From: Promethearchaeia archaeon
Lineage (GTDB): Archaea > Asgardarchaeota > Lokiarchaeia > Sigyniarchaeales > SOKP01
DNA: 64,000 nucleotides
Direction of reading: 5' to 3'
NCBI GenBank assembly: GCA_046483985.1
Contig: JAWOCD010000006.1
Location: 32,001-96,000, forward strand
Shown here: positions 1 through 64,000 of the stretch, piece after piece
Layout of the letters: the number at the start of each line of letters is the position of its first letter
Position numbering within the stretch: the stretch's first letter is position 1
Made by a program: the position numbers and the translations under genes
The notes under the pieces: model-generated
Database searches by the model: none
What the model was told of the DNA's origin: nothing
The model's input: only the letters and a program-made list of their open reading frames with translations

Positions 1-684
1 CTCGTAACTATAATTATAGGGAACTAAAATAACCTTAATACCCCGTTTGACAAAGTTCCGTAAAATATTATATTTTACGCCTAAATCCAATACAACAACA
101 GTTCCTCGCGGATTCGGAGGACTAAATATCTTTACTTCTTTAGTAGATACTTCGCTTGCCAAATGCCGTTTATTGGGATCTTCTGATTCAGCGACAATTT
201 TCTTTAGATTTTCGATATCGGGAGTTTCACCTTCCTCATATACTGCCAATAGAGCCACTTGGACGCCTTCTTCTCGTAAAATCTTGGTCACTGCCCGGGT
301 ATCAATCCATTCAATCCCCGGAATATCTTGTTCTTTAAGAAATTCATCCAAGGTCTTCACACTTTGGTAATGGTGAGGATGTTTACAGCATTCATTAACA
401 ACAAATCCAGAAACTTTAATAGAGTCTGATTCGAAATATTTTGTGATACCATATTGGTCTTTCTCCCATGGAGGGACTCCATAATTTCCAACCAAGGGAT
501 GGGTCATACATACAATTTGTCCTTGATAAGAGGGATCGGTGAGTGTCTCATTATATCCCGCGCCCGTAATTGTGTTGAACACCAGTTCCCCAGTTATAAT
601 TTTAGTAGCACCAAAACCAATACCTTCAAAATATCGACCATCTTTCAGCATTAGAATAGCAGGTTTTTCATTTTTATAAAGCAT
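1..684 (-). CDS. carA: Carbamoyl-phosphate synthase small subunit, partial (runs off the left edge; absent from the ORF track)
   Basis: Manual translation from ATG at 684: MLYKNEKPAILMLKDGRYFEGIGFGATKIITGELVFNT...ETLTDPSYQGQIVCMTHPLVGNYGVP...; the same frame reads RNFVKRGIKVILVPYNYSYE at the window edge. Typical CarA motifs. Confidence 0.95.
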   Translation of the reverse strand, partial: MLYKNEKPAILMLKDGRYFEGIGFGATKIITGELVFNTITGAGYNETLTDPSYQGQIVCMTHPLVGNYGVPPWEKDQYGITKYFESDSIKVSGFVVNECCKHPHHYQSVKTLDEFLKEQDIPGIEWIDTRAVTKILREEGVQVALLAVYEEGETPDIENLKKIVAESEDPNKRHLASEVSTKEVKIFSPPNPRGTVVVLDLGVKYNILRNFVKRGIKVILVPYNYSYE

Positions 685-753
685 AAGGAAATCAGTTATG
701 AATAGTTATTCTCTAATTCTCTTGTTCTTTAAAATCTTTAAATGAAAAAAGCA

Positions 754-855
754 AAGACAACTAATATTTTTTTCTAAATCCCTTTATGATATCTCTTGTA
801 GATAAGACAACAAATATTTTTTTCTAAATCCCTTTATGATATCTCTTGTAGATAA
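754..855. repeat. 50-bp tandem duplication (2 copies, 1 mismatch) upstream of carA
   Basis: aagacaac(t/a)aatatttttttctaaatccctttatgatatctcttgtagat at 754-803 and 804-853. Confidence 0.95.
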
Positions 856-1296
856 TATAAGTAAGATATATTAATCCTAAAATTTGAAAAAAAGCATAGA
901 GTAATTTATACTACTTACTTTTCTTGAACTCTATACACGCTTTAAGTTAATTAATTTTAATAAGTTTAAACCTTCATAGATTTTACTGTTATATTCTATT
1001 TTTAGTTTCATTAGAAGAAGATACAAGTAAATCCATATATTTATCCAAAGTGTAGGAAAAATAGTAGATTTTTACTTAAATTAAATATCTTATAATTTAC
1101 TTTTTCGTTTCTCCCTTTTTCTTTATAAGCATTAATGAAATTTATGTGAATAATTGAATATCCTTCTTAATAAAATTAGGGGTTGGTTAGATTTTATCTC
1201 ACATTAGAAGAAAAATTTTAAAATTCGGAACTAATAAGGATTATTCCTATCTGTTAAAGGGTTTAGAATTTAAAAAGATAACAGAGTTTAAGAATC

Positions 1297-3006
1297 TCAA
1301 TCTTTATTCTTGAAGTTAATGCTCTCTTTTAAGAAAGCTCTGTATACTGGATGAGGATCCCATGGACGATTTTTGAACTCGGGGTGGAATTGAGTGCCAA
1401 GCATAAAATGATCTGGTCTATTTAATTCGATACTGTTAACAATAGTTCCTTCTGTATTCATGCTGGAGATAACCAGCAAATCTCCTTCTGGCTTTCCCTC
1501 TAAATATTGAGGTTGGATATGATATCGATGTCTAAATCGTTCTGTAATTTTTTCTTTGCCATATGCCTTATATAGTTTGGTTCCTTTTTCAATTGAGATT
1601 TCAATTCCTCCTAAACGCATGGTACCTCCCTTTTCTGTTATATCTTTTTGCGATTCCAATAGATCCACCACCGGATAAGGAGTGTCTGGGTCAATTTCAG
1701 TGGAATTAGCATTCTTTAACCCTAAAATCTCTCTACAGAATGCTATATAGAATAATTGCGCTCCAAAACAGATCCCCAAAAAGGGAATTTTGTTTTTTAT
1801 GGCATATATGGCAGATTCAATCATTCCCTCTACGGCTCTTTCACCAAACCCAGGCGTTAAGAGTATTCCGTCGCAGTCAGCTAATTGTTGTTCAACATTT
1901 GTATTGGGAGTTATATTTATCATTTTTAAATTGGCTTCATAGCCTTCATGGGCCGCAGCATGCTCTAATGCATCATTAATGGAAATATAGGAGTCTGAAA
2001 TATTAAAATATTTCCCAGGCATTCCGATTCTCACGGACTTTTTAGGACCCTTAAACAAGTCAACAGTCTTTTTCCACTCAGAATAGTTATTTACTTTACT
2101 GTAGGATACTAATTTGGCCCGTAAATCAAGTTTTTCGCATAATAAGTCTCCCAATTTCTGTTCTTCGAATAAAAGCGGTAATTCATAGATGCATTCGAGA
2201 TCGGGATTGGAAACCACTGCAGATTCGGGAACATTCGAAAAAAGGGATATTTTTGACTTAATATCGGATTCCAAGGGTTCTTCGCTTCTTCCGATAATAA
2301 TATCTGGTTGTAAACCAGCACTTTGCAGCATTTTTACGGAATGCTGGGTGGGTTTTGATTTTTGTTGTCCTACGGCCTTGGAATACGGTACTAATGTGAC
2401 ATGTACAAATGCCGTGTTATGTTTAGGACGTTCTAACCGAATTTGGCGGAAAGCCTCCAAGAAAATACTAGATTCTAAGTCACCGACGGTTCCCCCACAT
2501 TCGACAAGTAAAACGTCCAATTCTTCATTATCTGCAATTTCAATTAGGCGGTTTCTAATCATATTCGTGCAGTGTGGAATAATCTGAACAGTTCTGCCGA
2601 GAAATTTCCCTTTTCGTTCTCTAAGAATGGTAGATAAATATATCTGGCCACTAGTAATATTATGGCTAGGGTGAATAGTTATACCAAGAAAACGCTCATA
2701 GGTGCCGAAATCTTGGTCAATTTCACTAATACGATACACCCGTTCTTCTGATGCGGTATCTTCGGACTCGGACACAGCGGAAGGAACTGGCTTAAAATCC
2801 CATACTTCTTCGGTAATAAAACACTCTCCGTGCTCAATAGGATTAAGAGTCCCGGGATCCACATTTAAATAAGGATCTATTTTCACGACCGAAACATTAA
2901 AACCGCGAAATTGAAGAATCTTTCCTAAACTTGCCGTTACAACGCCTTTTCCAATGCCAGACATGACTCCGCCGGTTACGAACACAAATTTACTATTCTG
3001 AGCCAT
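1297..3006 (-). CDS. pyrG: CTP synthase
   Basis: FVTGGVMSGIGKG, KIDPYLNVDPGT, GGTVGDLES, KSKPTQHSV, GICFG nucleophile, RHRY, QFHPEF. Confidence 0.98.
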   Translation of the reverse strand: MAQNSKFVFVTGGVMSGIGKGVVTASLGKILQFRGFNVSVVKIDPYLNVDPGTLNPIEHGECFITEEVWDFKPVPSAVSESEDTASEERVYRISEIDQDFGTYERFLGITIHPSHNITSGQIYLSTILRERKGKFLGRTVQIIPHCTNMIRNRLIEIADNEELDVLLVECGGTVGDLESSIFLEAFRQIRLERPKHNTAFVHVTLVPYSKAVGQQKSKPTQHSVKMLQSAGLQPDIIIGRSEEPLESDIKSKISLFSNVPESAVVSNPDLECIYELPLLFEEQKLGDLLCEKLDLRAKLVSYSKVNNYSEWKKTVDLFKGPKKSVRIGMPGKYFNISDSYISINDALEHAAAHEGYEANLKMINITPNTNVEQQLADCDGILLTPGFGERAVEGMIESAIYAIKNKIPFLGICFGAQLFYIAFCREILGLKNANSTEIDPDTPYPVVDLLESQKDITEKGGTMRLGGIEISIEKGTKLYKAYGKEKITERFRHRYHIQPQYLEGKPEGDLLVISSMNTEGTIVNSIELNRPDHFMLGTQFHPEFKNRPWDPHPVYRAFLKESINFKNKD

Positions 3007-3150
3007 ATCAAATCAATTTGTTTTTATTTCTTTAAATAAAAATTAATAAATTTTACACATTATAAAAAGATCTAGGCATGACTTATTTTTTTCGGTTATT
3101 AATGCAATAATAGTCCATATGTATAGTTCAAGAACATTTGATTGTAAAGC

Positions 3151-3249
3151 CATCGTTCCTCCTTTTCTTATAAGTTTCAAGGAGTTCATAAATGTTTCCG
3201 GGAGACCCACACAATCAAAGATGTAGTCGGGACCAATTTTCTTCGTAAA
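3151..3249 (-). pseudogene. Fragment of a Zn-dependent medium-chain dehydrogenase/reductase
   Basis: Translates FTKKIGPDYIFDCVGLPETFMNSLKLIRKGGTM, resembling the MDR Rossmann segment D.v.D.vG......al..l..GG; no start codon or remainder of the gene. Confidence 0.7.
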
Positions 3250-3256
3250 TTTCGTA

Positions 3257-3352
3257 AAGTTCTTGAGGTTTTGCTACTTTTTCACCATAACAACCAAAAC
3301 CTTGGGCACAATCTGCAAAGTTAAAGGGTGGGAAATCAACAAGAAGATTTTC
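3257..3352 (-). pseudogene. Fragment of a ThDP-dependent enzyme (acetolactate synthase-like) C-terminal domain
   Basis: Translates ENLLVDFPPFNFADCAQGFGCYGEKVAKPQEL, resembling the ALS-family dF..lA.afG..g..v..p.el segment. Confidence 0.65.
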
Positions 3353-3487
3353 TCAATTTGTAACAATACTGTTACAAAAGATTTTTAAAAACTTGAGAAT
3401 AAGGATATAATTTTTAGAGTGAAATTTCCTCGTAAGGAGGTCTATGTATTTAATAAAAAAAATATGATAAATTACAATAAAAAGAAA

Positions 3488-4735
3488 TTAGGAACGCTCG
3501 GAAATATCCCTATACTGTTTATCCAACTTTCCTACATATTTCAGGCGTGGGCGGATAAGTTTGTTATCTTCTAATTGCTCTACAGCATGGGCAATCCATC
3601 CTGCACTCCGTGAAGCTGCAAATAAGGGTGTGAATGCTTCAATCGGGATTCCTAAGGTATGTAATAGACCCGCAGAGTATAAATCGACATTTGGATAAAT
3701 ATGCTTATTTTCTATCATCCAATCCTTGAGAATTTCCGTCATTTCAAATATATAGTCAACTTCACTATGATCGTGAGCAAGTTCGGAATTGGTTGTGCTG
3801 GTGTCAATCCGGTCAATTTGACCATTATTTAAATATTCCTCAATTAGATTCTTAGAGAATTTTCGTAATATGATTGCCCTCGGGTCCCAAGTTTTATAAA
3901 CTCGATGACCAAATCCCATTATCTTTTCTCCATTCGCCAGCTTCTTTTTAGCCCACGGGATAACATTTTCCTTCTTCTTAACTTCCGTAAACATATATTT
4001 TCCAACTTTTTCATTAGCACCTCCATGTAGTGGTCCTCTTAACGTACCAATTGCAGAAGTTATGCCACTATACAGATCAGAAAGCGTGGATACAGTAACT
4101 CTACAAGCGAAGGTAGAAGCGTTAATTGAATGATCAGCATGGCACATCAAGATCTTATCAAAGGTCTCTTCAAATTCCTTAGTTGGTTCTTGTCCCGTCA
4201 TCATATAATAATAGTTTCCTGCATGAGAAAGAACATTTGCTGGCTCAACTAATGGTTGGTTCTGTTGGATGTGGTGAGAGAATGCAATAATCGTAGGAAT
4301 CTTTGCCATAATTCTTAATCCTTTCCTAATATTCGCCTCCTTTGTATAAATATAATCCTCAGGATCATATAATGACAAAGCGGAAATAGCAGTTCTTAAT
4401 AACTCAATCCGTGTGGTGTTTCTTGGGAACGACTTGAGGATCCGTAAAACATTATCTGGAATGTCTCGTTCTTTAATAAGTAAATCTTTATGATTTTGTA
4501 ACTGATTCTTGGTGGGTAACTTTCCATAGATTAACAAATATGACACTTCTTCGAAACTGGAATTCTCCACAAGGTCTTCTATAGGATAACCTCGGTAATA
4601 AAGTTCCCCTTTCATTCCATCAATATAGGAGATATTACTTTCATCCACATATACACCTACAAGCCCTTTATGCACCTCAACATCTTTATGATATTCCTTA
4701 AGTTCTCCTTTTATTGGTCTAGTGTCGCCTTTCAC
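3488..4735 (-). CDS. Citrate synthase (2-methylcitrate synthase not excluded)
   Basis: GELYYRGY, DHSINASTF, GPLHGGANE, GFGHRVYK.DPRA, YPNVDLYS, LIRPR; GTG start. Confidence 0.93.
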   Translation of the reverse strand: MKGDTRPIKGELKEYHKDVEVHKGLVGVYVDESNISYIDGMKGELYYRGYPIEDLVENSSFEEVSYLLIYGKLPTKNQLQNHKDLLIKERDIPDNVLRILKSFPRNTTRIELLRTAISALSLYDPEDYIYTKEANIRKGLRIMAKIPTIIAFSHHIQQNQPLVEPANVLSHAGNYYYMMTGQEPTKEFEETFDKILMCHADHSINASTFACRVTVSTLSDLYSGITSAIGTLRGPLHGGANEKVGKYMFTEVKKKENVIPWAKKKLANGEKIMGFGHRVYKTWDPRAIILRKFSKNLIEEYLNNGQIDRIDTSTTNSELAHDHSEVDYIFEMTEILKDWMIENKHIYPNVDLYSAGLLHTLGIPIEAFTPLFAASRSAGWIAHAVEQLEDNKLIRPRLKYVGKLDKQYRDISERS

Positions 4736-4989
4736 TTTTTTACAACCGATATTAATATAATTATCTTTCTATTTACTTTTGTATACTAAATTAAGAACTA
4801 ATTAAATATTTTTAGTTTTTCTTGGTATTTTTTAACATTTCTAAAATGTTTTTAAAATAATCTGAAAAATCTTCATTTATTTGAATTCTAATGAACTTTT
4901 TTCAAAAAATATAGCTAAGTTTTTAGAACGTTGAAAAATGAAATGAAAAAATTTCAACTTTTCCATATAGAAATTGATTCCTACATGAT

Positions 4990-5121
4990 TTATTTAGAAT
5001 AAAATAAAACCTCGTCGGGCCAATCATAGAAGCCTTCACCAGTTTTCTTACCGAGTTTTCCCTCTTCATATAGCTCAGTCAAGACTTTTCTGGGCTTAAA
5101 GTCTTCAGACAATGTTTTTAA
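4990..5121 (-). pseudogene. Fragment of a 3-hydroxyacyl-CoA dehydrogenase C-terminal domain
   Basis: Translates LSEDFKPRKVLTELYEEGKLGKKTGEGFYDWPDEV; G.LG.KTG.GFY.W is the family signature. Confidence 0.8.
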
Positions 5122-5390
5122 ACTTAAGATTTATAAATCATTTAATTTCATTAATAATTTCTGAGATTATTTAAAGATTCGCGAGAAAGCATTATCTATA
5201 CGCAAAATTACGTCTTTTAAAATGTGTGGGGGCCCTTTTAGCGATTCTAATAGATTTTTAAAAAGATGAAAACATATTTAAATGAAACTATAATAATAAT
5301 AGCTCTGAAATCATTTTAGAAAAAATCAAATCCAATGCATTTTTTGTTTGGTTTGGTTTGGTTTTTTTTCCAGAGGGAGTGAAAATAAAA

Positions 5391-5858
5391 ATGTCGGAAT
5401 TTCTTTTAATGGATGAGATTGATAAAAAAATAATGAATATCATCCAAGATCGACCAAATATCACTCATACCGAAATTGCAAAAAAAGTAAAACGCAGCCA
5501 ACCAACGATAGGACTCCGAATTAAAAAACTTATGGAAACGGGATTATTAGATTTTCAAGCGGGAATTAATATAAAAAAATTCCAAAATGTACTCGTTCGA
5601 GTAGATCTGCAGACCGATAAACCAAAAACCATATTTCAATTTGCAGAAGATTGTCCAAATGTCTTAAATGCTTACCAAGTAAGTGGTCTCAAAAATGTAG
5701 AATTGTTAATGACCGGATCAAATTTAAAAACCTTAGAGAACCTTATAAATCATCATTTTAGAAAGAATGAGTTAGTTAAGCGAGTTTCGATAAGGGTAAT
5801 CACTAATATCCTCAATAAATTTGTCATTCCCGTAAATCTCGGCAATAAACTAGGTTAA
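5391..5858 (+). CDS. Lrp/AsnC family transcriptional regulator
   Basis: MDEIDKKIMNIIQ...TEIAKKVKRSQPTIGLRIKKLMETG HTH plus RAM-like C-terminal domain; ATG 5391 preferred to TTG 5358. Confidence 0.88.
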   Translation: MSEFLLMDEIDKKIMNIIQDRPNITHTEIAKKVKRSQPTIGLRIKKLMETGLLDFQAGINIKKFQNVLVRVDLQTDKPKTIFQFAEDCPNVLNAYQVSGLKNVELLMTGSNLKTLENLINHHFRKNELVKRVSIRVITNILNKFVIPVNLGNKLG

Positions 5859-6129
5859 TGTGTAGGAAAATTATTTTTCAATTTTATCCATAAAAATTAA
5901 ATGCAAAAACCCCACAGAAGCTTAATATTCTGTTAATCAGCCAGTTTTATCCATTATCTTGTTCTATCACAGATCAGAGAATAAACATTGATACACCTCA
6001 TCTAATAGTAACAACTTTTTATTTTCAAGGGAATTCTATCAATAAATTCCTCACACCATGAACAGAGACAATTTAATCTTTGATATGCTAATATATCTTA
6101 AAAATTCATACCCAGTTCTTGAGAAATAT

Positions 6130-7104
6130 TTAAAGGATACAGAGAGCAAGCTTCTTTTTATCTGTTAAAGAATCCACATTCAGCTTGGGGTGTTCTTTAA
6201 GATATTCATCAATTGGGTTTCCATTTTTAAAGATTTCAGAGAACTTCCCTTCAAAAATTTGATATATATTCCGATTTCGTGAAATATAGGAACCAATCAG
6301 CTGATTGGACGGATCAAAACTGGGTTGGATCAGTTCTCCTTGAGTTAAAATAAAATTACTAAAATTCTCTTTTGTAATATGAACTTTGATCTCTTTAATA
6401 GAGAATTCTATTTTATTAATAAATGGACTCAATATTTTAAACTCCTTGCTCTGTAGGAGGTTTTCAAGAATTTCATCGTTAAAAATGATATGGATTATGA
6501 GGGTCTTAAGATCATCTTTAATCTTTGTTATTCCCTCCAGTATTACATTTTTTAATTCGTCCGTCAAGGAATCTTCTGAGTCCTCCAATATCTTTGCAGC
6601 TAAAGGGTTCTCATAACGAATACCCACCGCAATCTTGGTATGAGTATTATTTGGAACGCTAAACGGATAAAGAATCTCATCCAGACTCTCCCACCTGTAA
6701 TTAATGAATTCAACTGGTTCTTGCTCGGGCAATTGTTCTTCTTCTAAATTATAGTTTTCAAAAAAGTTTTCGAGTGTTTCCTCGCATCGTTTTTTTTCTT
6801 CTTGGAATTTTATCCGTAATTCTTCGATTCGGTTGTTAACTATTTTTTGCCAGAGGGGAATCACAGGTGTGTTGAGATGAATTTTCATAGGACGATCATA
6901 AATTTGAACCAGTTCTAAATCATTTAGCACCGAAGCAATTTTATAACCACGCTTTAATGTTAAATCATATTGATTACAGACTTTTTTCAGATTCTCTATT
7001 TTCTTATATAATAAGAGATGATGATAAATACGAGATATACCCTTCTCAATTATTCCTATCGCATCGAACAGAGAGTTTAAAGGTAAAAAGTCGCTGTCAT
7101 CCAT
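6130..7104 (-). CDS. Hypothetical protein, probable divergent TrmB-like regulator
   Basis: N-terminal wHTH-like region (SRIYHHLL...KRGYKIASVLNDLELV), coiled coil and a C-terminal domain, in TrmB-like order; 13 nt downstream of the Rab-like gene. Confidence 0.55.
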   Translation of the reverse strand: MDDSDFLPLNSLFDAIGIIEKGISRIYHHLLLYKKIENLKKVCNQYDLTLKRGYKIASVLNDLELVQIYDRPMKIHLNTPVIPLWQKIVNNRIEELRIKFQEEKKRCEETLENFFENYNLEEEQLPEQEPVEFINYRWESLDEILYPFSVPNNTHTKIAVGIRYENPLAAKILEDSEDSLTDELKNVILEGITKIKDDLKTLIIHIIFNDEILENLLQSKEFKILSPFINKIEFSIKEIKVHITKENFSNFILTQGELIQPSFDPSNQLIGSYISRNRNIYQIFEGKFSEIFKNGNPIDEYLKEHPKLNVDSLTDKKKLALCIL

Positions 7105-7117
7105 ATTTATCCACCTA

Positions 7118-7666
7118 CTATGCTGTCTCTACATTTTCTCGTTCTTGTATCCGCTCCAGTGTGAGTTTAGTAAGCAGATCAAATGATTTATTCACATTTA
7201 TATTCTCTTTTGAAGATATTTCTGAGAATGCAGCAAAATCATGCTTTTCACTAATTTGGATACCTAGCTCACGGGGAACCTCTCGTTGATTTTCGGCTAA
7301 ATCTAATTTTGCACCAATTAACATAATTGGTATATCTCCGCCCTTGGAACGAACAATATTTGCCCATTTAGGAATATTATCTAAAGTTGATGATCGGGTA
7401 ATATCATATAATAAGAAAGCCGCATTTGCGCCTAACACATATGTAGGGAGAAGAAACCTAAATCGCTCTTCTCCTCCTATATCCCAAATTTGAAGCTTTA
7501 TTTTTAGATCATCAACTATATTAACACGAACATGAAAATCTACTCCAATAGTAAGCTTTTCGCCAGGATTAAAAACTTGGTAAACATAACGTTTGGTAAA
7601 ACTGGTTTTACCCACACTTGCATCACCAAGTAAAAGTACTTTTAGAGTATAATCGTAGTTTGGCAT
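7118..7666 (-). CDS. Rab-like small GTPase (eukaryotic signature protein)
   Basis: GDASVGKTS (G1), TIGVDF (RabF1-like), KLQIWDIGGEERF (G3), GAKLD (G4 variant), SSK (G5); no C-terminal prenylation Cys. Confidence 0.93.
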   Translation of the reverse strand: MPNYDYTLKVLLLGDASVGKTSFTKRYVYQVFNPGEKLTIGVDFHVRVNIVDDLKIKLQIWDIGGEERFRFLLPTYVLGANAAFLLYDITRSSTLDNIPKWANIVRSKGGDIPIMLIGAKLDLAENQREVPRELGIQISEKHDFAAFSEISSKENINVNKSFDLLTKLTLERIQERENVETA

Positions 7667-7871
7667 TCTAATTCACCATTTTATCAAATAAATGAATAAT
7701 TATGAAAGCATAATGGTAGTTTGGCATTCTGATCAAATATTCTTATTATTTAAGATGATATTAAAATATTATTATGAATGTTATTTCAAATTATCCTTTA
7801 AGAAAAATAGGATAAATTCTTATTTAATTTTTTAATCTATTTATCATTTTTAATTTTATCCTAAATTGAAT

Positions 7872-8696
7872 CTATAAATATTGTCGAAATTTTTTACGTA
7901 AATTCACTAATTTTCTCAAGCAGTCATAATCATAGAGTTCAAAGGAAAAAGGACGCTGATAATCTCTTTTTCTAAGGAACTTGATAAACTTTTTAATCGG
8001 ATAATCTCCCTTTCCAGGAGGAAGCCTTCCTTTGTTACTCGTCTTGATTAATTCTTTTGGAGAGGTATATTTTAAATCACATAATTGAACGAGGTATATT
8101 AATGAAATAATATCTGATAATTGAGAGATCTTCCCTTCACTTTTAGCAAATTCAAAAACGTCAATGATATATCCTAAATTTTCTATATGCGCCAACGGCT
8201 TTAAAACCTTTTTACTCTGAGAAATTGTTCTTATCGAACTCATCTTTGAATATTCAAATTCAAAACCTATTTTTACATCCCAATCGTCGGCGATTTTGCA
8301 AATCTTTTCCAACTTTTGCTTACTTCTTCTTATAATTCGCCATTTTGGAATTCGGTGAGGGTTTTCAAATCCTTCCAACGTTGAAGGCTCAACAAGAATA
8401 AGATAACAACCTAATTTGTAGCACCATTTCAGCATTTTTTCCAACTTAGGAATAACTTCTTTTTTAAAAGTTCTCTCAGAGCATAATGTAAAATTTTTCA
8501 ATTTGAATATGCTTGCTACTTCAAGATCATAGGTTTCTAAGGATTCTAATATCTCTTTCTTGCTATAGCCCTGACTTTCTAAGTCACTCAGTTTCTCAAA
8601 GTTTAATTCCAAGCCATCAAAATCCTTAGCTAAGGCAATTAAATCATCAAATGACGCGTTTTTACAAGTATTTTGATTTAATATAAGGGGATTCAA
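7872..8696 (-). CDS. Xylose-isomerase-like TIM-barrel protein (sugar phosphate isomerase/epimerase family)
   Basis: FDGLEL, KIGFEF, GYIIDVF, VQLCD, RLPPGKG.YP, FSFEL. Confidence 0.75.
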   Translation of the reverse strand: MNPLILNQNTCKNASFDDLIALAKDFDGLELNFEKLSDLESQGYSKKEILESLETYDLEVASIFKLKNFTLCSERTFKKEVIPKLEKMLKWCYKLGCYLILVEPSTLEGFENPHRIPKWRIIRRSKQKLEKICKIADDWDVKIGFEFEYSKMSSIRTISQSKKVLKPLAHIENLGYIIDVFEFAKSEGKISQLSDIISLIYLVQLCDLKYTSPKELIKTSNKGRLPPGKGDYPIKKFIKFLRKRDYQRPFSFELYDYDCLRKLVNLRKKFRQYL

Positions 8697-8829
8697 TTGA
8701 TTTTAAAAACCTTTTTGATTTAATTGTATTATATTTGGATTAACATAATGTTTGCTAAATAAAAAAATTTGCAAAACTTTAAGCGAAATAATAGAATTAA
8801 TTTGCTTTAATCGAGAAGGTAATTTTTGA

Positions 8830-8940
8830 ATGAGAAATAAACACGTGTTATTTGTTTGTACTGCAAATGAATTAAGAAGTCCCACAGCGGAAGAAGTTTC
8901 AAAAAAAAAAAGAAAAAATAGATGTGAAATCTGCCAGCAC
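8830..8940 (+). pseudogene. Truncated and frameshifted low-molecular-weight protein tyrosine phosphatase
   Basis: MRNKHVLFVCTANELRSPTAEEV (CX5R P-loop), a frameshift in an A-run, then IDVKSAS; ends at an IS605 right-end remnant. Confidence 0.8.
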
Positions 8941-8986
8941 TTCCCACCGCCCTAAAGGGCAATGGATTCGTAATTCATCGAGAATT
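8940..8986 (-). mobile_element. IS200/IS605 right-end/omegaRNA 3' remnant
   Basis: Hairpin gccctaaagggc plus 21 bp (attcgtaattcatcgagaatt, 8966-8986) identical to 58188-58208. Confidence 0.75.
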
Positions 8987-9094
8987 TTGGAAAAAAAAAG
9001 TAATTCCATATCTAAATAGATTATTACAAAGAAGTGATTAGGCGATATAAAGTTTAAAAGAAAGAAAAGAAGAATTGGTTTTTCTCAATATTGC

Positions 9095-9667
9095 TCAAGA
9101 TATAGCTAAATTTTCTTGAATCTCTTTCCTTATAACAGAATTAGATTCTCTTTCACAATGCTTTTCCAATAGATGTTTAAAATTATGATGATTCACCAGA
9201 TTATGAGAAATTAGGGCTCTAATTAAGGCATACCGTACAGAATCATCCGGATCGGTTAAAAAGGGGGTTATAAGTGGTAAATTATTTAGTATTTCTTTCT
9301 TATCGAGTTGCATAAAGGATCTTGCACGAATATTAAAATCTGGATGATATAACTTAAATAAATTGGAATTCACCTTCTCGTCTTTTAAGATTTCTGAGAG
9401 TTTCTTGATTAAAGAGATATGATATTCATCTGATTTGGAATGAAGATTGAGAAATTTTTCAACCGCTGTCCCTGCCTTTTTTCCAATTTTGAGCAAACTC
9501 TCTAAGGATATAAACACATGTTCTGATAAATTGGTCTTTAAATTAGATAATAACCTTTCAATAATTTTGTCGCCAACCTCTGAGACTTGCATTAATTGCC
9601 AATTCTGTTCTTCCAAGTTTCTATTATCCCTTAAATAATTCAATTTTATTCCTCTATGATCGGTCAT
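9095..9667 (-). CDS. HEAT-repeat protein
   Basis: LYHPDFNIRARS and LTDPDDSVRYALIRAL HEAT-like units. Confidence 0.75.
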   Translation of the reverse strand: MTDHRGIKLNYLRDNRNLEEQNWQLMQVSEVGDKIIERLLSNLKTNLSEHVFISLESLLKIGKKAGTAVEKFLNLHSKSDEYHISLIKKLSEILKDEKVNSNLFKLYHPDFNIRARSFMQLDKKEILNNLPLITPFLTDPDDSVRYALIRALISHNLVNHHNFKHLLEKHCERESNSVIRKEIQENLAIS

Positions 9668-9891
9668 AATTTTGTTGATTACTAAAAAGTTAACCTATTT
9701 TATTTATATTATTATTAAAGCAAAAATATGGAAACTGAGCTTTAATTATTCCATTAATAATTCAAAAAGATTATGTAATCGACAGAAATATGTGAAATTC
9801 AATTGAATAATCTTTTCAACATTTTCCATCCACGATAAATTAATATGAATGGTTTGTGAATGGTATATTAAGAAATTCTTATAGAATGTTT

Positions 9892-11367
9892 CTATACTAA
9901 AAATTCTCTATTATTTTCTTTATCAAACATCACTTTTTGGGAGCTAGTGAAATATTTTCCATAAACTTCCTTATTTTTAATCATTTCAATAATAATTTCC
10001 TCTACGAATTCCAATTTTTTCGAGGGGATATTACAATACTTCCGTATATCTTCCAAACTCATCAAAGTCTCTTCCTTGCTTAACCGCTTCACATTCTTTT
10101 TGATCAAATCTTTCAATTTATCACTTTTTTCCTTTTGAACTCGTTTCTTCTGCTTAAGAAAGATAACTCTTTCATTCGCTTTCGAAATTTTATCCGCAAT
10201 TAAATTAATATAATGGGTATCTCCAATGGTTTTTGCAAACTTCTGCGCTTTTTCGTATTTTCTGATGGCCTTTTCAGGCTTATTAAGCATTTCATCTCCT
10301 GATTTAATGGAACGGTTAATTGATCGATAAATTCCAATATTCGTAGCAATATCCTCAATCTTCTCAAGAGCAGTATCTAATTCTTCCTTAGATTGAGCGT
10401 AATTTTTGAGTTTTTCTAGTTCTGTCATTGCGTAATCAAACTTCTCTTCGTAAATAAGGTCTTTAATCCTCTGTATTTCGTCATAGAGTGGAGAACCAGG
10501 AACTGTAGAGCCAAGATTCACAGATTTCAACTCTTGTTTATCTAATTTCTCATAATTCATCGGCGTAACAGCCGGTTTATCAAGTTCTTTGGCTATTGTT
10601 TTTATGGATTCCATGTGAGACCTTGTCTTTTGTTCAGGTGCTAAGGATTCAATTTTAGAGGGCTTTTTTTGGGGTTTTGGTTTTTTCTGTTTTTTTGATT
10701 TAGTTGCATTTGGGTTAGGGGAAATTGAAAGCGATTTTTTGTCAGAAACTCCTTTTACCTTTAATTTTTTGGGGGAAGTATTTATTTTCTTCTTAATAGT
10801 CTCAGCTTGGGTGGGTTTTGCTCCATTTTTTGATTCCTTTGGTTTTTCTTTTTCTTCCAGTGATTTTTTCGATGGAGTTGTCTCTCCAATTAACGAAGAA
10901 GGAATTGCCACACCATTCAATGAGGATTTCTCTTCTTCTTGCTTTAAAGACTCATTTTGTAACGTTGATCTCTCCCCTCTTCCTTGTTCTTTTTCTTCGG
11001 AAGGGTTTATGAAAATTCTTATGAACTTTTTGCGTAAAATCGTAATTCCTGAAAGAATAAATTGATCTATATTGATTTGTCCATCGGAGAATTGTTCCCA
11101 TGCACCATAAATCCTATTAAAAAAGGAATCCAAATTATTTTTAAGATAATTTTCTAAATTCCCTTGTTCTTGCAGTTCCTCCACTTCTTGCCGAATTGTG
11201 GGTCCAAATTTGTCTATTAGATCATCAACTGATTCATTTCCTTCATTACAAAATTCCGTAACACAGCGTTTCTGGGTAACCTCTTCAAGATCTTCTCCCT
11301 CTTTTTTTTTATCATCAGACGATTTCATTAACTCATTAAATATATCCTCTGGGTCTTTATCTGGCAT
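9892..11367 (-). CDS. Hypothetical protein with a low-complexity middle, helical repeats and a C-terminal PCI-like winged helix
   Basis: C-terminus MSLEDIRKYCNIP...VEEIIIEMIKNKEVYGKYFTSSQKVMF resembles a PCI wHTH, preceded by TPR-like helices. Confidence 0.6.
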   Translation of the reverse strand: MPDKDPEDIFNELMKSSDDKKKEGEDLEEVTQKRCVTEFCNEGNESVDDLIDKFGPTIRQEVEELQEQGNLENYLKNNLDSFFNRIYGAWEQFSDGQINIDQFILSGITILRKKFIRIFINPSEEKEQGRGERSTLQNESLKQEEEKSSLNGVAIPSSLIGETTPSKKSLEEKEKPKESKNGAKPTQAETIKKKINTSPKKLKVKGVSDKKSLSISPNPNATKSKKQKKPKPQKKPSKIESLAPEQKTRSHMESIKTIAKELDKPAVTPMNYEKLDKQELKSVNLGSTVPGSPLYDEIQRIKDLIYEEKFDYAMTELEKLKNYAQSKEELDTALEKIEDIATNIGIYRSINRSIKSGDEMLNKPEKAIRKYEKAQKFAKTIGDTHYINLIADKISKANERVIFLKQKKRVQKEKSDKLKDLIKKNVKRLSKEETLMSLEDIRKYCNIPSKKLEFVEEIIIEMIKNKEVYGKYFTSSQKVMFDKENNREFLV

Positions 11368-11504
11368 GAAAATTTAGAACCTCTCTTTATTTGTTTAAAA
11401 AATTTCCCAATTATATAAAAAACATAAGGTTTACTTATAAAAACTTTTGTTAAAACCCTTATAATAATTTTAGATTCTGAAAAAACAAAATTTAAGGATT
11501 GATT

Positions 11505-12371
11505 TCACGAAAAAAGCTCTTCAGCGTTATTATAGAAAATGTCCCTTTTTTGGTCATCTGTTAGGGGGAGTGAATGAATTTTATTGACTTCCAGAGAGAG
11601 AGGATTAGTTATAGGAGCATCAGAACCGAAAAGAATCCTTTTACTTCCCACCATTTTCACTAAGCTAAAGATTGCATAGGGAATACTGCAAGAAGTCTCA
11701 AAAAAGACATTTTCAAATTTTTTCAAACTTAAGCCAACATCAATCCCATATTCCATGGCATATCCTGCATGACCCAGAATAATCCGTAATTGGGGAAATT
11801 GTTTTGCTAGTTTAGCAATATCTTTAGTCATTACCCCGCGAAAATAAGAAACTTTTGGCGTTGAATGTATAAAAAGAGGGATTTCCTTATCGTAATCTTG
11901 CATAAAGGAAACCAGTTCTTCGATATCACGGGGAATCTTTAGCAAATGAATACCAGAATGAATTTTAACTCCTCCAAATCCCGCTCTAAAATGGTCTTTT
12001 AGTATTTCGTAACTTTCAGCTTTTTTATCGTCATCGATATTTGGATTAAACCAAAAAAACGGTATGAATCTTTCGGGTACTTCTTCTACGATCTCTTTTA
12101 CATCAGCATGATCTAATTGTCCCTCTGGCATCATTCTTTTAAATTTTTTAAATGCTTGGCTTACCTTATTCCCTTTAGTGTCTGTCTTATTTCCTTTCTT
12201 ATCTGCATACACCTTAGAACTTGCAGCTCGATTCGTCGTGGTTAACGCAGCCTTTTTGATATTGTATTTATCCATATATTCGATTAAACTCATTTCAGAA
12301 GGGAGGAAGTTCCCTATAGTATGTAAATGTGCATCAAAAATCCCTAAATCTTTTTTCATTACTTTACACAT
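11505..12371 (-). CDS. Amidohydrolase family protein (Amidohydro_2-like)
   Basis: FDAHLH, GVKIH, LFIHS, ILGHAG, FFETS, LFGSDAP. Confidence 0.9.
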   Translation of the reverse strand: MCKVMKKDLGIFDAHLHTIGNFLPSEMSLIEYMDKYNIKKAALTTTNRAASSKVYADKKGNKTDTKGNKVSQAFKKFKRMMPEGQLDHADVKEIVEEVPERFIPFFWFNPNIDDDKKAESYEILKDHFRAGFGGVKIHSGIHLLKIPRDIEELVSFMQDYDKEIPLFIHSTPKVSYFRGVMTKDIAKLAKQFPQLRIILGHAGYAMEYGIDVGLSLKKFENVFFETSCSIPYAIFSLVKMVGSKRILFGSDAPITNPLSLEVNKIHSLPLTDDQKRDIFYNNAEELFS

Positions 12372-12374
12372 CCC

Positions 12375-13193
12375 TTAAGGTATTAGAGAATTGAAATTAT
12401 CATAAAAAACTTGTTGCGTAATTTTTTCATTGAGATTAAGCATTCTGATTTTATTAATTTCGATATCTGGATTGGTGGCTGCGGGCGCGTCTGAACCATA
12501 GATGACCCTGTCTGTTCCCATGGCCTTTATTAACGTCATTATACCGTAAGGGATTGAACAAGAAGTTTCAAAATATACATTAGAAAAATTTCTGAAATAA
12601 TATAATAGATTTATTGTGTTTTCCATTGTAAAAGCAGCATGACCAAGAATAAGTTTAAGGTCTTCATACTTTTTGGCAAGATCATAATAACTTTTAACAC
12701 GGACGGGGTTTTGGAAAAAAAACGGTGAACCAGAATGAATAAAAAGAGGTAAATCATGGTCTATACAAAATTCAGCTAAGGAGTACAAATCTCCGGGTAT
12801 GGATAACTGGTCTACGAAAGTTTGCGTTTTAACCCCTTTAAATCCATATTTTTCGATATATGTCTTCAGTACATTCCAATCTTGCTCTTCAGCAGTTGCT
12901 GGATTAAACCAAAAAAAGCCGATGAGACGATCTGGATGCTTTTTTACTAATTTTCTAACTGTCTCATGGTTATATTGCTTTGGTTGGAAATGTCGTTCTA
13001 ATTCATTTTCATCATTTGGATTTCCATTACTGGATGCTAAAAATGCCTTTAAACTGGCATTTTGATTCAATGTCGTGATCGCTGCTTTATCTATTTCATA
13101 TCTGTCCATATATTCCAATAGAGATTCATCGCGGGATTTAAATCGTCCTATGTAATGCATATGCGCGTCAAAAACCTTAGATCCATCAATCAT
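12375..13193 (-). CDS. Amidohydrolase family protein, tandem paralogue
   Basis: FDAHMH, LFIHSG, ILGHAA, YFETSCSIPY, IYGSDAP. Confidence 0.9.
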   Translation of the reverse strand: MIDGSKVFDAHMHYIGRFKSRDESLLEYMDRYEIDKAAITTLNQNASLKAFLASSNGNPNDENELERHFQPKQYNHETVRKLVKKHPDRLIGFFWFNPATAEEQDWNVLKTYIEKYGFKGVKTQTFVDQLSIPGDLYSLAEFCIDHDLPLFIHSGSPFFFQNPVRVKSYYDLAKKYEDLKLILGHAAFTMENTINLLYYFRNFSNVYFETSCSIPYGIMTLIKAMGTDRVIYGSDAPAATNPDIEINKIRMLNLNEKITQQVFYDNFNSLIP

Positions 13194-13272
13194 AATGAAA
13201 AATATTCTGTAAGAATAATTACATAGTTGAGCATTTCAATTTGGTACTTAATACATTGGGAAAAAATATCGT

Positions 13273-13677
13273 CTATTCTCCTTGGATTTGAATATATACG
13301 TTCCTTGAACGAGGGCCATCATATTCTGTGAACATAATTCCTTGCCAAGTCCCAAGTACTAATTTCCCTTCATGTATGAGAACGAACAATGAGGGACCCG
13401 TGAGTGTTGATTTAATATGCGCATCAGAATTTCCTTCCCTATGAGCAAAGCTTGACTTTTTTGGAACTACTTCTTTTAGATGAGAAATAATATCCTTTTT
13501 TACTGAAGGATCGGCATTCTCATTAATTGTTATGGCCGCCGTGGTATGCGGTACGAAGATTCGACATATTCCCTCGATAACATTTGCCTCATCAATAAGC
13601 TCTTGGATTTGGCTGGTAATATCCACTAACGTTTCTCGTTTTGAAGTTTTTACTCTAATCTTGTTAAATACAATCAT
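13273..13677 (-). CDS. yjbQ: YjbQ/UPF0047 family protein
   Basis: HTTAAITINENADP, HREGNSDAHIKS, LGTWQGI, EYDGPR. Confidence 0.93.
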   Translation of the reverse strand: MIVFNKIRVKTSKRETLVDITSQIQELIDEANVIEGICRIFVPHTTAAITINENADPSVKKDIISHLKEVVPKKSSFAHREGNSDAHIKSTLTGPSLFVLIHEGKLVLGTWQGIMFTEYDGPRSRNVYIQIQGE

Positions 13678-13858
13678 TTTTTCTCATTAATTTAATATAG
13701 GGGTTTCCCGATAAAATAAAATTGTTTTTATTTTCTTAAATATTTTTCTACACTATTTTTACTCCATAAATGTAGATCGAAATCCAATTTTTATTGTTTT
13801 TATTTATTGAATCCCCTCTTCCATTAACTTAAGTCCTAAAAAATAATATTTCAAAATT

Positions 13859-14629
13859 CTAGACTTCTAAATCAAACTTCCCGTGCTTTCCCTTTCCTCG
13901 TCTAAACTCCTTACTCCCCTCCAGATATTCTTCGCTGCTTAAAGTCTTTAATCCATGTTTGAATTCATTTTTTAGAGCATCTTGCATATCCATTCCAAAT
14001 TGCTCATAAACAGACATCCTGTCATGTTGCATACAAGTTTGAGGAAATTGGGCGATCTTTCTAGCAAGTTCCTCGGCCTCTTGTCTGGAAGTACCTTCTT
14101 CTACAATTCTATTAGCTAATCCCCACTGGTAGGCTTCTTTTGCCGAAACAGGTCTTCCAGTTAAGATCATATCCATTGCTCTGCTTAATCCAATAAGACG
14201 GGGGAGTCTTATAGTCCCCCCATCAATTAATGGAACTCCGAATCTTCTGCAAAAGACGCCAAAAATAGCATCATTCTCCACGACTCTAAGGTCGCACCAG
14301 CAAGCTAATTCCAAACCTCCAGCAACAGCGTATCCCGCCACCGCCGCAATAATTGGCTTTGAAAGCTGCATTCGGGTTGGACCCATAGGACCATCTCCAG
14401 TCGGATCTATTCGATTCTGGTTTTCAGTACCTATAGATTTCAAATCTGCTCCAGCACAAAAAGTGCCATTTGCCCCCCATAAAACGGCTACTAATGCATC
14501 GTCATCTTTCTCAAATTTCCGAAATGCATCAGCAAGTTCCTGGGCGTTTTTTCCATCAATCGCATTTTTCACTTTTGGATTGTCCAGTATAATGGTATAT
14601 ACTGGGTAGTTTCGCTCAATTATTATCAT
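13859..14629 (-). CDS. Enoyl-CoA hydratase/isomerase (crotonase family)
   Basis: FCAGADLK, YAVAGGLELA, FGVPLIDGGT. Confidence 0.93.
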   Translation of the reverse strand: MIIIERNYPVYTIILDNPKVKNAIDGKNAQELADAFRKFEKDDDALVAVLWGANGTFCAGADLKSIGTENQNRIDPTGDGPMGPTRMQLSKPIIAAVAGYAVAGGLELACWCDLRVVENDAIFGVFCRRFGVPLIDGGTIRLPRLIGLSRAMDMILTGRPVSAKEAYQWGLANRIVEEGTSRQEAEELARKIAQFPQTCMQHDRMSVYEQFGMDMQDALKNEFKHGLKTLSSEEYLEGSKEFRRGKGKHGKFDLEV

Positions 14630-14732
14630 ATTCTAAGAATCCTCTCCTTTTAAATTTCTATATTAAATATTTAAGTAATTAACAATAATTTAACGGATAA
14701 TATAATATCTTTTTTCCCCAAAAGGGATAATT

Positions 14733-15113
14733 ATGCTTGAAGATTCTAATTTCAAGAATAAAGCATTACGCAAAGGTCAAGATTATTTCAAAGATGTGCA
14801 TATGACTCAAGAGCAGCATGAGATCTTCAACGATTTTATTAAAATCTTTTTAAAACATGTACCTATAGAGAAAATGACAGCAAAAGGGATCGGATGGCGT
14901 TCTATTCGTAAATGGCAGCTTAAACATAAACGTGATTTATTGGGATTAATAGATGAAGAGTCAGAAGAACGAGTGAAATCAATTAACCAATTACTGCAAA
15001 TCATAAAGAAAGAATTAATCGGAGATTTAGTATCTGATGATGACATCCCTTTAGTTGATGAAGCAATAGACGATATTTTAGATTTCTATAAAGACAAATA
15101 TGCGAATCGCTAA
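14733..15113 (+). CDS. Hypothetical protein
   Basis: 126-aa ORF with ATG start occupying its own intergenic slot; no motif recognised. Confidence 0.7.
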   Translation: MLEDSNFKNKALRKGQDYFKDVHMTQEQHEIFNDFIKIFLKHVPIEKMTAKGIGWRSIRKWQLKHKRDLLGLIDEESEERVKSINQLLQIIKKELIGDLVSDDDIPLVDEAIDDILDFYKDKYANR

Positions 15114-15249
15114 AATATTATAAAAATCACTTTCTCTTTCTTCATTATATTATATTCGAAACTTAAAAAAATGAATTTTGAAAATCTTAGTCTCAAGTAT
15201 TTCAATGGAAATAATGTGATCAGTAATTAAAAATAAAAAAAATATATGA

Positions 15250-16338
15250 TTATTTTTGGAATTTAAGCATATCTGCCATCTCAACAAAACTACTGGTTCG
15301 AATGAGTGCTGCTTTTAAGAATTGGAATCCGATATCATAGGTGGAACCATCTCCACCAATGTGAATAACATACGGAATTTCTCCATCAAATATTCCCTTC
15401 TTTTTCTGGATCTTATAGGAAGTTGAAATTGCATCAGCTACGGTCGCGCCAGATTCAAAAAGATGATGCATCCATGGAACTCTCCATGAGCTTACATTGT
15501 CTTTTGATGTGGAAACTTCTGAACAACTGGTGTTGTTGACATAGATAAAATTATCTTCAGAAACTTGGGTAGCCGCTGTACTAAGCTGGAATAAAACCAT
15601 TCCCGCACCGCACCCAGGACATAAACCATGACCAGGTAATAGATGTTGTTGGGGTTTAAGCTTTTTCTTGTTGATTTTGTATAATTCATGCGGTTTTTCT
15701 TGCTTGAAAGTCTCAATTAACCGTTTCAACTTTTCATTACGTCTCTCTGTGTAGTAAATGATCCTATTTATTTCTTTTTCTCGGAATCTTGGTTTAAAAA
15801 GATGCTTAAACCGTCCCATTGAGCGTAGATATTCCACAAACTTATCTTTATCGATGTCTAAACCCCGATAATAAGAGAAACTGGGAATTCCATCCTCTAC
15901 TCTAATCGTATATAAGGGCCAATAACCAGAATCTGTTGCTAATTTTGAAATTTTCACCGCATCTCCAGCATCATGTCGCCAGCCCCGCATACAATCAGAA
16001 TAAGCTTGAATAAAAGCAGAGCCATTAGATTTAAGTGCATCCATGACCTTACCCATAAAATCGTTTGAATAGGCGGGATTCGCAGTAGCCAGAAACATTT
16101 TTTTCTGACCGTAAAATGCAAAAGGAGTAACTAAATCTTGTTTAATCCCTACTTTTCCAGGAATTTTTTTTCCTGCCGGTCCCGTTGTGGTACTTGCGTA
16201 TGGGGGCGTTCCTCCGCTTTCTTGAATACCAGTATTCATAAAAGCTTCATTATCGTAGTTTAAGAAGAGAACATTACTCTTTTCATCCCGTGCTAGGATA
16301 TCATCCATTTTAATAACTGTCGTTTCTTTACTTACCAT
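15250..16338 (-). CDS. porB: Pyruvate/2-oxoacid:ferredoxin oxidoreductase beta subunit, circularly permuted
   Basis: All PorB motifs present but in swapped order: YDNEAFMNTGIQ (aa 28-39), DCMRGW, YWPLY, GRFKHL come first; PGHGLCPGCG (235-244), TSCSEV, VPWMHHLFE, GGDGSTYDIG (328-337) come last. Confidence 0.9.
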   Translation of the reverse strand: MVSKETTVIKMDDILARDEKSNVLFLNYDNEAFMNTGIQESGGTPPYASTTTGPAGKKIPGKVGIKQDLVTPFAFYGQKKMFLATANPAYSNDFMGKVMDALKSNGSAFIQAYSDCMRGWRHDAGDAVKISKLATDSGYWPLYTIRVEDGIPSFSYYRGLDIDKDKFVEYLRSMGRFKHLFKPRFREKEINRIIYYTERRNEKLKRLIETFKQEKPHELYKINKKKLKPQQHLLPGHGLCPGCGAGMVLFQLSTAATQVSEDNFIYVNNTSCSEVSTSKDNVSSWRVPWMHHLFESGATVADAISTSYKIQKKKGIFDGEIPYVIHIGGDGSTYDIGFQFLKAALIRTSSFVEMADMLKFQK

Positions 16339-16339
16339 T

Positions 16340-17563
16340 TTACATGTTCACCCCATAAATTTTATCCTTTGTTTCACGTACACCTAAGTACATGTATAGT
16401 CGTCCATCCATATCATCCACCTTTTTCATCTTCTTCTTCGCGATATCAAACTCATCTCTGGTCACATCTCTTCCTCCTAATCCTACAATAAAGGAGCGGA
16501 AGATTGTGCCCAATGGATAAAGCGCTGTCGCAACCGAGCTCGAGAAGGGTGGTAATAAATTATTCAAGGAATCTACTTTTTCGAGTATCATAAGTTTTTC
16601 TAATCCATATTCTTCGACTATATCTTGAAGTTCCTCATAGGGGAATGGACGAAAAGTGCGAATTTTAATTAATCCGACATCTTGATTTTCAGTCATCCAG
16701 CTGATAATATTTCCGCACATAGATCCCATCGTGACAAACGCCATATTGGACGAATTATCCAAATTATAAGTTTCAATTGTATTATATTCTCTCCCCGTTG
16801 CTTTCTCGAACCGATCAAATGCATCTCTCATCTTATCTAAAACATCTTCCTTATCAACGTCTAAGCTTTTACGAAATTCTTGAAAATAGTCTGGTGTAAC
16901 GATTCCTCCCCATGTCCCTGGTTTTTCGGGAGTAATGGTATGTCGAGTTCTTTTCGGTGTTAATTGTCGAACTGTTTCATCGGGAATCAATGTGAGTTTT
17001 TGTACCGAGTGAGATATAATAAAACCATCATGAACAAACATGGTTGGAAAGAGAGTATCCTCTGAAATCATGACGGAAAGTATGGCTGCATCGTAGGTTT
17101 CTTGAACGTTCTCGCTCACAAGAGTATTCCAGCCATAATCAACGATAGTATATTCCCAATAATTCCAAATTGAAAGATTGGGTGCATTGAATGCACGGGC
17201 AGAGATCATCATCGTAAGCGGTACTCGCCACCCTACCGCCATTGGTAAGGCTTCTTGCATTAATAAATATCCTTGGGATGCCGTTGCAGTAAATGTCCTA
17301 GCTCCAGCAGCACAAGCTGCGGTGGAGTAACTCATTGCAGCTAATTCAGACTCTACATTGACAAAAGCAGCATCCAACCTTCCTTGGTGTACCACATCGC
17401 TTAAACCCTCAACGGATTGTGTCTGAGGAGTGATTGGAAAAGCACAGACTACATCGGGGTCTGTCTGAGTAACTGCCCCTGCAACTGCGTAGTTTCCAAT
17501 CATAGCTGTTTCTATTGGCTCTTTAATTTCTTTAAAAAATAACTTCATAGGTTCTATACTCAT
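16340..17563 (-). CDS. porA: Pyruvate/2-oxoacid:ferredoxin oxidoreductase alpha subunit
   Basis: AFPITPQT, VESELAAMS, RTFTATASQG, HDGFIISH, RTFRPFP, GLGGRD. Confidence 0.93.
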   Translation of the reverse strand: MSIEPMKLFFKEIKEPIETAMIGNYAVAGAVTQTDPDVVCAFPITPQTQSVEGLSDVVHQGRLDAAFVNVESELAAMSYSTAACAAGARTFTATASQGYLLMQEALPMAVGWRVPLTMMISARAFNAPNLSIWNYWEYTIVDYGWNTLVSENVQETYDAAILSVMISEDTLFPTMFVHDGFIISHSVQKLTLIPDETVRQLTPKRTRHTITPEKPGTWGGIVTPDYFQEFRKSLDVDKEDVLDKMRDAFDRFEKATGREYNTIETYNLDNSSNMAFVTMGSMCGNIISWMTENQDVGLIKIRTFRPFPYEELQDIVEEYGLEKLMILEKVDSLNNLLPPFSSSVATALYPLGTIFRSFIVGLGGRDVTRDEFDIAKKKMKKVDDMDGRLYMYLGVRETKDKIYGVNM

Positions 17564-17576
17564 TATATTCTACCTC

Positions 17577-18569
17577 CTATTCCTCTTCCTCTGGTACGGC
17601 ACATGATGCCGGACCTTGTTTTAATTTTTTACTTAAAGCGTTAACCGGACAGATATTTACGCAATTCAAACAACTCTTGCAATGTTTTCTGTCAATACCA
17701 ACCATATGCCATAGGCCATCTTCTCCTTTTTCTCGGAGAATGGCAAAATCTGGACAAATAAACCAGCACTGACCGCAATCCGTACATGTTTCTTCGTCCC
17801 AAATGATATCATATTCTCCCCAAGAACCCGTGTTTACTTGATCACTCCCTACACGTATAATATCCGAATCGGTATACCAGACACCAGCTTTATCTAATTC
17901 CTTAAATCCAGGTTTTCCCAGGGCGACTTGTTGCCATTCAACTTTTGTGTCTTCCGCAAAATTTGGTTGATATTTCGTTTCATAAATGCATACTTCTTCC
18001 ATAGCTTTTTTCACTGCTTCAACATTTTTACTGGCAATCTTATCTTTAAAGCGTCTCATTATAGCTTCTGAGAGTTGCTTTAGTGTGAAAAGATTAGACA
18101 CTTTTAGTAACGCCCCAAGGATAATTGTGTTAGTAATATTTCGTCCAAGAATGTCAAGAGCAATTCGGGTTGCATCTGCCGTTGCGACATTGATATTTTT
18201 TCTGCCTACAATATCTTGAATTTCCTTTTGATTCAATACCGTATTTACGATTAACCACCCGCCTTCCGGCATACCAGCTGTGACATCTACCTCACCTAAT
18301 AAAGAAGGATCTAAAACAGAGACAAATTGAGGTGCATAAACTTGCTCGTTACTCCGAACTAAATCATCATTATGTGAAAGGCGTACATAACTCTGAGTTG
18401 GACTGCCCATCCTTTCAGCTCCAAATTTAGGCTGACAAACTCCATATCCAGTAAATGCTTCAACACATAGATTTGACGCCGTAACACCTCCTTGACCGCC
18501 ACGAGCGTGAAATCTTAAATTCACCTTATGTTTCTGGAGAATTTCCTCCATTTCCTCGAATGTGTACAT
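17577..18569 (-). CDS. Fused 2-oxoacid:ferredoxin oxidoreductase gamma-delta subunit
   Basis: RFHARGGQGGVT, FGAERMG, NTIILGAL (gamma), followed by TGSW and two CxxCxxCxxxCP motifs (delta ferredoxin). Confidence 0.92.
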   Translation of the reverse strand: MYTFEEMEEILQKHKVNLRFHARGGQGGVTASNLCVEAFTGYGVCQPKFGAERMGSPTQSYVRLSHNDDLVRSNEQVYAPQFVSVLDPSLLGEVDVTAGMPEGGWLIVNTVLNQKEIQDIVGRKNINVATADATRIALDILGRNITNTIILGALLKVSNLFTLKQLSEAIMRRFKDKIASKNVEAVKKAMEEVCIYETKYQPNFAEDTKVEWQQVALGKPGFKELDKAGVWYTDSDIIRVGSDQVNTGSWGEYDIIWDEETCTDCGQCWFICPDFAILREKGEDGLWHMVGIDRKHCKSCLNCVNICPVNALSKKLKQGPASCAVPEEEE

Positions 18570-19016
18570 ATTGTTTTTCCCTCGTTCTTTTTATTTTTAA
18601 AATATGTTAAATTTTTTATTGAATCGAAAGATTATAAATTTTACCAACATAAAATTTAAACATTATTTCAAAAATTATGTTGATTGTGAAGATTAATGTT
18701 TGATGATTAATGAGATTTTTGCTCAATAGAAGAATCCAATTTAAAGGGGCGTATTTGTTACTTTCTCTTATCAATGTTCTTTAACCTTAAATTATCATAA
18801 TTAATAGTGTCGATTAAGGAATTCCTTTAAATTTTTATGTTTTAAATTAATCTATTGAATTTTTATGTTTAAAATCTATAGATTAATTAATTCTTGAAGT
18901 AAGAAGAAGGAAAAATTTTAAAAATTATTTAACGATGAAAGTTAAATAAAAATAGAAAAAATCATTTAACTCAATGATTTTCTTTTTATCAACTAAAAAG
19001 GTGAAAGAGAATAAAA

Positions 19017-19274
19017 ATGTCAAAAATTTTTCAATCAGAAATTTTTCGAAAGACCTTTTCTCTTCTTCTCAGAATACTGATTTTTCTAGGTGCTGCTTTA
19101 GCCGTAGCAGTTCGGATTCTTACCATAATTCCGATCCTTATCGGGATTATAATAATTTGGAAGGATTCTAAAAAGTATGGTCAATTTTTAGGATGGCTTT
19201 TAGCAGTGGGAGGTTTAACGGCAACTATAATTTATCATATTACATATGTTGTGGAAGGAGGTTTATTATATTGA
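19017..19274 (+). CDS. Small membrane protein
   Basis: 85 aa with 2-3 hydrophobic segments; stop TGA overlaps the TTG start of the next gene (ttga). Confidence 0.65.
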   Translation: MSKIFQSEIFRKTFSLLLRILIFLGAALAVAVRILTIIPILIGIIIIWKDSKKYGQFLGWLLAVGGLTATIIYHITYVVEGGLLY

Positions 19275-21130
19275 AGTTTAGAAACAATGAAGACTCGGAT
19301 AAGGAAAAGAGAGGTTTTTTCCAGAGTATTAAAAAGAAATTGAGTAACCGAAATACACTCATTAAAACTATAATCTTGATGGGGATCTTAGTCACATGGT
19401 TTGGTTTAATAATTACTCCTAGTGTGGCATTTGATAACGAGCCAGTACAACTATGGGTGCATTGTCCCAGTTATGAAAAATCTGGAGAGGAATTTGAATT
19501 TACCGTCCAAGCATGGGATTGGTCCGAACGGCTCAGTAAATCATATAAGGGGAAAGTCTCATTTAGTTTAATTTCCTTTGATTTAGATGACCCCAATAAC
19601 GAGTTAGAATCTGTGGATAAAGATCTTCCCGATGATTATCGTTTTGATGGTACTTGGATCAACACTGGCGGATTACCACCCTCATTATTTCTAGGAGATG
19701 TTGGAAAGAAGACTTTTAATATGAAAATCAATACCCCAGGAATCCATTATGTCCAGGTTCAAGATGACCAAGGTTTTGAAGCAATAAGCAGCCCCATCGT
19801 TATTCTCAATGAAGAACCAAAACAAGAGTTATTATGGGGAGACATTCATACACATTCATTTATTAGCGATGGATCTGGTTTACCAGAACAAGTAATGGAA
19901 TTCGCAAGAGATAGCGCCTTATTGGATTTTTATTCTTTGACAGATCATGGAGAAGGGACAGGGTTAAACACGGAAGAACGTGCACAATGGAGAATTGATC
20001 ATAACCAACGGGTAACTGAGGGGTTTAATAAAGAAAATGAATTTGTCTCATTTCAAGGGGTTGAATGGACCACAAATTTTGGTCTTGTCGATAAAGAATA
20101 CGGATATGGGCATTATACATTAGTTTCAGATGCAAACGAACCTATCCGAATAGCTCGCGGTAAACAAACTTCCCCCGAAGAGCTCTGGAACTACTTAGAT
20201 GAATATTGTGAGGAAAATGATGCGCATGTCATCGCCATACCCCACCATCTGACTCAAACCAATTTTGAAATGGACTGGGCAGGAGCAAATGAAAAATATG
20301 TGAAAACTGCTTCAATATTTTCAGTACACGGTGCATCACTTCTCCGGCCGGATCAAGAGGAGAATCATTTAGGCATGGTCCATGTTCATAAAGATTCTCC
20401 AAAGGGAATTTCCGCTGCAGATGCATTAAAGATGGGATTTCGATTCGGCTTAGTAGCTAATTCGGATGGACATGATGGACATCCTGGTCATGCAATCTGT
20501 CATAAGGCGACGCATTATCCTGATCAATATCCAATATTGAGTTGGACACCTCGTTATGGACACCCCTATCCGGGCGGACTTACTGGTGCATGGGTCGAGA
20601 ATTTCAATCGAGATGGCATAATGGAATCCATAAGAAAAGGAAAAGTATGCGCAACACGGGCACCTTATCGCCCCATCGTTAACTTTTCAGTCAACGGAGT
20701 GATGGTGGGAGAGAATGATTCTTTAACCACGGTTCAAAATAATACGAGTGAGCGAAATATTGAATTTCAACTATTTCGGGATGGCTTGGAGTTGGGATGG
20801 GAAGGAAAAGCAAATATGAATGAATGGGAAACCTTGACCGTGGAAATCTGGAAAAATTCTGAGATTTGGAACAGTACTACATCTGAAGATGCAATAATCG
20901 ATTTGAACTTTTCCGATGAGGCACAAATTAACGGCACAGCATATACAGACTATGATATACGAGATGGGAAATATTATATGCACGAACGTGCATTGGAAGA
21001 AGTAGAAAATCCAGATGAATTAAATACAGGCGGAAAAGACTACTATTTTGCAAGGGCGTATAGCGGAGAAGGTACAAAGGATGATTTCTATCTCTGGATT
21101 GGACCTATCTGGGTCGATCCGCTTTCTTAA
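19271..21130 (+). CDS. Membrane-anchored DUF3604/PHP-like metallohydrolase
   Basis: N-terminal TM helix, WGDIHTHSFISDG, LTDH, GVEWT, IPHH, NSDGHDGHPG, GGLTGAW; TTG 19271 preferred to the track start 19193. Confidence 0.8.
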   Translation: MKFRNNEDSDKEKRGFFQSIKKKLSNRNTLIKTIILMGILVTWFGLIITPSVAFDNEPVQLWVHCPSYEKSGEEFEFTVQAWDWSERLSKSYKGKVSFSLISFDLDDPNNELESVDKDLPDDYRFDGTWINTGGLPPSLFLGDVGKKTFNMKINTPGIHYVQVQDDQGFEAISSPIVILNEEPKQELLWGDIHTHSFISDGSGLPEQVMEFARDSALLDFYSLTDHGEGTGLNTEERAQWRIDHNQRVTEGFNKENEFVSFQGVEWTTNFGLVDKEYGYGHYTLVSDANEPIRIARGKQTSPEELWNYLDEYCEENDAHVIAIPHHLTQTNFEMDWAGANEKYVKTASIFSVHGASLLRPDQEENHLGMVHVHKDSPKGISAADALKMGFRFGLVANSDGHDGHPGHAICHKATHYPDQYPILSWTPRYGHPYPGGLTGAWVENFNRDGIMESIRKGKVCATRAPYRPIVNFSVNGVMVGENDSLTTVQNNTSERNIEFQLFRDGLELGWEGKANMNEWETLTVEIWKNSEIWNSTTSEDAIIDLNFSDEAQINGTAYTDYDIRDGKYYMHERALEEVENPDELNTGGKDYYFARAYSGEGTKDDFYLWIGPIWVDPLS

Positions 21131-21250
21131 AAGCATTAATTATCTTACTTTTTTTTTTATTAAAGCTGATTATTACTGATAAAAATCCTTTAAAGTGAAA
21201 ATAGAGCATATATGCCAGAAATCACTTAAATTTGAAAAAAAGAAAAAAAG

Positions 21251-22429
21251 TTATTGATACCGATTATCCAATTTCTTAACTGCATTAATTGTCAATTGTA
21301 AACCGTTTCGTAAGCCCTCTTTAGTTACCAGTTTCAGAGTATCTTTTGGAGTATGTACATACGATACTCCCTCTTGAGAAGCTAACCAACATGCTTTAAA
21401 TCCCTTTTTTACCATCGGCATGAAATCAGACCATGCTCCTGTAGGGAGATAAATGTCCCGAAGGGGGATTTCTAAATCCTCCGCTGTTTCAGTAAATAGT
21501 CGATTAAGTTCCTTGGAAGAGGTTTTTCGCGGAATACCATAACTTGTAATTAACCGAATAAAACCACTCCCGCCTATCCCATCATAATTGATAAAGTAAG
21601 TGGTATCTCTATTAAAATCATCTGCATGCCGCTGAATAAAATCTTTAGCCCCTCCTAGATTCAGTTCTTCCGAACTGGTTGATAAAAAAATGCAACTTAA
21701 GTTAGCAAGTGGATTACTCTTATAATATCTTGCCAATTCTATAACTGTTCCTACGCTGGCTGCATTATCAAAAGCTCCGGGCGAATTATTTCCCGTTTTA
21801 TTAAAATAATTCAATAACCCAATGATTGATAGAACGATACAGATAATCAATAAAGTGTGGTTTAACATAGGATTCTCAAACGGGAAAAAAATTTTCAAGA
21901 TACTTAAGATAAGCAGAACTAATAAAAGTGCAAAACTTCCCACAGCTGCGATGACAAGAATTAAGATCCGTACTGCGGAGGGAAATGTTTGACTTTTGGA
22001 GTCCCAATGTGCCATAAAAATGACGGTTCCTTTAGGATCTTTATTTTCTAAAACCGTATAGAAATTTTCGGTTTCAAAATTATTTTCCTCGTTTTTGGAA
22101 AGTGTGATCGTTGAGGAGTCCATAAAAATAAGAACCCTCATTAGGATTAATACGGTAATCCCAATAAAAATCAAGGTCACCCAATGGTTAAAATAAAATG
22201 AAAGGGTTGTAAGAATAAGAAGAGCCGCAATTGGAATAAAAATATAGCGCGCAAGAATCCAATTAAATAATGAAGTCTTAAATTGTTCTCTTTCAACTTT
22301 ATTATATCCTGCTTTCTTAAACTCATCAAAGACTACTTTTTTGGCTTTTTTTTCCCCGTCCGATCCGACTAATCGAGGAAACGATAATCGTTCTGTGATT
22401 CTATAAGCATTTTCTTCATTTATTGACAT
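21251..22429 (-). CDS. M28 family metallopeptidase with transmembrane insertions
   Basis: PRLVGS, MAHWDS, PGAFDNAAS, SEELNLGG, NYDGIG, SDF, YVHTPKD; ATG 22429 preferred. Confidence 0.88.
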   Translation of the reverse strand: MSINEENAYRITERLSFPRLVGSDGEKKAKKVVFDEFKKAGYNKVEREQFKTSLFNWILARYIFIPIAALLILTTLSFYFNHWVTLIFIGITVLILMRVLIFMDSSTITLSKNEENNFETENFYTVLENKDPKGTVIFMAHWDSKSQTFPSAVRILILVIAAVGSFALLLVLLILSILKIFFPFENPMLNHTLLIICIVLSIIGLLNYFNKTGNNSPGAFDNAASVGTVIELARYYKSNPLANLSCIFLSTSSEELNLGGAKDFIQRHADDFNRDTTYFINYDGIGGSGFIRLITSYGIPRKTSSKELNRLFTETAEDLEIPLRDIYLPTGAWSDFMPMVKKGFKACWLASQEGVSYVHTPKDTLKLVTKEGLRNGLQLTINAVKKLDNRYQ

Positions 22430-22542
22430 TTCAAATTCACTTTTGTTTGTTAAAATCACTTTCAGCGCAACTTACGGCTAAAAATTAATAGATTAAAGAT
22501 TAGTCTATAATTCAATTTTGCTATAGGACATTTAAAATTTTC

Positions 22543-23409
22543 TTATCCTTCCTCTTTACTTTTTTCAATTTCAATCATTTTTTTGGCTACATAGTCCTTA
22601 GAGATTAATTCTAAGGCTTCGATAACATGCCAAAGTCGAGGGATAAAGATTTCTTTTTTATATTTACGTGATGCTTTCAAAGTTTGTGACGCGACATCTT
22701 CGGGCTCCACTAATTTATAGAGGCCTCCTTTATCCTCATAAAGTTCAACCCATTCTGCAGTGTCTGGATCTCCTTCCCAAAAGTTAGTTTTGACTGGCGC
22801 GGGACACAGAGTAATGACTTGAATATTATGACCTTTCATTTTATATTCTCTTCTTAGTGAGTCTGCTAAGCCAACAACGGCATGTTTACTTGCTGTATAA
22901 GCTGCCATATTAGGGATTCCAGTTTTTCCTCCAGAACTTGAAGTAAATATTAATTGTCCTTCTCTTCGGTCTGGAGCCCCATCAGTAGGGGCTGGGCGTC
23001 CAATATAAGGTCGTGCAGCTTGAAGAACTAGCCAAATACCATCAATATTTATGGACATAATTTTTCGATACTCTTCGAAGGTACCCCCATTTGTTAGAGA
23101 ACACATTGAGCCGACTCCGGCATTATTATGCAAAATATCAATATATTTTTCTTTTTTGCCGATCCTTTCTATCACGCTCTCTACTTGGCTTTGATTAGTC
23201 ACATCCATTTCCATGGTTTCAACATAATGTGCTCCTAAGTCCCTTAATTCATTTGCTAATTTGACTAATTTAGGATTTGGAAGATCCAATAGATACATCC
23301 GCATTCCTAATCTGGCAAATTCGCGACAGACAGCGCTACCAATATCACCGCTTGCCCCTGTTATTACAAAAACCTTATCTTCATACCAATCCTTTTTCAA
23401 AATCATCAC
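22543..23409 (-). CDS. Short-chain dehydrogenase/reductase
   Basis: ITGASGDIG, NNAG, YTASK catalytic motif. Confidence 0.93.
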   Translation of the reverse strand: MMILKKDWYEDKVFVITGASGDIGSAVCREFARLGMRMYLLDLPNPKLVKLANELRDLGAHYVETMEMDVTNQSQVESVIERIGKKEKYIDILHNNAGVGSMCSLTNGGTFEEYRKIMSINIDGIWLVLQAARPYIGRPAPTDGAPDRREGQLIFTSSSGGKTGIPNMAAYTASKHAVVGLADSLRREYKMKGHNIQVITLCPAPVKTNFWEGDPDTAEWVELYEDKGGLYKLVEPEDVASQTLKASRKYKKEIFIPRLWHVIEALELISKDYVAKKMIEIEKSKEEG

Positions 23410-23541
23410 CCAACTATCTAATTCTATCCTTAAAGGATAGTTTACAAATTTGTAAATAGGTAATAAATTTTATCTTTATCAAAAAGTAGTATAGGCGAGT
23501 AGTCAATGTGAGAAATCTTACCTTCAGAATCTCCCAAAAAA

Positions 23542-23891
23542 TTGAAGTCCCCCCTCTCTAAAGGAAGGGAATTCCTACGATTCCACTAAGCGTTCGCTGG
23601 TGGGCATATCTTGGGGGGTATGTCGTAGAAAATCCTTTCCATCTATCCAAAAAGGACTCCTTCTTCAAAGAGAGTTGATGCGAGAGGTCAGCAGACATAA
23701 GAAACTTGCCTAGGATGTTAATGGCTGAATTCAAGTCCCGATCCATCTTATGACCACACTCGCGAGTAATAATGCGTTCGGACTATTCCCGCTTGACTCG
23801 TTTCCCGCAGTTCGCACATGTTTGCGTTGTATAGGATTCATCAATTTTTATCCCTTTTTTACCTATTTTCCGTGCCTTATAGTCAGAGAGT
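23542..23891 (-). mobile_element. tnpB: IS605-type tnpB 3' remnant with right end and omegaRNA region
   Basis: DYKARKIGKKGIKIDESYTTQTCANCGKRVKRE*SERIITRECGHKMDRDLNSAINIL (Zn ribbon and RuvC-III, with an internal stop); terminal hairpin cccttcctttagagaggggg ending in TTCAA at 23542. Confidence 0.9.
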
Positions 23892-24428
23892 TTAAGTCAG
23901 ATTAATACTATCTTTATTATTTTGATTGACTTCCTTCACATAGTCAGGGGTATAGGTCGTTTTTAATAAATTTGCATTCCCTTTGGCAATTAGGGTTTCC
24001 TCCATATTTCTTATTTCTACGACTGTATGGACAACATTACGGCCCTCTCTGACCATTTCCGCAATAACTTTTACACTTTCTCCGATCCTCACCTTTCCGA
24101 GATAATCCACATGGAAGTCTAACGTAATTAAAAATCCTTCATAACCAAGAGTAGCGGTCATCATTCCAATAGTATCATCCATCATTCCACATTGCATTCC
24201 TCCATGCAGTAAGTTAGTTGGATTGCCCATCTCATGGCGAACTTCAAATTCAAGTTCAATATATCCTCGTTCTGCTTTAATCATTTTTCCATTTAACCAT
24301 TTTGTAAACGGTGGAATCATTTTCAAGTCAAATTCTCCCATACGCTTCCCTTTGATTGAATTGAAAAGTTTAACCATACGTTGGGAGCGTTTTTTAATTT
24401 GCTTTTTTTCCTTTTCATTAGGTATCAT
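23892..24428 (-). CDS. PaaI family (hotdog fold) thioesterase
   Basis: NPTNLLHGGMQCGMMDDTIG, TLDFHVDYL, GRNV. Confidence 0.9.
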   Translation of the reverse strand: MIPNEKEKKQIKKRSQRMVKLFNSIKGKRMGEFDLKMIPPFTKWLNGKMIKAERGYIELEFEVRHEMGNPTNLLHGGMQCGMMDDTIGMMTATLGYEGFLITLDFHVDYLGKVRIGESVKVIAEMVREGRNVVHTVVEIRNMEETLIAKGNANLLKTTYTPDYVKEVNQNNKDSINLT

Positions 24429-24441
24429 TATATGATCTGGT

Positions 24442-24703
24442 TTACTTTAATTGTTTTTTAAAATTATTATTATTAATCTTTAAGAGAGATGTATACCATT
24501 CTAAATACAATCTCTCCTCCACCTTTTTCAGAAATTGACGAATAGATAATATTCCTAAATCAGAGATAATCCCCGAGAGATATTCCGGCGGAGTTTTGTC
24601 AAAATAAAAATTATGAATTTTTAAATTTTGAATTTTTGGATTAAAAACCTCATTTTTATCCCTTTTTTCGATGAGAACTTCCCTATCGAAATGACTTTTT
24701 AAA
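24442..24703 (-). pseudogene. 3' part of the eIF-2B alpha/beta/delta-like gene split by IS1634
   Basis: Reads KSHFDREVLIEKRDKNEV...HNFYFDKTPPEYLSGIISDLG...KKQLK*, in frame with the 5' part once the IS and one TSD copy are removed. Confidence 0.92.
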
Positions 24704-26841
24704 CTTAACTTCCAAAGTAATTAAATTTAATCATGAAAAATATTAAACTTTTTCCTTCTCTTCTTGTTTTCCTACACATTTAGACGTGTCTTGGACCCAG
24801 AAATGTCCATATTCCATTCTTTTATTCCGTCATGATTTTGTCGCTTTGTGGCTGTAGGCTTAAAACTCTCCTTTGTAGGATGAAGTAATTCTTATTTCTT
24901 CCTCAATCTAAAGAAGTTTAAGATCCTAAGACTTATATATAGGTTAGTCCTACATTTATACATGAAATACTTTTTACACAAAAACAGGACAAAATATGGA
25001 ATTTACTACTCTTACCGGCATAATTACAGGGAAGGAGATAAAGTAAAGACCAAGTCGGTTTATTTAGGAAACGAAAAAACCGCTTTAGAGATATTATCTG
25101 ATTTTAATTCGGAAAAGCCCCAAAATGAGCGCCTTTTGTCTTATTCGGGCGAGTTAATCCTCTCCAGGGTGCTTGAATTGCTTAACTTTCGGAAGGTGTT
25201 GGATGAAACAAGTGAGGCAGAGGCGGAATGGGAGATCGGACGCTTCCTCGAGATGGTCGTCGTCGAGCGCGTCTTGAATGCGTATAGCAAGTGGCGACTG
25301 GCAAGGGTAGCCCACAGCAAGTCATTTTATTCGCTGGATAAGAACATCCCCGCCGAGAAATTCACGGAAGATAACATCTACAATTATATGGATTACATCC
25401 ATCCGGGGCTCGACTTGATGAAGGAAAAACTCGTGAAAAACTTGCTTGAGCTGAATTTCGTGGAATTAGACGAGTTAATCTTGGATGGGACCTCGTTGTA
25501 CTGTTTCAGTTCCGATGAGGAGGATGAGGTGCTTGAACCCGGAGAAAGCCCCGAAGAATCGTCGGAGCCGCTGAGGCGGACGCACGGCTACAGCCGCGAC
25601 CATCGCCCGGATCTCCCGCAGATCAACTTGATGCTGGGCGTGAGTAATCAGTATCTGCCGCTATTGTTCGAAACCTTTTCGGGGAATGTTCCCGATGTGG
25701 TCATGTTTGAAAAGGTCCTTGAGAAGTGTCAAGATACCTATCAAGCCCTTTTAAAACGCGTACGGAATAAGTACGTGGTGTTTGACAAGGGAAATAATAG
25801 CAAAGACAATTTCAAGGGCTTGGATGAGCTCTGTACTCGGTGGGGGTTCCACTTTGTTACCAGCGTCCGTCCCAGTATGACCAAGATCAAGAATGCCCTG
25901 AAACCCCTCAACGTGGAGGACTTGCCGGTCATTTATAAGCAGCGAAGGACTACCTTGAGAGGAAAAACGGTAATGTTAGAGTTGTATGGAGAAAAGAGGA
26001 GGGCATTGCTGTACGTGAATGAAGAGATAAGGGAAAAGAAGCGGCAAGCGTATATGGAAAAACTGAACGGAATCCAAGAGGAAATCAGGAAAATCAACCA
26101 AGAGAAAAAGAGTGTAAAGGAGAAATCGGAATTGGTGGAAGATTTACTCCGAAAAAACCGAGTATTGACCTATTTCAAGCAAGAAGAAGATGGGGGGGAG
26201 ATCCATTGTGTGCCCATCGACTCGAAGGTTGCGGACAAGATGGGCTTGTTCGGGAAATTTGCCTTGATCACGGACGATTTCACGCTGGATGCGGAGGATA
26301 TGGCCCGCATCTATAAGAGGTCCATCGTGGTGGAGCACGAATTTCACCTTTTAAAGAGCTTGCTCTCCATTCGCCCCTTCAATCATCGGAAGCCCGAAAG
26401 GATCGACGTCCACGTGGCGATAGTGCTGTGGGGGATCATGGCGCTGGCACTCTTGAGGGTGATGCTCGACGACCACGGTATGGAGCTTAGCTTTGAGCGA
26501 TTAAGGGAATTGATCGGGGACGGCTGCATTTCCATCGGGGATTACTTGTATCCTGAGCGCAAGTCCTTTCGGATCAAGCGAACGTTGAATATCCATTCTG
26601 AACTCCAAGAAATCTTGAACGTCCTAAACTTAGAATGGGATTACTTTGATATCGATGTTATACCTACGGTTGAGGAAAAAAAGGACGGGGGAAAATGACC
26701 TCGAGGTGGTTTTGAGGAAATAAAATAAAGTAGGGTCGGAAAACCAATTATCTCCATCTATCGATGATGGAAATTGGCTTGGGATATTGCCAAGAGTCTG
26801 AACTCTAAACAAGAAAATATTTACCCACTTTGGAAGTTAAG
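24704..26841 (+). mobile_element. Complete IS1634-family insertion sequence
   Basis: 15-bp perfect TIR cttaacttccaaagt (24704-24718 and 26827-26841); 6-bp TSD TTTAAA (24698-24703 and 26842-26847); transposase gene visibly more GC-rich than the flanks. Confidence 0.93.
24962..26698 (+). CDS. IS1634-family DDE transposase
   Basis: ILDGTSLY, HGYSRDHRPDLPQI, FSGN..D, VFDKGN, YK....VEHEFHLLKS.L.IRP.NHRKPERIDVHV. Confidence 0.93.
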   Translation: MKYFLHKNRTKYGIYYSYRHNYREGDKVKTKSVYLGNEKTALEILSDFNSEKPQNERLLSYSGELILSRVLELLNFRKVLDETSEAEAEWEIGRFLEMVVVERVLNAYSKWRLARVAHSKSFYSLDKNIPAEKFTEDNIYNYMDYIHPGLDLMKEKLVKNLLELNFVELDELILDGTSLYCFSSDEEDEVLEPGESPEESSEPLRRTHGYSRDHRPDLPQINLMLGVSNQYLPLLFETFSGNVPDVVMFEKVLEKCQDTYQALLKRVRNKYVVFDKGNNSKDNFKGLDELCTRWGFHFVTSVRPSMTKIKNALKPLNVEDLPVIYKQRRTTLRGKTVMLELYGEKRRALLYVNEEIREKKRQAYMEKLNGIQEEIRKINQEKKSVKEKSELVEDLLRKNRVLTYFKQEEDGGEIHCVPIDSKVADKMGLFGKFALITDDFTLDAEDMARIYKRSIVVEHEFHLLKSLLSIRPFNHRKPERIDVHVAIVLWGIMALALLRVMLDDHGMELSFERLRELIGDGCISIGDYLYPERKSFRIKRTLNIHSELQEILNVLNLEWDYFDIDVIPTVEEKKDGGK

Positions 26842-27542
26842 TTTAAATTATATTTCAAGGAATTTCCAACAGCATAAATATCCACATCGTTCTCATGGGA
26901 AAGAACAGCGAGCGGATACGTACCAATCTTATTAATAAGAGTTCCATCTTTAAGGATACTGTCAATTCCTACCAAGACCACATCCATTGATTCGATAAAG
27001 TAACCAAAAGCGGCGTCAATAATTAAATTTGTTTCGAAAAAAGATGATAATTCTTTAGCTGTTCTGCGTCCCTCAAACATGGGGCGAGACTCTAAAACGT
27101 ATAATTCAATATTTTTACTCCTGACCTTCTTTAAAACTCGAATGATGGTGGAGCTATAGGAAATAAGCATGACTTTAGTGGGTCCTTTGGAACCATAAAA
27201 ATCACGTATAAATTTTAGAAAATTCTTTTCGATGTCTTGAGTTATTGTATTTTTAACTTCTTGGAAATGTTTTATATTATTTAAAATTCTTTTTTTGGTG
27301 ATATTATTGGAATCTCCAATCAAAAATCCAAAAACATTAAGTAAAGGGGCCATACTCGGGCGTGTATCGATAATAGATTTTGCTAAATGAAGAAAGGGAA
27401 CTGTTATAGTTTTATGTTCATCATCTATTGAATTTAAATATGTATAAACGATATCAAGGGCCATTTCTATAAATTCATTTGCGCCAGATTCATTATCCTT
27501 TCTTAATCTCTCTAATGACTTTTCAATTATATTAGAAATCAT
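26842..27542 (-). pseudogene. 5' part of the eIF-2B alpha/beta/delta-like gene (IS-interrupted)
   Basis: SGA, TRPSMAPL, ISYSSTI, LESRPMFEG, LIIDAA, VGIDSI...INKIGTYPLA; the last ~11 residues of the track ORF come from the IS. Confidence 0.9.
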
Positions 27543-27545
27543 GTT

Positions 27546-27713
27546 TCACCCACTTTTGAATTTTTCTTCATATTTTTTGCATTTTTGATAATACAGATTA
27601 CAGCGTGGAGCTTTTTCTGCACTGCTGCATATATCTGAATTGGGACATTTAACATTCTTTTTTTCGAGTTGAATTTTAACACGATGCAATCTTTTTTTGA
27701 CATCTTCTCTCAT
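27546..27713 (-). CDS. Small Cys-rich protein (55 aa)
   Basis: MREDVKKRLHRVKIQLEKKNVKCPNSDICSSAEKAPRCNLYYQKCKKYEEKFKSG*; ends 3 nt before the eIF-2B-like ATG. Confidence 0.65.
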   Translation of the reverse strand: MREDVKKRLHRVKIQLEKKNVKCPNSDICSSAEKAPRCNLYYQKCKKYEEKFKSG

Positions 27714-27770
27714 AATACATTTTAGATAAGATTTTATTTAATTTGAAAATTTTATTTATAATATTGGAAT

Positions 27771-29207
27771 ATGAATTCAAAAAGAAAGCAGTTGGAAGAG
27801 ATAAAGGATATATCCTTTCTGAATAAGATTAAAAATATTGCAATAATAGGTCCGTCAAAGAAAAGAGATTTTTTCTTTGTTAAAAACCACCAGGAAAACT
27901 TTAAAGGGGAAAACCTTTATGTTGTTCATCCATCCGTGCAACATATCCCAAATTTTGATGACGATAACATATACCGCTCCGTGTTAGATATTCCAACCGA
28001 AGTTGATTTTGTATTTATTGCGGTACCTCCCAAACATGTAATCACTGTAATAGAAGAATGTGCAAAGAAAGAAGTAAATTTAGCCAGTATATTTACCGCC
28101 GAATTTTCCGATGCAGGAACAGAGGAAGGTAAAACCTTAGAGAGGAAATTACTGGAAAGAGCTAATGATCAAATAAGGATCTTAGGGCCTAATGGTATGG
28201 GGCTTTATTATCCCAAACTAGGAATTGCTTGGCGTCCACATTTTCCCAACAAGTCAGGAAAAATTGGATTTATTGCACAATCTGGTGGAATCTGCAACAT
28301 TTCAATTTATATGGGATCTGAGATTAGGTTGTATTTTTCGAAAGTCTTTTCGTTTGGGAATGGAGCAGACTTAGATTTTGTAGATCTTCTTTATTTTTTA
28401 AGCAATGACACCGAAACGGATATTATCATATGCTATCTCGAAGGAATTGATAAAGGGCGTGGAAGAATTTTAAAAAAGGTTTTAAAACAAAATAAAAAAC
28501 CAGTCATAATACTTAAAGGAGGGAAAAGTACAAAAGGAAGTCAAGCAGCAAGGACGCATACTGGTTCAGTGACAGGAACACATACAATATGGGAAGCTGC
28601 GTTCAGACAATTTGGAGTGATCAGTGTGGAATCACTTGAACAACTTCTGAATACAGCTAGAATCATAAAGAATTACGGAACATTTCATTTAGAAGATTTA
28701 GCAGTTTTTAGTATAAGTGGAGGGTACGGGGTTATTTTAGTTGATTTAATCGAAAAATATGGGATGGAAGTGCCTCCGTTTAGTCCTAAGATTCAAGAAA
28801 AATTAAAAGAGAAATTTTTTACGTTGGGAACCAGTTCGAAAAATCCTCTAGATGTCTCCGCTCAAGTTTATTACAGTGATGTAATGCATGATATAATTGA
28901 CATCGCTCTGTCAGATCCTAAAATAGATGGACTTATCATGGATTTGCCCAGTTGGTATTTTAATATGGATTATCATCTCAAGAAAGATGAGTCATTTGAA
29001 CCGAATATGATCGAAAACCTCACCTTAGGACATAAATACAACAAACCTCTTTTTCCAATAATTCAGAGGGTTAATTGTCCAGAAGACAGAAGACGTGTTA
29101 CTAAAAAATTAGCTGCTAATAATGTTCCCGTATTTGGCGAGCCACTTGAATTTATTCCGGTCCTAGAAAAAATTAATGATATTCAGAGAAAATCCCGCAA
29201 GCGATAG
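27771..29207 (+). CDS. NDP-forming acyl-CoA synthetase alpha subunit (CoA-binding protein)
   Basis: IAIIGPS, RILGPNGMG, FIAQSGG, SFGNGAD, YLEG, AARTHTGS (phospho-His), NPLD. Confidence 0.88.
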   Translation: MNSKRKQLEEIKDISFLNKIKNIAIIGPSKKRDFFFVKNHQENFKGENLYVVHPSVQHIPNFDDDNIYRSVLDIPTEVDFVFIAVPPKHVITVIEECAKKEVNLASIFTAEFSDAGTEEGKTLERKLLERANDQIRILGPNGMGLYYPKLGIAWRPHFPNKSGKIGFIAQSGGICNISIYMGSEIRLYFSKVFSFGNGADLDFVDLLYFLSNDTETDIIICYLEGIDKGRGRILKKVLKQNKKPVIILKGGKSTKGSQAARTHTGSVTGTHTIWEAAFRQFGVISVESLEQLLNTARIIKNYGTFHLEDLAVFSISGGYGVILVDLIEKYGMEVPPFSPKIQEKLKEKFFTLGTSSKNPLDVSAQVYYSDVMHDIIDIALSDPKIDGLIMDLPSWYFNMDYHLKKDESFEPNMIENLTLGHKYNKPLFPIIQRVNCPEDRRRVTKKLAANNVPVFGEPLEFIPVLEKINDIQRKSRKR

Positions 29208-29219
29208 GTGAAATTCATA

Positions 29220-29765
29220 ATGGGAAAGTTCTATGTTTCAATGTCCAAATTTCTCTCCTACATGTTAAGACACCATCCCGAGAAATTTAATATTCAGTTA
29301 GACACCCACGGATATGCAGATTTAGAGAAAGTTCTTAAAGTTTTAAATGATAGGTATGAAAAAAGAAACATTACCAAGGAAACCATCGAAGAGATGATAA
29401 AAAGATCCAATAAGAAACGGTTCGAAGTTGAAGAACAGCAAATCCGTGCATATTATGGTCATAGTGTCGATAAGAAAATTGAAATGCAAAAAGCAGAAAA
29501 TTTACCGAATAATTTATACCATGGCACAACTCCAAAAGCGTATAAAAACATTCAAAAGTCTGGTTTACGAAAAAAGAATCGCCAGTATGTGCATTTATCT
29601 AAAAACTTGAAAACGGGCATTAACGTTGGAAAAAGAAGGACGGATACTCCTGTGATACTGAAAATAAAGGTGCAAGAGGCAAAAGATGAAGGTATTATTT
29701 TCTATCGCTCGGGAGATATATATTTGGCGAACTACATTCCACCTAAATTTCTAGAAAGAGTGTAA
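29220..29765 (+). CDS. kptA: RNA 2'-phosphotransferase (Tpt1/KptA)
   Basis: SKFLSYMLRH, KKRF, IRAYYGHS, LYHGT, RQYVHLS. Confidence 0.95.
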   Translation: MGKFYVSMSKFLSYMLRHHPEKFNIQLDTHGYADLEKVLKVLNDRYEKRNITKETIEEMIKRSNKKRFEVEEQQIRAYYGHSVDKKIEMQKAENLPNNLYHGTTPKAYKNIQKSGLRKKNRQYVHLSKNLKTGINVGKRRTDTPVILKIKVQEAKDEGIIFYRSGDIYLANYIPPKFLERV

Positions 29766-29780
29766 AATAAAGAATTATTT

Positions 29781-30758
29781 TTACTCATTAGGGTTAATCA
29801 TCAATTTAAAGGTGGATTTTTGATTGAGCGTGGTTTCTGTCGGGTTAGCGGGGATAAGTTTTATCAATGGATATCGAAAGGCTAAAAATAAGGAAATACC
29901 CCTTAGCCTTTTATTATCGAGGTAAAGCGGTAAGTTTTTGAATTTATAAAAGTAAAAATTATTATACCCTCCATTTATATGACCAACTTCCTTTGTTCCT
30001 AAATATATTGGGCTATGTAAATATTCGTTATCAAATTTTCGATTGAAAAGAGCAATCCCCTTTTCATAAATAGGAAATCCACCATCTAAGATACATTTAT
30101 CCTCTTTTAGGTGGCCAGAAAGACCAAATATGCCACTAAATTGAGTATAAAAGCGAGTGGATGCTTTTGCTAAATAATATTGTGAATATATTGACTCAAT
30201 TTTTACAGGAATAGGTAGAGGTGTATAATTATGATTATTTTCTTCCTTTTCATGGAGCTTAAACGACAAGTGAGATAAATTGAGGGGAATTTCCACCCCT
30301 CCTCGAGCACGGAAAGGATTTTCTTTCCTTCGAATTTCCAAATGTATGTGGGGGCTCGACCACGGGGCAAAATACCCATTTTTAATCGTCGTTCCCAATT
30401 CATCTCCAGTATTAACGAAGGTTCCTTTCTTAACCTTTGGTTTAACATGAAGAATTTTATATATAATCTCTGGGTCCTTTGTATTTTTTATAAGAATTAC
30501 ATATTCATTAGAAATCCCTCCTTCGAATCCAGGAGTTGGTGCCTTCAAGATCCTTGTATCTATGACTTCCCCGGTAACAGGACTAAAAGCTGTAAAGTTT
30601 TTTAGAGAAAGATCCTGATAGATATCGAGAGCAACGCCATGTTGGTGAGCATGATAAGGGGATGTTGCAAAACTAAAATAACTAATTCCTTGTAGAGAAA
30701 TCTGTAAAGTATCACTTTTTATCAATGTAACAAAATTTGAACATTTCATATCACTCAT
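29781..30758 (-). CDS. Archaeal M23-peptidase-like hypothetical protein
   Basis: H...ALDIY, SPVTGEV, KILHV, GDELG, HIHLE. Confidence 0.65.
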   Translation of the reverse strand: MSDMKCSNFVTLIKSDTLQISLQGISYFSFATSPYHAHQHGVALDIYQDLSLKNFTAFSPVTGEVIDTRILKAPTPGFEGGISNEYVILIKNTKDPEIIYKILHVKPKVKKGTFVNTGDELGTTIKNGYFAPWSSPHIHLEIRRKENPFRARGGVEIPLNLSHLSFKLHEKEENNHNYTPLPIPVKIESIYSQYYLAKASTRFYTQFSGIFGLSGHLKEDKCILDGGFPIYEKGIALFNRKFDNEYLHSPIYLGTKEVGHINGGYNNFYFYKFKNLPLYLDNKRLRGISLFLAFRYPLIKLIPANPTETTLNQKSTFKLMINPNE

Positions 30759-30792
30759 CTTATCTTTGTCTGGAAACCTATTTTAAGCAAAA

Positions 30793-31287
30793 TTATTGTT
30801 CAAGAACATATTGACGGATTAAGTCTCTAACTTCCTCCGCCAAACTTTGGTCTAAATTCTGTTTTTTATATTCTTCCTCCACCCATGTACAATAGGAATT
30901 TGGAAAATAAATAGACCTAAGCAAATTGACTGGTTTTCCTTGAAATGTCATATTTACCAATTTGAAGTCAAAGGGAAACGCAAAACAATAAAGCGGTTTT
31001 ATTTCATGGATGGTACATAATCCTTCTTTTTTATCATAATAGTAGCAATGGTTTTTTTTATATAGCCTCAATAAATGGCACTGTCCAGTTTCATACAACT
31101 TAACCCCTCCTAAATCTGCTTCATTATTTAAAAGCAGTTCATAATCACCTTTCAAAAGCGGGATCCGTTCAATATTTCGAGTGCAACAAGATTTTTTACA
31201 TTGTAAACATTCAAACTTAGCTTTTCTTTGCAATTCAAGGATCTTTTCTCTGATAATTTTGTATAAAGATGAGTTTTTTTCTCCCAT
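30793..31287 (-). CDS. YkgJ-family cysteine-cluster protein
   Basis: FECLQCKKSCC ... C.YYD....CTIHEIKPLYCFAFPF. Confidence 0.88.
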   Translation of the reverse strand: MGEKNSSLYKIIREKILELQRKAKFECLQCKKSCCTRNIERIPLLKGDYELLLNNEADLGGVKLYETGQCHLLRLYKKNHCYYYDKKEGLCTIHEIKPLYCFAFPFDFKLVNMTFQGKPVNLLRSIYFPNSYCTWVEEEYKKQNLDQSLAEEVRDLIRQYVLEQ

Positions 31288-31522
31288 ACTACCACTTAAT
31301 ACGAATAAATATAAGAAAATTTTAAAATGAATTTATGAAAAAACAAATGCTAAAAGAATAAATCGCATTACCATTTTAAAGGCGAAAGTTTATAATTTTC
31401 TAATTCTTATATAAAATAGCTCATTTAGAGCAATTTAATATTTAACACCAATTTTTGAGATTGGTTCAACTTGGAACATTAAAATAACCAATACTCAAAA
31501 ATTGCAAAATAAATGAATAGAA

Positions 31523-31789
31523 ATGAAAGAAGGTACAGTAAAGTGGTTTGATAGCCGTAAAGGCTACGGTTTTATTACTACAGAAGAGGGAGAAGATGTT
31601 TTCGTTCATTATTCCGCAATTGAGGGGGATGAAGACGATTTTAAAACCCTCAATGAGAACGATGTTGTTGAATTCGAAGTCACTGAGGGAGATAAAGGCC
31701 CTCAAGCAAACAATGTTGTCGTTGTAGAAAAAGCAAATCCTTATGATCAAGGCGAAGGCGAAGGCGAAAATCGAAGATTTCGATTTTAA
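31523..31789 (+). CDS. Cold-shock domain protein
   Basis: [32 protein letters not shown]. Confidence 0.95.
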
Positions 31790-31929
31790 ATTTGTTTTTA
31801 ATTTTGTAGCAATAACCTATCTGAAGAAATAAATGAATAAGTAGTAAGTAAACTGTTATTGAAACTTATCTTTTTTTTTAAATTTTTTTTATTTTTTTTT
31901 GTTGTAGGTAATATATTTTTGTCAGCTCT

Positions 31930-32442
31930 ATCCTATCAGTAATGAAATTCACTAGGTGTCACTATTCTTTAATTAGCAGGCCGGCGAGGTACACCAAGAA
32001 CAACTGGCCGTTGTTAATCTCTTGGACCTCAACGGTTTTTCCCGCTAATTTATAATCTATTTTATAATAGTTCCCCTTATAGGCCATTGTGCCATTATGG
32101 AGTATCTTGCGGGTTTTCCGCTTCCGCTGGGCTTTCACTTGATAGGGATGAGTATAGCCCAGTGGCACTTCAAATTTCTGAGCTTTATAGGAAATCTCAT
32201 TGTATGACGTAATTCCTTCACTTCTTCATACAGATTTAGATTGTATAAATAGATATAAATCCCGAAAGCATCTCATATTTCTCATTTTTGAAATGTCAAA
32301 TTTCATTACTGTTCTATAGAACAGTTGTCAAAAGATCGGCGATGAAAAGATTCCGAAGAAGAGAGAATTTACTGACATTTTCAATTACTGATCACCGTGG
32401 GCAGTAATGATTTAAGTGTCAGGTTTTTAATTACTGATCACA
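31930..32442 (-). mobile_element. Internally deleted IS481-like remnant
   Basis: Residual frame RKRKTRKILHNGTMAYKGNYYKIDYKLAGKTVEV resembles an IS481 transposase C-terminus; end reads ...attactgatcACA at 32442 (TGT on minus); repeated cagtaat/attactg motifs near both ends. Confidence 0.65.
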
Positions 32443-32513
32443 TTTTTTAGTTCTCATTTCTTTGATCTATACGATTTAAATTAACTAATTACTTTATTTT
32501 TAATAATCCGAGT

Positions 32514-33845
32514 ATGAACCTTGAATTTGCGTCTTCACTCTTAATAATCGAGACCAGCCAATTTATCATTATGATTTTGGCAACTATAGTTATAACCATA
32601 GCTATCCGGAAGAGAAATCAATTACATATTTTATTCTTCGCGTATGCGTTTCTCAGTATTGGATTTCTTTTTTCCGTTATTGAATTATTTAATCCCGCTT
32701 ACGAAATTTTAACTGTCTTATTTTATCTTTTTGCGACTCTTTTTCTGGCCGGAACAATCTTTTATGAATATTATAAGCTGTTTTTAAGGAATAATTATGA
32801 TAGAAATACGCTCTATTTAATAGTACTCTTTATTTTAATAAGTTTTTTCAGTTTTTTCAGTCTAAAAGTCCTTATTTTGGCACTTCTCGTCATTGGTATT
32901 ACATTGAGTCTAATAATATACTCTAAAAAAGGAACAATTACTTTTGGTTTTTTTAGCGTCTCAATGATCATCGCATTTGTAAGCATCCTCTCAATTCTCA
33001 TAGAGAATGCAGGATTTCCATGGGCTTATGAGCTTCGTCAGAGTTTGGGACTATTTTTGGCAGCTTCAATGTTAGGGACAGCTTTAGTGGGCATTTTGGA
33101 ATATCAAATGGAAAAATCAGATATACAGTATCGAAAAATCTATAATAAAGCAGAATTATATAAAGATATATTTATTCACGATGTCAGCAATATTCTTCAA
33201 TCCATTTTAAGCGCAACTGAAATTTGTACATTAAAGATTCCCACCAATATTAGGGAAGAAATAAGAGAGGATTTATTACAATTACTTGAAACAATAAAAC
33301 TGCAAGTAAATAGAGGGTCAGATTTGGTATCCAATATTGAATTGCTTTCAAAGTTAGATTTAAAAAAAATGTCCGTCAAAGAAATAAACTTAGATGAACA
33401 AATACAAATAGCAATTAATAAAGTAAGGGAAGTTTTTTCGCATAAAAATTCAAACATAGAATATCAAATCGAGAATAAAGAGATATTTGTAAAAGCAAAT
33501 GAGGCTCTTTCTGAACTCTTTTACAATATTCTAAGTAATTGCTTTATCCATAACAAGAATCCAGAAGCCCAAATTGAGATTCAAGTGTCTAAGATATCAA
33601 AAAGTGGTGAGCATTACGTTACCATTAAAATTTCAGACAACAGCATCGGAATTAATGATGTTTTTATAAAGGAGATTGATCGGATTAAATATAACGTAAT
33701 TAATAGGGATATGCGCTTAGGATTAGGATTAATTTTTGTTTTTAAATTATTATCTTATTACGGAGGTCACGTTAAAATAGAAAATCGGGAAAAAGGGGGA
33801 AATATCGAAGGAATTGAGTTTTTTATTTCCCTTTTAGAAGCATAA
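32514..33845 (+). CDS. Membrane sensor histidine kinase
   Basis: About 7 TM helices, FIHDVSNILQ H-box, NILSNCFIH N-box, DNSIGI, LGLGL. Confidence 0.88.
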   Translation: MNLEFASSLLIIETSQFIIMILATIVITIAIRKRNQLHILFFAYAFLSIGFLFSVIELFNPAYEILTVLFYLFATLFLAGTIFYEYYKLFLRNNYDRNTLYLIVLFILISFFSFFSLKVLILALLVIGITLSLIIYSKKGTITFGFFSVSMIIAFVSILSILIENAGFPWAYELRQSLGLFLAASMLGTALVGILEYQMEKSDIQYRKIYNKAELYKDIFIHDVSNILQSILSATEICTLKIPTNIREEIREDLLQLLETIKLQVNRGSDLVSNIELLSKLDLKKMSVKEINLDEQIQIAINKVREVFSHKNSNIEYQIENKEIFVKANEALSELFYNILSNCFIHNKNPEAQIEIQVSKISKSGEHYVTIKISDNSIGINDVFIKEIDRIKYNVINRDMRLGLGLIFVFKLLSYYGGHVKIENREKGGNIEGIEFFISLLEA

Positions 33846-33846
33846 A

Positions 33847-33889
33847 TTGATCAACATTTTAACATCTTGATCAACATTTTAACATCTTG
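33847..33889. repeat. 20-bp tandem duplication between convergent genes
   Basis: ttgatcaacattttaacatc x2, followed by ttg. Confidence 0.9.
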
Positions 33890-33891
33890 GT

Positions 33892-35874
33892 TTACTTTTT
33901 ATGTAGCTTTTTTCGGAAGTCTTTAAAGAATCCCAATGATTCTGGATTGCGAAGGGCATTCCGGTTTTCTATGGGTTTTCCGTCTAATATTTTTGAGACT
34001 GCTACTTCAACCTTCTTATCACTATGCGTATATGGTAAATCTGCCGCTTCTGCTATTATATCTGGAACATGGCGCGGAGAGCCTCGTGCTCGGAGGGTGT
34101 TTTTCATTTTTTCTTTCAGTCGTTCATTTAAAACGTAATCTTCCTTTAATTTCACAAAAAGAAGGATTTCAACATCTTCATCTAACCTATGTCCAACTGC
34201 TAAACTATCATCCACTTCAGGGAAATTTTCAATTATGTTGTATATTTCTGATGTTCCAATTCGAACACCTGATGGTTTAAGAACTGAATCAGAGCGCCCC
34301 CAAAAGGTAATTCCTCCATTATCACTATGAAAGACCACATAATCTCCATGTCTCCACACATTTTTTCCCAAACCTTTGTAAAAATTAAAATAGGTTTCCT
34401 TATATTTCGACATTTTTTCATCATCACCCCAGAAATAGATGGGCATTGATGGTGTTGGCGTTTCACACACTAATTCCGCACGCTCATCAAGAACGGGTTC
34501 TGCATTTTCATTATATGCTTTAATTTCCATTCCTAAGGCTGGGCCTTGAATTTCCCCAGAATAAACGGGCTTAATCGGAACAGCTGCAGCAAAACATCCG
34601 TTTATATCTGTACCTCCAGAGATTGAGTTAAAAAATAAGTCTTTTTTAATATCCGTATAGATATATTCAAATCCTTCTGGGCTGAGAGGACTTGCTGTTT
34701 GTGAGATTTCTCTTAGAGAGGTTAGATTAAACTCTTCTTTCGGGGACACCTTTAACCCTTTTAAATGATGGATATAAGATGCACTAGTTCCAAAAATAGA
34801 GATTCCATACTTTTCTATTAAACTAAACATAGTCTTCCAATCAGGGTAAAAAGGATTTCCATCATATAAAAGTATAGTTGCGCCAATCCCTAATGAACTC
34901 ATTAACCAGTTCCACATCATCCATGAAGGAGCCGTAATATAATTAATAATGTCGTCTCTTTTTAGATCTGTATGAAATTTAAGTTCCTTCAAATGATTAA
35001 TCAATACGCCTCCCGCACTCTGAACCATACATTTTGGTTTTCCAGTTGTTCCCGATGAGAACATAATATAGACAGGATGATTGAAGGGTAATTGTTTAAA
35101 GTTTATTTGAATATCAGATTTATCTGAGAGAAAATCGTCCCAATGGACCGAATTTCTAATATCATCAATTTTTGGATGATCAGAAATGTAAGAGCAAACG
35201 ATTACCTCCTCAACGGAAGTAAGACTTTCGACTACTTTTTTCGCTTTAGAAATAGTATCAAATTCTTTCCCTCTATAAAAATAGCCATCTACAGTGAAGA
35301 TAATTTTTGGATCAATTTGTTCAAATCGATCTAAGACAGCACGAGGACCTAATTCCGTTCCACAAGAGCTCCAGATAGCCCCAATACTTGTCGTAGCGAG
35401 CATCGCAACAGCCGTTTCAATTAAGTTTGGCATATAAGCTGCAACCACATCTCCGGGTTTAACTCCTAAGTCTTTCAGAGATTGAGATAAACGCGCAACT
35501 TCTTGATGGAGTTGGGCATACGTCATTTTTTTAGTAATCTTATCTTCACCTTGAAAAATAAATGCCAATTGATCATCATTATAACGTAACAAGTTCTCCG
35601 CAAAGTTCAATTTGGCCCCAATAAACCACTGAGCACCTGGAAATTTTTCTATATCATCGATAAGCCGTTCATAAGACTCAGAAGCAATAATATCTAGGTA
35701 TTCCCATGTGGCCTCCCAAAACTCAGAAATGTGTCCTATAGACCACAAATATAATTCGTCATAAGTTTTAATAACTAATCCGTACTTTTCGCTTATAAAT
35801 TCTATAAATTTTAAAATTTCTGATTGGTTAATCCATTCCTCAGAAGGTTTCCATAAAAGTTTTCTCACAGACAT
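33892..35874 (-). CDS. Acetoacetate--CoA ligase
   Basis: WF.GA.LNFAENLL, YIMFSSGTTGKPKC, WMMWNWL, SISGGTD, WRHGD, GRSD..LKPSGVRIGT.EIY, SPRHVP. Confidence 0.93.
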   Translation of the reverse strand: MSVRKLLWKPSEEWINQSEILKFIEFISEKYGLVIKTYDELYLWSIGHISEFWEATWEYLDIIASESYERLIDDIEKFPGAQWFIGAKLNFAENLLRYNDDQLAFIFQGEDKITKKMTYAQLHQEVARLSQSLKDLGVKPGDVVAAYMPNLIETAVAMLATTSIGAIWSSCGTELGPRAVLDRFEQIDPKIIFTVDGYFYRGKEFDTISKAKKVVESLTSVEEVIVCSYISDHPKIDDIRNSVHWDDFLSDKSDIQINFKQLPFNHPVYIMFSSGTTGKPKCMVQSAGGVLINHLKELKFHTDLKRDDIINYITAPSWMMWNWLMSSLGIGATILLYDGNPFYPDWKTMFSLIEKYGISIFGTSASYIHHLKGLKVSPKEEFNLTSLREISQTASPLSPEGFEYIYTDIKKDLFFNSISGGTDINGCFAAAVPIKPVYSGEIQGPALGMEIKAYNENAEPVLDERAELVCETPTPSMPIYFWGDDEKMSKYKETYFNFYKGLGKNVWRHGDYVVFHSDNGGITFWGRSDSVLKPSGVRIGTSEIYNIIENFPEVDDSLAVGHRLDEDVEILLFVKLKEDYVLNERLKEKMKNTLRARGSPRHVPDIIAEAADLPYTHSDKKVEVAVSKILDGKPIENRNALRNPESLGFFKDFRKKLHKK

Positions 35875-35940
35875 TTATTTATTCCTCCTCATTATTCATA
35901 AATTGTATTCTCTCGATTTTAAAGAGAGCAATTTCATGGT

Positions 35941-36073
35941 TTTATCAAGTTCGTATCCCATTCTATTCACTTGGTTACTAAGATAATACCAACCAAATAT
36001 AAAAATGTTTGTATAATATACGAAATTCATCCCCACCCTAAAGGGATGGGGACTTCTTTCGCAGATCGTTAAA
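35941..36073 (-). mobile_element. IS605 left-end copy including the first codons of tnpA
   Basis: About 133-bp near-identical direct repeat of 38673-38806; hairpin tccccaccctaaagggatgggga; shared outer TTTAA (minus strand). Confidence 0.9.
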
Positions 36074-36334
36074 TTAAGAATTGAGCTTTTATATAATTTT
36101 GAAATATTTTTTATTTATATTTTTAAAACTTATCCTCGCATGATTTCCTCAAATCTAAGGGAAGAATAAAAATAAATAAGGGGTTTTTAAAAATCTGTAT
36201 AGAAGAATAGATAAATGATAACTGAAAGTAAAGGGGATTAGCAAAATTAAAAATTATCCAGAAACTTCGATGAATTTGTTTTCCTATTAAATAATACTAT
36301 CTTATTACATAAAAAAATCAATTTAAAATGAATT

Positions 36335-37216
36335 ATGAAAATACTCGATATATTGGATTTGAAATATGAAGCAGGACCCTTTCTTCTTCGAGCAATTTTG
36401 GACAGATATTTAATTTTATTTACATATTCGAAGACGTCCAGAAAGGAGATGGAAGATTTATTATTAAGTGTTGAGAGACTCTTAAATTTTAGAGAAGTTT
36501 TTTATTACAATAAAACTCATTTAACAAAGAAAAATATACAAGATGCGGCTGATATTAGAGCATTAATTGAAGCTCAAATGGAAGAAAAAACTCACACTTT
36601 CACAATTCTCGGAGAGATCCAAAATCCACGGAGCTTCATCAAAAAATTCTATAATCATGAAAGTTCCATACCTGAACTTTTATTATTAAAAGGATGGATT
36701 TTATTATGTAGTGGAAGAAAATCTGAAGATTTTATTTCTCTCTTAAAGGAAAGAGGGTTTACCTACCTATTGGTAGATTTTGATAACTTGTTAATAGATT
36801 TAGAGAATTCAAAAGGTTTGAATGGAAACGATCTTTCCTTCGAAAGGTTTATTCTATCTTCAATGCATAATTCTTTGGATGAACTAAATCTTGTATATAA
36901 TGTAATAAGAGATGAGAGCCTTAAGTTTAAGATATCATCGAATCATCTATCAGAAATTATTGAGGTACAAAATTCTGAAAGATTTACTAAGGCTCAAACC
37001 TTACAGATGCATTTTTTCCAATTACATATTGCTGCATTAAAATTCTATAAGGTTTTTTGTTCCATAAGTAACATAAAAAACTTAAGTATAAGGGAAGTTG
37101 AGATTCAAAACTCAATTGTTCTTGAACATATTAAAAGATTAGAAAGACCTAAAGAAATCTCAACCGAAAGAATAAAAACATACATAAAAAACAACTTCAA
37201 TATGGAAATCAAATGA
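36335..37216 (+). CDS. Hypothetical protein
   Basis: 293-aa ORF with ATG start; no motif recognised. Confidence 0.7.
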   Translation: MKILDILDLKYEAGPFLLRAILDRYLILFTYSKTSRKEMEDLLLSVERLLNFREVFYYNKTHLTKKNIQDAADIRALIEAQMEEKTHTFTILGEIQNPRSFIKKFYNHESSIPELLLLKGWILLCSGRKSEDFISLLKERGFTYLLVDFDNLLIDLENSKGLNGNDLSFERFILSSMHNSLDELNLVYNVIRDESLKFKISSNHLSEIIEVQNSERFTKAQTLQMHFFQLHIAALKFYKVFCSISNIKNLSIREVEIQNSIVLEHIKRLERPKEISTERIKTYIKNNFNMEIK

Positions 37217-37244
37217 TTCATTCAAAATCAGAAAAGTAATCAAA

Positions 37245-38216
37245 ATGGAAAATTATTCTGAAGTATCAATCCAAGATTTAAATTTAAGAGACGCTGCAAG
37301 GTACCTCTATTGCTTGGTTAATCGGATACCCATTTTTAATATCTTAAAACTGGATTCCGGGAGATTGGATCCCTTAGATTTGATTCAATTCAGAAATAAA
37401 AAAATATTTGGACTCAATTTTTATAAAACCAGTGAATTTAAGAAAAGATTACATAATGAAAAAGAAGTTGCCTATTATACAAGATGTATTTTTTATTGTC
37501 ATGAGGAAAATGTTAGAGAATGGATTAAATTTATTAAGGAATTAATACAAAGCATCAAACTAAGAAAAAATAGAAAATTAAAAGATAAAGAATCCAAAAC
37601 TTCAAAATTAACAAGAGAGGACCTATTAAGGGGGTGGGTAATTGATATTTCAGCAGAGTACTACAACGAGATTAAAAAAACTATTACGTGTCTGTTTCCA
37701 AAATATCTTATTTTTCACACAATGACAAAAGAAGTTACAATAAAAGGCTTTTCGTCCAGTTTTAAGAAGAAAATCTCATTTGAAAGGGAACTCATAAATG
37801 AAATATATCAAAACAAAAAAGTCGAGAAAAAAACCCAGAAATTGATTAATTCGATTTTACCAAGAAAATTGCGAAAAGACCAATTGATTTCATTCATCTC
37901 TTCCCAGCTTACAAAAGAATTAGAAGAGATTGAAATAAAGTCCAAAATTTCAAATTTGTATAATGCTTCTCGGAAAGCTTATCTTCTCATATCTAAGCTG
38001 GCTCAATTGCATAAAATTAATCCCAAAAGAAAAATTCCCAAAATTTCGGTAATTACATTAAAAAATTATTTAAATCTAAAGTCTGAAAGGGGAAATAACA
38101 TATATGTAAACAGGATTCTTGATTTCATCAACGGGGAATGGGGTTTTAATTTAAACGAATATATTAGTTATAAACGGTCTTCACGAGCAGCAGATATGAT
38201 ATCAGATATGTTTTAA
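37245..38216 (+). CDS. Hypothetical protein (basic)
   Basis: 323-aa ORF 28 nt after the previous gene; no motif recognised. Confidence 0.7.
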   Translation: MENYSEVSIQDLNLRDAARYLYCLVNRIPIFNILKLDSGRLDPLDLIQFRNKKIFGLNFYKTSEFKKRLHNEKEVAYYTRCIFYCHEENVREWIKFIKELIQSIKLRKNRKLKDKESKTSKLTREDLLRGWVIDISAEYYNEIKKTITCLFPKYLIFHTMTKEVTIKGFSSSFKKKISFERELINEIYQNKKVEKKTQKLINSILPRKLRKDQLISFISSQLTKELEEIEIKSKISNLYNASRKAYLLISKLAQLHKINPKRKIPKISVITLKNYLNLKSERGNNIYVNRILDFINGEWGFNLNEYISYKRSSRAADMISDMF

Positions 38217-38806
38217 CTATTCCAAAGTACTTGTAATTGTTCTTCCGTAGGATATATCCGAGTTTTTTGACTTAATTGCACTTTCTATTCACCTTGTGAT
38301 TCAACATATTTTTTCAATTGATCTAATGTAACTTGACCGGTCGTAACCAAGAGATAACTCGGAGACCATAAATGCCCATCCATTAATTTTTCTTTTATCT
38401 CTGGAAATTCTTGAAAAAGGTATCGTGAAGAGACTCCTTTCAACGAATTGATGATTTTTGTAAGGTGGGTCGTTGGTTTCGTTTTGAATATAATGTGTAT
38501 GTGTTCAAGATCGGTTTCTTGGTTAAGAATTTTAATCTCATTTTTTTCCGCTAACGATATATTAATTTCTTTTAATCTATTGATTATTTCATCGGTATCG
38601 AATATCTTTCTTCGATTTTTTACACAACAGATGTAATGGTAGTTTATTTAATGAATACACCGAATGAGCACCTTTATCAAGTTCGTATCCCATACTATTT
38701 CACTTGGTTACTAAGATAATACCAACCAAATATAAAAATGTTTGTATAATATACGAAATTCATCCCCACCCTAAAGGGATGGGGACTTCTTTCGCTGATC
38801 GTTAAA
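38214..38806 (-). mobile_element. Truncated IS605 element: left end, frameshifted tnpA and tnpB 5' stub
   Basis: Left-end hairpin near 38763-38785; tnpA 38285-38693; tnpB stub from GTG 38281 reading VQLSQKTRIYPTEEQLQVLWNS*. Confidence 0.9.
38285..38693 (-). pseudogene. tnpA: IS200/IS605 HUH transposase, frameshifted
   Basis: MGYELDKGAHSVYSL / NYHYICCVKNRRKIF...EHIHIIF...LKGVSSR...LWSPSY...KKYVESQGE*; a 4-nt TAAA duplication near 38643-38650 breaks the frame. Confidence 0.92.
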
Positions 38807-38881
38807 GGGGGTAAGATATAATGAAAAATTATGAAAATATATCAGTAAAGGAATTAAAAAAAAGAAAAGGAAAATTAGAAA

Positions 38882-39457
38882 TTAAGAATGAAGTTTTTTT
38901 AATGTCCATGCAATATTTTTGCCTAGAGTTTTAAAAGTCTCAAGCCCTTCATCATCCTTTTTTACGTCGCCAGGTTCTTTCCCATAACCTAAGTTCCAAT
39001 AGCTTGACCCTACAACGATCATCTCGGCGATGAGAAAGAAATAGTTAAGTGTTTCAAACACATGAGCTCCACCACCCCTTCGGACAGAGACAACAGCAGC
39101 TCCTACCTTTCTCTTTAAAGAATCATCATTTGCCCTGCATACATAACCCGCCCGTTCAATTAATGCCTTCATAGGTGTACTTACATCAGCAAAATAGGTT
39201 GGAGAGCCAAGAATAATACCGTCAGATTCCAGCATTTTCTTTATGTATAGATTCATTTCGTCGCTTTCTAAAACGCACTTTTTGTCTTTATTCTTCCCAC
39301 AAGCTCCACAAGCAGTACATCCTTGGAGATTTTTTTGACCAATCCAAATGTATTCGCAATCAATACTTTCTGATTCCAACTCATTCATAATTAGATTGAG
39401 CGAATAAGTGGTATTGCCTTCTTTCCTCTGACTACCATTAAATAAAACCACTTTCAT
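38882..39457 (-). CDS. Iron-sulfur flavoprotein (flavodoxin-like, Isf family)
   Basis: NGSQRKEGNT, CTACGAC......C, GSPTYF, RRGGG. Confidence 0.92.
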   Translation of the reverse strand: MKVVLFNGSQRKEGNTTYSLNLIMNELESESIDCEYIWIGQKNLQGCTACGACGKNKDKKCVLESDEMNLYIKKMLESDGIILGSPTYFADVSTPMKALIERAGYVCRANDDSLKRKVGAAVVSVRRGGGAHVFETLNYFFLIAEMIVVGSSYWNLGYGKEPGDVKKDDEGLETFKTLGKNIAWTLKKLHS

Positions 39458-39570
39458 AGTATGGAGAGTAATTGTTCTTCTCTAATATTTTTTAATTTTA
39501 ATCCCCATGAATTTATTGAATAATTGTTTTTAATTATATAAAGAATAGTAAAATTTGGTTCAATTTATTT

Positions 39571-40818
39571 ATGAAAAAAAGACCAGAACTCTTGGCACCT
39601 GTTGGTAACTGGGCCACTCTCAATTCAGTGAAAGATTTTACTGACAGTGTGTATTTTGGAGTGCAAGAGTATAATATGCGTGCAAATGCACAAAACTTCC
39701 AAAAAGAAGATTTACCAGAGATTGTGGAAATTTGTCATGACCATGAACCCCCAATTCAAACATATTTATGTACAAACATTCTTATTTATGAATCCGAACT
39801 CCAGAGTCTCGAAAATTTACTCAAATTGGCTCAAGCAGCGGGAATTGACGCAGTAATTGTTCATGATATAGCAGCAATTCAAAAAGCCAGAGAAATAGAC
39901 ATCCCCTTTCATATTTCTACCCAAGCAAATATTTCTAATAGTGTAAGTGCTCGTTTTTTCGAAGATTTAGGAGCAGAACGAGTAATATTGGCACGCGAAT
40001 TATCGCTTCAGCAGATTAAGACCATTAAAGAAAAGCTAAGCAAGACGGAAATTGAATGTTTCGTTCATGGATCTTGTTGTACATCGATTTCTGGAAGATG
40101 TTATTTATCAGCAGAAATAATGGGATCTCAAAAGTATTCTGCGAATCGAGGTAACTGTACTCAGCCATGTCGACGGAAATGGCGGATAATAGATGATTCC
40201 AATAATGAGTTAATCTATGATGGAAAATATTTTCTAAATACAAAAGATCTTTGTATGATCGAATATATTCCACAACTTATTGACGCCCACATTGACACCT
40301 TCAAAATTGAGGGTAGAATGAAGAACGCCCATTATGTTAAGACTGTTACCCAATATTATAAAGAAGCACTTGATTGTTACTATAAAGGTTGTTATACTAA
40401 AGAAAAAGCAAAAGAATGGTTAAAAGAATTGAAAAAGGTTTATAATCGCGGTTTTCATACAGGATTTTATTTCGGTCACCCAAAACCCGAGGATATTGAA
40501 TTGGAAAGAAGAGGAAATATTTCTCCTTACAAGAAAGAATATTTAGGTACAGTTCAATCATATCATAAACAAAGCAAAACAGGAAATATCTTAATTGAGA
40601 ACATTAATATACCAGTGAAAAAGGGCGATAAGATCCTCATTTCGGGAAAACAACATTCCTTTATCCAAACATTGAAACATATAAATCTGAATGGAAAAAA
40701 ATGTGATATAAAATCTAAAACCGTTAGAAACAAAAAGGATACCCCTATTCTTATTAATGTAAGATTTGATAAAAGTGTAAAAAAAAGTGATAAAATTTAT
40801 AAAATCTCACGACAATAA
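39571..40818 (+). CDS. Peptidase U32 family protein (RNA hydroxylation TrhP/RlhA-like)
   Basis: PELLAP, HISTQA, RVILARE, FVHGSCC..ISGRC, NRGNCTQPCR, KDLC, FKIEGR. Confidence 0.93.
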   Translation: MKKRPELLAPVGNWATLNSVKDFTDSVYFGVQEYNMRANAQNFQKEDLPEIVEICHDHEPPIQTYLCTNILIYESELQSLENLLKLAQAAGIDAVIVHDIAAIQKAREIDIPFHISTQANISNSVSARFFEDLGAERVILARELSLQQIKTIKEKLSKTEIECFVHGSCCTSISGRCYLSAEIMGSQKYSANRGNCTQPCRRKWRIIDDSNNELIYDGKYFLNTKDLCMIEYIPQLIDAHIDTFKIEGRMKNAHYVKTVTQYYKEALDCYYKGCYTKEKAKEWLKELKKVYNRGFHTGFYFGHPKPEDIELERRGNISPYKKEYLGTVQSYHKQSKTGNILIENINIPVKKGDKILISGKQHSFIQTLKHINLNGKKCDIKSKTVRNKKDTPILINVRFDKSVKKSDKIYKISRQ

Positions 40819-40850
40819 AAAATAGGATTACTTTAAAGAGGAGCGAGTTT

Positions 40851-41102
40851 ATGGGTTTATTTAGCCGGAATAAAAAAGATGATGGCGAAAAATGTAATAT
40901 TTGCGGGGAGATTATGGATGTTAAATACCTTCACACATGTCCGAATTGCGGCAATACGGAAGGGAACGATGTTTGTAAAGTATGCAATAGCGAAATGAAT
41001 AAATATCGATTATATACTTGTCCAAATTGCGGTAACACGATAGATGAGCATACTCTTGAGAAGAAAAGAAGAATAAAAGAAAAGTTTAAGGATATAACAT
41101 AA
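40851..41102 (+). CDS. Small double zinc-ribbon protein
   Basis: Four CxxC pairs in two internally repeated units (C..C..M...(Y/L)..TCPNCGNT). Confidence 0.8.
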   Translation: MGLFSRNKKDDGEKCNICGEIMDVKYLHTCPNCGNTEGNDVCKVCNSEMNKYRLYTCPNCGNTIDEHTLEKKRRIKEKFKDIT

Positions 41103-41137
41103 ATTTGAGCAGATCATAGACCAAAGGAGAAAATATA

Positions 41138-41812
41138 ATGAGCTTTAAAAAAAAAAGAAAAAAATTAGTCAAAAGGTTAATAAATAAAGGAATCTTGGAA
41201 GATGAAAAAGTTATTGAAGCTATGAAAAAAGTACCCCGAGAAAATTTTTTACCCGAAGGAGCTAAATCGAAAGCATATATTGATTCACCACTCTCTATTG
41301 GTTCAGGTCAAACTATTAGCGCCCCTCACATGAATGCAATGATGTGTGAAAATTTAAATTTGGAGGAAGGGGATAAAGTGCTTGAAATAGGTACTGGTTC
41401 TGGTTATCACGCTGCTCTATGTGCTGAGATTGTTGCTCCTGATGATTCTGATAATCAAGGACATATATATACAATCGAAAGACATAAATCCTTAGCAGAT
41501 AGTGCAAGAGAAAATCTGGAAGAAGCAAACTATGGAGATCGTGTTACAGTTATTCACGGAGACGGTACCTTGGGATATGAAAAAAAAGCGCCCTATGATA
41601 AGATATTAGTAACAGCTGCATCACCCAAAAAAATCCCTCGTCCATTAAAGAAGCAATTAAAAGATGAAGGAAAATTATGCATTCCTGCAGGGTCAAAGAA
41701 ATATAGCCAAAGTCTTTATATTATTAAGAGAGTAGGAAATGAGTTCGAATCAAAACGATTAACCGGAGTTCGTTTCGTACCTTTAGTCGGGAAACATGGC
41801 TTTGAAGATTGA
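41138..41812 (+). CDS. pcm: Protein-L-isoaspartate O-methyltransferase
   Basis: GQTISAPHM, VLEIGTGSGY, GDGTLG, APYDKILVTAA, VRFVPL. Confidence 0.96.
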   Translation: MSFKKKRKKLVKRLINKGILEDEKVIEAMKKVPRENFLPEGAKSKAYIDSPLSIGSGQTISAPHMNAMMCENLNLEEGDKVLEIGTGSGYHAALCAEIVAPDDSDNQGHIYTIERHKSLADSARENLEEANYGDRVTVIHGDGTLGYEKKAPYDKILVTAASPKKIPRPLKKQLKDEGKLCIPAGSKKYSQSLYIIKRVGNEFESKRLTGVRFVPLVGKHGFED

Positions 41813-41819
41813 ATAAATT

Positions 41820-41969
41820 TTATCGGTTGAATCTCCTTTTAAAGCGTTTTTCTTTCAATTTTTCATGAGCGTCTTTTACAAATTCATTCCTTTTAATCTC
41901 TTTTTGTAACTCATCCCTGCATTTTCCCCAAGATTCTATTCCTTTACAGTGATAATACAAATCTGCCAT
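41820..41969 (-). CDS. Small hypothetical protein (49 aa)
   Basis: MADLYYHCKGIESWGKCRDELQKEIKRNEFVKDAHEKLKEKRFKRRFNR*; GAGGTG Shine-Dalgarno about 9 nt upstream. Confidence 0.55.
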   Translation of the reverse strand: MADLYYHCKGIESWGKCRDELQKEIKRNEFVKDAHEKLKEKRFKRRFNR

Positions 41970-42402
41970 TTTTAATTTCACCTCAACAAAAAATCTCTTA
42001 CTTTTACATCTAGTAAATGTAAAATAGATTATTTTAGCATTAAGGATACCAAATATAAAAAAAAATAGAGAAAAAGTTATACTGAGTAAATAAAAGCTTA
42101 TTGTAGTTTTTAACTCAAAACTGAAAAAAAGATAAAAAGAAGAAATTAAGGATTAAAGGCTTTCTTTGCGATTGTTTCGTAATTTTTTCAGTAGTTCACG
42201 CTTCTTTTTTATAAAAGAATTTTTGGCAATGCGGTCTTTTACCATATGAGAAGCGTAACAACAATTTTCCCGTTCTGAAGTTCTTGATGATTTAATTTTC
42301 CAACACTCGCTATTATAGATAATTCCTTATTTAATTAATTTGACTTTATCCTTAATAAGGATAAAGAAAAACCGACTATGATCCTATATTTAATAAATAT
42401 TG

Positions 42403-44571
42403 TTAATCCAAATTGATGCAAAAACTCAAATTAAAATCCGGGGTAAAGGTTGATCGGATTTGCAGATTAATACCTTGATAAATTTCTTTATATCCTTCAT
42501 CCGTATACGCATAGGAAATAAGGGGAAAGATGATAAACTCAGGAAATTCTTCATCCTTGTCAATCCCAACTCCAAATGAAAGATCATAGGTCTCATCAAA
42601 TGCTTTAAAAACGTTTCCTTTATAGGAAAATGGTTTTAATAACTCATAGTTTAACTCATCAGCATTTTTATCTTTTATCCATGCAAATTTCTCCGGATCC
42701 CCATTAAAGAAAAATGGGAGATCAATTAACAAATCGAGGTTTTCCTCCATCCTTTCAAGGATTTTTGAACCAATTTCTTTTGTTTCCATATTCCCTTCAA
42801 TTTCAACTGAAATTGTCTTGTCTTGTACTTTTAATCGTTTAACGAGGTTACAAGGAATTCGAACATCTGAATTTAAATTCCTTACACAGCCTTCTCTTTC
42901 CAAGGAGATTTTCGCAATATTTTTCTTTTTCTCATTATGTATCAATTTAAATGCTCCGTCCCCAAAATCACCATAGTCAAAATATTGGCTTCGTTCCAAA
43001 TCGTTACTCTTTACTTCTTTATGGATTATCTGGGTACGAAGCATATTTTTTCTAAATTTGTCAACTTTTACCTTTCCAGAAAGAATCATCTCTTTTTTAT
43101 GATATGCTTCCTTCCACCGGGTTAAAGTGTTTAGGATATTATAGTTCTTTGGCTTATAGTCCAATTCGAAAACTGTTCCACCATCATGCAAATCAATATA
43201 AAGATTCAGTATATTGGATTCAATAATGACGTCCATTTGGCTATTTTTTGTAAAATCAAGAGGGGTAATGAACGCATATGTAGACAACTTAGGATATATT
43301 ATTTGATTCAATTCATCAATCATATTTTCCGCTGAAATAAGATGGGAATAAACTGCGAACCTAAGAAATTGTAAATAAATTCCTCCAAAAAGTCCGTGCC
43401 AATATGAATCATTGCACTGAGCCTTATAAATCTCTTCCCATACTTGATGCAATTTTTCTTTTATCTTCTTCCGTGTTTGTTTATTTCCAATTTTCTCCAT
43501 ACGCTCTTCAATTTTAATTAATTTATCCCTTACATGAAGCATTTTTTTATGCATATTGTTGGATTCCGGATATTTTACAAAAAAGTATCTCCAAAAACCT
43601 CCTTTCAAAAATTGATATACCTCTTGTTTATCTTGGTCCTCCCTGTATTCATCGCGAATATTTTCAAATTCTTTTCTAATATGCGTTGGAAGAACCCACT
43701 CTTCCATTTTATCGTAACTTGCCGTGGGAAGATATACCATACCTTTTGCCGAATAATGTTCCATATATTCGGAGAGAGTAGTCGATTTAATCCAATCATT
43801 TTTCTGAATTTGCTCAAGGAATGCGGGGATAAAAGGCTTTCCGTTATCTCCTTCTTGGTGACCTTTTCCTTTTACATAGCAAAATTGATGGGTTGATCCC
43901 CACACGCCCATCTTCTCTGCATCAGAAATAAAAAGGGCCATACGATCCCCTTTTCTGTCTGCTATGGTTTTTAGATAATTGATTGTTTTTCCGGTGGGTT
44001 TCCAAGGCATTAAATACCGCATTTTTTCATTGATAGGGTAGATCCTTAAGGTGTTTCCCTCATCTTCAGTCACATATGTGTATAATGTATCCTCTCCCGA
44101 AATCCCCGTGGAGCGAAAATGGTTATCATCCACAATTACATACTTTAAGCCAACTTTATTTAAAAAGGACGGATAATTGGGCTCCCAGACCCTTTCCGAG
44201 AGCCAAGCACCTTTGACCTCCAAGCCAAACTCCTTGCGAATTAAGTTTGATAATTTCTCCATTTGTGCAATCCGATCTCGCTCTGGAATTACCGCATATA
44301 TAGGCTCATAATATCCTCCTCCGATTAATTCTACTTGCCCTCGGTTCGCCATTTCCTTAATTTTTTCAATGAATCCAGGTTTATTATCAATAAACCATTG
44401 CAATAAGTTTCCGGAAAAATGGAGCGTCACTTTGACCTTGGGGAATTGATACAGATTTGCAATTAGTGGAGCATAAGCTTGTTTATAGCAATCTTCATAA
44501 ACCCAAGGAAAATTATCCACGGGTTGATGAAAATGAAACACAATAGGAAGATAAATTGATTTTTCTTTCAT
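42403..44571 (-). CDS. GH57 alpha-amylase/4-alpha-glucanotransferase
   Basis: HFHQP, GGYYEP, WLSERVWEP, SDAEKMG, YLPTASY, AQCNDSYWHGLFGGIY. Confidence 0.93.
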   Translation of the reverse strand: MKEKSIYLPIVFHFHQPVDNFPWVYEDCYKQAYAPLIANLYQFPKVKVTLHFSGNLLQWFIDNKPGFIEKIKEMANRGQVELIGGGYYEPIYAVIPERDRIAQMEKLSNLIRKEFGLEVKGAWLSERVWEPNYPSFLNKVGLKYVIVDDNHFRSTGISGEDTLYTYVTEDEGNTLRIYPINEKMRYLMPWKPTGKTINYLKTIADRKGDRMALFISDAEKMGVWGSTHQFCYVKGKGHQEGDNGKPFIPAFLEQIQKNDWIKSTTLSEYMEHYSAKGMVYLPTASYDKMEEWVLPTHIRKEFENIRDEYREDQDKQEVYQFLKGGFWRYFFVKYPESNNMHKKMLHVRDKLIKIEERMEKIGNKQTRKKIKEKLHQVWEEIYKAQCNDSYWHGLFGGIYLQFLRFAVYSHLISAENMIDELNQIIYPKLSTYAFITPLDFTKNSQMDVIIESNILNLYIDLHDGGTVFELDYKPKNYNILNTLTRWKEAYHKKEMILSGKVKVDKFRKNMLRTQIIHKEVKSNDLERSQYFDYGDFGDGAFKLIHNEKKKNIAKISLEREGCVRNLNSDVRIPCNLVKRLKVQDKTISVEIEGNMETKEIGSKILERMEENLDLLIDLPFFFNGDPEKFAWIKDKNADELNYELLKPFSYKGNVFKAFDETYDLSFGVGIDKDEEFPEFIIFPLISYAYTDEGYKEIYQGINLQIRSTFTPDFNLSFCINLD

Positions 44572-44762
44572 AATCTCACATTAAACACACTTATATAAAC
44601 TAAAAAGGGTTTATTTCTTAAAACTCTAATCTATATATCATTTCATTTATCCTATTAAGAGGAACATAAACGAATAAATACAAATAAAACTTATTCTATA
44701 TGAGAAAGTTGAACTTCTAAATTTAGAATATAAATTCATATGCGAGCAGCGAAAAAACAATT

Positions 44763-46499
44763 ATGAAAATAACGCAGAGTAAACTGAAGTTAATTTTAAA
44801 CTCAAGAGAGTTTAAGAGATGGATATTTGAAAAAAGATGGTTTGGGAACAAATCATACCTCTCCGATTTTGATTTTTCAATTTCTTTATCACATTTCGAA
44901 GATTCAGGGGATTTATTTTTATGTATCATAAGAGTGGAAAAAGGAGAATATTTTCAAGAATATTTTATCCCTTTCGTTTTTTCAAATAGTTTGGAAGAAA
45001 TCATCTCAAGTAACGGAAAACAGAAAGAAATTGAAAGCTTCCAAGAGGCTCATTCATTTAACTTGAATATTGCTAACTCCAAGGATAGAAAGAATTTATC
45101 ATCGGTATTTTTAATAGAAGGAGAATATACTTTAAAATATTGGAGTAAGATATTTTCATTTTATGGCGATATGTCGAAATATCCTAAATTAGATATGAAA
45201 TTTCGGACTTATTCTAAAAGCGATTTAAGAACGATAATTAAGCCAATAATTTCTCCCATTGCAGGGAAAAAACGACGATTTTCCGATAAAAATTTAATAA
45301 AACAATTAGGGAATGGGAATACAACTAATCTATTATTTAAGTTTCAGATTCCATCAAATATGAAAGATTCTAAGGGTAATTCCTACTTATTTAAATGTTA
45401 TAAGAAATATGAGAAAAATGTTGAGCCTCGTGTACTTCGGACGCTAAAGAAAAACAATTTTAAGGGATCTGCTTCTATATTTGGAGAAGTTATATATAAA
45501 AATATTACGTTAATCTGCATCCTTGAATACCTTCAAAATGATGGAAATATTGGGAGTATTTTTTGGACTGAATTGAATGAGTTTTGTGAATTCCTCATTA
45601 AAAACAATAAAGATTCGCCAAATCATAATACGAATGAAGTTTTAAGAGAAACTATGAATCAAATCTGTGATACGAGTTTTGGAATTAGTCAGCAAATTGG
45701 AGAAGAGATTAAAAAAATGCATAAAGCATTAATCGATAAAAACAAGAAGGATTTCAGCCAAATTGATATAAAGAAATCAATATTCTTAAAAGATCTCTCA
45801 ATTGCTTTAGAGGACTTAAATAATCAAATACGTAATGAGTTTGAAAAAAAGCGTTGGAATTGTTATAATTTTTTGAATCAGTCTCAATTAATCCAGCTAA
45901 TAGAGAAATCTAAAGAATATTTCCATCAAAAATTTAGAGAAACTGAAGAAGATCATATTAAGGTTCAGCGAATACATCAAGATCTTCATATGGAACAGAT
46001 TTTATACAAAGAATCTAAAAATGGAGGCTGTGTAGATAAACCCGAGGATTATAATTATTATTTTTTGGATTTTGAAGGCGATCCTCAATTTTCATCCAAG
46101 AAAAAACAAAATAAATTCCCAATTGAGCGTGATTTAGCAACATTAGTCCGTTCATTGGGTTATATTAAATTTAATACCATTATTAACAAATTGGACTCAA
46201 TTATATCGCAAGAAAAAACAGAGTATGGAAAGATGGGATGCTTATATCATGTTATATTTAGGAAAAAGCATTTAAAAGAACTAAAAGATCTGAAAAAATT
46301 AAAAATAATATTAGATAAATGGGAAAAAAGGATAAAAGAGGCAATAATTCAATCTTTTGTTCTTGATAAAGATTTACTGGAGATCTTTAGAATTGAAAGA
46401 ATCTTAAGAGAATTAAACTATGAGATTAAATATAGACCAAAAGATATGATGATTCCGATATTTGGATTAAAGGAGTTTTTAGAGAAAAGGATTTGTTAA
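44763..46499 (+). CDS. Maltokinase (Mak/Pep2)-like kinase
   Basis: KRWFGNK N-terminal cap, MHKAL, QRIHQDLHMEQIL, LDFEGDP, RDLATLVRS, ELNYE..YRP. Confidence 0.82.
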   Translation: MKITQSKLKLILNSREFKRWIFEKRWFGNKSYLSDFDFSISLSHFEDSGDLFLCIIRVEKGEYFQEYFIPFVFSNSLEEIISSNGKQKEIESFQEAHSFNLNIANSKDRKNLSSVFLIEGEYTLKYWSKIFSFYGDMSKYPKLDMKFRTYSKSDLRTIIKPIISPIAGKKRRFSDKNLIKQLGNGNTTNLLFKFQIPSNMKDSKGNSYLFKCYKKYEKNVEPRVLRTLKKNNFKGSASIFGEVIYKNITLICILEYLQNDGNIGSIFWTELNEFCEFLIKNNKDSPNHNTNEVLRETMNQICDTSFGISQQIGEEIKKMHKALIDKNKKDFSQIDIKKSIFLKDLSIALEDLNNQIRNEFEKKRWNCYNFLNQSQLIQLIEKSKEYFHQKFRETEEDHIKVQRIHQDLHMEQILYKESKNGGCVDKPEDYNYYFLDFEGDPQFSSKKKQNKFPIERDLATLVRSLGYIKFNTIINKLDSIISQEKTEYGKMGCLYHVIFRKKHLKELKDLKKLKIILDKWEKRIKEAIIQSFVLDKDLLEIFRIERILRELNYEIKYRPKDMMIPIFGLKEFLEKRIC

Positions 46500-46514
46500 A
46501 TTTTTAATGAAAAA

Positions 46515-47156
46515 TTATTCTTTTTCTCCCTCTTTTAGCCTTGCAAACTCAAAAGCATAATGTGTTGCATCTCTTCTTACAGGCTGTATATCGTCATAAT
46601 AACTAGATCTTGTTCTTCGACTATCCTCTATATTCTCCTCAGTATAGTCCTTATCAAAATCTCCCTTATTACCCATGGTAATTAGACGCCAAACAAAAGA
46701 TTCTACGAACTTTTTGGTGCCAAATTGTTTAGGAAATAGAATATATCCCTCATTATCTATGAACTTAGGAAAGAACCCGTACGCTTGACACATATCCAAT
46801 TTGAATTCAATATCTGGCAATTTACCTTGGAGCCTCGCTAAATCATTAATAAACCGGCCTAAATCCTCTCCCATATCGATCTGAGCGATTTGATCCATAT
46901 TTTCCAAAAGATCCTTAAGATAATTTCTTTTCAATAGTAATAATTCATTTTTATTTAATGAAGTTATTGAATTATAATCAATTACAAAGAATCTTGCTAA
47001 ATTTAAGTAATTTCTTATTAGAGCAGCTTTAGATAATTGTTTAGAATCACTGATTTTATTTAATCTCTCATCCAATTCGGCATCAATCCGAATCGTAATG
47101 ACCGCAGACTTCTTCTTATTCTTCTTTTTCTTTTTTTTGTTATTAGACGGTGTCAT
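46515..47156 (-). CDS. Ribbon-helix-helix (CopG-like) domain protein
   Basis: VITIRIDAELDERLNKISDSKQLSKAALIRNYL. Confidence 0.8.
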   Translation of the reverse strand: MTPSNNKKKKKKNKKKSAVITIRIDAELDERLNKISDSKQLSKAALIRNYLNLARFFVIDYNSITSLNKNELLLLKRNYLKDLLENMDQIAQIDMGEDLGRFINDLARLQGKLPDIEFKLDMCQAYGFFPKFIDNEGYILFPKQFGTKKFVESFVWRLITMGNKGDFDKDYTEENIEDSRRTRSSYYDDIQPVRRDATHYAFEFARLKEGEKE

Positions 47157-47945
47157 AAGCAGAAAGAAGGTAATCTTAATTTTTATGTAAGTTTTGTAAC
47201 TAAATAAAATCTTATGTAATAATAAATAATAAAAATTTATAAATGATTGTGTTATTTTAGATCCAAATGTTCATTTTTTGATCTTCTATTTATTATCCAG
47301 ATAAAGACTGAATATTAATAATCTCAGTTCTTATTGGCTAAAAGTGAAAAATATTCCTTAGAGTGGTTAACAAATCTCTTAGAAATCTCTAAAGCTGTAT
47401 AGCTTATATACTTTAGGTATTTTAAAAAAAAATTAGTATAAAGAGCTTATTTTCATGTAAATATGGGGTATGTTGCCTCTCTAGACAACGAAGATTAATT
47501 ATCCTCAAATTTATTTTACTTAAATATCTATTTATTTAATTTAATTTAAGTCTATCTTAAGATGCATTTTTGTCATCATTTGTAATTTTATGATTAATAT
47601 GTAACTCTAATATATAATACATTACTATCGAAACAAAAATAATATATAAAAAGATGAAATTCTTTAATTATTTTGTAAAGATTTGAGTTTCAATCTGAAA
47701 ATTGAGTAATTTTAAAGGGTTGCTTTAAAAAAAAGTGTGAATATATAAGTGAATAAACCCCTAAAAGGTTAGAGATACTTAATAAAAAAAATAATTGAAA
47801 ATTATGGCTAATAATCAACAAAAATTTGAGGAAATACGAATCAAAATGGAAAACAAGGATTTGAAACTTTTAACTCATAGTTTTTACAATATATATAAAA
47901 AATAATAATAATCAGAACAAAATTAGAAACAGAAGGGAAAAAAAA

Positions 47946-48269
47946 ATGGAAATGAGCGAAAGTGGGATAATTGGATTAGAATTAATGAATAAAGATGAGT
48001 CCATCATGGTAGAATCCGATGAAGAAATTGAACTGATTGCAAAAGCTCTTTCGAGTAAGACACGACGTAGAATACTCACCATGGTTCAGCGAGAACCTAT
48101 GGATGTTTCCAAAATAGCAAGTTTAATGAACCAAACAGAAGCGAATATTAGTGCACAAGTAAAAAAGCTTCATAAAGCGAATTTAATTACTTGCGATTAT
48201 AGTTCAGGTCGGCATGGCGTAAGAAAGATCTCAAAGCTGAAATATAATCGATTAGTTCTAAAATTTTAA
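47946..48269 (+). CDS. ArsR-family HTH regulator
   Basis: KALSSKTRRRIL...MDVSKIA...ANISAQVKKLHKANLI...G.RK. Confidence 0.88.
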   Translation: MEMSESGIIGLELMNKDESIMVESDEEIELIAKALSSKTRRRILTMVQREPMDVSKIASLMNQTEANISAQVKKLHKANLITCDYSSGRHGVRKISKLKYNRLVLKF

Positions 48270-48421
48270 ACACAATCCACCCTATTTTGAAACAAAGTAA
48301 ATCTGCACAAATTTGCCGTTATTCATTTACTTCTATTATCAATTATACTGATTTTAATCTAAATTAGAAAAAAAGACATCTTAATCTAATCCAAATGAAA
48401 AGAAATTTGAGAAAAAAGAGA

Positions 48422-49564
48422 TTACTTAAAGTAGGGCAGTAAAAGGTTTTTAACTTTCTCAAAATGGCCCATTTGTACACGATCTAATGCTTCCAATGAA
48501 TTTTCCAGTCCCACTTTATCAATTCTTTCCGATACCTCGAAATAGGGACTCTCCTTCAATTGTTTTATTAACTTTTTATTTTTTAACCCCTCAAGTAAAA
48601 AAGAGGTAGGTTCAATATTTTCCTTTCCTAAGGTCCCTTGAATAACCGATAATAACATGGTATCAAAGGTTACTCTCAATATATCCTCTTTATCATATAC
48701 CGTTTCTCCAGATTTTAAGAACTTCTTAAGAAATTTGACAGATGCTTTAAAAAGATCTATCGATTCATTTCCCCATTTTTTTATCAGTTTATTAAATTCC
48801 CGGTTTTCTGAAGCACGTAAACAAAGAGAGGCTACTGTCCGATATTCTCCTGATAAATGAAAAAGTCTCGATTTGGTATTATTTAATATATCTCTGGTTT
48901 CCCCTTCCTCTTCTTCTTCCTCCAACTCTTTTACATTTTCGATTGCTTTTTCAAAGTATTTAGAAATCTCATAAAACTTATTTCCTGAAGCATTGAATTC
49001 CTCACCATTAATCAAGGAAAGCGCTCTTTGCTCATCTTGTTGATAGAGTTTATCAAATTTATTCATCTTCATAACAGCTTTTAAAATTAATCTTTCTCCC
49101 TGATTCTTTTTGATGTTCGAGCGTTCGTATGCCTTCCCTGCTTTTAACAATAAAAGAGAGGATAAATTGTAGAACTCTTCTGGATCTGACTCATAAAGGT
49201 AATCTGATGCTTTTTTCCAGCATTCTCCAGCGGTTTCCCAATCTTTCATTTTATAGGAGATATCGGCCAATCTCATTAAAAGTTTGGCGGATATTTCGTA
49301 TAATTTTAGTTCTTCTGTTTTCCTCACTATAGACTTTAGTCTATATACAGATTGGATATTATTTTTAAAACGCGAGATGATGTCGGCTATCCGGATATAT
49401 ATTTCATCTAATTTAAGATAATTTCCGTGATCTAAATGGATTTGTGCTGCTTTTTCATATAAGTCGATAGCTTTTTTTCCTTTCCCTTCATCCACTAAAT
49501 TTTCTGCTCGATCAATTAAATTCATTGCTCTTCGTTCAAGTTCGTCTTTCTCTTGATTGTACAT
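48422..49564 (-). CDS. TPR/alpha-SNAP-like helical repeat protein
   Basis: KAIDLYEKAAQIH, AGECWKKASDY, KAGKAYE repeats; ATG 49564 preferred. Confidence 0.7.
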   Translation of the reverse strand: MYNQEKDELERRAMNLIDRAENLVDEGKGKKAIDLYEKAAQIHLDHGNYLKLDEIYIRIADIISRFKNNIQSVYRLKSIVRKTEELKLYEISAKLLMRLADISYKMKDWETAGECWKKASDYLYESDPEEFYNLSSLLLLKAGKAYERSNIKKNQGERLILKAVMKMNKFDKLYQQDEQRALSLINGEEFNASGNKFYEISKYFEKAIENVKELEEEEEEGETRDILNNTKSRLFHLSGEYRTVASLCLRASENREFNKLIKKWGNESIDLFKASVKFLKKFLKSGETVYDKEDILRVTFDTMLLSVIQGTLGKENIEPTSFLLEGLKNKKLIKQLKESPYFEVSERIDKVGLENSLEALDRVQMGHFEKVKNLLLPYFK

Positions 49565-49756
49565 TTGGGCTTCAACTCTCAATTGTCATTTTATGTTATA
49601 TCTGTGTTGATATAGATACAAAATATTATGATTTATTCACTTATTAAAAAGTTTTTAAATTTATATCCACATTTCTAATAAATTAATCTTTATTTAAGTT
49701 TATTTTTATATAAAATTAGTATTTAGAAATATATATTTAGATATTAGAAGTTCCAC

Positions 49757-50638
49757 TTAATCCATTAATTTGATATTATTCTTTTTTTTGATTTTATTAA
49801 ATTCTAAAGCTTGAAAGGCTGAGGCAAATGATTCTTTTGCGTCTTCTATTGCTCCGTAAAAAATGAAATTAGAATAGAGCGTTGCAATAAACATAATGCT
49901 TGCCCTGCGATATCGAGTATAAAACTTTCTATTTAGTCGGGGAGAGGCATATTTAAATAAAAAATTATTGGGAGCTGTTCCCACTGGCAATTGCAGAGAA
50001 GAACTAACTAATTGGTGCAGTTCAAGATTATGAACGAGACTTTCTAAGCCAATTACACCTCCATCTATCCAAATTTTTTCAATTCCCAACTTGTTAAGGG
50101 AATCGATTAGATTAAGATTATAGAGGGATCTTTTTTTGGTAATATAACTGAATTTTTGGCTGGACGTCATTCTATCAGAGCCAAGAATCAGAAGAACTGC
50201 GGAATTGACCCTAAATTCTTTTAGAACTTCAATTTCTTGAGTATTTTTGAGATTTGTTATAGAATTATAAACATAGTCCCCCGGTTTGTAACCATTTTCC
50301 TTAATATATTCTAATCCCGCTATACGTGCTTCTAGGTTTCCTCCTAGAATAATTGGGGGATCGTAGTTAGCGAAATAGAAGTCTAAGTAGGCTTTCATAG
50401 CCTTTGGTGAGTTAGCACTGATTTCTATCATATCTGGAATATTATATTTATCCGCCAATGATTTTTGCAAGTCTATTCGCTTTTTTGCCTTCTTTTTATC
50501 AAAATTTTCTGGAGTTTCGCGATTGAGTATAGTTTCTCCTTCATAAAAAATTGTTCCAATCAGAACGGGGGGAAGTGAGAAGCTTGCTCTCTCTAATCGA
50601 ATATTTTGATATTTATAAAAAGATACTTTATCGTTCAT
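49757..50638 (-). CDS. MtrH-like pterin-binding methyltransferase homologue (divergent)
   Basis: PVLIGTIFY, FDKKKAKK.I..Q, YNSI, LPVGTAPNN, FIFYGAIE. Confidence 0.8.
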   Translation of the reverse strand: MNDKVSFYKYQNIRLERASFSLPPVLIGTIFYEGETILNRETPENFDKKKAKKRIDLQKSLADKYNIPDMIEISANSPKAMKAYLDFYFANYDPPIILGGNLEARIAGLEYIKENGYKPGDYVYNSITNLKNTQEIEVLKEFRVNSAVLLILGSDRMTSSQKFSYITKKRSLYNLNLIDSLNKLGIEKIWIDGGVIGLESLVHNLELHQLVSSSLQLPVGTAPNNFLFKYASPRLNRKFYTRYRRASIMFIATLYSNFIFYGAIEDAKESFASAFQALEFNKIKKKNNIKLMD

Positions 50639-50714
50639 ATTGAATAATAAATCTCAAAAGGTTTTTATACTTGTGATTTAAATATAATAATTTAAACAAC
50701 ACAGAATAAGAGGT

Positions 50715-51920
50715 TTAATAAAGAGTTAATTTTACTCCACAATTTTTACATCGAGAATCCTTCAATTTCTTAAAACATTCTTCATGGTAAAGGGCCCCAC
50801 AATCTGGATTACCACATTTTATGATCGTATCGTTTTCTTCAAAAATCAGATGACACACGGGACAAGATTGATAAAGAGCCTCATCTCCTAATTCGGAAAT
50901 ATCCATTTTTTTCGCTTGCATTACCTCACTTCCAGTACTTCCTCCTACTTTCTTTCGTTTATTGGAGATATTTCTTAATTTTTTTGCTTGGCTCACTTCT
51001 GAGGGGATCTTTAAAAGATAATAGCAATGAGGACAGCGAACGGTTCCAGAATCCTTTGACTTTTCATCCTTTTGAGAATCTGCCCAACTCTGTAAGCAAT
51101 GTATGTGAAATGGTGTTTGGCAATTTGGACAATAGCGGCCCGAGAGATAAAACGGAGCGCCAGTTACTGAATCCTCTTCGGAAAAACAAATTGAACATTT
51201 TTTGAATTCTCCTTCTCCTCGAATGGCTTTTAGTTTTTGTTCTTGATCTTTCGTTAAATCTTGAGATCTAAGTAATGGTGCAGCAATTTTCCGGAGAAAA
51301 GCAGGGTTTTCAATTGGGGATTCTGATTCTGAACCAAGCGTCTTAATATTTGATTCTGCTAAATCATGTGCTGCTTCCATAAGCGAATCCGCATTATTAT
51401 TATAATAATATCTGCCACTTGTAAGGTCGCTTAACCGTTTCATTATATTCAGATGACTTACCTCTCCCAATCGAAATGTATCTATTTTAATGCTTAATCC
51501 TTGGCATAGGCGTGCCATTTTGAGGGGATCTACCGCCGTTTTTGTATAATTACCATCGGAAACAACTAAAATTCGCGGAACTTTAGCGGCGATTTTGCGC
51601 AATTCGGCAATGATGGACTTTATGGCCTGAGCAAGTGCATCACCCAAGGCCGAAATACCACCGTATTCCAGAGTATCTAAAGATTCAAACAATTGGGACG
51701 TTACATTGGTAAATTCAGTAATTTTTTCTGCATCATCTGAGAATTTTATTATTGCAAATCCTGTCGATGTGTCTTCCTCAAGTCTATCACTAATGAGTTT
51801 TTTTACTGCTGGAATGCACGCCTTTAAACGACTGGGATGATAATCGTGGCGATACATCGATCTAGATGTATCCATTAAAATTATAATGTTTTCTGAAATG
51901 CGCTCACTCAATGCGCTCAC
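50715..51920 (-). CDS. vWA domain protein with two C-terminal RING-type zinc fingers
   Basis: IIILMDTSRSM (MIDAS), LVVSDG; CSIC...CPNCQTPFHIHCLQSW...CPHC; CPVC...CGNPDC...HEEC...CKNC. Confidence 0.85.
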   Translation of the reverse strand: MSALSERISENIIILMDTSRSMYRHDYHPSRLKACIPAVKKLISDRLEEDTSTGFAIIKFSDDAEKITEFTNVTSQLFESLDTLEYGGISALGDALAQAIKSIIAELRKIAAKVPRILVVSDGNYTKTAVDPLKMARLCQGLSIKIDTFRLGEVSHLNIMKRLSDLTSGRYYYNNNADSLMEAAHDLAESNIKTLGSESESPIENPAFLRKIAAPLLRSQDLTKDQEQKLKAIRGEGEFKKCSICFSEEDSVTGAPFYLSGRYCPNCQTPFHIHCLQSWADSQKDEKSKDSGTVRCPHCYYLLKIPSEVSQAKKLRNISNKRKKVGGSTGSEVMQAKKMDISELGDEALYQSCPVCHLIFEENDTIIKCGNPDCGALYHEECFKKLKDSRCKNCGVKLTLY

Positions 51921-52111
51921 TTATTATCGATAAAAATTTTAAATTATGCGAATTCTATTTTATATTCTATATTATATTATATTATAATAAATTTATTTGA
52001 TATAATAATAAAGATAATACGGACAGATTAGTAAAAGATTAGATTTTTTAACTAAGAGATCTAATGAAATTATATAAAAACGAAAAAAACTAAATAATTA
52101 ATCCGATAAAA

Positions 52112-53320
52112 ATGAACGAGGAAAAGAATATAAATAAAATAAGAGAATTTTTCAAAAGTAATGTGATCATAAAGGATATCGGAGAAGTGCTAACATTTAA
52201 ACCAGATACATTAATTGGAATTGATCGTGTGAGTGGAAAAAGTTTAGAAAAAAATAACATAAACACAATTAAAGATCTTGCTGATTTATCAGAAGATGAT
52301 CCTCCAAAAATTGGAGGGATTTTACCAAAAATAATTAAAAAATGGATTAAAATCGCTCAAGTATTGAAAAAAACCGTACATGAGCAACTAAAGGAGCAAA
52401 AAAAAGTAATCCTAATTGGATTGGACAATGGAGGAAAAACATCCCTATTATCCGTTCTTCAAGAACGGTTTTCCGTTATTAAGGATCTTTTACCAACCAG
52501 AGGAGTACAACGAGAACACTTAAATCTATTCGGGTTTAATTTAATTTCTTGGGACCTTGGTGGACAAGTTCAATACCGTGAAAATCTTTACTTTAATAAA
52601 CCAGAGTTATTCTTTGCCGAAGTAGATTTATTAATTTATGTAATTGATATTCAAGATAATAAGAGGTTTACCGAATCTGCTAATTATTTCCGTCAAGTCT
52701 TAGAGGTTTTGGAGGATTTAGAAGAGTTTCCTCCAATTTTGGTTGTATTGAATAAAAGTGACCCTGATTTTCGCAAGTCCCTCCAATTTAAAAAAAATCG
52801 GAATGCAATAGAAAAAAAATTTGAGTTAATTCTTGAAGATAAAAAAGAGTTTGATATAGATTATACTGATACGACCATTTTTCAAAGAGAAACAGTTCTC
52901 CGGATGTTTTCGAAAGCGCTATCATATATTAGCGAAACTTCAGAAATTATCGAGGGGATTCTAAGAGAGTTTTCAGAAAAAATTAACGCTGGAGGGGTTA
53001 GTCTTGTAAGTTTGGATGGGCTCATTTTTGGCAATTATTGTGAAGAGAAAAAGGATGAACACCTCTTAAATAATACTGCTCTTCTTCTACAAACCCTTTC
53101 AAATTTCCACAAATCAACGGGATTAAAAATTGAAAGTACGATAAACCTCAAGTTATCCAAGAACAACTTAGAATTTTTGGGAAAGAAGTTATTTAATTAT
53201 TCCGAATCAAACATTCCGATATATCTGTGGATCTTATTATCAAAAGAACCAACTGATTTAAAACCAGCTTTGAAATATTTTGAAAAACAACTATCCCCTC
53301 TTATCAACTTCTTTCTCTAA
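52112..53320 (+). CDS. Rag/Arf-like small GTPase with an N-terminal HhH-like and a C-terminal roadblock-like domain
   Basis: GLDNGGKT, PTRG, WDLGGQ, FAEVDLLIYVID, NKSD, TTIF; C-terminal GVSLVSLDGLIFGNY; N-terminal LIGIDRVSGKSLEKNNINTIKDLADL. Confidence 0.85.
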   Translation: MNEEKNINKIREFFKSNVIIKDIGEVLTFKPDTLIGIDRVSGKSLEKNNINTIKDLADLSEDDPPKIGGILPKIIKKWIKIAQVLKKTVHEQLKEQKKVILIGLDNGGKTSLLSVLQERFSVIKDLLPTRGVQREHLNLFGFNLISWDLGGQVQYRENLYFNKPELFFAEVDLLIYVIDIQDNKRFTESANYFRQVLEVLEDLEEFPPILVVLNKSDPDFRKSLQFKKNRNAIEKKFELILEDKKEFDIDYTDTTIFQRETVLRMFSKALSYISETSEIIEGILREFSEKINAGGVSLVSLDGLIFGNYCEEKKDEHLLNNTALLLQTLSNFHKSTGLKIESTINLKLSKNNLEFLGKKLFNYSESNIPIYLWILLSKEPTDLKPALKYFEKQLSPLINFFL

Positions 53321-53347
53321 ACTTTCTTCTTTTTTATTTTTTAACTG

Positions 53348-54649
53348 TCAAATAGGAAGGGAATCATCGTCAATATTTTCTTTAAATTTAAGATAATTCA
53401 AAAAAGAAACTTTTTCATCGTGCGTTTGTAGATTAACAACATCGGCAGCCATTTCTTTAAGTTTCCGTTCTGACTTATCTGGCAAATTTCTCTTTAACCA
53501 GGCTATAATCTTTTCTTTATCAGATTTTTTCTCTTGTACTTGATTCATATACTGCTTTATCGCGGTATCCTTCATTTCTTCCTCCTTTTGTCTCAATTCA
53601 TCCTCTTCTTGCCTTTTCATCCACTTATCTTGTAATTGATTTAAAACTCTATCAAAATTAACAAACTTCCGTGGAACTTTCAGAAGATAAAAGCAAAAAG
53701 GACATCGAAAAACATTAGGAAATCCGATTGAATCTGATTTCGTATTTTGCTGTTCTGCCCAACGCCCCGCACAGCAAAGATGGAGAGTTTTTCCACAGAT
53801 AGGACATTTTCGTAAATGTTCATAAACATCTATCAAACCTTCGCAATCACATTTTTTTTTAAAACAGATCTGGCATTTTAGGTCAGAATCAGATAAAAGT
53901 TCTGTTATTTTTTCCAAATCAGAAGCTATAACCTCCAAAAATTGCTTTGCTTCCTTATATTCTTCGTCTCCAAGGTATGAGCGAAGGAGGACTCTTTTTT
54001 TCTTGGTAAGCGATTCTATTGCCTCTTTTAACTCTCTTCTATTTTTTACAGCAAAATATGAACCCCCTGTCAATTCGGTAATTTGTTTAAAAATATTTTC
54101 ATAGTCGAAAACCTTGATTGGTTCCTTTCCTGAAATTGTTAGGTTGTCTATTATCACTTCAAGTCGTTGTGCTGTTCTCCGAATAATCTTTTCAATTTTT
54201 GTACGAATATCTTTGGGAAGAGAAGGGAGAATATTGCCAATTAATATAATTCGCAAAGTTTTATTTCTTACATTTTTAAAACTCAAAATGCATTTCTGAA
54301 TTGCTTTTTGGAGAGCATCAATAAACTGGCTGGCCCATATTGAGAGGTTTGGATCTTTTTTAAAAGGAGTGGTTTTTTGAAAAGCTGTATCGATTTTATT
54401 CAAAAGGGAGTGAGAAAAGTTCTCAAACTCTTTGAGTACTTCAATTTTTTCTTTTCCGTATACAATGTAGGAATATCTGTCACGAACGTCTATTTCAATT
54501 CGGTCTTTAATAAATGAATTCAATAATTCATGAAATACCGTATATCGGGTAGGGTTAATGTCATCCGATCGGAATTTCTCGGAGTTTTCGACAACCAGGA
54601 CAAGATCCTCTGATTGAGAAAATTCATCCTTCTCTTCAAAAGCACTCAT
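53348..54649 (-). CDS. Degenerate vWA domain, RING-type zinc finger and coiled coil; paralogue of 50715-51920
   Basis: LVLVVENSE...DINPTR, TGGSYF; CQIC...CPICGKTLHLCCAGRW...CPFCFYLLKVP. Confidence 0.8.
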   Translation of the reverse strand: MSAFEEKDEFSQSEDLVLVVENSEKFRSDDINPTRYTVFHELLNSFIKDRIEIDVRDRYSYIVYGKEKIEVLKEFENFSHSLLNKIDTAFQKTTPFKKDPNLSIWASQFIDALQKAIQKCILSFKNVRNKTLRIILIGNILPSLPKDIRTKIEKIIRRTAQRLEVIIDNLTISGKEPIKVFDYENIFKQITELTGGSYFAVKNRRELKEAIESLTKKKRVLLRSYLGDEEYKEAKQFLEVIASDLEKITELLSDSDLKCQICFKKKCDCEGLIDVYEHLRKCPICGKTLHLCCAGRWAEQQNTKSDSIGFPNVFRCPFCFYLLKVPRKFVNFDRVLNQLQDKWMKRQEEDELRQKEEEMKDTAIKQYMNQVQEKKSDKEKIIAWLKRNLPDKSERKLKEMAADVVNLQTHDEKVSFLNYLKFKENIDDDSLPI

Positions 54650-54711
54650 CTAATATTATCCCATTTTATATTTATATCAATCCAAATGTTTAAAATATCT
54701 CATAATCTTAG

Positions 54712-54744
54712 TTTAAACCACTCATGCCTAAAGAGGTGAGATTC
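54712..54744 (-). mobile_element. Degenerate IS200/IS605 right-end hairpin
   Basis: Minus strand gaatctcacctctttaggcatgagtggtttaa resembles the gaa...ctttag...gttcaa right-end pattern of the other remnants. Confidence 0.5.
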
Positions 54745-55323
54745 ATATTCTCTAATGCGTGATCATTATATAGTTTTTTATACTTATGTTAATAAAAAAT
54801 TCATTTTTCTAAAAGGTTTTTCTAAAAAGATAAATGTAAGAAATAAAACTCCTAGCAATTAAAAACAATTGCTGTTGATTATATAATTTTTTTTTTTTAC
54901 ATGTTTAGTTAAGTTCAGTTACGCAAGAGAAAGTATTCCAGAATATATAAAAAATGCCATAGCATTCGCTAATGACGATAAATTGATATATAATATTATC
55001 GAAGTTCACTCTGAACCCTCCAAGACCATTGAATTCATCCCCTTTATTTTAAGATTATTGAGGAAACACTAGATGGGTTTAATTTAAAGGATATCCGGCT
55101 TTACGGCGCCTAATAATCTATGAGATGGGAGGGTTATCAACTCAACGCCATCCTGCCAATTTTATCCTAAAGTCTCTCCTTTCTATCAAGGGGACTAAAA
55201 AAAAGAATGACTTGAGTGTCCCACTAAGATTAAATTTCTATAATGAAATATCTAAGAAAAAATATGGAAAATAAAAAAATCGATCAAAAAAAAAAATTAA
55301 ATAAAAAAGTATTTTGTTGGACT

Positions 55324-55527
55324 TTAATCAAGATCTTCACGAGCAGATAGCAAATACTCATTACATTTATCTAGCATTTCCATTGCTTTTTCTAACTTCG
55401 TCACTACTCTTCCGAATCCTTTTTCCTCGGCTTTGACTCTCCATTTTTCAAAACTTTCCTTATGAGATTCATTGTGTTCAGCCCAATGTTCCAATAATTT
55501 TTTTAGTTTTTTTTTATCATTTCCCAT
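55324..55527 (-). CDS. Small helical protein with an HWxxHNxxH motif (possible metal binding)
   Basis: LLEHWAEHNESHKESFEKW; directly downstream of cdhA. Confidence 0.75.
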   Translation of the reverse strand: MGNDKKKLKKLLEHWAEHNESHKESFEKWRVKAEEKGFGRVVTKLEKAMEMLDKCNEYLLSAREDLD

Positions 55528-55641
55528 CGAAAGGAACTCACCAACATTTTTTCTATTTTAAAAAAGGATAATTCACTCTTATATAATTGCTATTTCTCTT
55601 AAATTAAAAAAAGATAAAAATGAAAAAAGTTTGTTGTTAGT

Positions 55642-57993
55642 TTATTGATGGCACATTCTTTTTAATAGAGTTGGATCCACGATTTCTTTAGGCTCCCAAT
55701 CAATTTTTTCAAGGTAATCTTGGATTTCAGATTTCATACTTATTGGAATGTCTGCCTCCACTCGAATAAATTTATCCAGATCCTCTGGAAAGTCGACTCC
55801 TTTATATTTTCGTTCAAGATCAATCCAATGTGATAATTTGATCATCCGTCCTTTTGAGTTATCGGCTGGTCGCATACACATTTTTGCGGCTAAGCAAATT
55901 GCCTCTTCAATTGTTTCGGCAGTCGTTAATAAATGTTCAGGTCCAGGTCCCACTACATGTCCACCTGTACCATCACGAGCATTAAAAACTTGCCAGTCCT
56001 CTTCTTTATCTGACCTTCCAAGGTACATCCGTCTATATTCTGCAGCATGAGGTCCAACAATAGCTGGAATACCCATACTATTACAACTGCTGGCAATACT
56101 GGCAGCTTTTTGACTCATTGCACCCCAAGCAATACCACAAGCTCCAACACGATTCAAAATATAATCGGCAATCTCCTCGAAATTGCCTCTCAGCGGTCGT
56201 CGTGCGAATATGTTCGCAACCTTACAAGCTGCTCCATTGATATGGGGATTAGACACACAAGAACCCACATTTACTAAACCCCCGCGATCAAAATCCCCCG
56301 GAAACCTATCATATAAGGTTTCCCCATCTTCGTTCTTTACCAATCCAATATCCATTGCGGCACAGCCAGATACACAAACAATGTAATTACGTTTACAGAA
56401 TTCCTCCGCAAGCATATAAAGTTCTTGAATCTCTTTTCCGTAGTTTGCACAGCCAATAGGTGCAATAATACCGGGAATTTCTCCAAAAACAATCGGTGCT
56501 CCGACATTTCGAATCTCGGTATCTCGAATAGGTCCTCTTCCTACGCGGATGTTAAATTTCTCATTTCGGATCTTTTCTCTGCCAGCATACATTATCAAGG
56601 TTAGCGGTGAAACGCCCTTCATACAGTCCGCTTCACAACGTCCGCAATCAAGGCACTTATCATAGCATTTTTCTCCTAAAACCGAGAAATCACCTTCTTT
56701 AGCTAATTTCACCCCCTCAACAAGAGGTAAATCGTTGGGACAATTGCGTTGACAATTACCGCATCCATTGCATTTGCGAGCCATTTCAATACAACCTTCT
56801 TCATCGGGAACACCACTTTTTCCTCTTCGGATTGGCTTTACTTTAATTGCTGTATCAACAGCCACCTTTCCGGCTTTGATCGGATCTAGTATTAGTACTC
56901 CATCAGCTTTTCCACTTACCAAATCATCAACAATTTCCTCAACAGAATCATCTGTTCTGTCGGGAAGACCGTTCATATTTTTTTCATTCGTTGCAATGAA
57001 TGGAGCGTCAACCAATTTGGCTTGTTCATAGCAGCGAAGGTTTACACATTGCTCATCTACCATCACGACATCGGCGAGTCCAGAGCGAATAAAATGCATT
57101 TGTCGGGAAAGTGACCCAACAATCTTGGCGCCATCATAATACCTCGTTAAATCTATAGCTGTACAACAAATCGCTCCCACATCTACTTCATCATCAATGC
57201 CCGCTTCTCTCATATAATCAACTAATTCAATACCGGGCGCAACATTATGCCCAATCATGAGAATGGTTGCTTTATTTTCGGTATCTAAAGTTCCCATTCC
57301 AAGTTCCACGATAGGGACATCAGGTTCTCCGACTGGAAACCCATATGCAGCGATCTGGACAGCATCTGCAATTTCCATTCCTACTGCGTCACATAGTCCC
57401 GCAAGGAATGACTTAGCTTCAAAGTCTTTATCACTCGCTTCTTGACCAGTATGTCCTGCCGCTAATAAGTGGGTAATATTAAACTGAACCCATTTCATTG
57501 CTTCTTGTAAATCTTCTATATCTTCTGGTTTCATTCCTACAATTAATCGGGTGCAAGGCATTTCTACTTCAATGTTATTACCAAAATCAAGGGGAACATT
57601 TCCGTATTTCTCTTTTAACCAGTGCATTAAGTGGTCAGCATGGGCACTATGGCAACTTGCACCAATACAACACGCAATCTCAACAATTCTTGCTTGCTGA
57701 GCTTCCATGGTAATTCCACATGCTCCCGTCCTTCCCTTTGATAAATTACATTTACCAAACGTACAGAGACAGCACATATCGCAAATTGGCATATAGAACG
57801 GTTCATAGCGATCCATTAACTTAAAAAACCACGGTCTAAGTGTGGGTATATGAGGCCTTGGTGTAGGTCCCATGGGCTCCCACTCTTCTTCTGCACCATA
57901 TTGCACTTTTCCTGTAGTGAGTTCGAAACCCTTAATAGAGGCAAGAGGTCCTTTGTATTCATCTATCTTAATTTTAGCCCCTTTTTTACTCAT
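55642..57993 (-). CDS. cdhA: CO dehydrogenase/acetyl-CoA synthase complex alpha subunit, copy 2
   Basis: CDMCCLCTFGKC, GACGI, GHNV, ICCTA, DEQC, two extra 4Fe-4S motifs, GSCVSNPH, WGAMSQKA. Confidence 0.96.
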   Translation of the reverse strand: MSKKGAKIKIDEYKGPLASIKGFELTTGKVQYGAEEEWEPMGPTPRPHIPTLRPWFFKLMDRYEPFYMPICDMCCLCTFGKCNLSKGRTGACGITMEAQQARIVEIACCIGASCHSAHADHLMHWLKEKYGNVPLDFGNNIEVEMPCTRLIVGMKPEDIEDLQEAMKWVQFNITHLLAAGHTGQEASDKDFEAKSFLAGLCDAVGMEIADAVQIAAYGFPVGEPDVPIVELGMGTLDTENKATILMIGHNVAPGIELVDYMREAGIDDEVDVGAICCTAIDLTRYYDGAKIVGSLSRQMHFIRSGLADVVMVDEQCVNLRCYEQAKLVDAPFIATNEKNMNGLPDRTDDSVEEIVDDLVSGKADGVLILDPIKAGKVAVDTAIKVKPIRRGKSGVPDEEGCIEMARKCNGCGNCQRNCPNDLPLVEGVKLAKEGDFSVLGEKCYDKCLDCGRCEADCMKGVSPLTLIMYAGREKIRNEKFNIRVGRGPIRDTEIRNVGAPIVFGEIPGIIAPIGCANYGKEIQELYMLAEEFCKRNYIVCVSGCAAMDIGLVKNEDGETLYDRFPGDFDRGGLVNVGSCVSNPHINGAACKVANIFARRPLRGNFEEIADYILNRVGACGIAWGAMSQKAASIASSCNSMGIPAIVGPHAAEYRRMYLGRSDKEEDWQVFNARDGTGGHVVGPGPEHLLTTAETIEEAICLAAKMCMRPADNSKGRMIKLSHWIDLERKYKGVDFPEDLDKFIRVEADIPISMKSEIQDYLEKIDWEPKEIVDPTLLKRMCHQ

Positions 57994-58159
57994 CTGATAT
58001 TCACTTCATTACTTTATTATTACTAATTTCCAATTCGAATAACTAGTTTTTATGAATTGATATTCATAATTCTTTTATATATTGTAGATAAAGGTTAAGT
58101 CTATAAAAGTTTAATGAATAAGTATTCGAAAATGAGAACCAAATTAATCATGAGTAGTT

Positions 58160-58266
58160 TTGAACTACCATGCCATAAATGGCATGAATTCGTAATTCAT
58201 CGAGAATTGTTGACCTAACATCAGTCTAACCTCATCTCCAGGCGAATTCACCATAGTCCCTACGGG
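58160..58266 (-). ncRNA. Putative stand-alone TnpB omegaRNA/reRNA scaffold (IS605 right end without tnpB)
   Basis: Minus strand cccgtagggactatggtgaattcgcctggagatg...tcgatgaattacgaattcatgccatttatggcatggtagTTCAA resembles the IS605/IS1341 3'-end scaffold; no TnpB coding sequence upstream. Confidence 0.65.
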
Positions 58267-58352
58267 ATATAATCATTATTAATGATTTCTCGCACTCTAG
58301 TATAAAAATGACATATTTTCAAGAAAAAAAATGAAGAGAATAGATGATTAAT

Positions 58353-58577
58353 TTACTCAGACCAAGAAGAATGTTCTAAAATTGCTTCTGTAGGGCAAAC
58401 TCCTTCACAAGCCATGCATTCTATACATTCTCCAATATTTTCTGCATCTACTTTTCCGTCAATTAATTCATAGCACTCAACGGGACACACATCTACGCAT
58501 TCAGCAGATCCCACGCACTTATCTAAATCGATCAAGACACACAAATCATCAATTTCCCATTTCTTTTTACTTACCAT
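58353..58577 (-). CDS. Ferredoxin (dicluster type, first motif CxxSxxCxxxCP)
   Basis: CVGSAECVDVCP ... CIECMACEGVCP. Confidence 0.92.
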   Translation of the reverse strand: MVSKKKWEIDDLCVLIDLDKCVGSAECVDVCPVECYELIDGKVDAENIGECIECMACEGVCPTEAILEHSSWSE

Positions 58578-58713
58578 AATATATTACCACACTAAAGTAT
58601 CAAACATAAGAAGAATTCCGACTAAATATAATTTATCCCTAAAAATTTAAGGGTCCAAAAAAAGAAAAAAAGAAAAATGAAATTTTAAAAAAAGAAAAAT
58701 TAATAATTTATGT

Positions 58714-61065
58714 CTAATCGTGACATAAACGCTTAAGTAATGTTGGATCAACTATTTCTCGTGGTTCCCAACCGTTCTCTTCGAGATAGTCCTTGATTTC
58801 GGATTTCATACTGATTGGGATATCTGAATCGACTCGAATAAATTTATCCAGATCTTCTGGAAAGTCGACTCCTTTATATTTTCGTTCAAGATCAATCCAG
58901 TGTGATAATTTGATCATCCGTCCTTTTGAGTTATCGGCCGGTCGCATACACATTTTTGCGGCTAAGCAAATTGCCTCTTCGATATCCTCAGCAGTAGTTA
59001 GCAAGTGTTCTGGACCAGGCCCGACAAGGTGATCAGCTGTACCATCTCTGGCATTATAAACCTTCCAATCCTCTTCCTTATCAGCGCGTCCAAGGTACAT
59101 CCGTCTATATTCTGCAGCATGAGGTCCAACAATAGCTGGAATACCCATACTATTACAACTGCTGGCAATACTGGCAGCTTTTTGACTCATTGCACCCCAA
59201 GCAATACCACAAGCTCCAACACGATTCAAAATATAATCGGCAATCTCCTCGAAATTGCCTCTCAGCGGTCGTCGTGCAAATATGTTCGCAACTTTACAAG
59301 CTGCTCCATTGATATGTGGATTAGACACACAAGAACCCACATTTACTAAACCACCGCGATCAAAATCTCCCGGAAATCTATCATATAAGGTCTCTCCGTC
59401 TTCGTTCTTTACCAATCCAATATCCATTGCGGCACAGCCAGAAACTACAACAATGAAATTACGTTTACAAAATTCCTCCGCAAGTTTATAAAGCTCTTGG
59501 ATTTCCTTTCCATAGTTTGCGCAACCAATAATTGCAACAATACCCGGAATTTCTCCAAGGACAATCGGCGCTCCGACATTTCGAACCTCGGTATCTCGAA
59601 TAGGTCCTCTTCCTACGCGGATGTTAAATTTCTCGTTTCGGATCTTCTCTCTGCCAGCATGCATTATCAAGGTTAGCGGCGAAACGTCTTTCATACAGTC
59701 TACCTCACAGCGTCCGCAATCAAGACATGCATCAAAACATTTATCTGCTAAGATCGAGAAATCTCCCTTTTTTGCCAATTTTACCCCTTCAACAAGAGGT
59801 AAATCGTTGGGACAATTGCGCTGACAATTGCCGCATCCGTTACAGCGAAGGGCCATTTCAATACAACCTTCTTTATCTGGAACAGCACTCTTTCCTCTTC
59901 GCAAGGGTTTCACTTTAATTGCTGTTTTCACAGCCACCTTTCCGGCTTTTATAGGATCTAGTATCAGTACTCCATCAGCATTTCCACTTACCAAATCATC
60001 AACAATTTCCTCAGCAGGATCATCTGTTCTGTCGGGAAGACCATTCATATTTTTTTCATTCGTTGCAATGAATGGAGCGTCAACTAACTTGGCTTGCTCA
60101 TATGAGCGAAGGTTTACACATTGCTCATCTACCATTACCACATCGGCGAGTCCAGAGCGAATAAAATGCATTTGTCGGGAAAGTGAACCCACAATCTTGG
60201 CCCCATCATAATATCTGGTTAAATCCAGAGCGGTACAACAAATTGCTCCTACATCAACTTTATCGTCTACCCCCGCTTCTCTCATATAATCTACTAATTC
60301 AATACCGGGCGCAACATTGTGCCCAATCATGAGAATAGTTGCTTTATTTTCGGTATCTAAAGTTCCCATTCCAAGTTCCACGATTGGGACATCAGGCTCT
60401 CCGACCGGAAACCCATAAGCTGCAATCTGAATTGCATCAGCAATTTCCATTCCTACAGCATCACAGAGCCCAGCTAACATCGATTTCGCTTCGTAATCTT
60501 TATGACTGGCTTCTTGGCCTGTATGTCCTGCGGCTAATAAATGAGTAATATTAAATTGAACCCATTCCATTGCCTCTTCTAAATCTTCCAGATCCTCTGG
60601 TTTCATTCCCACAATTAATCGGGTCATAGGCATCTCTACTTCAATATTATTACCAAAATCAAGTGGTACATTACCGTACTTTTCTTTTAACCAATGAAGG
60701 AGATGATCACCATGAGCAGAGTGGCAAGAGGCGCCAATACAGCACGCAATCTCAACAATTCGAGCTTGTTGGGTCTCCATATTTATACCGCATGCACCAG
60801 TCCTTCCCTTGGAAAGGTTACATTTTCCAAACGTACAAAGACAACACATATCACAAATTGGCATGTAAAATGGTTCATATCGATCCATTAGTTTAAAGAA
60901 CCACGGTCTGAGAGAAGGTATATGAGGCTTAGGTGTGGGGCCCATAGGTTCCCATTCTTCTTCTGCTCCGTATTGAACTTTTCCAGTTGAGAATTCAAAT
61001 CCTTTTATTGAACCCAATGGACCTTCGTACTCATCAATTTTAAGTTTTGCCCCTTTTTTACTCAT
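58714..61065 (-). CDS. cdhA: CO dehydrogenase/acetyl-CoA synthase complex alpha subunit, copy 1
   Basis: Same motifs as copy 2; ATG 61065 (MSKKGAK) chosen by alignment with the paralogue. Confidence 0.96.
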   Translation of the reverse strand: MSKKGAKLKIDEYEGPLGSIKGFEFSTGKVQYGAEEEWEPMGPTPKPHIPSLRPWFFKLMDRYEPFYMPICDMCCLCTFGKCNLSKGRTGACGINMETQQARIVEIACCIGASCHSAHGDHLLHWLKEKYGNVPLDFGNNIEVEMPMTRLIVGMKPEDLEDLEEAMEWVQFNITHLLAAGHTGQEASHKDYEAKSMLAGLCDAVGMEIADAIQIAAYGFPVGEPDVPIVELGMGTLDTENKATILMIGHNVAPGIELVDYMREAGVDDKVDVGAICCTALDLTRYYDGAKIVGSLSRQMHFIRSGLADVVMVDEQCVNLRSYEQAKLVDAPFIATNEKNMNGLPDRTDDPAEEIVDDLVSGNADGVLILDPIKAGKVAVKTAIKVKPLRRGKSAVPDKEGCIEMALRCNGCGNCQRNCPNDLPLVEGVKLAKKGDFSILADKCFDACLDCGRCEVDCMKDVSPLTLIMHAGREKIRNEKFNIRVGRGPIRDTEVRNVGAPIVLGEIPGIVAIIGCANYGKEIQELYKLAEEFCKRNFIVVVSGCAAMDIGLVKNEDGETLYDRFPGDFDRGGLVNVGSCVSNPHINGAACKVANIFARRPLRGNFEEIADYILNRVGACGIAWGAMSQKAASIASSCNSMGIPAIVGPHAAEYRRMYLGRADKEEDWKVYNARDGTADHLVGPGPEHLLTTAEDIEEAICLAAKMCMRPADNSKGRMIKLSHWIDLERKYKGVDFPEDLDKFIRVDSDIPISMKSEIKDYLEENGWEPREIVDPTLLKRLCHD

Positions 61066-61411
61066 AATATTTTTCACATCATTTATGTTTACTTTTTTCA
61101 ATTAAATTAATTAATTAGATTTATATTCGCTTGTATTTTAAATTAATCTAATTCTAGGTAGTTAGAGTTTTTGTGAATTTAAAATATAATTATTATGATT
61201 TAAAATCCAGAATTCAAAAATACTTAACTAAAAAATGTGTGAGATTTCAAACTTGAAGCTTCAAACTAAGAAATCCAACATTATTGATTTTGAATGATTA
61301 TTCATATACGGGAATCATCGATTGCGATTAACTCGATTCCGCACTCTTGGCACTTGTTTTCGATTTTCTTTCGAAATATATCGAACGATCAAAAGATTTA
61401 ACTCAGAACCG

Positions 61412-62008
61412 TTAAAGTGCGGTGAGAAATTCGGAGATCTCACTCTCATCTTTTTCGCTGTCGACATCTTCCTCATCGAACTCCTCCAAGAGCAACTCAT
61501 ATTCATAAACACACGCTTCATCGCCCAAAAGCACGCATTGTATCTCTTCTCCAGTGGTGTCGATTTCCAAGTTTTCGAGGATGCCTTCAAAAATGCCGTT
61601 TGAGAGGATGCATAAATTTTTGGCCATTATATTCTCTCTTTCTTCTAAAGGGAGCGGATTTTTTATCATTATTATAATACGGTCCTTTTTAAAAACGGTT
61701 GAAATCTTACCGTATCCTAATTGAACGAGTTCATCCATAATGGAATTAATAATTTCCTTTTTCTTGGACAGCGATTCTCCAGACCAATCTTCATCTGGGT
61801 ATATATTATTACAAATATATTTTCCAATGGTTTTTCCCACCCATATTATGGTTTCCTCTGCATTTGTTCCGGCAAATTCGATAAATTCAATTAAATCAAT
61901 TGGACGGAGCATAAGTAATCGAAGATCTCCTTTTACATCCTCCAAAAATAATTGTCCTTTATCGGTATCTATATTTATATTAGAAAATTTTTTGGAACGT
62001 TTAAACAT
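61412..62008 (-). CDS. V4R domain protein (Bet3/TRAPP-related fold) with an acidic tail
   Basis: GKTIGK, LGYGKI, C....GIFEGIL, EIQCVLLGDEACVY. Confidence 0.85.
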   Translation of the reverse strand: MFKRSKKFSNINIDTDKGQLFLEDVKGDLRLLMLRPIDLIEFIEFAGTNAEETIIWVGKTIGKYICNNIYPDEDWSGESLSKKKEIINSIMDELVQLGYGKISTVFKKDRIIIMIKNPLPLEERENIMAKNLCILSNGIFEGILENLEIDTTGEEIQCVLLGDEACVYEYELLLEEFDEEDVDSEKDESEISEFLTAL

Positions 62009-62153
62009 GAAATATCACTACTATTTCCTTTATTCTTAAATTAATTCTTAATAATTAAAACAATTTTCATTTATTTATATCTTTTTGATATATTTATAAT
62101 CTGTCTAAAAAGAGATCAATTCTGCGATCCAGAAATTCCATGAGAAACTCATT

Positions 62154-63191
62154 TTAAAGTAAGTTTAAAACATTTTCAATAACAGCATTGATATTGTAGC
62201 TTGTTTTCACGGAAGTAAATAAAAATTTCCACTCTCTCCCTTCAATATTGGGAAATTTAAAATAATCAAATAATTCTTGTTTAAGTCTATCTAATTGTTC
62301 TTTCCTAGAATCTGGTTTTAGATTTAATAAATCAACCTTGTTTCCAAGAATCAGTATCGGGATGTCTTGAATTTCATAGCGGTTGATTATTCTCCAAAAC
62401 TCTCGTTTAGCTTCCTTAAACCTTCTTTGGTTTGCAACATCCATAAGGTAGATGATAATGTTGGAATCTTGCAGACCTGTGAGCCATTTTTGACGATAGG
62501 CGCGTTGCCCTGGCATATCCCAGAGGGCAAAAAGTGTATCGCTCTCTTCTAAGTACTCAATATTGAAATTGCGAGTGGGCATAAAGAAATTATCATTAAA
62601 TTTTCCCGTTGTCAACCTTCGAACTAACGAACTTTTCCCTACCTCATCGATCCCAAATAAAAAAACTTTCGAATAGATCTCATCGCCATAGTATTTTAAT
62701 TTCTCTTCGGGAAATTTCTCAACGTACTCATCCCCGTATCGGCGAATGTCAATAAATAAACTTATAAGAAGATTTTCTATTTCATCATCGTTGGCAAGAG
62801 AATTGTCACTTTTCTCATTAAAGTATTCGCTAATGAGCTCTTTAAAGATATCTTTATAATCATAGGGATTATCCTCTTTTTCAAAAATAAGACCGATCAT
62901 AATTTTTTGGCTTAAACTCACCGTATAAATGTTAAGATCACCAATTACTTGGGGGACGGGCTCAGGTAATGAGAAAAGCTCATCAATTTCCAAGACATTA
63001 GCATGATTAATATGGTCTCCATTATTATTTTTTAATTTTGATACCAATTCACCTTGGTCATGCCCAAAAATGATTTTTTCTACCAAATCTCTCTTCTCTA
63101 TTGTGATAATATCATCTGGATATGAATAAATGTTTAAATTGTCTAAATCTTGGATATTTTTCCCTTTAAATAAAAAGATATTATACAGCAA
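62154..63191 (-). CDS. Arf-like small GTPase with an N-terminal longin-like domain
   Basis: GIDEVGKSS, PTRN, WDMPGQ, NKVD, TSVK; about 170-aa N-terminal alpha/beta domain (longin-like by pattern). Confidence 0.82.
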   Translation of the reverse strand: MLYNIFLFKGKNIQDLDNLNIYSYPDDIITIEKRDLVEKIIFGHDQGELVSKLKNNNGDHINHANVLEIDELFSLPEPVPQVIGDLNIYTVSLSQKIMIGLIFEKEDNPYDYKDIFKELISEYFNEKSDNSLANDDEIENLLISLFIDIRRYGDEYVEKFPEEKLKYYGDEIYSKVFLFGIDEVGKSSLVRRLTTGKFNDNFFMPTRNFNIEYLEESDTLFALWDMPGQRAYRQKWLTGLQDSNIIIYLMDVANQRRFKEAKREFWRIINRYEIQDIPILILGNKVDLLNLKPDSRKEQLDRLKQELFDYFKFPNIEGREWKFLFTSVKTSYNINAVIENVLNLL

Positions 63192-63357
63192 GAAATTTCT
63201 CAGAGCTTTCTAAATATTAATCTTTTAAAAGATTAAATTTTCTATATTTAAAAAAATTTTTTATCCTACTCATTAGAACTTCTCTTTATTTAACTTAAGA
63301 AAAAATAAATTTAAATCAAAAATATGATAAGAAAATAAAAGGGAGTTTTTAAAAAAA

Positions 63358-64000
63358 TTATTCCGAATCCGTTTGTTTATCTTGCTGAGATATATCTGTA
63401 TCGTCTTCCTCTGTTTTTTTTTCGGGTTCTGGAAGAGGTTCCGGCTCCGGTATGGTTTCACTAGGTGCAGGTTGCTCGCCAGTTGACGGTTCAGAATCTT
63501 CTTCAGTAGATGTTCGATCGCCCTCAGAACTACTAACTGAAGTTTCACCCACTGGAGTTTCGCAGATCGGGCATTTGGTCCACCCCTTTCTAAGACCATA
63601 ACCACAATTTAAACATTCTCTTAGATTACCTTCTTCTTGCCATTCAGGTATATTTAATTCTTGGCCCTGCCGTTTTTTCTTCAATTCCTCCAATTCCTCC
63701 TCACTCCATACTTCCATACCTTCGGGTATTCCAGAACCTCGTTCTTCTGCTAAATTTTGAAGAGATTCTTTATCCCAAGATTCCATATCAGAGGGTACAC
63801 CACCTTGTCGATTTTGAGCTTGTTCTTGTAATTCTTCTTCGTTCCAAACCTTTAATTCATTTCCTCCTGGAGTTTGGACCGTGGAAGACTGTCCAGGTTG
63901 AGATGGTTGTTGGGAGGAAGTCGGATATGAAGATGTACCTCCTGCTTCCGTTGTTTGTTGTGGGGCGGATTGAGATTGTCCTAGTGCGGATGTCGACACA
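63358..64000 (-). CDS. Zinc-ribbon protein with Trp-acidic tandem repeats and disordered regions, partial (start lies outside the window)
   Basis: W(N/D/S)xExL repeats at 23-aa spacing, CLNCG...CPIC, acidic Pro-rich tail. Confidence 0.75.
   Translation of the reverse strand, partial: VSTSALGQSQSAPQQTTEAGGTSSYPTSSQQPSQPGQSSTVQTPGGNELKVWNEEELQEQAQNRQGGVPSDMESWDKESLQNLAEERGSGIPEGMEVWSEEELEELKKKRQGQELNIPEWQEEGNLRECLNCGYGLRKGWTKCPICETPVGETSVSSSEGDRTSTEEDSEPSTGEQPAPSETIPEPEPLPEPEKKTEEDDTDISQQDKQTDSE

Follow-up and report, generated by a model that had tools for sequence, protein, structure and literature searches.

The described systems closest to this locus belong to the 2-oxoacid:ferredoxin oxidoreductase (OFOR) family. 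PorB of the four-subunit archaeal pyruvate:ferredoxin oxidoreductase (POR), as represented by Methanosarcina acetivorans (9BT4 chain C; NCBIfam NF008819), shares with the beta subunit described here all blocks of domain VI, the GDG motif, the motif Asn, and the four cluster Cys residues, and the gene order gamma, delta, alpha, beta is also held in common. The oxalate oxidoreductase of Moorella thermoacetica (5C4I) likewise has three chains with a fused gamma-delta subunit, and its beta subunit is homologous to the present one (E 1.2e-43; NF045790 match). Variants in domain order are known within the OFOR family, namely, the III-I-II alpha subunit of two-subunit enzymes and the one-subunit PFOR, in which whole domains have been shuffled or fused (PMC13768988). 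This article, which reviews the diversity of PFOR and dates from November 2026, contains none of the terms 'permut', 'Asgard', and 'Loki'.

Order of the halves and position of the break

The window, a stretch of 64,000 nucleotides from the genome of a Promethearchaeia archaeon, carries on its minus strand an operon in the order gamma-delta, alpha, beta, which together encodes domains I, II, III, V, and VI of OFOR (Table 1). The final gene, beta, is a single unbroken ORF of 362 aa, in agreement with the initial annotation, which had named no strand. The residue numbers given there for D29-N30, C116, C240, C243, C272, and GDG 329-331 proved correct when the ORF was read again.

The order of the halves was deduced from alignments to canonical beta subunits. 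Residues 226 to 347 of the permuted beta corresponded to residues 3 to 115 of 9BT4_C (E 1.4e-16) and residues 22 to 193 to residues 118 to 282 (E 1.3e-27), and 5C4I_C gave swapped diagonals likewise. The two offset diagonals that had been predicted against an ordinary PorB were thus obtained with the Methanosarcina protein, and a full-length collinear match was not found. Two homologous blocks are therefore present in swapped order in one chain and the parent is covered once, which defines a circular permutant. The swapped 9BT4_C blocks place the break within 2 to 3 residues, between the post-GDG helix and the strand terminating in D29-N30. The same alignments bear out the proposed splitting of the cofactor motif over the chain ends, with GDG near the C terminus and D29-N30 near the N terminus. 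N30 precedes GDG by ~300 residues, whereas in the canonical order the motif is contiguous and its Asn follows GDG by ~29 residues.

The canonical beta-subunit profile covered residues 20 to 214 and 224 to 352, and so only approximately residues 211 to 221 are new sequence. A charged linker had been proposed for residues 185 to 231; a joining linker does exist, but most of that region is old sequence, as residues 185 to 210 are the ordinary C-terminal helix and residues 222 to 231 the ordinary N-terminal segment, leaving ~11 new residues. New extensions of ~19 aa at the N terminus and ~15 aa at the C terminus are also present, the latter being 12 to 17 aa long in 113 of 114 permuted beta genes.

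Table 1. Features of the permuted operon and its surroundings (window positions; dN/dS by segment)
Feature	Position	Strand	Remarks
Beta subunit (domain VI), circularly permuted, 2-oxoacid:ferredoxin oxidoreductase (P0001)	15250..16338	(-)	362 aa
New N-terminal segment, aa 1-19	16282..16338	(-)	Strand 6-10, helix 11-15, ends L15-x-R17; dN/dS 0.11
Canonical C-terminal half, aa 20-210	15709..16281	(-)	D29-N30-E31 (Mg/diphosphate), N35, ThDP loop (aa 31-65), C116 as cluster ligand, last helix (aa 187-210); dN/dS 0.06
D29-N30, second part of the GDG...N ThDP/Mg motif	16249..16254	(-)	Invariant in 114 genes
New linker, ~aa 211-221, old C terminus to old N terminus	15676..15708	(-)	Modelled as a strand; F211, P216, Y220 conserved; dN/dS 0.15 (aa 206-228)
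Canonical N-terminal half, aa 222-347	15298..15675	(-)	C240-x-x-C243, C272, GDG 329-331, helix to invariant R347; dN/dS 0.04
G329-D330-G331, first part of the ThDP/Mg motif	15346..15354	(-)	Invariant in 114 genes
New C-terminal tail, aa 348-362, and stop	15250..15297	(-)	Extends the GDG helix; dN/dS 0.06
Alpha (domains I-II)	16340..17563	(-)	407 aa; stop codon 1 base ahead of the beta start
Fused gamma-delta (domains III and V)	17577..18569	(-)	330 aa; POR domain and two Fer4 motifs
Two tandem Amidohydro_2 genes, UPF0047 gene, enoyl-CoA hydratase gene	11505..14629	(-)	Downstream of the operon; the UPF0047 and enoyl-CoA hydratase genes also lie downstream in locus L151
Protein with C-terminal PCI domain	9892..11367	(-)	491 aa; PF01399, E 7e-06; eukaryote-like signature
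HEAT-repeat protein	9095..9667		Adjoins the PCI-domain gene

The explanation considered probable is a working, naturally permuted beta subunit of a pyruvate-type OFOR, fixed once in the ancestor of the Lokiarchaeia, for which we infer cofactor binding, activity, and substrate. The chain would have been cut in a turn at the surface, after the post-GDG helix and before the strand that runs to Asn30, with the ~11 new residues bridging the former termini. Upon refolding, Asp330 and Asn30 would again hold Mg and the ThDP diphosphate, and C240, C243, and C272 from the end of the chain would join C116 from its start in again holding the proximal [4Fe-4S] cluster. The permuted beta would pack on alpha, and the three-chain enzyme would decarboxylate a 2-oxoacid, most likely pyruvate, to an acyl-CoA with the reduction of ferredoxin.

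Descent and substrate of the permuted operon

In a tree for which the permuted betas were re-ordered, they formed a single clade (100/100) on a stem of 0.76 to 1.04 changes per site. Supported branches separated this clade from the two canonical paralogues of the host (the comparison made for descent from POR rather than from VOR-like or KOR paralogues), and relative to the POR betas found in the other Asgard classes it had no supported position. The long stems, including 1.21 changes per site for alpha, leave the tree position and the substrate unsure. A candidate sister group with long branches (P0354, P0356, P0357, and P0144) fell with the permutants for beta and not for alpha, and this placement was treated as long-branch attraction. 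Other Asgards have the canonical operon of gamma, delta, alpha, and beta. A close canonical POR beta was not found in 159 of 161 Lokiarchaeia with one Asgard beta as the query, where the best matches listed were at ~44 to 50% and those placed in the tree were separate paralogues. On the simplest reading, the permuted operon would stand in for the Asgard POR, with the long branches leaving other options.

Further OFOR genes were observed in addition to the permuted operon. Elsewhere, the host genome has two canonical four-gene OFOR operons (G000:C4, ~9250 to 12580, and G000:C101, ~44850 to 48000), which fall in a separate clade; in addition, C74 carries a distant alpha and C60 a distant beta. 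Two of the 161 Lokiarchaeia (L149:335-6119, G189; L150:10671-16454, G245) have, next to the permuted operon, a second, canonical POR-type operon with the layout gamma, delta, alpha, NuoE-like and NuoF-like genes (assigned by eye), and a beta fused behind an Fe-S domain. This operon resembles an NADH-coupled 2-oxoacid oxidoreductase and was probably acquired, its alpha being 34 to 35% identical to the alpha of the permuted operon.

The alpha subunit retains T45, E73, and R123; in characterized OFOR, the Thr and Arg bind the carboxylate of pyruvate and the catalytic Glu activates the cofactor (PMC5020499). The motif FPITP has F for the usual Y, and the helix after R123 (residues 133 to 141) is rewritten in all permuted-operon alphas, with x-W-E-aromatic standing where D-H-x-D is usual, one residue inserted, and 2 to 3 residues deleted. 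None of them retains an Asp that 37 of 38 canonical alphas share, and the helix Arg is also lost. The region after R123 is the 'plug loop' in oxalate oxidoreductase and governs substrate entry (PMC5020499). Oxalate chemistry itself is not indicated, as FPITP rather than YPIRP was found in all alphas read.

These features could be taken to mean that the permutant is real and active and that its job has changed, so that it prefers a 2-oxoacid other than pyruvate or differs in regulation, the alpha helix having been rebuilt concurrently. Such a change would be consistent with the long alpha stem, with the step from YPITP to FPITP and the rewritten helix in the plug-loop region, and with the additional canonical POR-type operon that two relatives carry beside the permuted one. 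We nevertheless consider it unlikely, since the carboxylate-binding Thr and Arg and the catalytic Glu are kept, the best family matches of the operon are pyruvate synthase PorA/PorB, and most genomes have no other close POR orthologue. A bolder version of the same idea, which we offer as speculative, is that the opened ThDP motif, the extended GDG helix, and the rewritten alpha helix together form a new active-site entrance that arose when parts of the sole POR-lineage enzyme in the Lokiarchaeia were rebuilt together. If so, the new entrance would alter substrate range, direction, or oxygen sensitivity, and the enzyme shown as the hub of pyruvate metabolism in cultured Asgard archaea would behave unlike the standard POR.

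Conservation, predicted fold, and origin

The permuted beta genes had a dN/dS of 0.063 over 21 non-overlapping pairs, and the values for each segment were low (Table 1). Residues D29, N30, E31, N35, C116, C240, C243, C272, GDG, and R347 were invariant in 114 genes, so that all four Cys of the [4Fe-4S] cluster are kept, as the initial annotation had stated. The residues that mark an OFOR beta are thus in place: GDG with an Asn for Mg at the ThDP diphosphate and CxGC with two further Cys. The role of the motif Asn in binding this Mg is described for OFOR (PMC5020499). Alpha lay directly upstream of the permuted beta in 111 of 120 loci and was possibly cut off in six of the seven loci without alpha, and each of the 78 loci that showed gamma had it fused to delta. 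The results of a promoter scan, using a scan not designed for archaea, were at chance level.

Several loci departed from this pattern. The permuted beta at L109:5564-6613 (G033) is solitary, with no alpha or gamma-delta nearby, and adjoins a probable ribonucleotide reductase gene (by eye). At L101:1738-2790 (G163) the protein stops two residues past the invariant Arg without the usual tail, which may be real or a sequence error. The residues after GDG are S-T-V-N-I-G instead of the usual S-T-Y-D-I-G in L110, L111, and L112 (G032, G038, which is MK-D1, and G171). In G189, part of the 3' end of the permuted beta gene is present twice (L151:4050-4404 versus 6933-7284; 76% DNA identity), the incomplete copy lying two genes downstream of the full one.

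In MK-D1, the permuted operon was matched by synteny to DSAG12_00808-810; after it come three hypothetical genes, then a gene of the Ras family, and then one for a formiminotransferase. It is entered as pyruvate:ferredoxin oxidoreductase, with no remark on the swap, in the published pathway table (Imachi 2020, PMC7015854); the assignment to EC 1.2.7.1 in this strain is putative and by annotation. RPKM values were 286, 372, and 314 for the three genes, 150 to 204 for most neighbours, and 285 to 384 for the two canonical operons (PMC7015854), and as RPKM is flat genome-wide, these counts lend weak support to transcription. From the dN/dS values, the invariant ligands, the conserved operon, and these RNA counts, the permuted beta appears to be functional.

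The AlphaFold2 monomer was a single compact chain (pTM 0.87, mean pLDDT 82) in which the linker was a strand with pLDDT 90 to 95, a new strand was formed by residues 6 to 10, and the GDG helix was extended to residue 354. The modelled halves matched OFOR structures (6ciq, Z 11.3, rmsd 3.6, 173 aligned; 6n2n_B, Z 4.7, rmsd 2.7, 116 aligned). The ThDP loop (residues 31 to 65) had a pLDDT of ~40 compared to ~97 throughout the canonical control, the permutant alignment being far less diverse (column identity of 72% versus 38%). The model of permuted beta with alpha domain I scored 0.68, against 0.00 for the best control. Of solved pairs, 58 of 80 attained that score, and of mismatched pairs 2 of 110, figures that carry over only roughly to a permuted beta-alpha pair. 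At least 97% of contacts were shared between runs, the partner pLDDT was at least 86, and residues 339, 340, and 343 of the GDG helix touched alpha residues 71 to 75, beside the catalytic E73. Since the like complex 9BT4 is already solved, this result may reflect memorisation by the model and indicates likeness rather than binding. The models predict that the core fold re-forms and packs on alpha domain I.

A non-catalytic or decaying paralogue, kept structurally or drifting, could account for the low-confidence ThDP loop of the monomer model, for the lack of the gene in some complete genomes, and for the two canonical paralogues in the host. This was judged to be very improbable, as a dN/dS of 0.06 and fully invariant cofactor ligands across sequences down to ~52% identity argue against decay and the loop with low confidence belongs to the best-conserved parts of the protein.

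Natural circular permutants in other protein families are explained by duplication and trimming, and they typically have a short linker joining the old termini, new termini in a surface turn, and a retained fold. The present order may likewise have arisen by tandem duplication and in-frame fusion followed by trimming. The L-x-R that closes the canonical GDG helix occurs at both ends of the chain (L15-x-R17 and L345-x-R347), which hints at such a history. Residues 1 to 19 resemble a short motif of canonical N termini, a pattern picked after looking that was found in 87 of 113 permutants, 12 of 44 canonical N termini, and 4 of 714 background windows and that is likewise a slight hint, as is the best match of residues 222 to 229 to canonical position 1 (z 3.0). 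Profile scans of the new N terminus gave no clear best match for remnants of the origin. Duplicated intermediates were sought among 102 longer proteins and the best 150 library representatives, with none found. Four half-length canonical proteins starting near the break, considered as split-gene intermediates, were rejected as they begin at or within 10 bases of a DNA end, three of them at a contig edge.

Alternatively, the gene could be permuted and its product restored to the canonical order by RNA circularisation, protein splicing, or cyclisation, and it is relevant that some canonical PorB proteins carry an intein just past the motif Asn. However, ~15 residues separate the intein site from the break, the extensions at the termini measure only ~19 and ~15 aa, and pairing of the RNA ends (−29.0) is not stronger than in shuffled sequences (mean −30.3). 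The intein being off-site and the RNA ends unpaired, splicing-based repair is unlikely, and purifying selection acts at the protein level on the linker and on both tails; we give product repair in any form hardly any credence. The inteins were observed in P0122-P0138, P0143, and P0226, which are canonical-order PorB with a LAGLIDADG intein of ~375 aa inserted between the ThDP motif and TGIQ, directly adjoining both. The labels of the intein-bearing proteins include Heimdallarchaeaceae and Aerophobetes, and an 852-aa PorB labelled Altiarchaeales also has an intein.

Distribution and comparison with known systems

The permuted order was sought in Asgard genomes and related assemblies. With a junction-spanning query, the permuted form was found in ~130 of 161 Lokiarchaeia genomes, counting the present one, and in all seven families (107/134, 12/14, 1/1, 4/4, 1/3, 2/2, and 2/2 genomes per family), with a few matches partial at contig ends. 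These include five single-contig genomes (G032, G033, G038, G171, and G199), and Helarchaeota-labelled genomes were among the distant carriers. The best 120 homologues are all in the permuted order. The permuted beta is missing from several genomes that are 92 to 100% complete (G010, G020, G024, G192, and G216) and is therefore not essential everywhere.

Among 239 Asgard genomes outside the Lokiarchaeia, no permuted beta was found except in G115, where the 2.8-kb contig is 93.5% identical to a Loki locus and was taken to be a mis-binned Loki contig. Apparent spread to other phyla was likewise discounted: five records labelled Thor-, Hod-, Hermod-, and Odinarchaeota and Nanopelagicaceae share coordinates with family-f1 genomes (G207, G214, G211, G209, and G265; loci L035, L038, L040, L081, and L083). 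Only two full-length matches among the best 150 of 1.84 billion library representatives were permuted, both of them Loki-type; a distant independent permutation elsewhere would score below the matches listed.

A mis-join at the linker is refuted for practical purposes by the recurrence of the junction in ~130 independently assembled genomes, with 42 to 81% identity across it and five of them single-contig chromosomes, and by the constant base composition across the junction. The initial view of the gene as a natural circular permutant is supported by the swapped alignments, by more than 120 collinear homologues, and by the single-contig genomes. Its suggested value as a lineage marker holds at the level of the class Lokiarchaeia, all seven families being represented and only the contaminant contig lying outside, with some near-complete members lacking the gene.

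The chemistry is likely unchanged, which limits interest; the arrangement should be surprising to the ThDP specialist and useful as a class marker. GDG...N is conventionally presented as an unbroken signature of ThDP enzymes, and here an archaeal class appears to run an enzyme of central metabolism with the motif opened. As a rare discrete character, the order unites the Lokiarchaeia, genomes labelled Helarchaeota among them, and exposes records that are mis-binned or mislabelled. The swapped order also places the gene below family cut-offs (213 bits on NF008819 versus a cut-off of 405), and many of the homologues are named 'hypothetical protein' by NCBI, so that metabolic reconstructions can miss POR. 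As the cultured MK-D1 carries the permuted operon, the hypothesis is testable.

In a literature search that did not extend to subscription papers, no published description of a permuted PorB or of any permuted ThDP-binding domain was found. Both the type of rearrangement and the enzyme are already known, and the permuted PorB order itself is apparently new to the literature. Compared to PorB (9BT4), the halves are swapped, GDG...N is split, the 11-aa linker and the terminal extensions are new, and gamma and delta are fused. In contrast to the present enzyme, the oxalate oxidoreductase (5C4I) has a beta subunit in the canonical order and has YPIRP where FPITP is found here. The OFOR domain-order variants move whole domains, whereas here the cut is inside domain VI and passes through the cofactor motif.
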